Positions 1-64,000 of a stretch of DNA of 64,000 nucleotides are shown here, piece by piece (position 1 is the first letter of the stretch; every line of letters starts with the position of its first letter). The DNA is from Adineta vaga (Eukaryota > Animalia > Rotifera). The notes beneath the pieces are model-generated. The model searched no databases. It had not been told where the DNA came from and was given only the letters and a program-made list of their open reading frames with translations. The position numbers and the translations under genes are program-made. The stretch spans positions 2,170,001-2,234,000 of the forward strand of contig CP075496.1 in NCBI GenBank assembly GCA_021613535.1, in the 5' to 3' direction.

Positions 1-14950
<14,950 letters not shown>

Positions 14951-15756
14951 TGCTTCAATCTAGAAAAAGAAATATTTATGTGGTGTATGTGCTTCGTAAC
15001 GTATAAAATATATACTGATCGATCGACGAAAGTATCGCAAGCAAATAAAGAGAATGTGATGATTCATTCGATGAAAGATTTAAATTCTACTTAGAAATAT
15101 ATATAGATCTATATATGTATGTGTATAGACTTTGTTGTTCGATCAACTGAAGAAAAATAAATGCACCGAGGACGCTGACTGACGAATCGATGTCACAGCA
15201 GGCAGAAAAGAAAAACAAGAAAGAACGAAGAAAAATAAGAATTAGAAAATAGGTTTCTGTTTACATCTTCGTATGATATGAACCAAAAGAAAAATCATGC
15301 ATACGAGAGAATAAAATTTATGTGAAAATTGCTCATCGTTTTTTTTCTCGTTAGATACTTTTTTTATTTAATAAAATGATATTTTTCAAAGATATAATTA
15401 TCGCTATCAGATATCTTCATCATTCATTCTCTTTTTCTTATCAATAATAGGACTGGAGCAGAGAAGAGTCCAATGATAGAACGAATATGATGGTTGGTTG
15501 TTTAATAAAAATCAAGCGAAAAAATGTAGAGGAGGATAAAGAATATTTTCAATGAATAATAAGTTTTTTTTTCTTATCTTTCGTGATGACTAAAATCAAT
15601 TTAATATTTGTCATGAATGATATCTAGAAAACAAAACAAAGTTATTATTCTAACATCAACATTGCTTTGTTATAGGTTTTTGTATTTTTCTAACAAACAA
15701 AAGCACACTAACAGAAAACTGGTTTTGTTTTTTGATTCTAAAGAAACAATACTAGA

Positions 15757-16098
15757 CTAGAGCTGTTCTTCCGATTGTTGATTGACATTCTCGGATTTTT
15801 TGATCGATGAAGTTTCATTTCGATTAGAAGAACGTCTTCTTGATGATGATGAAGAACCTTCTTCGACACGTAAACGTTGTCCTTCAAGAATATGTTGTGG
15901 TTGAGATATTGCTGCTTCGAATGCATCTCGTTTATTGAAATCTACATAGGCAAAACCACGACTTAAACCAGTTTCATTATTGTATAATACTGTTGCTCGT
16001 GTTACATAACCAAATTGAGAAAAATAAGTTCGTAGTTCATGCGAAGATACTGTCCAAGGTAAATTTCGAATGAATACTTTATAAAGTTGCTGAGCCAT
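15757..16098 (-). CDS. SLIRP: Single-RRM RNA-binding protein, SLIRP-like (113 aa)
   Basis: RNP2 VFIRNLPWTVSSHELRTYFSQFG and RNP1 ETGLSRGFAYVDF. The LPWT and ETG..RG pattern resembles SLIRP. ATG at 16098 preferred over the low-complexity upstream extension in the ORF track. Confidence 0.7.
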   Translation of the reverse strand: MAQQLYKVFIRNLPWTVSSHELRTYFSQFGYVTRATVLYNNETGLSRGFAYVDFNKRDAFEAAISQPQHILEGQRLRVEEGSSSSSRRRSSNRNETSSIKKSENVNQQSEEQL

Positions 16099-16757
16099 GT
16101 TCAAAAAAAAGAAACTCAATTGAGATTTAATCAAATTGAATATGAAGAAGAAGAAGATATATACTAAGGTTAGCAAGAGAAAAAAAGAAAACGAATGAAT
16201 AAGCAAGGATTAAATGAATGGACAAATGCACGAACGAATAGAAAGAAAGAATAAATCATGGAGAAGATGGTTGCTTAGTTGTCGAAGAGGAAAATGGTAC
16301 GAAGAACATTTTGATTGAGAAAAAGAAAAGAAATGCCAAAACATAAAAATGATTGTTGATCTATTTAATGGATGTACGTATTTGTGAAGCCTTAAGAAAA
16401 ACACATCAAGTTTTTCAATACAGACACTTTTCATACAAAAGAAGAGAACGACATATTTTTCTCTTTGAAAATAATTAACATCTGATTATCGAAAAACTTC
16501 ATAGTTTGTTTTTTTGCCTGAAAACGTACATGGTTGAAAACTGTTTTCATTATTTAACAAAGATATACAATGAAATTTTTGTTACTTTTATTTCAACCAA
16601 CATCATAAAAAGATTTTTGGTGAATTCATTCTTTCGTAGATGATATGACTTCAATTTAAAAGTTTTTATGAATTATCATCTGTACTTATACACTGTCGAA
16701 TGATTTCTCACCATTTTGAACATAGTTAACATGTTTTATTGTATTGTAGATCAAACT

Positions 16758-17381
16758 ATGGTAGAATATGCACTTGCTGGAGATGGTGCGGGTTTATTGA
16801 TTGATCGTGATTCTTATAGAAATCGTCGATGGCCAGAAGATGGATATATTGATAGTATTTATAAACATTGCGGCTGTACGGTAATACGAAAATGTCAATT
16901 ACATGATGATCATACGACACATCATTTTCTTGTTTCTGATCCGCTTTCTGATCCATCCGATGTGATCGCATATCGAACAGAGCAACAAGCCAATCGACCA
17001 GAAACGATGGGTAACTATATTCTCTATCAAGAATTACTTGATCGATATCCTCATTATGTTCTACGTGGTACATCCAAGTCCGGTGATACATTTTATCGAC
17101 AAAAAGGTTCACGTTGGGGTTATTTACCTTCCTATCGTGTTTGTTCAAATGAATTATATGATCAACAAAAGCAATGGACTCTAAAAGAACCAACAAATGC
17201 TACTTATTCCGCGCCATCAACAATACCAGAAAATCTTGCGATTGGAGATGAAATTTCATTTGGAAGAAATAATCAACGAAGTGCTTTTCCATCATTACCA
17301 TCGCGAAGAAATCCAACGAGTAATGAATCAGCTGTGAGATCTTTTCAACGCAGTAATTATTTCTATGATCAAGCTTTGTAA
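16758..17381 (+). CDS. Uncharacterised protein (~207 aa)
   Basis: Open frame with codon usage like neighbouring genes; ATG 8 nt after a splice acceptor (ttgtag, ending 16749). No domain recognised. Confidence 0.6.
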   Translation: MVEYALAGDGAGLLIDRDSYRNRRWPEDGYIDSIYKHCGCTVIRKCQLHDDHTTHHFLVSDPLSDPSDVIAYRTEQQANRPETMGNYILYQELLDRYPHYVLRGTSKSGDTFYRQKGSRWGYLPSYRVCSNELYDQQKQWTLKEPTNATYSAPSTIPENLAIGDEISFGRNNQRSAFPSLPSRRNPTSNESAVRSFQRSNYFYDQAL

Positions 17382-17528
17382 TTGAAGATTAAATTGTTCT
17401 AACTACATTTTTTAAGATCTCTATCCTCTTTTTCCTATCTGCATGTATTCAATTCTTCCAATAACAAAAAAAACTTCATAATATTTTTAATGAAACTTTA
17501 TACTTTTTTTTCTAGATCATTGGTCATC

Positions 17529-18158
17529 ATGACCGATATGAATATAAATGGTTTCTCACCTCCTCTTGTTGATAATCGTTTTGGTTTTCAAATACCAATG
17601 ATTTATCAACAAGTAAGTGAACCATCTTTTGATTGGAGCCGATATCGTCGTAATCATCTTCAATTTGAAAAAGCTGAAAGTTTACATGATAGTCATATAT
17701 ATGATCGTCATGGTAATTCAATGGCTACACCATCACAGAATCCTTCCTCATGTTTATGTATGTTTTGTCGAAAACATTTTACTGAAGATGATCGTCCACA
17801 AGGATTACCAACAAAAGAAGATTTAAAACAACTCTTTCCAATCAATGATTTTGTTCAATCAAAAAAAACTGTAACTTATCTTTCACGACCATCGAGTGCT
17901 CCTTTTCGACAATCAACATTCTCAATTGCTAATACATCTGCTCCACGATATATTCCATCACTCAAAAATCCATCTTCATTGAATAATTTTCAACAAAAAT
18001 CTACAATTACCAGTCAATTTGGTATGAGATTAGATGCTGAACCTAATCATGATCATTCACGATTGTTTGATTTACCACGTGAACGTGATGCCATCTTTCG
18101 TAGTTTAGATGATTATTTTCATATGACATTTCCGGGTCGTCCAACAATGATTTTATAA
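17529..18158 (+). CDS. Uncharacterised protein (~209 aa) with a CxCxxC cluster
   Basis: Open frame; ATG 12 nt after a polypyrimidine-TAG acceptor (ending 17516); AATAAA at ~18218. Confidence 0.6.
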   Translation: MTDMNINGFSPPLVDNRFGFQIPMIYQQVSEPSFDWSRYRRNHLQFEKAESLHDSHIYDRHGNSMATPSQNPSSCLCMFCRKHFTEDDRPQGLPTKEDLKQLFPINDFVQSKKTVTYLSRPSSAPFRQSTFSIANTSAPRYIPSLKNPSSLNNFQQKSTITSQFGMRLDAEPNHDHSRLFDLPRERDAIFRSLDDYFHMTFPGRPTMIL

Positions 18159-18272
18159 ACATAACTTATTCTTTTTCTTAGTATTGATTTCTACACGATT
18201 ATTATGAATATTTTTCGAATAAAACGGTTTTACTCATAAGTAAATATTTACCAATTGTCAGATCGATTTTTT

Positions 18273-18475
18273 CTGCGTAACCCTATTTTTTACGTCACAC
18301 ATGATGAAATTGATATCAATGCGTCATATTACACATTGATACAGACGTAATTATGAGTAATCGAATGTATTTGAGAAGAAACGTTGATGTTTTCTGCTTC
18401 TGTAAATGACTCATCTTGGTAAAAATCGTCATGCATATGAAATTTGACAATTAGTCAAGAAATTTTCAATATAAA
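18273..18475 (+). promoter_or_regulatory. Putative promoter of the PLP-enzyme gene with clustered bZIP-type sites and a TATA box
   Basis: TTACGTCA 18290-18297, TGATGAAAT 18302-18310, TGCGTCA 18320-18326, TGAGTAA 18354-18360, TGACTCA 18407-18413, TATAAA 18470-18475; ATG at 18553. Confidence 0.35.
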
Positions 18476-20291
18476 CCCAGTGAGTAGCAGTGTAGGAAGT
18501 GTCATTGAAAAAAGTCTGGTTCTACGACTAGCAAATTATTAAATATCAAACAATGGCTGAAGCTGAAGAAATTGATCGATTACCTATCGTAACAGAAGAT
18601 GCTGATACAATTGTTACAGAATTAAACAAGTTACTCGGACGAATTGAATCAAAACTACGTGGTAATTCAACACGGGAAAGTAGAGATCATATTTCTTTAT
18701 TTCAAGTGTTACTTGGCATGCGGAAATCAATAACATCGTTATGTGATGATCTAATAAAAGATCGAATGCCTGATCCTGCTACCGTAAATATTCTCTTGAC
18801 ATTTTACAAAAAAAAAACATCTCTTTTTCGATTTTTATAGACTGTGAGTCATATGTGGCGTATAATCGAAATGTATTCTGATTCGTCAGAAACTGTTATT
18901 GAAGGAACATATTTATTGGAACGGTTTTTTAAATTAAAAATACGTTCAACGATTAAACCACGAAATTATCTACAAACAATAAAAGATTATGTTCAATGGC
19001 AACATCATACAATTCAATGTTTTGTTGAACAATTTCATGAGAAACCAAGAGACAATAGACTTGCTGAAATTATACGTTTATGGGACTGGAATAATCGAGC
19101 AAACGAAGGAATGTTTTTTGGCGGAGCTGCTCGACCACTGCATGTTAAAATAGTAACGGACTTTTCAGCATTAATGAGTATCTATTATGATAGATTATGG
19201 CCCTTATATAAAGAAAATCGAGATAAATTACCTGCAGCACTTTATACTCTTTTGCATGAAGAAAGTGAAAAATATTGGCCTGATTATGAAATTTTTCCAT
19301 GCACTGCATCACAAACTATTATTGATAAATGTTTTCAATACTTCTATTTTCAAGATCGTCATAATACCTGGTTTATTAATAGCAGTGGATCAGATTATAT
19401 TCCATTTGTAAATTCGGCGCGTGAAATATTTGCAGAAAAATTTTGTGGAGCTAATATGAGTTCACCCGATCAACATAGAGAAGAATGGATTTTGAAAAAT
19501 CTCAAAAAACGTTGTTTAGATATTTATCGTAGCGACACTAATAATGTCGTTCAAACAATTATTATACTTTTAACGTCGAAAAATCGATTTGGTTATCGTA
19601 TTGATGTTGATTATATTCATTTAAGACTTAATGCGGAATTATCGAATCATGTTAAACTTATTACAATTGTGGATGGATGTCAAGATGGTGTAGCTCATAA
19701 AAATGTTGATCTTATAGTTTATACAAAACGATTCACAACTACAGGAGCTATGGCCGTAGTAAATAAAGAATTTCTATTAAAAAATCCAATGTTACGTAAC
19801 AAGTTAACAGCTGGGGTCAATTTTCCAATTAGTATCTTAGCGCAAATATATATTAATCTTAATATGATGAATACAGGACTGGTTTATGGTATCGAAGAAC
19901 TTGTTAATTCTTCTCGATGGGATACTTGCCAATGTTCAATACGAGATGAATTAGATTCTGCTATGAATGATTTATGCAGAGATCATTCAACTGCTATGGA
20001 ATATTCATTTACAGAAGATCCTTGTGGGACTATTTTGATATTAGTTCCTGCTCATAATAAACATGTGATGGTACCGAAATTATGGGCATTTCTAAAGAAA
20101 GAAGGTCATTCTTTAGATTGTTTTGCCATGGATAATCCTTATTTACAGAGTCAGAATGGAATAAATAGTGATGATATTCGAGAATTGATTGACCTTAAAT
20201 CTATTAATGCATTGAGACAGATAGAAGCACGTTCTAGTGACTATCTAGCATGGCCATTAGTACCATATTGGGTAACAGAACCGGATGACAT

Positions 20292-20471
20292 TGTCATGGC
20301 CTTCAGCCATGATAACTCATGAGTCAAGGAATTCGTGAGTCATGTGTATATAGATCGGATGCTTTGAGTCATGTACATGTGATCACAGATAGTATATAAA
20401 AGCAGTATCTTCTACTTGTTTGTGTGTGTTCCATCTCATTCTCATCATGCAATAAACTCACTCCCCTCACA
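20292..20471 (+). repeat. 5' LTR (180 bp)
   Basis: Direct repeat of 20985-21164; contains three TGAGTCA, then TATATAAAA and AATAAA. Confidence 0.96.
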
Positions 20472-20984
20472 ATGGTGCACTGGCCGGTCTGCTGTACCAC
20501 TGAACAGCAGATCGCTTCTAACAACACAAAACACACCCGGTCAACACAGCTTATGTGTTCAAGATAACATTCCTGATCGAACTGATACTTCTCGACTACA
20601 CACAGGTTGTGGCAGCCTGTAGTCACTCATTTCCTCTCTTCTAATTATGGGTTCCTTATTTCATAACAACTCCTGTCAACCACTCAATTCGTTGCAACCT
20701 GTCTTATTCTTTTCCCCATCTTCATCAATGGTGTTTTTTTGGCCTTATCTTCCTTTTCATCACTCTGCAATTTTACATCGTTATTTTTTTGTGCTGTTTC
20801 TCTCATACATTCCGATTCATGATTTTATCTGGCGTTAATACCGTGTCATTTCTCTTCTGATGCTCAGTTCTGGACATAGTTTTCTTCACCTCTCTTTCCT
20901 GAAATGTTCTCTCATTGTTCCTTTTGTTGGTTTCCGATGTCCTTTTTTTCCCTCCTATGTCCAGCCGTGGCTTGAAGGGGGACG

Positions 20985-21164
20985 TGTCATGGCCTTCAGC
21001 CATGATAACTCATGAGTCAAGGAATTCGTGAGTCATGTGTATATAGATCGGATGCTTTGAGTCATGTACATGTGATCACAGATAGTATATAAAAGCAGTA
21101 TCTTCTACTTGTTTGTGTGTGTTCCATCTCATTCTCATCATGCAATAAACTCACTCCCCTCACA
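20985..21164 (+). repeat. 3' LTR (180 bp)
   Basis: Direct repeat of 20292-20471; preceded by the PPT and followed by the TSD. Confidence 0.96.
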
Positions 21165-21906
21165 GACATCTCATTGGAAGAACTTCACAAATATTTTGAG
21201 ACATGCCGTAATTATCATTGTTGTTTACGTATTTCAATAGGTCGCTGTGGATATCCTGGAAAACTTAAACGTCTAATAAAATTGCTTGATAATATTTTTA
21301 CAAACAATAAGCTGAATGTACCACAGGAGAGTCTTGGCATGTATACATCGCAATGGCCATCATAAAAATCAATAAACTGGGTCATGTATTAAATATTCTA
21401 CGCATCCGTCCGTCTATTTTTCTGATATTCATGAGAATGATCTGTTGCCATCATCTAATCCTATGTGTATCTCGAAGAGTCCAGTTGAATGGAATACGTC
21501 TCTGACATTGAACTTAGAGCGTATGAGGTTCAATCTCTCCTCCTCAATTCAAAAATCACACTGTTTATTTCTATTGTACTGGTGTTTATAAGTTACAAGC
21601 TGTACGTCTAAATGCACAATGTGTCTTATCAGAATGGAATGTGTATCTTTACGTTATATGGAACAAAAGGATATGCAAATCGTTCTGCTCTTTCGCTCCG
21701 CTATGCTTATGCTTGCTTTTCTCTAATTGTGCAACGTGGTAATTATAAGCTACATTGTCTCTTCAGGACTGACATGATCATAGGGTTTTAATTTCGCTAA
21801 TAAAAAAAAGTCCTATGTGTATCTACATTACTTTTTAAAAACGGAATCTCAAAAGGCATATTTATTTTAAATAAGTTTTAAAAACATATTTAATGTTCTT
21901 CTTTTT

Positions 21907-24600
21907 TTAATTGGCTTTATAAATAATCAAATACTCAGCATATGCTTGAGCATCATGATAAGTAACAAAAATATGTTGACCATCTGTAGTTGAATCATAT
22001 CCATCAGGACAAGTTTTCATCGAACTATTACCTTTCGTTGACTTACCAACTAGGACACGTACTACAAACATGCATCGTTTCCCTTTCGTATTTGGAGGAG
22101 CATATGTGTGACTATAAGATGCATTGGATGAAAAATACACACCGTTACCATAGGCCGTGCCTGTAAATGAAACAGTATCCAGATAATTAACAACCGAATA
22201 CAAGAGTAATTGTACGAACCGTTTACTCCAGAAAAATTTCGATCGAAACATTTTTTAATAATCGAATTTGCTGCAATTTCTGGACAACCATGATAGAGAA
22301 TTTTTTCTGTATTTTGGTGTAAACGTTTCTTAAAACCTTCGCTATGAGCGAAATATTGTAAATACCATTGTTCATTTTGTATTCGTTCAATTCGAACTAT
22401 TTTTGTATAGTTACCTTTAATCGTTTAATCAAATTGATTAATAATAGTCTTATATTCATTCGATGTTTGTGATACTTCGAAACGAATTTTATTTTCTTTA
22501 GATCCTACCCATGTGGTTGGTATTGAAGAAGTGGACAATATAGAAGTGACTCCTCAATAGAAATAATATCACATCGACTTTTCTTATCTTTTTATATTAT
22601 TCAGATACTATTTCTAGAAATATAACTATTGATGCGATTACGATCGTTATGATAGATCTGAACTTCGAACTACATTCTTAAACCTAATACTTCTTTTTAA
22701 AATATTTCGAATAGTCTGCATATTACGAAAGAAATATATTGCTCTCTCTCTCTACGTAACACTTCAAGTAATAAGAGAATATTCAGATCAATCAATCATA
22801 GAAGGATATGTGCTATCATTTCCTCTATAATTTTTAGTTACGATTTTCTTTTTTTAATACTTGTCGACAAAATTCATCATATAGACCTTGTTGACTGGCT
22901 TCAATGACAAACTTTACTGTCAGTGGATAATTTCGAAGAGTTAATTGATTTTTAATTTCTTTCACCATCGTTTTTACAACAACGTCAACGGAACAGCCAT
23001 GCTTTCCACATCCGATAGCTGGAAATGCGATTGAAGTGAATCTATATGATATGACGTGTACAATAACAGTCGATACTAAATCAATAAATGATAGTCGCAG
23101 TTGTGTTTCATCAGTAGTTGGTTTCCAATTGAGAAAAAAATTTTTTTACAAGATAAAGAACCTGGTATTGTTGAAATCAATACAGCATTAGGATCATTTT
23201 TCTGTTCATTCATATATTCAGTTCGAACTGCACTACCAGCTGCCCGAAAAATTCCTTCTAATAAGGCTGTTGATGATGAACTTCCAACAATAATATCTAC
23301 CTGAAACATATCTCAATGATATTATCAGTTTAGAAATAAGTTCAATGTTTACTGTTTGTTTTGTAATGTCACCTTTTTCAACAATGATATTACCTCGTCC
23401 AACTAGAACAGATGTTATATTCGCTGATTGAGAGACTATATGTGATTTTGCTGAAGCATGAATTTGTTGCTTAAACCCATCAAAGATATCAGTTCTATTC
23501 TGTTGAATAATAAATGAAACAGAAATTGGATGTGTCGGAATCTTTTGTCCATGGAAGAAAATAAACCATTTTCGAAGCTAATTGTTTGGTGGCAATAATC
23601 TCATCATTTACATTCTTTTTTTTCCTCAGTATTAAACGAAGTTTTTAGAGAGTCTCCAGCAACTTGAAAAATGTTCTCCAAGAGAAACTCTGATGTTGAA
23701 CATATTACAATAACATCACACTAAAATCACAAATACAATTCCTTTCTCATGAATATCTTTTAGATCTACTTACATTTTGCGTTGTAAAATCGCCTTTTAA
23801 AACCTCAATCGACGACACTGGACTTGTATTACCCAAAGAGGTCTGTGAATGAAATACAAGAACAGTATTTACAATTAACTATGAAGTCTTTTCTTAAATT
23901 TCTGAAAATAATTTATATGCAAAACTATTTCAAAAAATCGATACTCATTCGCATTACTTCATATAGATATTTGATTTATAAAAGATAAAACTAGAACTAG
24001 TGTACTTTCGTTTTTTCTTCTTAAATCTGAGGTATGCTGTGAATGACTTGTAAATGCATAGATAAGAACATGATGGTAGTATCGTTTAAGGGTCTTAAAT
24101 TCTGTTGGAAAAAATGGAGAGCAAACAAATGTATATCGTTTGTATGTTTAATAATGTATGAATAAATCGAAGCTACCACAAAACTAAAAACGTCGTATAA
24201 CAAGAGATCAGCTGCGGGTCCATATATATATATATCTAATCTAAGGATTATTAAGGCTTCTTATGTAAAAGTTAATATTCCATAAAATATATGAGTTTTG
24301 TGCATATACTTACAAAATCTTGAGCTGTTGTGATCTCATCAGTGTCACGTACATGAGAAGAAATTGATGAAATTATCGACAAGGATCCTAACAAACATCG
24401 ATGTGCACAATTATTTCCATTTTCAATGCTTCCATTTTTTAGAATACAACTTGATAGTACCCACTGTTAGATTTTACTTTTTCTGGATACAACACGACAA
24501 TATTCTGGCAAGTTATTTTACTACTTTGAAATAACTCGAGTTTTCATTAATAATTTTGTTACAGAAGAATGATTTCTAACTACGTCAGGTAAACTAATAT
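21907..24600 (-). pseudogene. Decayed macrodomain-PARP (PARP14/15-like mono-ADP-ribosyltransferase); 5' limit uncertain
   Basis: Catalytic exons IERIQNEQWY...ILYHG...FDRNFSGVN/GTAYGNGVYF...RVLVG...HIFVTYHDAQAYAEYLI; macro motifs KGDFTTQ, DIIVGSS, SIAFPAIGCG. In-frame TAA at 22425-22427, a 1-nt shift in the homopolymer at ~23134-23147, and a truncated upstream macro exon. Confidence 0.8.
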
Positions 24601-25357
24601 AATGTTGCATTTTTTAAAATATATGATCAATATTTACATATTTAGATGAGTAATCTTCGGAAGAAGAGAAACTTTTCTTTCTATACAGACGAATTCGTCA
24701 ATAGTAACTGGCATTTATCAGACAAGATATTTCTTTATTTTCAAAAAAAACATGCATCGTTTTGATATATTTCTTTTCTTTATTGAAATACGCTTTAACT
24801 TTTCATGAAAGCTATGGTCCATAACCAAGAAAGGTTTTCATTCATTCACTCATTCGTTTCTAAATTCAGTATTGGTTCATTCGTAATATCCACTCGAACG
24901 AATCTAACGAACCTCCGCATGAATTTTCTGTTCATTAACAAGAATACAGAAGATTTAACTTAACCGACTAAAATTCTATTCTGTTCATCTGAACTTTTGA
25001 AATTTTTCAATTGATATTCATTTAGAATGAAATTCGATTGTATGTATGAGAACTATAACAATACAATCCATAAGATCAGTTAGAAAAGAGACGCGCGAAA
25101 ACATATCCTATGTTCTGTTTGTTTGTTTATGTTCAAAAATGAGACTAATTGCTGTTCGTTGTTTTCTTCTCTTAATTGAATACCTGGATTTTCATTGTAT
25201 TTCTTTTCTCTTCTATCCAAAGAGAAAATGAATAATATAAAAAAACACGTGTTAACCTTTCCATATATTCGTTTGAGTGCATTTCTTTATTATAGATATA
25301 GTTTGAAAAGAATTTCTTAGTCTACTGTTTAATCTCTGATTCTGAAAAATCAGAAAA

Positions 25358-27717
25358 ATGTTTCTCGGTAATGTTCGAGAAGATCATCATACGAATTGTC
25401 GAACAAGTCGTAGTGCACCACAATTAATACCATCATTATCGATGAATAATGCAATGTTAAGTCCATTAACATCCCAACAAACATTGATGAGCTATGCTCG
25501 AATGTCATATCGTTATACAACCGTTTGTTAAAAGATAGTTGTTCAATAGAAAGTGATTAGTTTTCTTCTCTATTTTAGGTAACTTTACTTTCACTGCGTC
25601 CACCACCGGAAGTAACTGCTTTTCCTAATCATCTAGTTGAACAACGTTTTCTTGAGTAAAATTTTCAAAATTAATCGTTATTTTACTGTTAAATTTGGTG
25701 TCTTCTTTAGTGATGAAAATTATATTGATCTTGATCGAATGTTAGCTGAAAAAGCTGGCAAATTTCAAATGGATTCATATGGTATGCACGATGGTGCAGG
25801 TGATGGACCATTGACATCGATTAAAACATATAAATATGATTATTCTGATCCAACTGTTGTTGAAGTAACATTTATAATCTTGATAGTTTTGTTTTTCTAA
25901 ACTAGAAAATATAGAAAGTCAAAAATCGTCGTCCAAAAGATCCGTTAACTCCTCATCAAGTCGCTGCATTAACATCTGTTGCAACACGTCATCAATCATC
26001 AACGATTCCAACACCATTATTAACTTCTCAATCAATTCCACCATCACATATTTCGATTGATGATCATAATCATCGACAAGTACAATACCAACGAAATACA
26101 ACATATCGACATCATTTTCCTTCACAACCATCAATTCCATCTCAAAGACAAACTTACAATCAATTTCAAACATATCCTCATCAAGTTAGATCTCTTCTAC
26201 CAGATCATCGAGCATATCATACCCAAAATTCAAATACAACTCCTATCTTACAACGTTTATTTCAAGCTCAACAACGTCAACAGTAAAGAACTTTCTTTTT
26301 TAGCCTAAGCGGAAAATCTACCATGTTATTTTTCATTTGTAGAAATAGAAATGATATTCATCATTCAATACCAATATCTGATCATTATCATCAAGGTTTA
26401 TCGGCCTTTTGCACACCTACATCACCTCAACAATCTCCAAAGTCATTCAATACATTTGCCTGGCCATTTTCAACAAATCAAAATCAAAAAGTGATATTTC
26501 TTCCTTTTCATTTGTCCTTTTCTAATCATTTTATGAATTAGTCTGCAACACATCCATTACATATACCAATGACAACTCAAAAGACGGTTAAACAAAATCA
26601 AGTAATACGTTATTTTCAATTCTTTACAGGAATCTGTTGTAAATCTCAATCAATCGAACTTCAGTTCTTTCTACTTATCGTTCTCAAGCAGTTAATTTAT
26701 AGATTAGCTTTAATACATTGTCACATAGCTCTCATAAATTAATCGAATTTTTATGTCTCACCTCTATATTTCCATCAGGATGTCCTTGGTCAATTGATTT
26801 CAAATCATGTTCAATATTCAACCACCATGCAAACACCTTTGACACCACCAATGAATATTAATGGATTAAATGATTCGAATCGAGATAATACTGACGATGA
26901 TGATGATGAACAAAACTTTTATTCTGCACCACCATCACGTATGTCTACAAAAACGATCCGCACAAAATCATTTTTTCTCATGTAAAAATAGCAACTCAAC
27001 AACAGGAATCTTTCCCATCTGTATTCAACAATGCAGATAATCCTGAACATACACGTATATATAATCAAGCTGTATTATTAAATTCATTGATACGTAATAT
27101 GGTTAATGAAAGTAATGTACAAAATTCTTCGTCGAATGAATCCTGTTCATCGAATGATACTCAAGTATGAAAAGATGAAAAATATTTTGATAACTATGTT
27201 TTGAAATCAATTCTAGTCAACAAAATGGAATCGAGAATCCAACGAAAGTTATACGGAAATGTATAATCTCATTCGTCTTCTTTCACCAGGTGTTAAAAGT
27301 AAAGTTTTGTTTTTACATTTTAACAAAACAAAACTCATGTTGTTGTCAAATTATTTTTCATGTTCATTCATAGGTATTGCTCAACAAGAATTACTTCAAT
27401 ATCTTGAACAAGGTTGTTTAAATGAACGTGAAGAAATGCTTCGTTTAATTCAAACACTTAATATCAATGAACAAAATTCATTAAAACCAATTTTAGTTCG
27501 ATTAATCAATGAACAATTAGATGTTATGAAGAATCAACAACAAATTCAACAAGGTCATTCAATATCAAATCAACAAGAATATTCTCAAACGAATCGTTCA
27601 TCATTAGAAAGTTGGTTCGGTTCGGATATTTATAAAAATGCTTATCCATGTATGCCATCAGGTCGTGCTGTATCTGCTCATGATCTTGAAACTTCACGTT
27701 TATCGCAACAAAATTAA
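25358..27717 (+). CDS. EIF4ENIF1: eIF4E-transporter (4E-T)-like protein, multi-exon
   Basis: Splicing out 25523-25578 gives RYTTVTLL (canonical eIF4E-binding YxxxxL-phi). The C-terminus LESWFGSDIYKNAYPCMPSGRAVSAHDLE resembles the 4E-T C-terminal motif as I recall it (LAKWFGSDVL..PLPSMP..V.SV.ELE). Middle is S/P/Q-rich. Confidence 0.65.
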
Positions 27718-28115
27718 CTTGTTTAACATTTTGTTTTTATATTGACTTTTATCAGTTCTATTTCGTTCTGTTTTTTTTCCTGTTCTAGTCCATTCCAAAT
27801 GAATCTGTTCAATTAGTGAACAGATTTTCACATATTTGGAACGATGATAGAAAAAGAAGAAGAAGAAAAGATTGTTAGACTTTTCTTTTGTTTGTTTTCT
27901 TTTTCTTCTGTGAAAGTAAAAATAACGAAAACAAAACATCTTGTTTTAATTTTGCAAAGACAAAACCTTTCTCACGAGTTAATATTGAAGAATTAGGATA
28001 GATAAATCGATTAACCTTGACCACCACTACCACAAGGTATTAGGTCTTTGTTTTCTAAATTTTATCTTGATATTATTTTATACAATGATAATATGAAAGA
28101 AGAAAACTGAAGGAT

Positions 28116-29576
28116 TTAATCCATCATACGATGGTAAACAAGAGCACCTGGATATCCGAGCCATAATGCTAATGTTCCGTTATCCATTGAACAAGCATTT
28201 GTCGGTTGTTCGGGTAACATTCGAGCAAACTGTCTTTTTCGTTTTGCTACACCTACAACTTTCTTTTCCACTGGATCAAATACAAGCCATGTTTTCCATA
28301 AATAAAGAAGTGCACTAACAGCTCGTACACCATAAACATTCCATCGTGATAAATTAATTTGTCGTAAACCTATTAATGTTTCCGCATTATAAAGTGTCAT
28401 GATAAGATTAGTTAAAACAATAGCTACACGATCGTCAGATAAACCCATAGCACAAACACGAGCATGATTATTTAAACTTCCTCCCGAACAATCGATGGCT
28501 TTAATATGTTGTCTTGTATTATGATCAATACGTGTTAACATACATGAATAATGACGTTCACTTATATAACAATAATAGATACCTAAGGAATTCGATTTTG
28601 TAAAACGTGTTTGAGACCAAACAGCAGGTAATGGTTGATGACGTGATGATGGTGGTAACAATGATGTGGAATTTATCTGTTGAGAAGTATAACTTTGATG
28701 TTTTATCGATAATGGATAACCACGAAGTTTAATTGTATCAATAATCGATACAAAATCATAAATAAATAGCGAATTTTCTTCTATAGTTGTAACAAGAAGT
28801 TTATATAAAAATGAACACCAAAATATGTCAAGAATTGTTGATGTCGATTCATATGGTTGTTGCCATGGATAGACACTAATTGAGTTTTGATTCTGTATAA
28901 TCATTAAATGACGTGGCATAGCTAAAATGATATCATTGACATGACTTGTCATGGAAAATGGATGACAAAAACTTATAATCGGTAAAGCAGATAAGATTGG
29001 TTGATCAAATAAAAACTTAACTAAAGGTGTACTTGTATCTTTGGATTCAGATAGAATAGCTACTTTTCGCGTTTTAGTTAAAACTAATGTTTCATTTGGA
29101 AAGGTTTCTGTTTGAACGGATTCACTTCGGACGCTCACTTGATCCGTTTGAATATCAACATCTACAGTCGAGCGAACTGGTACAACAACTTTTGTTTCCT
29201 TTTCTTCTTGTTTATCAGCAGTTGAAGAAACTGGATCAACAACTTTTGTTTTCTTTTCTTCTTGTTCATTATCATCTTCATCTTCTTCAAATGGAATTGA
29301 TAATGATGTTGATGACGATGATGTTGATGATGACGAGGATTGACGAGATCGAGGTTTATTTTCGAGAATTTCTTCACTAATTGTTTCTGGTTGAGTAACT
29401 GGTGGTATTTCTACGGGTGGAGATGGTGCTGATGGGCGTGGTATTCCAATTGGATCTTCGATCTCTTCAGTAATTTTCACTTCAGTCGATAGACTTTTTC
29501 TTGCAGCAGGAACTGGAGGTGGTTGTTCGATAGCACCTGTTGTTTCATAATCATCATAGAATGGATCTCTAATCAT
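28116..29576 (-). CDS. Uncharacterised single-exon protein: acidic/Pro/Ser-rich N-half, probable beta-propeller-like C-half
   Basis: ~486-codon ORF from MIRDPFY; internal 18-aa duplication (QEEKKTKVVDPVSST / QEEKETKVVVPVRST); beta-strand-rich C-terminus (ILDIFWCSFLYKLLVTT). Confidence 0.7.
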   Translation of the reverse strand: MIRDPFYDDYETTGAIEQPPPVPAARKSLSTEVKITEEIEDPIGIPRPSAPSPPVEIPPVTQPETISEEILENKPRSRQSSSSSTSSSSTSLSIPFEEDEDDNEQEEKKTKVVDPVSSTADKQEEKETKVVVPVRSTVDVDIQTDQVSVRSESVQTETFPNETLVLTKTRKVAILSESKDTSTPLVKFLFDQPILSALPIISFCHPFSMTSHVNDIILAMPRHLMIIQNQNSISVYPWQQPYESTSTILDIFWCSFLYKLLVTTIEENSLFIYDFVSIIDTIKLRGYPLSIKHQSYTSQQINSTSLLPPSSRHQPLPAVWSQTRFTKSNSLGIYYCYISERHYSCMLTRIDHNTRQHIKAIDCSGGSLNNHARVCAMGLSDDRVAIVLTNLIMTLYNAETLIGLRQINLSRWNVYGVRAVSALLYLWKTWLVFDPVEKKVVGVAKRKRQFARMLPEQPTNACSMDNGTLALWLGYPGALVYHRMMD

Positions 29577-30078
29577 CGTATTCTTCGTTTTTAATTGAAG
29601 AATTATTTGTATGTGTCTCAACCAACAAGATGCATGGCGTTGTTAAGGACAAATTTGCAACTGCAACTATTCTTCTTTTTCTCCTTATTCTTCAATACGA
29701 CGGTAAAGGTGAGACGAATGAAGAGAAAAGAATTGTTAAAGAACAAACTACATCAAAAATCATAATGTGCGTAAGAGAAAAGGCAAAAAGAAACGAAGAA
29801 GAAGAAGAAAAAGCAAAGAATTATAAATGAAGGATGAAGGTAAAAGCAAAAAGAAAAAGATGGAAAATATTTCCTTTATTTCACACACACGTGAGAAAGG
29901 TTTTTTTCTTACAATCGTTGTATCCAATCGTATTCTTTTTACAGATTTTTAAATCAAATATTTAACTTTTTTTCACTGATATCAGATCACTTATATATCT
30001 TAATCAGAAAGAAACTTGAATTGAATATCTAAGAATATCCTTCGTCTACTTTTATTTTATTGAAAATCAAATCTAATC

Positions 30079-32128
30079 TTAATCTGTTGTTATTGTTATC
30101 GCTAATTTAATTGTTTCAAATGTATGTGTTATAGGATCCATAGTTGTATAATATGGTAAATCATCAATACCGATTCCATACACACCTAAACGTCCATCAC
30201 GTAAACGAAAGGAACCATTAAATGATAACAAACCCACATCGGTATGAAGTAATGACCATGATGAAAACAAATCTTGTTGAGCACAATTTGTATTACTACT
30301 AACATAAACTGCATTACTTGTATCAATAGCTAAAACATGACAACTAGAAAGCATATGATCAAAATGAGATTGATTTTTATTCATGGAAATGTTCTAAATA
30401 CCTTTGAATTGTATTAATATCATCAGATGATTTTGATGTTATAAATAAAGGACGCTGAATAAAGATCTTTTCTGATGGCATTATTTTCCAATCACTCCAA
30501 GAATTATCTTTTTGTTCAATACGATGTATTTTTTCATCATTAAATACAGCAAAACAATATAATTTCAAAAGAATATTTGTTCCAATCCACCCACACGAGG
30601 GTCCAGTCTTAAGATTTGTATCTATCCATACAAAGACTGACTGGTATAGAAACAAATAAATACCTGTTGCCTACCAGAATGAACATCAATATGAACATCT
30701 TGTACTATATCTGTTCCATTCATTGCTATTGCTATTAAATGATGATCAACATCACGATAAAAACAATATGCTGTATGATTAATTGCTATAAAACATGATC
30801 GTTCACCATAGATCTTACCACTTCGTTGATGTACTGTCAATAGATTGTTATTATTTGGATCAATTGTAATTGAAATTAAATTTGAGTTATTACTTTCAAC
30901 GTAACATACAATTGTATGATCATATTGTGTCAATACATTTGGTAAACCAATAACAAATTGATTGATTTGATAATACGATTGAATACCATATTTATCAATA
31001 ATAAAAATCAATAATTTATTTGTTTCATTATCAATACCAAAACAATAACGTCTATTTGATGACCATGAACATTCAATTCGTTCAAGTTCTTGAATTTCAG
31101 GTGAATCAAGAATGAAATAATCAAATTGTAAATCATCATTTTGAATTTGTCGAATATTAACATTATGAAATATTCCATTATCAATTTCTTTAATTAAACA
31201 TGATGAAATATACATTTCATCGATACAATGAACAAAATCCTGAATTTTTAAATCTCCACAATTACTTAATTTTGACCAATAATGTTCACCCACACATCGA
31301 CAACGACGTGAATTCAAATTCGATCGAAAATCACAAGTTATTCCAAGATCAAGACGACATTCATTATCATATTCACAAACTAAATAAGATATATCTTCTT
31401 TCTATGTTTTACAGTATGACATTCTTCGATTACAAACTTTCATTTTGATCTTTTTTCCGTTCTAAAACGAAACAAATCAATCTATTGATTAATTCGAAAT
31501 AATCTTACCACATTGTTGTACATGTCTATTCCAAAAGTAAGTTGTTTCACAGAAACAATGTTTTTGATTTAAATCGAATTCATATTCACAAAATAATCCT
31601 TTTGTTAAATCGCATTCTTCATGATCAATACAATTTTCTCCGTATAATAGATTTCGTTGAAGTGTTTGTGTCGTACTTGGATTTGTTGATGTTTCACTTG
31701 AAGTTAATGATGTATTCCAATAATTTGAAACGGATAGATCATTTGTTATGTTGAAATCATAGTTTATTGTTGTGCTGGTATTCATCAATGAACAATCATA
31801 TATTGGACATTGGGTGTTCGAAGTTAATAGAGATGAAAGTAAGGCAATTGCAATGATAAAACATAATGTTACGAATGAAAATGGAAGACAATAGACGAGA
31901 TAGAAAGTTTTCTAAAAGATATTATGGATAAATAAGAAAAAAAATGTTCAGAATGCGTATCTCTTTCGTTAGAAATATGAAATCATGCAATTTTACCTTC
32001 TTTTGATAAGTTCGTACTGCCTTTTTTTCATCGTTAAATAAAACATTCACTTGTTCCACTGGTGGTACAAAATCTTCTTGTTGAATAACATAAACCGGAA
32101 AACGTAAACTAAAACAATCATACGTCAT
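30079..32128 (-). CDS. Probable type II membrane protein: signal anchor, S/T stalk, two Cys-rich EB/EGF-like modules, beta-propeller-like ectodomain; start uncertain
   Basis: Exons join as RTYQKK|KTFYLVYCLPFSFVTLCFIIAIALLSSLL (TM), then LLYGENCIDHEECDLTKGLFC...CFCETTYFWN and a second C-rich module (RCRCVGEHYWS), followed by beta-rich exons 31317-30079. Confidence 0.6.
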
Positions 32129-32778
32129 CTTCTGATTATATAAGCAGAATTTTTCCCACTCACCGTTGTTGTGCTGTATGCACAACTAGATGTAAATGTC
32201 GTAAATATGATGTACTAAATACATTGATATATTCGTACAAACATTTCATCTATGAAAACTTACGTTCTTTCTCTAAATAGATCCATCAATACTGTTTGAA
32301 ATTCTGCAAAAAATAACATTGAATTCTCTTCTGGATATATTCATAGACAATTGTCCATGATTATCAAATATCTAACCTTTTCCCACACACAGTTATGTCT
32401 TTTAATGCCATCTATTGAATACTATTCCATGATTGGATACATTACTATTATGTCTATTTTCTACCTACCATCGTAGTAAAGTCTAGTGATGGAATGATAT
32501 ACATGACAGGGAATAGATAGAGGATAAATCTGCCTGATATCGAGGTATAATCATTTTTTTTCTTATTCTTTATGGACTGATATACAACGAAATATGTTCG
32601 ACTTGTTTTTTGTTTTTATTTTAGAATCTATGAGAATCATTTATCGAACGAATCTAATCATGTTACAGTTATTTTTTTAAAAGAAGATCAAGTAGAGAAG
32701 GGAAAAATCAAAGGAAATTATAATTTTATTATTTATATATTTTTTTTTAAATTTCATTCAAAATATAAGAGACTATTC

Positions 32779-35700
32779 ATGTTAAATCAAGAACAAATCC
32801 ATCGATATTTTAATCATTTAAGTGGAGCGAAACGTATCGAATTTTTATATGGTCTATTACATTTATGTCAACCATTAGAATTACGTTATTTGGGAACTTG
32901 TTTAGAAGAAATAGCGCGAAAAGATTATGAATATCTTTATCATGCTGAACAAAAAACCAATCATTTATCACCACAGACTCCAACAGCAGCAACAAATAAT
33001 GATGCAACAAATCAACAACCAACAGATCTTGTACTCGATGAAAAATTAGATTTAACTGATCAATTTACACGAGCACATGCGATTGTTGATATTGGTAAGA
33101 AGCAAAGAAGAAGACAATCAACAATCGAATCTTATTTTGTTTTTTTTCAGCTCTTCTTTGGGCAAAGAATCGTCCATGTGCTGTACGATTATTTCGTCGT
33201 TTAAAAGCAAGTGAAAGTATTAAATTAGTCGATATGCTTCTTGAACGTGATGATTTGGATGAAAGAACTATGGATGAAATTCTAATCATATTTTGTTTAG
33301 CTGCTAATCATCCAGCATTTAGTTTTGATATGCGTACACAAATATCTCAAATTCTTAAAGAATTAGAAAAGAGACAACGAAAAATGAAATTATTACAAAC
33401 TAATATTAATACTAACAATACTGAGGAAGATATTATTGATCCACTTGATGATGCAAATTGTTGTCGTCAACATCTACCAGCAACAGCACTATTAAATTCC
33501 AGTACATTCAGTGTACATGCATCACGTAAGAGAAAATTCATTGAATAATGAATGACAAAAGAGAAAATATGGAATTTCGATATTCATTTTAGCTCTATTA
33601 ACACGATTAGCAGTGGTTAATTATGATACAGATTCAACTCCAATGAGAGTTTTAATCAAAGCTGATTGGTCGGATAATAATTCGACGTTAACATGGAAAA
33701 CTCCGAATGATATTCGTTCATTTCATTTACAAGTATGTTATCAATATTCTCATCGAAAACATTGTCATAAATAGAAGATATCATTTTAGTTGTCCAATAT
33801 CGTTTATCATGATGATGTTCGATTAGAACGTTTAATGAATATCTCTGGGTATTTACGTGATATTGGTTCTCCCAATGAACCTGATATTGAATCAATGAAA
33901 AAGAATGTTGGCATCTACATGGCGTAAGTTAATTGATTATTTTATGGAATTCGGAAATAGAAAGAAAAAAAGAAAATGTTTTTATATTTTGTAGACATCT
34001 TGTTTATTTTTCGTCATATATTTCTACGATATCAACTTTAGCAAAATTTTTTAATTCATCTTTAAAACTTGTTGATTCCAAACAACGTTTGTATAACTCA
34101 AGTAATGGTTTTGATGAATCTTTATCATCATCATCATCTTTTTCCAATGGAATGACTCCACTTCGTAAGAAATTTTGTTCGATTCAATTTTGAAAACTTA
34201 TTTTTATCTCTATTTTTCAAGAATGTGAATTACCTGTACAACAACAAACTGATTCTGAGAATAAAACACTTTGTTCACCTAAACTTTCATCATGTAATAA
34301 TAAATCTAAACAACAAACGGATGTCGCTAAACAAGCTCGTTCAATCATCCCAACACATAATGGTACGCAGACAGGATTAGAAGTTCGTTCGGAAGAAACT
34401 CAAACTGATCGAATGCCTGGACCCGGTTTTATCCTCGCTGAACATCAAGATTATCTTCGAAGATATTCAATGGATGAAGTAATTTTGTTGAAAATATATT
34501 TTTCGAATTCTTATCAAATTGAATTTCTATTTTAGTTAGCGAAATTAACACCTACAGAACTAGTTGCTGATGGACTTGATGCAAGTACAGCTCAATTACT
34601 CTGTGGTGCTTTGGATGATTTAAAGTAAAATTCTATGGATATATATATATATTTGTACTAAGATTTTCTATTTCTTTAATATAGACCAATGAGTGTTCAT
34701 TTAAGCAGTAGTACCAGTAAAACTTCTCGATCACCATGTACATTTGTTCAGATGCCTCCTCCATCATCCTCATCATCACCACCACCACTTGCATCATCAT
34801 CATCAACATCATTACCACCATTATTAGATGCTGCTCTAATGACAGTTGTTCAACAACAGCACCAACCAATATCATCAGCATCAGCATCGTCGTCGTCGCG
34901 TACACCACCTCCATCCAATTCTGATCGAAATCAATTCGACTCTATTCTAATTAATTTAACAGGTGTACATCAATCTCTATCATCAAGCTCAAGTCCAAAA
35001 CTGCCTAAAACAGGAGCACCGACTGGAGCACCAACAGGCGGAACTAATGGTATCCCTCCACCTTCGTTAGCTTTATCATCACTACCACCAACAACATCCA
35101 ATGGTCCTTCTCAAACTCAACATCATGTACCATTATTAACTGCACATTCGTTTTTATACAATCCAGTTGAACCATATATATTTCCAATAGCTATTCCACC
35201 AGGTTTTCCATCCACAGCACCTGATTTTATGCGATTATTCGCTCCAAATATGGCACCTATACAAACTAATTCATCTAATCCAACCGGTGCTAATTTCGTT
35301 CAATCATCATCTGTTCCACAAGGATCTATATCAAATTCTCGTTCAACTACACAATCCAATGGTGCAAATACACCACCGGAACAAAATGGGCAAAATCATC
35401 GTCCATCTCCACCACCGCAATCATCATCTCGTCATCATCATCATCAACAACAACAACAACAACAGCAACAACAGCAACAGCAACCATATCATCATTCGCA
35501 ATCACATCACCGTCATAGACAATATCATCAATCAGATTCTATGCAATTTCAACAACAAAACGGATTTCATTCCCAACAACAACAGCGACAATCCCAAACA
35601 TCTTATTCTCAACAGCAACAAATGAAACCGAAAGCTTGTTATACATGTGGTGATCTTGGACATCTTGCATTTGCTTGTCCAGAGCAGTATTCATCTGATT

Positions 35701-35908
35701 CAACATATTCCCATCCCACTACTAACAATAGAGGTACGATTTGTTCAAATTGTAATTCATTTTCTAGACGAAACGATTTTTTTATTCTATAGAAGGTTAT
35801 AAACTTGATTATCGTCCACGTCAAAGTACTCCAACAAATCTTCATCAACAACAAAGGCAAATGCGTTCAAATTCAAATTCAAAAACTAAACTCCGCGATA
35901 ATAGTTAA
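32779..35908 (+). CDS. ZCCHC14: ZCCHC14/ZCCHC2-family protein (N-terminal conserved domain, PX-like, SAM-like, C-terminal zinc knuckle)
   Basis: N-terminus RYFNHLSGAKRIEFLYGLLHLCQPLELRYLGTCLEEIARKDY; LAANHPAFSF; SAM-like LRRYSMDELAKLTPTELVADGL; CYTCGDLGHLAFAC; last exon ...YKLDYRP ending TAA 35906-35908. Confidence 0.85.
35445..35483 (+). repeat. CAA/CAG polyglutamine tract in the ZCCHC14-like CDS
   Basis: 13 consecutive Gln codons. Confidence 0.9.
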
Positions 35909-36689
35909 CCATTTTTCATTCATTTTTTCTCTCTCTCGTTTATACTCATTAAAACAATGCTACATATCACGACTTCTCTTTTTTGCTACTATCCTTATCT
36001 GCCTTCACTCTTTCTTTCTATTTTCTTTTTTTCTTCGTTTGATACATTTCTCATTCTTTTCTTGTCTTTCGTCTCTCGTTTCGTTTCTGTAACAGCGACG
36101 TACGTTTTTTTTACGACATACATTCAACTCTTCCCACCTTCTTTAATATACATATATATATATATTTGCATCTATTCTTTATATAAAAAAAAAGAAGAAT
36201 GATATTACTCCGAAATGAGTATACAAAATATTTTAGTACATATTTTTATTTTATCATATCTTAGTTTCTTCTATGTGACTAAACGAACAACTTGAATATA
36301 AGAAGAAGGGGAAAACCTTTCGTTTTTATTTTATGTTTTTCATCACAAAAGAAAAATAATAAATTAACCTAGCTAATCTTTCTCATCTACATTCCATTAG
36401 TTTTTCTTATCTCACATACATATATGACTACAATAATAAACAGAAGCAACGAAGTTAGTTAAACACAGAAAAAAAAAGAAAGAATTTTCTTTAGGAGAAG
36501 AATAATACAAATAAAACATTTAGACAATAGAACACGAAACACACATCAAGAGAAAAAAATAAGAAGAATTCTTTTATATATATATATATGTATAAGACAT
36601 GGCTAGTTCAATTTTATATAAAATAATTATATACAAAACGACAGGAGATTGATACTAAGAAGAAATGAAAAGAAAGATTTCTTGTTGTT

Positions 36690-39600
36690 TTATTCGAGAT
36701 CTGAATCTGTTGATGAAGTTTCATCATGTATAGACCGTTGCCAAGTTTTAAGACGTTGTTCAAGTATTGTTTGCCAAGCATATTGTAGACATTTACTTGG
36801 ATAACGGATTTTATATGGCAGAGTCGGTTTATCTGACAGAAATATCAATGCATCTTGACCTAGATAAACAATTCAAAAAATTCCAATAAATTCGACAGAA
36901 ACTTTCGAAAAAAAACAACATACGTTCATCACTCGATCGAAAATCAACGATTTCATTGAGATAAATTGCATTACAAACTAATGTTAAACGTGTATCAGTC
37001 GTATTTCGTTGTGTTAATAGAAGCATGTCATTTAATAGAACAGCCCATGTCTAAATATCCAAAGAAGAATACTTTGTATCGTTCATAATCAAAAGAATTT
37101 CTCTCTTACCTCAATATAACTTTTATTTTCATTTTGTAGTAAAAGTACACCCGAAAAAATGATATGACGATTTCGTCCTGTAAGTACGACAGGCTAAAAG
37201 AAAAAACGAAAGATTTGTTTTGATGAAAATTCTTTTATTTTTCTCCTCTTACTTGAATCGTTTTTGTAAATTGAAGACGATTTTGCAATTCAATAATATC
37301 ACTATCTTCGGTAGTATTCATTAATGATGATGTTCCACTAGCACTGTTCAATGACATTGTTGTTGTACAATGATGTTGACTTGTCGATGATGATGATGAT
37401 GAAGATGCAGATACATGTAATGAACATTGACGTAATTCTTTGTAAAAGAAGACATTTATTTTCTTTTTTTGGAATGAAAATTTCAATTTACCTTTCAGAA
37501 CATGTAAGAGATAATTTGAATCATTTGCATTTTCGCATGAACAACATAAAACATCTAATTGATTTGCAAGATTATCAATATGATTCAATGGTATTTGCAG
37601 AAACTGTTCCATAGAAAGTGTTGAATGATTTCCGAGAATAAATCGTTGAAAACTAGCACATTTTTTCAATTGTTTCAATTGTGCACAAGCATCGGAATAA
37701 CCCGAAATATAACGTGTAAATGCTTCACAGATCAATTCAATTTTTTCATGAAAAATCTTTCCAATCGAACCGATGATTATTCGTTCTGATAATGTTTGTA
37801 AACGACTTAATTGATATCTTGATATTGCAAGAATCTAAAAGGAAAAAATCACGATTTTTAAAACGAATGAACTCGAATGAGTGATTTGTATTTACTTTTT
37901 CAATATTTTGAAATAATTTTGCATGTTCATTCGATGAAATTAAATAATGTTTCAATGGTCGTGAATATAATTGTACACCGAGTTCAATTTGACTAATAAA
38001 ATCTTTTTCAATATCGATTAAATGTGCAACATCACGTTCATAGGATTCCGAAATGATATTCTGAAAAGAACATTAAAAAAGAAGTAAATGAAGTTTTTCA
38101 TTTCGAATTCTGAGAAACTTACAAATCGATTGTCTTGATCACCATCGGAATATGGATTACTTTCTGAACCAACACCTGATTCACTTCCATCGCTTTGTGA
38201 TTCGGAAATTTTACGATTAATTGGCGACATTAATAACGATTGTTGATAATCGTAATGACGAGAATTTGATGAACAAGTAGAAAATAAATTTCGATTTAAT
38301 GGTTCATGTTGATCAATAGAATTCAAAACAATTTTATCCATTTGAATTACATTCGATGGATTTGTTCGACGATATAATTGAAGAGTGATAGGTAACGGTA
38401 AACTTCTATTAATAAATCGAAAGAAAATGATAAAGAAAAAAAGGATAAGTTTTCTTTTCAAACCTTAATAATTTTTTCACAGCTTTTGCTTGTGTTCGAG
38501 AAACATTGATATCATTTACTTGCAAAAGTACATCGCCTGCCATTGGTCGAGTACATGAAGCACCAATGCCTGTTTTTACTTCACTAATTGTACATGGAAA
38601 TCCTGATGAGAATTGAATTTCATCACGATCATGAAGATTAACCTTCAAAAAAAATTAAATCCAATAATGTTTAGTTTCTTATTTCGAAGCTTCTTCTTAC
38701 ATTTAATACAAGTCCATTTGATTGATTTACATTCTGTAGTTTTTTCGATACAATTCGAGTTGATTTTTTCATTTGTAATGATGAATTGTCCACATTCAAT
38801 GCCATTCGTTTATGTCTACCGATTGATTCTGGTAATAAACAATACCATTTCAATTTCGATGAATTCTAAACAAAACAATCAATCATTTTGCACGTCATAT
38901 TATTCTAATAGAATATATCACTTCAGCTCGATCCATTTCACACATTGATTTAATCGATTTTCTTACCTTGTTCGAACTAGTTGTTTTGAGAAGAGTCTTC
39001 ATATTAAATGACATACATCCGATTAAGTCACTTCTAAAAATATAATATATATATAAACAATAAATGACGAATGAATATCGATATATATATATAATCTCTT
39101 TTTCTTTCTTTGATTCGATAGAGAGATAATCGTCAGACTAACATATGTGTTGTTCAGGGAGAAAAGATAGGGAATCTTCTTTACACGTGTAATAAAGAAA
39201 AGAAACAAAACAAAAATGAAGATGATTCGATTACTGTTTTCACACAAATATCAAAACTTGTCATAATAATGTTCGTTTGAAGATAGTGTTCACTTACTTT
39301 TTGTTCGATACCGATTGATGATACACAGATATTGTTAAACGTTTTGATGAACTTGATAAATTTGTTTTATTCAAAGGTCTTGAGAGAGAGAGAAAAGAAC
39401 AATTCGAATAGATTTTGTTTTCATTTTATTGACTTACATATGAAATTTCTCATCATAAACAGGTGAATTTGTTCCTTGAATGACTTTAGAACATTGATCA
39501 AATTGTTGAGAATAAGTTACTTTAACAAATGTATTCATTTTATCTGAATTATCAAGATTTGTTAATTGACGAGCACGTAATACTGAAGAAAGAAAGAAAG

Positions 39601-39984
39601 AAAGAGAAGAGATTAATTATATTCAAGAGTTCTATTCTTACCGTGCAAGATTAACGTGAAATCATCAGTTTGATTTTCATTTAAAATTGAATATGCAACA
39701 CATAATGAACCTGGAACGAATGATTAAATGAATTTTTTGTGCCTCTTTTTTTCCATGAAAATATTCATACCTCGTTTAGGATGTTTTGATGATGTTGACA
39801 ACGAATTTTCTTTACATGGTTGATCGATAACAGTCGTTTTTGATGGAGATAATACTGTACATGGAACGAAATATTTCGTTTTTTTAACATAATCAACGAA
39901 ATGATTTGTTAATGAACGTTTATTAGATGAAGTTGTTGTTAATAGTAAACCTTCATAATTATGAAGATCATCATTTTGATTCAT
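36690..39984 (-). CDS. C2-PDZ-DH-PH protein, PsGEF / long-RGS3 N-terminus-like; further 5' exons possible (donors ~42752, ~44240)
   Basis: C2 (VLRARQL...NTFVKV...TNSPVYDEKF), PDZ (AGDVLLQVNDINVS), DH (IDIEKDFISQIELGVQLYSRPL...LFQNIEK; FLQIPLNHI), PH (WAVLLNDMLLLT...WQTILEQR). Confidence 0.7.
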
Positions 39985-40407
39985 GATGATTGAAGGAGAA
40001 GAAAAACAGGAAACGAAATTTCTTATCTGAAATATCAAATATGAGAAATGAGTAAGTGGAAATGAGTTGATATATATATATATATATTTCTCTTTCGAAA
40101 GAAAAATAAACAAAAAAAAATTTTCTTCATTCTAACTATACTTCTCTTTATATATATCTCTTTCGATAGTTTAACCCCCTGTTTCTCTTCTAATTATCAG
40201 TCTGTTTGTGTGTCTGTCTGTCTGTCCAGATATTAGCAGAGACATGCGAAAATACAGCTCCCCTGCTAATCATCACAACAGACAGTCTGATTGACTTAAA
40301 GAATACAAGCAGGACGATTGAGATATGTGATCATTGGACACCAGTACTGTTCGAAAGAGTAGAATGACACAATGAAATTATATCATTCGTTCAATCACTA
40401 GTTTCCT

Positions 40408-40431
40408 TCTCTCTCTCTCTCTCTCTCTCTC
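40408..40431. repeat. (CT)n microsatellite
   Basis: ~12 dinucleotide units. Confidence 0.8.
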
Positions 40432-43400
40432 AAGAGACAGCAGAATTTCGTTGTCTTTTTTTGATTAAAACTACCTCATCTGAAAGCATATGTTCAAATG
40501 AACATACGATGTTTGCTTTTTTCTTCAGTGATCACGCGAAATTCTTTTTAACTGATGAACTTCTTGATGAACATTCTATGATAAGATGCACACATTGATT
40601 TTGAACTCAATTTTGGACGCATGCCATCGATCTATCATCGCGTGTATATGCAAGTATTTGACAATGAGATGTCATTTCGAATTTTTGGACACTTTTTTTC
40701 TCAATAGATAAACAAAAAGGAAAAATGTTCACACATAAAAGTTTCGTTTTGATTATCAAATATCTGAAAAATCATCTCTTAGTGATTTTTATTTTGCACC
40801 TGCTATGTAACTTGTCCTACACTATGTTTATGATAGACTGCGAGAACGAAAAAGCTAATATTTCATTGAATGAAATGAAAGGTATATCTATTTACACTAA
40901 TCCCTATAGATCGGTGATACTTGATTTCAAATGATATACTTAGTGTAATCTAGTCTAATGAGATTTTCTGACGGAAATTTATTCGAAAAATACGATGAGA
41001 ATATTGATACCTATAGAAAAAAAAACTAACTCGTCTATGTCAGAATCGGTTCGGATTATATATATATACCTTAATGACATAATTATTATAAGTGTTCTCG
41101 ATTATCCGTTTGATGGTCAGTTCAATCGTATACTTACTTGAATTGGAAGCAAGTGAATCGTTGTATCGTTTTGTTTTGTGTGTCTGTGTATCATTCTAAC
41201 GATTTCTCGTTATGGGTCATTATTTAAAAAAGGAAATGACAAATCTCCGGAACAGAAATCAAACGATTTTAGCTTAGTCACCTGCCGTTCATCGACATGA
41301 TGATAATGTCATATCTATTTGTATATAAAATGTTCATCAATGATCCCGAACATGAAAAAGAAGGAAACCATCATCATCATCAGTGCGCGCGTTTTCTCTT
41401 TTACGGTAGTATGTAAACAAGTCATGAATGAGTAAATATAAAAACGATCCAATTTCGAAGAGTGTGAAAAAAAAATGAAATTCTCTTACCACGTTTGAAC
41501 GTTGTTAAAACTAATTTTGTTATGATAAGCTGTTTGACTCTTTCTAACAGTAACGATGAAGAAGAAGAAGAAGAAAAAAACGAATAACAAGATTATCTTA
41601 ACCAGATTGAACAATCGAATTTTCTTCTCATGCTCTTTTCGCTTTTGTCGTTAAAGGTGCGAATTTAATTGTCATTCAAACAAGCCGCCTTCGACATCAT
41701 TTTCGAAGGTCATGATAGACAAAATGAGCATGAAGAAAAATCATCCGTTATAGACAACGGCACGTGAAAGAAGATGAATATTTGACATGGCAAAATTTGA
41801 TTAAAATATCGAGTCGGTTAGATTATGAACAATGTGCCGACACGAAAAACAACAGAAGACAAGTTCACAGACATTCATTTATTCATTCATTGAATTCGAA
41901 AAACATGAGATATAGAAAGAGAAAGAATAGCGAGAACAAACGACTACATTTCATGCTTGCTCAGTTAACAAGTTAATGTTAATTTTAATTGATAGAAAAA
42001 ACAAAAACAAGGATTGTTCAAGTGAAACTTCAAGGAAAAAAAACGAAAGAGAAAACGTTTCACTATGTGCGCAAATGACAGGTGAATATTCCCAGGAAAT
42101 GAAAACGAGAAAACGTTCATGTAATCATCATCATCAGTCAAAATGTCCTTTTTCATTTATTTGATGTTCATGTAATCATATTTAATGGTTACTGCTGTGT
42201 TTAGCCGCTATTTACAGAACATATCAAACAAAAGAAGAAATTAATGTTGATAGATATTTTCAAGAAGAAGAAAAAATCATTACATAATGAGAAATTCCTA
42301 TTCGAATACTATACACACATACCTTTCCGTTCGTAGTCGAAAAACGGATATTTTGTTTTCTCTATTTCAATACAATAGAAAAGAAAAATAAGAGATATAT
42401 CATAAGTGTGTGTGTATATGCTGGTGGATATGGAAAAACATCTACTTGAGATTGAGTATTAACAAGCAAATATTGCTACAATACGCCGGAAAAATAACAC
42501 ATCCGTGTTAAAAAAAAAATATGTTCGTAACAGAAGTCGCTTGCTTTTCTTTTTTCGCTGAAAAATATTTTCGAGAGAAATTAAAGTCTATTCGAACTTG
42601 TTAGGGATCAGAATAAAAAGCAAATCAAGGCGTTGTCCTTCGTTTACATTTTACACTGGATGAAAGGACTTAATCCAAATAAGATATAGGACATAAATAT
42701 CAACACTAAGAACAAAGTCCATCTTACAACATCAAATAATATTTCAACTTACCGTTTTAGTTGTTTCACACTTTTAAATATTAATGGAAGGTGTAGAAAG
42801 AAAATCGACTCAAATCTAATGAAAGTAAATTATAATCTTTTTCTTTTTCATCGAAAAAAGGATCGTCCATTTTTCACACTTTAACTCAGCTTAATGCCAT
42901 CAACTAGCACGCACTCGTTGTCTCTGATGTTATTCAATTGAAGAAGCTATCTCTACCTTTCAATTATGTACTCATTTATAAAGCGGGATAAAAAAAATAA
43001 TCTAATGGTCAAGACAACAATCATCGATGATGTAACCACCTGTCGAGTGAATTGGTATTTCATTTGAAGTTTTTCCTACCTAACCTCTTGTCAACGTAAC
43101 GAGTAGGCGTATGGTTAGTTGAATAATCAAAACGCGTGTTTATGAATAGAAAAAAAAGAAGAGAAGAAAACGGTTAGAACCATTACGACATGATCAGAAA
43201 GATTGATAAGAAATTTAAATGTTTATTACAAATGAATTTTTTTCTAAAATTGCGATCATTCATTAAAACGATCATCTCCTCGCTCTCTCTCTCTCTCTGT
43301 TGGCGTCTAATTTTTTACTGCCCAACGGCTGTTCATTTAGTTCGATGAAATCTGCACCTCATCAGGCGTCGCACGTATCCGACACCTGATCACCTCGATA

Positions 43401-46212
43401 TCCACACACACACAAACACACATACATACACTCAAGAGAGAAAGAAAGGGTGGAGAAGCTTTATCATACACACTTATTGTTTTTTCTACAACTGCTCCTT
43501 CATTCATTTATTCTTAATGAGTGCGCACACGTGTATTCTGAAGAGGGAGAAAAGGATGCCCTACGGATGATCAAGCATACAATGTTCACCTACTGTGCTG
43601 TTTACGTCATTGATACAGGTATAACAATTGAGCAATCGTTAGAAAAGAAAGAAGCATGAAGACCAAACTTAAAGAATAAGAATTTATGCAAGAAAAAGCG
43701 AGTCAAGTGTTTAGCATAAATCTATTTCTCTACTTGTTATTCATTGATACTTGAAATAAAAACAAAAACAAGAAAGAATAACAACACTCAACCATATAAT
43801 GAGCATCGAAACGAATATAATTGAACAACATTCTATACCTCTATCTTCGTCTATTTAGACAGATGTTTTCTTTTTAAACCTTGAGAAACTTTACGATCGT
43901 CTTTGTTTTTTTTCTCTGTTCCATTAACTGCATAGAAATCTATATCGATTGACATCTCAATTGTTTCCTTTATTTTGTCATGCTTATCTATTTCTATATT
44001 GACACCTTGAATTTCTATAGAAGTGATAATGGTTCATCTCGAATATTGTTGTCAATCGATATGATAAAAAAACGTTTATTATGAGACACGTATATTTAAC
44101 TTTTACAAAACAGATGCTACTATATTCTATGGAGAGAAAAACGGAATTTCTTATCTTACAAACTTTCTAATATATCAAGTATGAATCGAAATATTTCAAA
44201 AATAAATATCAATTAAAAATGAATTTATTTCAAAACTTACTTGTTTATATATAATTTTCAGTTATTATTCTAATCGTACAATGAATATATAGACACTTGA
44301 AACTTATACACACCACCACCACCACCACCACTTCATACATTCAATGTTTCAACTATATTAAATATAGTTATTCTTTTCGCGTTCAGCTTCTTTTTCTTCG
44401 CTCGTGTTGTTCCTAAAACAAACACTCGCCTCTCACACATTTTTCTTTTTCGCCCTGATTCTCGTCCGTCATGTTGCCTGCTGTATGATCAAACAGACGT
44501 TGTTGAGAAAGGAGCAAAAAGCGTGAAATGTTTCATTTGAAGATCTTCGAACTGATTAACTGAGTGCCGGCATAGAAAAAGATATATCTAGAAATAAACT
44601 ATGTAATTGATACCATCTGTTCGTATCTTCTTCTTCTTCTATACAATGTGATTGTCTTGAATTCAAAATTATTCTCTTTCGATGCAATTGATTTCGATCG
44701 GAAGAATAAAAGAAACGAATATATGTCAAGGAGTATACAAACATTTTAACGCTCTCACCCATCATATTACATGATGACCGGTGAGCATCAAAGTTAAAGC
44801 GGTATGTACGATAAACGGTGTATGTCCTGAAATAACTAACAGAAGTATTATCACACCCTACTATTTGCTGATTGATTTTCTAACTGAACTAAAATTATAT
44901 AAGATAGATAAAATTACCTTAGAGAGAGAGAAACATTCTGAGATAGTATGGTGTTAAAAAAGTCAGTGTGATGATTTGCGTGTTGTTGAATCATTATGTA
45001 TTCATTGTCAATCAAATTCAGTGACGTATGAGAGAGATAGTAAAGTGACAAGTTCCACATAATGATTTCTTGTCATTCTCTATGGAGAAAAAAAAGCAAA
45101 TGTGTAAAATGTTTACATTGACGCATTTAGAAATTAACTAATCAATTGGAAAAGTTTCTCAACACGAAATACAATTAAATAATTAATTTGCTTTTAGAAT
45201 GTGAAAAAATAACAATATTGTTTGATTCTCAGAAAAGAATTCTTGATTAATTATATAATGACATAAATTGTTATTGATCAGATAATAATTTCAATCATAT
45301 TACCGAAAACAAAAGTGTTGACGATTTTCTTTCATGTTTTCTTATAAAAATCTTTTTATCAATCCAACATCTGTCTTAGATTTGTCCTTAAAAAAAGCTG
45401 ATTAATACTGATTGTTATGATAAAAATGAAAATTATCTTGCACTAATCAACTAGATATCTACATGTACTTCTGGTTTTTTAATTGGACGGAGAGAGAGAA
45501 GGAAAAACAGTGTCTATCTATCTATCTATCTACAACATCTAATGAGATACAGTTTTGTCTTAAATCTTTTACAACTGTTGAATTGACTGACGCTTTTCTG
45601 AAAGAATTTTATTTTAAAAAAAAGTGAGTGCTTTATCATGATTCTCCTTGCATTATTATATTGATTAGCTGGAAGAATTTCTTTATTTTGAGCAATACTA
45701 TCAAAACGATAAAATCCAAATGAATTTAAATTATCTTTTGTTAAATTTAATAATAGATCAATTTCTTTAATAATATAAGAAATTTCATTCTGAATTTTAT
45801 CTTACATTGTATCTCATCATTAGTTTAAAAGAAAAGATACTTTTAATATCTCTTCTTTTAGAAAACGAAAAAAAATATCATCCAATATATTGGGGCTAGT
45901 GTGAAGAAACTATACAGTACAATTTTCAGGTCGATACCTTGAGATTTGACGGTGGTATAAACTTAGTAAAGATTACAAAAATAGCTCTGATATGAGATGT
46001 AATGGTAGTGGAGATACGTGACTGAATTCACATGTTCAAGAGAATGGTACATTACAATATTTTTTATCATTGTTAATCGGAAACGAAAGTCATGTATTTT
46101 GATTCAGTAAGATTTTCTAATCAAATTTCTTTCTAAAAACTGATCTATGGCAGAGATTCGAGTAAACTCAATTCAGTCTCACAAATCTTTCCATTTTCTT
46201 TTCATTAAAAGA

Positions 46213-46558
46213 AAAGTGTCGCTCTGGCAGATCAGTGTTGCCACCGATCCACATGATTTCGTCATCGCAACATGTATTTAATCCGCAGGGATTTTTACCT
46301 CTTGGTAAGTTGTAATAAGCAACTTGTCTAGATGAGATATGGAGCAAGACGTTTTTGTTGTCCCTACATCAATTATTTTGGAAGAAGCAAACGAAAAGTG
46401 CAAAGTGTAGAGACATAGTAGATGTCGTGCTCCACACGTCGTGAAGACAAATTGCTTATTAAAACTTACCAAGAGGTAAATACCATCAGAAAAATACATG
46501 TTGCGATGACGAAATCATGCGGATCGGTGACAACACTGATCTGCCAGAGCGACACTTT
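46213..46558. mobile_element. 346-bp fold-back element (MITE-like) or hairpin-RNA locus
   Basis: Arms 46213-46368 and 46406-46558 are reverse complements; the outer 67 bp have 2 mismatches and the inner part is more diverged; ~37-nt loop. No clear TSD. Confidence 0.7.
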
Positions 46559-48539
46559 CATCTAAAATTAAATTGACATCTATTCAAGTGGAATCTTGTG
46601 GGTGTGGGAGATTACACACGTTGGTTGCAAGACTCCTCAAGTGAAGTCAGAAACTTCACTATATTCTCTGAAGAAATGGATCAAATATATAATCAATAAT
46701 AAATAACTCTCTTTATATGCAAAAAAAAGACATTAACTGTCTTCGTATTTCACTGCATTGTTTGAAGTTCAGATAGGCAAAATCAAAACTTTCTTTCTAA
46801 GGAATTTTGATCACTCATGTAGAACTTTGAAGTTATTTTTCGTCATATGTCGATAACTTTAGTCAGTTATGTGATATCATTAGAACGTGATTAAACATGT
46901 ATCGTTTCAAAGGTAAGTTGATGCTGAAACATGCTCATTTTTCAGATCATAAAAGATGCGCACAAAAGTTTCACATTTTATCATCTTCATTGATTACGAT
47001 TTAAATAAGAAGTATGAAGCTATCCTTAATTCGTGTAAAACTACTTATCTGATTGATCTGAGTATCTCAAAGAAATTTTCAATGATGATCATTTTTGGAT
47101 AATTTTACTGAATTTGAATTGGTTGAAATAATTACTACAGTATTCAATGAAAATAGAATGGTGAGAAGATCTCGGAAGAAAATCCATGGATATGAAAGTT
47201 TTTTTTAAAGGTGAAAAATGTGGAATGCAGTCAGTCTTATCCGATTTCAATATTCATTGATGACATGAAGGGTGTTGGTATACGTAGAAGTATATTTATT
47301 CTTGGAACATTATCAGAAAGCGACATACTTCTTCGCTAAATCGAGATTTGAACTGCCAAAAAACTTTCTGAAATGGTAAAAGATCCTCGTGAAAATGGAG
47401 AGGAAGAAGTATAAAATCAATTCAATCGTTCCCTTTAGTTCTAAAAGAAATCTTTATATTACTCACTAACTGAAAATAAGATTTTAATGTGTTTCTATAG
47501 GATTTGTATATATTTTTGCTGATTCTGTACCAGTTCTTGATTCATTAAACTGTTCAAATTGATTTTCATTATAGTAATCAATTGAAATTATAGACAGGAC
47601 AAACAAGTACTTTTCTCGAAACTTATTTGAATGCAAAACCTACAGTTTTATATACGTTGAATTATCATTAAGTTACTACTAAATCGATTCATAGTTTCAT
47701 GTAAGTATTAAAACCTACTAATTAATCCGTAGTTGATCAACTGACTCTCGTATTCTGCTTCATAAAAAATCGTTCACAGTGTATTAATTTAAAATCTTTC
47801 AAAATAGAGTTTACTAGAAGGAAAGTAACATTCTATTGTATATACAATTCGTAGAAGCTGAACTATAATCAATATATGATTTTTACAAAAAGAAATCTTC
47901 GATTGTCGTCAGTCTTTTGTTTTCACGACATGAAACATGAGAGAATTAATTTCAATGTTGCAACCCGTATTCACTCTAGACTAAGCTTTAAGATTCTTTA
48001 TATTTATTAATACATTTAAGACAGACTAGATGATCGAAAATTCAAACAACACAGTCGGAGATAATAACAAAGAATACTAAATATAAAAACCTATTGTTTG
48101 TCTCAAAAAATATCTTCGGAGTGAATTCAAAGATTAAAACGTTCTATGGAATTCAGAGCAATTATATATTCAACATATAATGTAAAGAAATGAATAAAAT
48201 ATTATGTTTTGCAATAGATCTACCTAAGTGACAAAATTTTTGATGAAAGAAAAGCTTGTGTATATATTATTGGGGGTCACAGCAGCCTATGTTAGAAAAT
48301 CAGGACATTTGAAACGTATGCTGATGCTTTTGTTCGGTATGAAATTTACATAGAAGTGGGAAAAGTGTAACGATGGACAGTCAATACTACAACATTCATT
48401 GCTTTAATAAAAGTCAAAAATGATCCAGAGAAAAAATACAAAAAAATTGAATCAAATGATGAATCGACGCTAGCGAGACTTCATTTTATACTTTTCTTCT
48501 TTCGAACAAATTTTAAGAGGATTCTTGTCTGATTCCAGC

Positions 48540-49470
48540 AAGAACTAAATGTTGTCATTTGTCAAAGAAGAATCTTTAAAACATTTATCTGTTATTGAGA
48601 AAAACAATTTTTTTCTAGATATTCGTCTAGTATATTGTAATGTAACGGTAAGTAATAATTTTAAACTAACTAGATGGTATGTATTATAATATTTCACACG
48701 GATTTAATTAAATCATTACTATTTAAGAATGATTTTTTACGATATCTCAAACGTCTTCAACCTTTAGTTTGAAAAGAAGAAACTTCCCGAACAAGTAATA
48801 TGTGCCTTGCACCACATGTTCCACATTTATTAACTAATGAAGAGGTGAATTGAGTTGATGCTAAATGGCATGCTTATCAGATAACTGATACATCAGAAGA
48901 ATATTTCAGAAACGTTCGAGTTTTTCCGGACAATTTCATTGAATGTTTATTCATTGATAAATATTTTCTACTACTGCACCACAATATGAAGTATTAACCA
49001 AAATCGTGAAATGCTCATTATCTTTATCTAATGGCAACAGTGATTTCGAAAGAGCGAGATGTCTTCAAAAATCATCATCTTGTATTAGATGAAGTATCTA
49101 TTTATGGTTTAGAAGCTACGAAAGCTGGTGTTAAAATTCATGCAGAGAGCATAGTGTACTGATGTAGTCGAGATGTCGTATTTTTCATATTTTATACGTT
49201 ATACAGAAGACAATGAACAAAAACAGAAATTAATTGAAAATGAGGACTCGATGCTGAACATGAATGATTAGAAGAAAAAGAAACTTAATTGATAAACGAA
49301 TAAAAGAGTTGACAAGAAGAATTGATTAAAGCGACTAAAATGTTGGACGAAGGAACCACAAGACTTGCTGCAACTATGAAGAATAAAAAAGTTTGAGAAT
49401 ATCAGTACACCCGAAGTACTGATGAGAGCTGCTAATGCTAAATTAGCTGATATGAAAACTTGAACCAATA
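48540..49470 (+). mobile_element. Decayed hAT-like transposase remnant
   Basis: 48961-49056 reads IFSTTAPQYEVLTKIVKCSLSLSNGNSDFERA, resembling the hAT C-terminal dimerisation motif (Y..L..L...L.L...NA..ER.FS), followed by LDEVSIYGL..TKAGVK and a K/E-rich tail. Many stops and frameshifts; limits approximate. Confidence 0.5.
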
Positions 49471-50194
49471 TTAAGAGAAAAACAGGAAAAATGAATAATT
49501 CAAATAAATATGTTTTGAACATTATCTTTCATTTCTCTCAAAAATATTATAAACATATTTTTTGTATAAATTTCAAGAATAGAAGGAGTGAAATAATAGA
49601 CAAATTGATACTTATCCAAACTTGCTATGGGAACAGATCGTAAAATATCAGGAAGACAAGCAGGCTGTCAGGCTTGCTAATATTATATATGAAAATAATA
49701 TGAAGATCTCATGAATAACATAATCTTCAATGTGATGTAGAAAATTTACTCTACAATCGGCTCAAAAGTCAAGATAATGTATTCTCTTCTCTATTTGTAC
49801 CGTTCGCTTCGTCTTTTCATACATGAATACAAGATAAAACGATTTTTCTCATACGATATGATTACACTACCATACATAAACAGACTTTCACTTGTCATTC
49901 ACTTAATACTCATCTTAACATAGTGAACTGTTCCACACTATTTTAAGATGATATCTTTTTTCTGAGTTTCTTCGTCTCTGTCCATTTATATGATGAATGA
50001 TTCTTTTGTCGTGACACACATGAATCATTCATCATATATATGTCTAGTACAGACATGTATTGTTTGCATCACTACGGTGGGTGATACTGCCCAGTTAGTG
50101 TTCTTAAAACAGTGAGCAGAGTTTTTCTGCACACACACGATTTATTTATTTCATAGTTCTCTCTTTATTACAGAAAAATAAAATAAAACACGAA

Positions 50195-51953
50195 TTATAG
50201 TTTCTTTTTTACACAATCAAAGTTTCTTTCATACCTTTGAAGATTAGGATGTTCTGAAGACAATGATTGTTGCGCAATTTGTACAGCACGCTCATAAAAT
50301 GAGCAGGCTTTTGCATAGTTCTTCGTGTTTTCATACACCAAACCGATGTTGTTGTAAGATGTAGCCAAATCAGGATGATTTGGAGGAAGTGATTGTTGTC
50401 GAATTGCAAGGGCTTTTTCATGAGATGAAAGTGCTTTTGGATGGTCACCCATGTTGTAATACACATTACCGATGTTGTTGTAAGATGTAGCCCAATCAGA
50501 ATCTTGAGGAGAAAGAGTTTTCTCCTTGATGGCAAGTGATTTTTCATACACTCTGATCGCCTCATCATATTCTCCTCGATTGTATTTGATACAACCTAGT
50601 CTATGATAAATTCGTCCTTTTTCACTCTCCTTGATTGCTTGATCAAGTAGCATTTCATAAATCTCTTCAGCCTTATCATTTTGACCCAATTTGATTAGTA
50701 CTGAACCCAATCTGTACCACCCCTCTTCGTCTGGAAAACTCTTCTCGTATGCGCTCAGTCAGTGCATGTAATTCCTTGTCACTATCACTGGTCAGTGTCA
50801 AACTCACTTCGAAGAGTTTGTTATTTCCACTCATTTGTTTGATATCGTGAATTCGAAACACGCTGTGCATTGAAAACAGCACTTCATCTTCGCCCTCAAT
50901 GGCACTAAGATCACGAATTGATGCAAATGCTGTTGTTGATTGTTTTGGATCAATTGTCATCACAAACAAAATTGCCACCAAATCTGGATTACTAATATTC
51001 TCTTTGGCAAACCAAAGTGAAATATCTTTATTCTTGCTAGTGGATAAGAAGTTGTTAAAGGACATGAGTCCACCTTTTGTCTGCTTGAGTTGTTCGAAAT
51101 CTGCCTTTGATAATCCTTGTCCACGATAAACTGTGAAGATATGATCCATATGTTGTTCTTGATGCACGGATTCGATATGTCGATGTAGATCATTAATAAA
51201 GAAACCCATCCGTGTCATGATGTCACCATCCATCATTCGGATTCCACGATTGAGCATGCGATAAAAGAAACATTCATAAGTATACCACCAGATAGGCTTT
51301 TTCTGATGATACTTGTGTTCCAATCGTTCCACATTCTCTAATTCCCGATCGTTATCGATGAAAAGTTCACGACAGTAGTTGACATAATCTTGAATATGTG
51401 TGTCGTCGAATTTGATGGTCACTAAGATCTTCTTGAGGATCTGAGTGTGCATGAAAGAGGGATCTAGTTGATCCAACTTTTTGCCAGATGTCACGAAACT
51501 CATTGATACAGCATTTTGTTCACATTGTGCTGCTGCTTGTTTGATAGCTTCACAGATAGGTTTGATCTCTGTGAAGACTCCCTTGATCTTTGGCCAATCC
51601 TTTGCCCATCCTTCATGTCGTTGTTTGTTGCCACAAAAGATAAAAATGGAATCCACTTGAGACAGATCATGTACTTGAGGCACAATAAGCTGTCCAAGTG
51701 AACCTGAAATAATCATACATGCCTTACGATCTTTGATTGTTTCAATGAATTGGATGCACTGATCACTATCGATGTAAGTATTTAAATCATTGACACAACG
51801 TCGAAGGTGTGTCATTGTATTTTGACAATCTTCGTTGTTCTTATCGATATTGCCATCCAACCATATAAGAAGAATATTTTGGATCTTCTGAATATCTAGA
51901 CGACGATGTGCACGTGTGTCTTGTGAAATCGAGCTTGATTTGCTACTTGCCAT
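50195..51953 (-). pseudogene. Receiver-like/ART/TPR gene, copy 1 (3 TPR units), 2-bp deletion at the ART-TPR junction
   Basis: Paralog of 55979-58507. GAG GAT AGT in copy 2 corresponds to GAA G-- AGT here (~50740), shifting the frame; stop at 50676. The TPR frame 50195-50740 stays open. Confidence 0.85.
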
Positions 51954-54900
51954 TGACTTCGTTTTCAATGTGAATATTGTAGATTAAGATTTTTTAAAGA
52001 AGTTAAAAATGATAAAATAGTGAAGAAAAACGACTTTTATAGATCTTTTCTGCTGTCTTGATACTACATCTTTTTATGGCTATATCACTTGTTGTTATCG
52101 AAAATCAACAAAACTCAGCATGCAAATCGTCATCAATGCAATAAATGTAAAATAAAAAAGCATAAATGAAATGCTTCTTATGATTCTAATAGTACTTGAA
52201 TCAATCGGCGAAAAAGAGATGATCATAGTATTTAATGAGAGTGTTGCATGTTTGTTAAAGGTAAAAACGATTTTCTTATTCTTTTATTTTAAGCCGCATT
52301 TTTGTATGAAGAACAAAAAGTTGGAAGAAAACATGTTTTTTTAATATCAATAGACACAATATAAACCGTGTAAACCGCGGATAACATACGATTCGAAGAA
52401 TATTCATTTATCATCAATAAATACATATCAATACGAGAACTAACAGTAGAATAATTAAGATTGTTATTCTGCAAAATATTTCATATAGATTTTTTTTTCA
52501 TTTTGTTCTAATATAACATTCAAATAAAGAGAGAAAAATATCTTCTCAACGATAATGTTCATCCACTATTCAAGATATATGAAATTATAATCAAGTTCAA
52601 AAAAAACTATTTAATAAATGATAAGTTATTTTTCATTGATATTGATACACAGATAAATTCATAGAATAAGATTTTGTTTCGATTACTCATCACGAATAAA
52701 TGAAAACTTTAATGCTTTATCTATCTTATCCCAGCATCAGTTCATTAGAAATCAAAATAATCATGAAGTCAGTTACTGGAATATTATATTCTCTGCGGAT
52801 ATTGATTCAATTCACAATAAGTGGCATATGCAAATAACATTCGTTGTATGTAATGAGCCAGTCAAAATAAAAATAATATTGATATCATCTAAAACTGCGC
52901 ATCTGTGAGTCGTTTTGAACAATTCGACACAAGTAAGTTTTCGATGTATCAAATTTTGTTTTAATCAAACTTTTTAAGATAAGATACAGAAAAAAAAGAT
53001 TGATTCTATTTCGATATTAAAGGAATATAAATGATTTTTAAAATATACGACTCGTTAATAATTTAAATTATTGATATCAGATTTTTTTGTGCGAGAAATC
53101 TTCGAAAAATGAATCGAATAATAAAAAGACTCGAATTTAATTTTAGTAAGAAACGTCAATTTGATTTCTTTTCCCTATCAATCTAAAGATAAGTTTTAAG
53201 GAACAATCTTCATCTTTTCAAATAAACAACACGGAAGAAGAATTAACGTATATATTTCTGAATAATAATTTGAAATCAATATAAAAGCTCTTTTATCTTT
53301 ATAATTCAAACAGAATCATGTTCGTGTTAATTTCCTTAAAATTACCAAATTTATTCAATCAAAAAGATTGATGTTTAAATTAGAGTTTTTGCTTCTTGTG
53401 AATTAGTTGAAGATGATAAACAAAGCGTACATTGTAATATTCATAGCATTTGTTTTCAAAACAACTTTGATTGTGAATGATGAAATTGTATTCAATGGTA
53501 ATATAAAGAACTACGTGAATAATAAAAGTTGACAATTTCTTTTAAGAAAGATTGTATTCATTAAAGGAAAAAATAGAGAAATTTCTTTTTAGTATGATAA
53601 TGTATAGAGTTGGAGAGAGAGCAAGACGAGATATAAATCGAAGAAGAAAACGCATAAAATATTTTGCTCACTTCTACCTATGATAAAATAATTGAAACCA
53701 TGTATATTGAGAGATCTAATTAATATATACATTAGCATTGGTCCTGGTTCATTTCTATACAACACAATGACAGAAAATCATATTGAAATTTAATTTAATT
53801 ATTTACTAGAAAAGAATTTTATTTTAGTGATTTCTTTTTTCCTTCATATATCTTCATCGTTTTATATTTATTATGATTACCAAAAAGTTTCGATCACAAG
53901 GAAGTTTATCGCAATATTTATTGGAAAAAAATGAAAGGTAAAAAAATTATTGTTTCTAATTACTATTTAAAAGAGTTTTTTATCGAGAAAATACTTTAAA
54001 TTCCAAATAAATAATGACTTTTCAAAACTTCATTTTTTCCCTTCCAGTAAATCGCTCTTTCTTCTTCAAACTGTTTTTGAGGATTAATATGAGAGAGATA
54101 GAACGATGAATGAATAATTGTGGAAGTTTGTCTTTAATAAAATAGTAAAAAGCTATTCTGGTTTGTGTTATTCAACATTTTCTTATTCATTTTTTGACAC
54201 GAATGCAAAATACTATACATATATAGAAATATATTCGTTCTTGCAGCATTATCGAAAACTGACAGGTTTTTTCATTGTTGATCCTAAAACTAATTATTTC
54301 TCATTCAGTATAAAAAAACTGAGTCTAGAAATACTCTTCAATTGACTCCACATTCAAAACCTTATTGGTTCTACCCATGTAAGAAAAAATTTATGAAAAA
54401 TAAATTAACACGAAAAAGATCGTAATCGATTTTAGTCGCGCTTTAGAAGAACCGCGTTTTCTCGCTTGCTTAACCATCGGACAGACTTCTCGACCTTTTT
54501 ATGAGAATCCTCTCGTCGACAAATACTAAGTACAATAGTAGAGCAAGCTATATTTCCCTCATCATACTTTTAGGGATAGTATCCCTTGATATTCATCCAC
54601 ACATGGAGATGTATTGATGATTAAGATTAAAATCGCAGTTTTTACCGTTTTTTTTCTACTAGTGTGGTTCTTCGAATCTTATCGAATGCACCGCGTAGTA
54701 GTTGATTTTGTAAATCTATCTAGTTCTTTCTCGTAAGTGATAGAGTCAAATATTTCAGCTCATCCGACTCATCATACCATCCGTCAAAAAAGGACGATCT
54801 GTTTTTCTTTTCTTGCTCTTGTTATGTCGAGCAAAAATGTGTTTACTGTGAGGATAGGACGAACGAGGAGGTCATCTGTGAATAAAATGAGTATTTTTTT

Positions 54901-54956
54901 TTCAAAATACACGAAAATTTATGTAGACAGATCAAAAACGATTGAACATATTTCCT

Positions 54957-55601
54957 GGATGTTGAACAGGTTTTCAGGGGGTCTCTGCAAAATCATTTCT
55001 TGAAAAGTTCTCATATGTTTCATAATCGTGTGTGTTACTTGAAGATAATATTCTGTGTTCAAATAGATTTGTTTATCATGCATCGATTTATCAAGCGAAG
55101 AAGTCAATCAAGAAATGCAAAAATTTTGAGTTGAAACGATTCATCAGATGATGAATATCGCATAGATATTGTTGTTGATGAAGAAGTACCTTTCAACGAA
55201 AACCTAGATTTGGCTGACGTTGCTGATCTGGCTGAAATGTGTGAGCTACTTTATGGTACAAAATACCTTAAAACTTTGATTTACGTATCATTGCGTTTCT
55301 TCGAGGTAAAATGAGACGATGTTGCTAATTATTTAAAGAATATCGGTTTAATGGTCATTGCAACTTCTCATAAATGGGCAACAATATTTATTAAAGATGA
55401 TTACGAAGAGTTTTTGAATGATTTACGTGATGGTAAACAAACTGATTCATTTTATGACACATTTCCATAAATTGAAGCAAATGAGAATTCGTAGAACAAC
55501 GATTAACAGCGCAAAACTGTGTTTTACTGTATGGTTTTTCAGCGATTCTCTAAAAACCTGTTGAACATCCTAGTACAATTGTATTTCAATGAGATCCTCA
55601 T
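54957..55601 (+). mobile_element. Internally deleted DNA-transposon remnant (Tc1/IS630-like N-terminal region, tentative)
   Basis: 55141-55480 translates ...LIYVSLRFFEVK*DDVANYLKNIG...SHKWATIF...DLRDGKQTDSFYDTFP*IE with two stops (55312, 55468). Degenerate inverted repeat 54957-54991 / 55536-55570 (28/35). Confidence 0.45.
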
Positions 55602-55978
55602 CCGTGAACTGTTCCACACTATTTTAAGATGATCTATATATTTTTTTAGTTTCTCTTTCTCTATGCATTTATAATGATGAATGATTCTTTTGCCGGAACA
55701 CAAATGAATCATTCATCATATATAATTACGCACTTTATTGTTACACAGCCTGTTGAGTGGCTATTCTTTCTTACTCAACACAGAAAAATTCTTCTTGTTG
55801 TTTTTTGACACCGACAAACATAACCGTGTAGGTCTTTTCTAGCAATACATGTCTAATACAGTGGGTGATACTGCCCAGTTAGTGTTTTTAAAACAGTGAG
55901 TAGAGTTTTTCTGTACGCGCGCGATTCATTTATTTAATAGTTTTCTCTTTATTACAGAAAAATAGAATAAAACACGAA

Positions 55979-58507
55979 TTATTTCTTTTTCGTGTTTGCA
56001 AGGTTATTTCTATACATCTGAAGATTAGGATGTTCTGAAGGCAATGATTGTTGTGCAATCTGTACAGCACGCTCATAAAATGAACAGGCTTTTGCATAGT
56101 TCTTCGTGTTTTCATACGCCAAACCGATGTTGTTGTAAGATGAAGCCAAATGAGGATGATTTGGAGAAAGTGATTGTTGTTGAATTCCAAGGGCTTTTTC
56201 ATGAGATGAAAGTGCTTTTGGATAGTCACCCATCTTGTAATACACCAAACCGATGTTGCCATAAGATGAAGCCAAATCAGGATGATTTGGAGGAAGTGAT
56301 TGTTGTTTGATTGAAAGGGCTTTTTCATGAGATGAAAGTGCTTTTGGATAGTCACCCATCTTGTAATACACCAAACCAATGTTGTTGTAAGATGTAGCCA
56401 AATGAGGATGATTTGGAGGAAGTGATTGTTGATTAATTGCAAGGGCCTTTTCATGAGATGAAAGTGCTTTTGGATAGTCACCCATGTTGTAATACACCAA
56501 ACCGATGTTGCCATAAGATGAAGCCAAATCAGGATGATTTGGAGGAAGTGATTGTTGTTTGATTGAGAGGGCTTTTTCATGCGATGAAAGTGCTTTTGGA
56601 TAGTCACCCATGTTGTCATACACCAAACCGATGTTGTTGTAAGATGAAGCCAAATGAGGATGATTTGGAGGAAGTGATTGTTGACTAATTGCCAGATCTT
56701 TCTCATAATATGAAAGTGCTTTTGGATAGTCACCCATGTTCGAATACACCAAACCGATGTTGTTGTAAGATTTAGCCAAATCAGGATGATTTGGAGGAAG
56801 TGATTGTTGACTAATTGCCAGATCTTTCTCATAATATGAAAGTGCTTTTGGATAGTCACCCATGTTCGAATACACCAAACCGGTGTTGTTGTAGGATGAA
56901 GCCAAATCAGGATGATTTGGAGGAAGTGATTGTTGACTAATTGCAAGTGCTTTTTCATAATATGAAAGTGCTTTTGGATAGTCACCCATGCTGTAATACA
57001 CTCCACCGATGTTGTTGTAAGATTTAGCCAACTCAGGATCTTGAGGAGAAAGAGTTTTCTCCTTGATGGCAAGTGATTTTTCATACAATCTGATAGCCTC
57101 TTCATATTCTCCTCGATTGTATTTGATCGAACCAAGTTGATGATAAATTGGTGCCTTGTCACTCTCCTTCGTTGCTTGATCAAGTAACATTTCATAAATC
57201 TCTTCAGCCTTATCATTTTGACCCAATTTGATTAGTACTGAACCCAATCTGGACCACCCCTCTTCTTCTGGAAAACTATCCTCTCGTATGCGCTCAGTCA
57301 GTGCATGTAATTCTTTGTCATTATCACTGGTCAGTGTCAAACTCACTTCGAAGAGTTTGTTATTTCCACTCATTTGTTTGATATCCTGAATTCGAAACAC
57401 GCTGTGCATTGAAAATAGCACTTCATCTTCACCCTCAATGGCACTAAGATCACGAATTGATGCAAATACTGTTGTTGATTGTTTTGGTTCTATTGTCATC
57501 ACAAACAAAATTGCCACCAAATCGGGATTACTAATATTCTCTTTGGCAAACCAAAGTGAAATATCTTTATCCTTGCTGGTGGATAAGAAATTGTTAAACG
57601 ATATGAGTCCACCTTTTGTCTGCTTTAGTTGTTCGAAATCTGCCTTTGATAATCCTTGTCCACGATAAACTGTAAAGATATGATCCATATGTTGTTCTTG
57701 ATGCACGGATTCGATGTGTCGATGTAGATCATTAATAAAGAAACCCATCCGTGTCATGATGTCACCATCCATCATTCGAATGCCACGATTGAGCATGCCG
57801 TATAAGAAGCAATGATAAGTATACCACCAGATAGGTGTTTTCTGATGATATTTGCGTTCCAATAATTTCACATTGTTCAATTCTCGATCGTTATCGATGA
57901 AAAGTTCACGACAGTAGTTGACATAATCTTGAATATGTGTATCGTCGAATTTAATGGTCAATAAGATCTCCTTCAGGATCTGAGTGTACATGAACGAAGG
58001 ATCTAGTTGATCTAACTTTTTGCCAGATGACACAAAACTCATTGATACAGCATTTTGTTCACATTGTGCTGCTGCTTGTTTGATAGCTTCACAGATGGGT
58101 TTGATCTCTGTGAAGACTCCCTTGATCTTTGGCCAATCCTTTGCCCATCCTTCATGTCGTTGTTTGTTGCCACAAAAGATAAAAATGGAATCCACTTGAG
58201 ACAGATCATGTACTTGAGGTACAATAAGCTGTCCAAGTGCACCTGAAATAATCATGCAGGCCTTACGATCTTTGATTGTTTCAATAAATCTGATGCACTG
58301 ATCGCCATCTGTGTATGTGTTTAAATCATTGACAGCACGTCGAAGATGTGCCATTGTATTTTGACAATCTTCGCTGTTGTCATCTATGTTGCCATCCAAC
58401 CATATAAGCAGCACATTTTGGATCTTTTGAATGTCGAGACGACGGCGTCCACGTGTGTTTCTTGAAGCTCCAGTTGTTTTTTGAGTTGTTGTGGTGCTAC
58501 TTGCCAT
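55979..58507 (-). CDS. Receiver-like domain + arginine-type (R-S-E) ADP-ribosyltransferase + TPR array, copy 2 (intact, 842 aa, intronless CDS)
   Basis: (beta/alpha)5-like N-domain (LLIWLD...ACMIISG...SIFIFC...KGVFTE); ART motifs VYRG, FLSTS, EDEVLF; nine 42-aa kinesin-light-chain-type TPR units. Confidence 0.92.
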   Translation of the reverse strand: MASSTTTTQKTTGASRNTRGRRRLDIQKIQNVLLIWLDGNIDDNSEDCQNTMAHLRRAVNDLNTYTDGDQCIRFIETIKDRKACMIISGALGQLIVPQVHDLSQVDSIFIFCGNKQRHEGWAKDWPKIKGVFTEIKPICEAIKQAAAQCEQNAVSMSFVSSGKKLDQLDPSFMYTQILKEILLTIKFDDTHIQDYVNYCRELFIDNDRELNNVKLLERKYHQKTPIWWYTYHCFLYGMLNRGIRMMDGDIMTRMGFFINDLHRHIESVHQEQHMDHIFTVYRGQGLSKADFEQLKQTKGGLISFNNFLSTSKDKDISLWFAKENISNPDLVAILFVMTIEPKQSTTVFASIRDLSAIEGEDEVLFSMHSVFRIQDIKQMSGNNKLFEVSLTLTSDNDKELHALTERIREDSFPEEEGWSRLGSVLIKLGQNDKAEEIYEMLLDQATKESDKAPIYHQLGSIKYNRGEYEEAIRLYEKSLAIKEKTLSPQDPELAKSYNNIGGVYYSMGDYPKALSYYEKALAISQQSLPPNHPDLASSYNNTGLVYSNMGDYPKALSYYEKDLAISQQSLPPNHPDLAKSYNNIGLVYSNMGDYPKALSYYEKDLAISQQSLPPNHPHLASSYNNIGLVYDNMGDYPKALSSHEKALSIKQQSLPPNHPDLASSYGNIGLVYYNMGDYPKALSSHEKALAINQQSLPPNHPHLATSYNNIGLVYYKMGDYPKALSSHEKALSIKQQSLPPNHPDLASSYGNIGLVYYKMGDYPKALSSHEKALGIQQQSLSPNHPHLASSYNNIGLAYENTKNYAKACSFYERAVQIAQQSLPSEHPNLQMYRNNLANTKKK
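56021..57154 (-). repeat. Tandem 126-bp TPR-coding repeat, 9 units
   Basis: 1134 bp = 9 x 126; the seven inner units are near-identical at DNA level. Confidence 0.95.
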
Positions 58508-61500
58508 TGATTTGATTTGTTCTGTTGATGAGAATAACAAATATTGTGAATTTTAATTCCTTTGAATTTGAAAAATTACTAATAATTGACTGGCGAAAAT
58601 TTGCTCATTATATAGATCTCTGTTCTCTTCATCTGTGTTTTTCTTTTGTTTTTGTTGAACAACGCCTTTTTTATTTTGCTGCTTTTTCTTATTTCTTCCG
58701 AAATCAGGCGCAAACAAAGGAATCCATTTAACGAGGTACTCTTACATAGCTGCCAGTCATCGAAATAGTCGCCGAAAACGAATGTTTTTTTATTTGTTCT
58801 GTCTTCAAAACGTACTCTTATTGTTTGCGTTTGAGAATCGAAGGATGGAAAAATCTTCATGACGACGACAACAATAACAGAAGAGTTTCAATCATTGTCC
58901 TTCTCTTTTTCATTATTTTAAAATAAAATTATCTACAATAAGGATATGATTGGTCCATTGAAACAGAGATTGAGTGAGAAAAAAGAAGTTTTTGTTATTT
59001 AATTCTGACTATAGATGATCTATACATTTTGCGAAGAAATGTGATTATAAAATCTTTCCACGAAAAAAAACTTGACAGAATTTGTCTTATGATTTTGTTT
59101 GATTTCTTCAACAATGTGAAGTAAATAAACACAACATAAATTCTGCATTCATGTTTTTCTTTTTGAAATATTTTCAAATTCTTTTAGTTGTTGTTCACTT
59201 TTCTATTCTTTGACTACATATAATATTCTGTAATAGGAAGTATTCTTCGTGTTGTTTCTTATAACATATACAATATGCACTTTTGTTCTATTTCTTCTTC
59301 GCACTCTCTAACCGTTAGAGAAGATTTTCAATGAAAAATGGATTCATATGTTTTTTTTTTATTTTCGATAAATTACGTAGTTAAAAAGAAAAAATTATAA
59401 CCTTCGATTTCATACCGATTCAAATGAATTTTTATATCATTAAAATATCTCTGTACACTCCAAATACTTAATTATTAACATTAGTCACATGATTCTCCGA
59501 GATTTTGGTCACGGGAATTATCCATTTTGAATTCTCTTTTGAGCTAATCAATCTTACGTTCGAACAATTGAAATGAATTCATTGATTGTAATATTATCGT
59601 CCATTCTTGTTTATTTATTTGATTGAAAACATTGAAAATCTGTCGTTTTCTTTTGGGTCTGATGCAATTTTGTTTGTCTTTTCAAACGAATAATATGTAT
59701 TACATGAATTTATATGTGAAACTTATTTCCAGACTTTCTGATGGATACAAAGTTACAGGAAAATACTGTGTATTTATATTTAAATTGTTCCTGACTACGT
59801 TTATTGAAATAGGCAACGAAAATGAATGTTTTTCTTATTTACTCTCTCTCCAAACAGTATCAGATGAAATTAGTTCATTGAAAGACAGAAAGAATAAACT
59901 TAAAGTCAAAACTATTTTCTGCAGAAATTGATTGCATTTATAATAACTAAAAATAAGTATTCGTATTTTTATTTATCTCCAAGAAGATACTTAGTTCATT
60001 TTCGACAACAAATATATATATATATATATATACATATATTATAAAGAATCTGAAGACAAAGCTTCGTTACATATATGTTCTATATATATTCTAAAGTCTT
60101 TCCGCGAAAGAAGTTTTTGAGAGGATGAGACCAGTGATAATGACATAGAATTACATGTACTGTTTGATTTCTTTCTCGGTATAAGACGTCACACTTTTTC
60201 TACATTTGTCATTCTCTCATAGCTGAATTTCAAAAACTAACAACATATTAAAAATGATTCTAATACAACTAGAATATCAGTCTATATAAATTAACAATGT
60301 GTCACAAATATTATGTAAAAACTTTTGAAAATAAACTCGATCTTTTTTCGATTTATTCAGTCTTCTTTAAATCGAGAAAATTATATATCTCACTATTCAC
60401 TGAAACATAGACAAAACGCTCAAAGTCACTATTTTGCACAGTGAGACATCTAATATCACTTTCATATCTTTATTTTAATTATAGTTCTCTTCATTTCATG
60501 TTGTCAATCCAATAATAATTGAATATCTTTTCATGCCGCATTCTATTCTCTCATCATACAGATTAGCTATTTAAACTGTTGTGATGATATTGATTCCTGT
60601 TCATAATAAGATTTAACAAACTTTTCATTCCTTATTGCTGTTTGTTCTAATGAATAGCAAGAGTCTATACTTAAACCTATCACTTTAATTCAATTTCTCG
60701 AGCAATTGATATGTCATACACATATTTCTATCTGAGAAAAACATCTTGTTCGTTCAATTCACAAAACAAACAAGTGATCTGAATGTTTTCTCAAAGAAGA
60801 GATTATACATTGGTTACATGACTGACAAGAGCATCTAAATCTCACACATATTCTCTAGTGACACGAATATAGACGAAATAAGTAAACAAGAAGAAGACAA
60901 AACGTTGAAGTGCGAAATTGAATATAGAGGAGGAAAAAAAAATATTAATTGGACTCGTGTGCACATCGATATAGCGTGTGAATTAGTTACATAAGAAATC
61001 GATCAATTGTTATTCATTTAACTTTCACTCTACATGAAATTAGTCGTAGACAATTTATCATTTTAATTCACATTCTCTTATGCATATCTAATGAATAGTC
61101 ATTATATTTGTTAGAAACAAAAAACTGTTTTCATTGTTGTTTTTTCAGTAAACTTCAAAGAAATATCACATTTTAAAGTATCTGTCAAAAGCGATTACTT
61201 GTTTGTAAAAAAAAAACTAACATAACGACAAGTTGAATAGAAGATCATTCATTTTCACAGTCATGTGTGAGAAAAGAAGATCGCCCGTTCATATTGTGAT
61301 AAAAACAAGCCTGATAGGCATGCCGTTCGGTGACACTTCTTTTATATATATGTTGATCACTAAACTAGATCGATTAAATCATTTTCAAAATAAAACCAGT
61401 GTTGTAGAAACGAAAATAAACGTGAGAGAGAGAGAGAGAATTATATAGAAAAACATCTCGATCGTGTATCAGCTGCATATACAAATCAGTCAGTCAAACA

Positions 61501-62142
61501 TGTCTATATGAACAAGAAGCAAAGTTTTCTTGTTAAATCTATACATTGGTCTTACTGCCTCTTATTTTACAAATATCAAGAAAATAACTAAAAAAATGTT
61601 CATTATCTACAATTAATTCGTTTTATTGTTCAATGTACACTTTACGAACAACTTTTGGCGACAGGTAAATTTTTTCCATCTGTTATTGTTAATTTCATCA
61701 CATATTTTCCTCGTCTAAAACGATTATATGAAATTGACATGATATAATTAGAAAATATTTTCAGGAATGCTGCTTATCTTGAAGACATTTCGAATCGATA
61801 AATAGGTCATCTTATCCTTCTCTTTGATTTTCTTGCGTATATGTCTATCGGAAAAAAGCGTTAGATTGTGTTAATAGCACTCAGAAAAGTGCAAATGAAA
61901 ACAACATTGGAATTCACATCTAACGTTCGTTCGTTTTTTTCTCTTCATCTTTAACGAACTTTTCTTTCCTCGAGAGAAACGAAGAAAAAAAAGGGATGTG
62001 TTCTTCTCTTTCTCCTCTTCTGTCTCTCTCCCTCTCTTCTCTATTGAACATACATTTATAAAAAAACAACTTCGTTAAACTGGACAACCATTTTTCTTCA
62101 TCAATCGAAAAAGATAAAAATATCTCTCAACATGATACATCT

Positions 62143-64000
62143 ATGAATACATTATCCGATCTTGATCATTGGCTTCATATGAGTACTTCAGCTCGTAGTT
62201 GGAGTTTTCTAGTAAGGTAAGACAATCAATCCTATTCATCATTTGAATAGCTGCAAATCGTTAGAAATAGACGCGCTCGTTCAAAGAAATTCATATATTG
62301 TTTATCAGTTGAACAAACATAAATGAATGAATGAATAGGAAAGAAAACCGTTAGAAAGAATGCTTCTGTTTTCTACTTGATTAAACATGAAAAATGAATT
62401 TTAGACGAACACCTCGACGTAAACTGGTCTATTCTTCAAGTGATGAAGATATCGATCATAGTCCAAAAAAGATATCTTCAGGTAAAAAGAGATAAATCAT
62501 TTTTTTTTCTATATCATTTGTCTTTTTCTTTTCAATAGTGGATATCCTCCGGCAAGAATATCAAGATGAACAGTAAGTGTTCTCTTCATTTTTTTTTGAT
62601 GTTCAAGCAGTGAAGTGGATTGTCTGAATATTAAACAATCCACCCTATGGTTTACGATAGAATCGTTTGACTTGATTTATGACTGACAATTCGATGGCAC
62701 TCAAGTGTAGAAGGTGTTCGTTCGACCGTTGACATTTTTTTTGTCTCTCTTTCAAACGATTTTTCTTCCTGATGTAGTTATCGACTAGTGTCAACTTTCA
62801 TCAGACGAATCGTTTCTTTCTTTCTTTTTTGTTGTAAATGGATGGGTGCCACCCTGCTATTAGCAGATAGACAACAAAATGATAATCTTATTGTATATAA
62901 CAGCGGTGAGCTAAGCCGATTTCCAGTCGTTATTTGCTTTTTGTCAACAAATGAAACTGTTAAAGAAAGTTCAGACAAGAAATGAATCTATATGTTCTCT
63001 TTCTTTTTCTAGTTTGTCAATACGATCTTTTTCAACAGATATCGTTACAACAAGACCAACACGTTCAAAATTAGAACATTACGGTTTCAAACAAGTTCCT
63101 CGTCCTACATCCTTACGTAGTAATAAACGACAAACAATTCTTAAAGAAAATAAAACGAAAAAAGTTCGTCTCAATGAAATAACACCGAATAAACCATCTC
63201 GTCATCCAATGCAAACACGATCCCAATCGACTTCGGTTTGTTTTACTACACATGCATGTAGATGAGAACATCATAGAATGAATATTGTTATTTTCTTAGG
63301 ATTCTCATTCGGAACAATTGATTACATTATTTGATAAAACTCTTTCAACAGTGACACCAAATCGAAATGAAAATGACGATGATGATGAAAATCTTTCGAG
63401 TCGAAATCGACAACGACGATTAAGACCACTTCCTCTTTGTTTATCTGATAATGAAAAGAATATGCCAGTTTTAACGGTTATAACAATAGAAGAAAATTCC
63501 AATATGAATGTATGAAATCATTTTCGATTTTTTGTCATCGAATGATCTATCGTTGTTTTTTCTTTCTTGTAGAAACGTCTTCATGATGATGTTGATGATG
63601 AAAACAGTGACAATTATCGATCAATAAAACGTACTAAAGTTATCGATGAATATAATAAAGAAAATGATTTAATTATCAATCGTTCATCGATTGTAAAACG
63701 TTCACGTCGTGGAATTGGAGTAAGTCATATATTTGTCTTCGAAATTCAAAGAATTTTTATTCATTTCTTTAGTTAATACGAAGTTTAACTGAACCACATG
63801 AAGAACAAATCAAAGCATCAGTTGAACTCGCTTCCAATCGTGATTTAATTGGTGATCGTTCGAATACATACTGTTTACCACGTTGTAAAAGTCGTAAACA
63901 TCCTGATCTTGCTTGTATCAGTCCTGAAACAGTAAGATCACCCGTAAAAAGTCGATATTATTTCAATAAAAACATCTCTCTCTCTATTCAGATGGTCAAT
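62143..64000 (+). CDS. CDC25: M-phase inducer phosphatase Cdc25/string, 5' part; catalytic domain beyond the window
   Basis: Exons splice in frame. KEN motif (~63657), LIRSLTEP (14-3-3-site-like), then the Cdc25 pre-rhodanese signature LIGDRSNTYCLPRCKSRKHPDLACISPET|MV. Confidence 0.85.

Follow-up and report, generated by a model that had tools for sequence, protein, structure and literature searches.

Two minus-strand genes of the bdelloid rotifer Adineta vaga encode a receiver-like domain, a predicted ADP-ribosyltransferase (ART) and an array of tetratricopeptide repeats (TPRs) in succession; they are no special pair but part of a bdelloid rotifer family that is very large. They probably serve inside the cell as defence receptors, modifying proteins once a target has been recognised. 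The mechanism we favour, at a probability of roughly 0.4, is that of cytosolic recognition enzymes, in which the TPR groove would bind a foreign protein and so switch on a predicted arginine ART that is otherwise restrained by a pseudo-receiver.

The gene pair and its family

Genes A and B lie in a window of 64,000 nucleotides, the whole stretch of DNA that was analysed (contig CP075496.1). As a sequence-only reading of the window had proposed, they are paralogues on the same strand, with DNA that is 91% identical across 1687 nt in an alignment within the window (Table 1). This similarity begins within the coding region (51927/58466) and runs approximately 125 nt beyond the stop codon, and the two genes have nothing in common in their upstream DNA, so they are not a plain tandem duplication carrying its promoter. 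The same reading had described the coding sequences as intronless and GC-richer than their surroundings. Gene B is indeed one ORF of 842 aa, and the GC content of the pair is 0.38–0.39 (GC3, 0.34–0.37), compared with 0.29–0.35 in five other long ORFs of the window, four of which have a GC3 of 0.12–0.19. Between A and B, the receiver and ART regions differ with a pN of 0.034 and a pS of 0.194; judged from such sequence comparisons, purifying selection is acting on the receiver, the ART and the repeat scaffold.

Each gene had been described as carrying all three parts, and their domain content agrees with this description; gene A, however, shifts frame near 50740 and is therefore not intact in this sequence. 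The last 20 residues of its N-terminal ORF (51953–50676, 425 aa) are out of frame, with a stop at 50676, and the TPR part is found in an ORF of another frame (50195–50758). Whether the frameshift is real or an assembly error, we lean towards an error. Among the 32 pieces listed of 77 from four runs, none bridged the window's form of the frameshift, a gap that in itself proves nothing. Both the frameshift and the membership of the two genes in a very large family had been overlooked in the sequence-only reading.

Table 1. Features of genes A and B, numbered from the first nucleotide of the window
Feature	Position	Strand	Basis or remark
Gene A, 3′ flank	50073..50198	-	91% like gene B 3′ flank
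Gene A, TPR part in the other frame, up to the stop: a short TPR followed by three 42-aa units	50195..50738	-	
Gene A, frameshift at the ART-TPR junction	50736..50744	-	Pseudogene allele or assembly error
Gene A, coding part ahead of the frameshift, with receiver-like domain and R-STS-ExE ART, 405 in-frame codons	50739..51953	-	
Gene B, 3′ flank	55857..55982	-	91% like gene A 3′ flank
Gene B, intact coding sequence in one ORF of 842 aa, with pseudo-receiver, ART and TPR array	55979..58507	-	ORF and Pfam
Gene B, array of TPRs, with 10 helical hairpins and a cap helix; one short TPR, then nine 42-aa kinesin-light-chain-type units	55982..57265	-	
Gene B, seven near-identical internal 126-nt repeats	56147..57028	-	Mean identity 89% nt, 83% aa
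Gene B, ART domain, residues 165–410, helical part and catalytic core	57278..58015	-	Pfam, fold search
Gene B, ART ExE (E360-x-E362)	57422-57430	-	
Gene B, ART STS (S309-T-S311)	57575-57583	-	
Gene B, ART R282	57662-57664	-	
Gene B, receiver-like (beta/alpha)5 domain, residues 30–152	58052..58420	-	AlphaFold model, fold search; no Pfam or NCBIfam match
Gene B, Ser88, end of strand 3, place of the phospho-Asp in receivers	58244-58246	-	

The family yielded 3219 matches, with A. vaga as the closest named match. Receiver and ART are carried within one ORF in 77 of 80 metagenome loci, close relatives occur on six different chromosome-sized contigs, and many near-identical contigs are present in sequencing runs of A. 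vaga. Database labels for members include ‘Kinesin light chain’ and ‘ADP ribosyltransferase domain-containing’, and best-match names for A. vaga ART or ART-TPR genes include ‘TPR repeat containing protein-like’, ‘TPRA_2’ and ‘VIP2’. These bdelloid labels are automatic or cursory, and the available text is silent on the receiver fold, catalytic conservation and groove variation. An expansion of TPR families with a suggested role in defence is mentioned in the available text of one study (PMC3846280), and our literature searches found no paper on the receiver-ART-TPR architecture. The family was apparently overlooked in part because the receiver-like domain has no Pfam model and because, for close paralogues, ten A. 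vaga gene models at NCBI omit the catalytic core.

The suggestion of a bacterial origin found no support, as no true homologue of the architecture was recovered from prokaryotes, phages, plasmids or viral contigs in searches that were word-seeded or saturated with rotifer sequences. A scan of prokaryote genomes returned 10 loci, eight of them weak. Three of the weak matches (L005, L006 and L009) were rejected because a motif matches by chance within a methyltransferase-like gene, and the other five cover the same stretch of the query. Of the two remaining loci, L002 joins bacterial DNA of 65% GC to DNA of 32–38% GC with a fragmented family gene and was attributed to contamination, as was L001, a MAG contig of 1.9 kb. 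PADLOC and NCBIfam gave nothing meaningful for the non-TPR part, a search among viral folds brought up nothing beyond generic ART and TPR matches (10–22% identity), and both ESM Atlas searches were headed by clusters from Rotifera.

Domain architecture

The AlphaFold model of the three domains (pTM 0.91, mean pLDDT 94) predicts that the receiver fold, the ART and the array's first three TPRs are packed in a fixed arrangement. The proposal of a CheY-like N-terminal domain, with a serine in place of the phospho-acceptor aspartate, agrees with this model, in which the domain adopts a (beta/alpha)5 fold (pLDDT 95–98 across the domain) and Ser88 closes strand 3. Seven receiver entries (LqsR, PorX, LytR, XynC and three others) are among the best 50 fold matches, with Z-scores of 12.4–13.1, rmsd of 2.2–2.6 and identities of 8–14%. 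No TIR entry is among these 50 matches, most of which are TPR matches to the three-domain query; the domain may still be related to TIR domains. With receiver positions assigned by topology and the CheY layout, not by residue-level structural alignment, Ser replaces the phospho-Asp in 99 of 123 diverse members and the Asp following strand 1 is retained in 98; a conserved Lys after strand 5 was not found in these 123. Five residues are invariant across 53 receiver-domain sequences, the profile of which matched no PDB or Pfam entry.

The Pfam family ADPrib_exo_Tox (PF03496) scores above the cut-off in both genes, and the R-STS-ExE motif that had been read from the sequence is intact. Fold neighbours of the ART include Vis as well as HopU1 (Z 13.9) and entry 6drh (Z 12.6), at 16–19% identity. 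Across gene B and its 120 close matches, the motif is nearly invariant (R, 121/121; S, 120/121; first E, 119/121; catalytic E, 121/121), and the full R-S-E-E set is retained in 102 of 123 diverse members and in 55 of 66 distinct metagenome loci. ExE marks arginine acceptors among R-S-E ARTs, and the domain is predicted to have NAD+-dependent ADP-ribosyltransferase activity of the arginine type.

A cytosolic location and the lack of an NTPase switch had also been proposed, and the observations are in keeping with both. In gene B, a crude hydrophobicity window found neither an N-terminal hydrophobic stretch nor a membrane segment, and the C-terminus is the TPR cap helix, which is not the signal-peptide and GPI-anchor organisation of ecto-ARTs or secreted toxins. 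By the same kind of window, and without SignalP, 6 of 240 Met-starting family members were flagged for a hydrophobic N-terminus. No P-loop family is among the Pfam matches listed, and the three-domain model has no room for an NTPase.

Variation in the TPR array

The counts of nine and three repeats given in the sequence-only reading were confirmed as 42-aa units, each array being preceded by one shorter TPR; the hairpins of gene B were counted on a full-length single-sequence fold, of which residues 1–415 were disregarded. Variable repeat number, also proposed there, is seen in comparisons between paralogues: lengths of family proteins cluster on a 42-aa ladder, and there are 0–12 units per protein.

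The seven internal repeats of gene B differ chiefly at unit positions 2, 5, 9, 12, 13 and 23–31. Among 531 internal units from the family, positions 12, 2, 9 and 13 are four of the five most variable, and position 31, in the linker, varies as much as the groove sites do. Repeats within one protein share 30% identity at five predicted groove sites vs. 72% elsewhere, and the 531 units hold 393 distinct five-site groove codes. Codon fits, which converge poorly on a few sites, gave an omega of 1.19 at the predicted groove sites vs. 0.30 elsewhere. At the groove sites an omega of 0.3 fits about 48 log units worse, while 1.0 fits as well as 1.5, and the pooled groove codons have a higher pS (0.45) than pN (0.35). 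Relaxed constraint therefore explains the data as well. The array had been likened to the variable TPRs of fungal NLRs, which are of the kinesin-light-chain type and vary on the concave face (PMC4986451, in part). The likeness stands insofar as variation is concentrated on the predicted groove face, but positive selection is not established by these fits. A Podospora TPR structure is among the fold neighbours of the array.

Proposed mechanism, rival readings and known systems

As we envisage it, the variable groove would bind a foreign protein from pathogens or selfish elements, and binding would switch on the predicted arginine ADP-ribosyltransferase, whose substrate could be either the ligand itself or a protein of the host. 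The pseudo-receiver would act as a conformational brake on the ART, not as a phospho-switch, providing allosteric gating without an NTPase, and recombination could generate new specificities through the gain, loss and homogenisation of repeats. Cell death would be costly for an animal of fixed cell number, which counts against this mechanism. We further suggest, as a tentative extension that may well prove wrong, that bdelloids have probably hundreds of such NTPase-free intracellular immune receptors per genome, with a domesticated two-component receiver as the ART off-switch and recombining TPR arrays as the source of specificity.

Induction upon pathogen challenge found no support in the one fungal infection study consulted. 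In the lists given there, the arginine-ART term GO:0003956 occurs only among down-regulated HGT candidates (for A. vaga, 6 and 19 of 431; for A. ricciae, 8 of 366) and is missing from every up-regulated list searched (PMC11258130); the genes under this term may or may not belong to the receiver-ART-TPR family. The few A. vaga ART-TPR genes listed in another study are transcribed at low levels (PMC12220480, in part). Two runs that we guess to be RNA contain paralogue contigs that are approximately 95% alike.

Catalytic conservation and groove variation would fit equally well if the proteins were ungated targeting enzymes, with the groove choosing the substrate, in the manner of the O-GlcNAc transferase TPRs, and the ART modifying anything bound there, for example a pathogen effector or a viral or transposon protein. 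The receiver-like domain would then be structural or a docking surface, and the defence would be of an antibody-plus-enzyme kind instead of an alarm. Such enzymes would require neither an NTPase switch nor cell death, and low constitutive expression is compatible with them. We nevertheless consider this account rather unlikely, since it leaves the family-wide retention of the pseudo-receiver unexplained and since many unbraked cytosolic ARTs would be expected to risk off-target modification.

Roles outside defence appear improbable. Regulatory enzymes acting in, for example, desiccation or metabolic signalling, each paralogue with its own host clients, would accord with the absence of induction by the one pathogen tested and with the decrease of ADP-ribosylation genes in spaceflight (PMC12220480, in part). 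They would be expected to form stable orthologues with fixed repeats, however, whereas the repeats observed are near-identical within a gene, variable in number and different mostly at the predicted groove. We give little credence to a selfish or largely neutral expansion, in which copies without introns multiply through recombination or passive transport, as AACRNL elements, which bear an ART, are reported to do, and groove sites vary simply for lack of constraint. The single-ORF organisation of most metagenome loci, the many near-identical contigs in sequencing runs, the dispersal of relatives over several chromosome-sized contigs, the lack of a common promoter for A and B, the broken gene A and a groove omega near 1 could all be accommodated in this way. 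Purifying selection on the three conserved parts argues against it, as do the absence of any ORF of transposase or reverse-transcriptase size near the genes in the window's ORF list and the description of the AACRNL protein as UBL-ART, with no TPR or receiver mentioned in the available text (PMC12957317).

It has long been asked how bdelloids, without regular sex, keep up with parasites. If the tentative extension given above holds, a largely asexual animal would draw receptor diversity from this family, which would be built on a sensor-effector design that lacks the NTPase switch of NLRs. It would also place a receiver-fold domain in an animal, a kingdom in which we know of no other two-component signalling. 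The published answers considered here centre on horizontally acquired biosynthetic genes (PMC11258130, in part). A large and diversifying family of repeat-plus-enzyme proteins would contribute a recognition arm to them, along with specific testable loci.

Each part of the architecture has known counterparts. The N-terminal domain shares with CheY-like receivers the (beta/alpha)5 fold and, mostly, the Asp after strand 1, but it has Ser for the phospho-Asp, lacks the conserved Lys after strand 5 and matches no profile. The ART has the fold and R-STS-ExE motif of the R-S-E (ARTC, cholera-toxin-like) enzymes, such as HopU1, Vis, 6drh, the VIP2/C2 type and vertebrate ecto-ARTs. Unlike these, the rotifer protein has no evident signal peptide or delivery domain, and its ART sits between a pseudo-receiver and TPRs in a large family of an animal's own genome. 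With kinesin light chains, in which an N-terminal coiled coil binds the kinesin heavy chain, only the 42-aa repeat type is common, the rotifer N-terminus being receiver-like plus ART. The AACRN/AACRNL Crinkler-like elements likewise represent a toxin-derived ART expanded in free-living animals including rotifers, but they have an N-terminal UBL domain (PMC12957317, in part). RRNPP peptide sensors (PlcR, NprR and Rap, which are among the TPR fold matches) also combine a TPR groove and an N-terminal output domain in one chain, by analogy only; they are quorum sensors of bacteria whose outputs are DNA binding or phosphatase activity, and their repeats do not vary in number as those of the rotifer do. 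Fungal NLR-like receptors (Podospora Pa_2_10340 type; PDB 4y6w) differ in that the rotifer family has no NACHT or NB-ARC and instead has a receiver-like domain and an ART. They share with it kinesin-light-chain-type TPRs that are near-identical within a gene and variable in number, variation on the concave face (predicted in the rotifer), and an N-terminal enzyme followed by C-terminal repeats.

Genes A and B in the window

Genes A and B, taken by the sequence-only reading for a same-strand pair of intronless, GC-richer paralogues, are 91% identical in DNA across 1687 nt. Both are GC-richer than neighbouring ORFs, most strongly at third positions (0.34–0.37 vs 0.12–0.19). Gene B is intact, whereas a frameshift in gene A, which that reading missed, places its receiver-like and ADP-ribosyltransferase (ART) domains in one frame and its TPRs in another. 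At this site, two contigs of one DNA run and one of another from the same organism carry an indel relative to the window. Of 77 pieces from four runs, the 32 listed (down to 38–39 nt in length) include no piece that bridges the window form. We lean towards an assembly error, with the proviso that contigs cannot prove the window form absent. The locus is a real feature and an ordinary member of its family.

The 3′ flank is common to both genes, and sequence comparison found no similarity between their 5′ flanks. On the plus strand, the hairpin 3′ of gene A has CTAG after it, loosely resembling a Helitron end. The short ART-like piece is possibly the remnant of a third copy. The PARP candidate would be another ADP-ribosylation gene within the window.

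Features of the window discussed in the text
Feature	Position	Strand	Description
Gene B	58507-55979	minus	single ORF, 842 aa
Gene A	51953-50195	minus	split by frameshift near 50740
Hairpin	49983-50042		AT-rich, 27-nt arms, 3′ of gene A
Hairpin copy	55674-55724		3′ of gene B, 92% similar to that of gene A
ART-like piece	60129-60167	plus	39 nt, 85-90% like ART domain end, oriented against gene B and 1.6 kb upstream of it
Segment skipped by NCBI models	~57575-58020		equivalent position in window
MITE-like element	46213-46558		346 nt; 67-nt terminal inverted repeats (97%), inner 75-nt arms
PARP candidate	~21900-23600	minus	exon-like ORFs resembling macrodomain-containing PARP (PARP14/15 type), by-eye call
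Dynein heavy chain	~476-14959	minus	split by introns, by-eye call; host GC3 control

Receiver-like and ART domains

Residues of gene B are numbered from Met = 1. An AlphaFold model of residues 1–544, built on a 144-sequence alignment (mean pLDDT 94, pTM 0.91), has five strands and five helices at residues 32–152. This region matched seven receiver domains (Z 12.4–13.1, rmsd 2.2–2.6, 8–14% identity), in keeping with the CheY-like (beta/alpha)5 domain proposed earlier; no receiver relationship was detected by sequence profile. With key positions set by topology and the CheY layout, the phospho-acceptor position is Ser88, and the proposed serine replacement recurs in 99 of 123 diverse family members. 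Asp38 after strand 1 is kept in 98 of the 123, and no Lys following strand 5 is conserved among them. With neither a phospho-Asp nor this Lys, the domain is predicted to be a pseudo-receiver.

Pfam ADPrib_exo_Tox matches gene B at residues 230–385, with TPR families downstream, and the fold neighbours of the ART are HopU1, entry 6drh and Vis. The R-STS-ExE motif, read as intact from the beginning, is borne out by catalytic residues that are almost invariant across 121 close sequences, the full R-S-E-E set being found in 102/123 diverse members and 55/66 distinct metagenome matches. This conservation, together with the low pN relative to pS between genes A and B across receiver and ART (0.034 and 0.194), makes it likely that the ART is an active enzyme. 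By the rule that ExE marks arginine ARTs, arginine is presumably the acceptor. As anticipated for a protein without a signal peptide, a hydrophobicity window picked up neither a signal nor a membrane segment in gene B; it flagged 6 of 240 family members.

Variation in the TPR array

The predicted difference of nine versus three units was recovered, the units being 42 aa long and each gene having one further short TPR. In the gene B array, ten TPR hairpins are followed by a cap helix, and seven of its units are 89% identical in DNA. Family protein lengths peak at 593, 635, 677, 719 and 761 aa, and onward by 42. We take unit positions 2, 5, 9, 12 and 13 to be the ligand face; these five groove sites were picked after the window's repeats had been viewed. 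Among 531 internal units from 121 close proteins, positions 12, 2, 31, 9 and 13 were the most variable, and within-protein repeat identity was 30% at the five sites versus 72% elsewhere.

For the window's eight internal units, pN at the five sites was 0.36 against a pS of 0.23; elsewhere the values were 0.057 and 0.148, respectively. In the metagenome, five-site pN exceeded overall pS in 17 of 20 genes with high-identity pairs (of 56 non-redundant), and pooled five-site codons had a pS of 0.45, above their pN of 0.35. A codon model of 159 distinct units from 49 loci returned omega 1.19 at the five sites vs 0.30 elsewhere. For the five sites, the fits with omega 1.0 and 1.5 were equally good, and that with 0.3 was ~48 log units worse than that with 1.0; positive selection (omega > 1) was not supported over omega 1.0 in these units. 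The fits therefore argue that the predicted groove is free to vary, with an omega compatible with 1.0, and that the scaffold is under constraint.

Family, origin and possible role

A receiver and ART query matched 3219 proteins among 6285 candidates; the species-named matches among the 120 listed were all Adineta, the best being A. vaga (89%). A 50%-cluster library gave 5899 matches at E 0.001 and 1309 at 1e-30, and three of ten distant cluster representatives were named (A. steineri, A. ricciae and Rotaria magnacalcarata). TPRs were present in all 58 family representatives scanned. In a metagenome scan, 303 of 351 pattern matches were confirmed as family. Because receiver and ART lay within one ORF in 77 of the 80 loci kept, and 75 had a single family ORF (many loci being short, which limits the single-copy versus tandem reading), intronless genes appear typical and tandem pairing does not.

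Database names of family members refer to an ART domain, to TPRs or to 'kinesin light chain', and older GenBank entries (TPR-like, TPRA_2, VIP2) are best matches of A. vaga ART genes. Among eleven NCBI gene models examined for close A. vaga paralogues, ten (P0125, P0175, P0273-P0276, P0278, P0285, P0288, P0294) leave out the helical part of the ART, where the catalytic R and STS lie, and lack most or all TPRs. These omissions probably stem from repeat masking and invented introns, a genuine dead splice form being less favoured; paralogue contigs in two runs, taken by guess as RNA, run through these sites unspliced. In the long members P0248 and P0172 the match begins 200–300 residues in, and P0248 has two matched stretches; some members may have a doubled or extra N-terminal module.

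In a published table the arginine-ART GO term is attached to 431 A. vaga genes and 366 A. ricciae genes, other ART architectures included, so that these are not family counts (PMC11258130). The accessible part of the PMC12220480 supplement lists A. vaga ARTs fused to ankyrin repeats, an HGT-flagged fusion to a cytidylyltransferase-like domain (best match a ciliate) and one ART-TPR gene with best matches in Trichoplax. A TPR-family expansion with a suggested defence role is noted in PMC3846280. No description of the receiver-ART-TPR architecture was found in full-text literature, including the available portions of PMC3417536, PMC3482391, 10.64898/2026.10.19.760177, PMC12957317, PMC2861651 and PMC6321704; subscription literature, outside this scope, may mention the expansion. 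The family is large and apparently previously undescribed.

The bacterial origin first suggested found no support, searches of prokaryotic, phage, plasmid and viral sequences having returned no genuine homologue. A contig filed as an Acetobacteraceae MAG (L002:2000-6985) joins 65% GC bacterial genes to 32–38% GC DNA bearing a fragmented family gene, and is likely a chimeric assembly. Animals are not known to have two-component signalling, so the receiver fold is a hint of a non-animal source. Many family members have a high GC3 (metagenome loci: mean 0.33, range 0.09–0.46) and could reflect gene conversion as an alternative to a foreign source. None of the eight PF03496 rows listed in the PMC12220480 supplement, as far as available, is HGT-flagged.

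The data establish the architecture, the conserved catalytic residues and the repeat variation; folds and a fixed domain packing are predicted. We infer a cytosolic protein whose TPR groove would bind a protein that varies and is probably foreign, this binding being coupled to ADP-ribosylation. Among the mechanisms considered we tentatively favour, at a probability of roughly 0.4, a gated ART with the pseudo-receiver acting as a brake. Gating with a brake is preferred because the pseudo-receiver is kept family-wide and because a large number of ARTs without a brake would be a hazard, considerations that make ungated substrate targeting somewhat unlikely. Host regulation is a distinctly weaker candidate, and selfish or neutral spread slightly weaker still.

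An induced-defence role is counted against by infection data. In the PMC11258130 supplements the arginine-ART GO term occurs, upon fungal infection, only among down-regulated HGT candidates and is absent from the up-regulated lists (15 of 16 files, some in part); the main text mentions neither ADP-ribosyl nor TPR. Four PF03496+TPR A. vaga genes listed in the accessible PMC12220480 supplement have low constitutive expression (0.1–2.3 in the mean columns), which is compatible with a standing sensor, and no proof of one.

The value of the locus lies in a large, apparently undescribed and readily testable family rather than in an unusual pair. The family is a variation on a design that joins a putative repeat sensor to an enzyme. 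The likeness to fungal NLRs drawn by the sequence-only reading stands for unit number and groove variation: the TPRs of Podospora NLRs, for which kinesin light chain served as the model, vary in the same pattern, with selection demonstrated there (PMC4986451). Despite this NLR-like repeat variation, the family itself is no NLR; the likeness lies in how its repeats vary.
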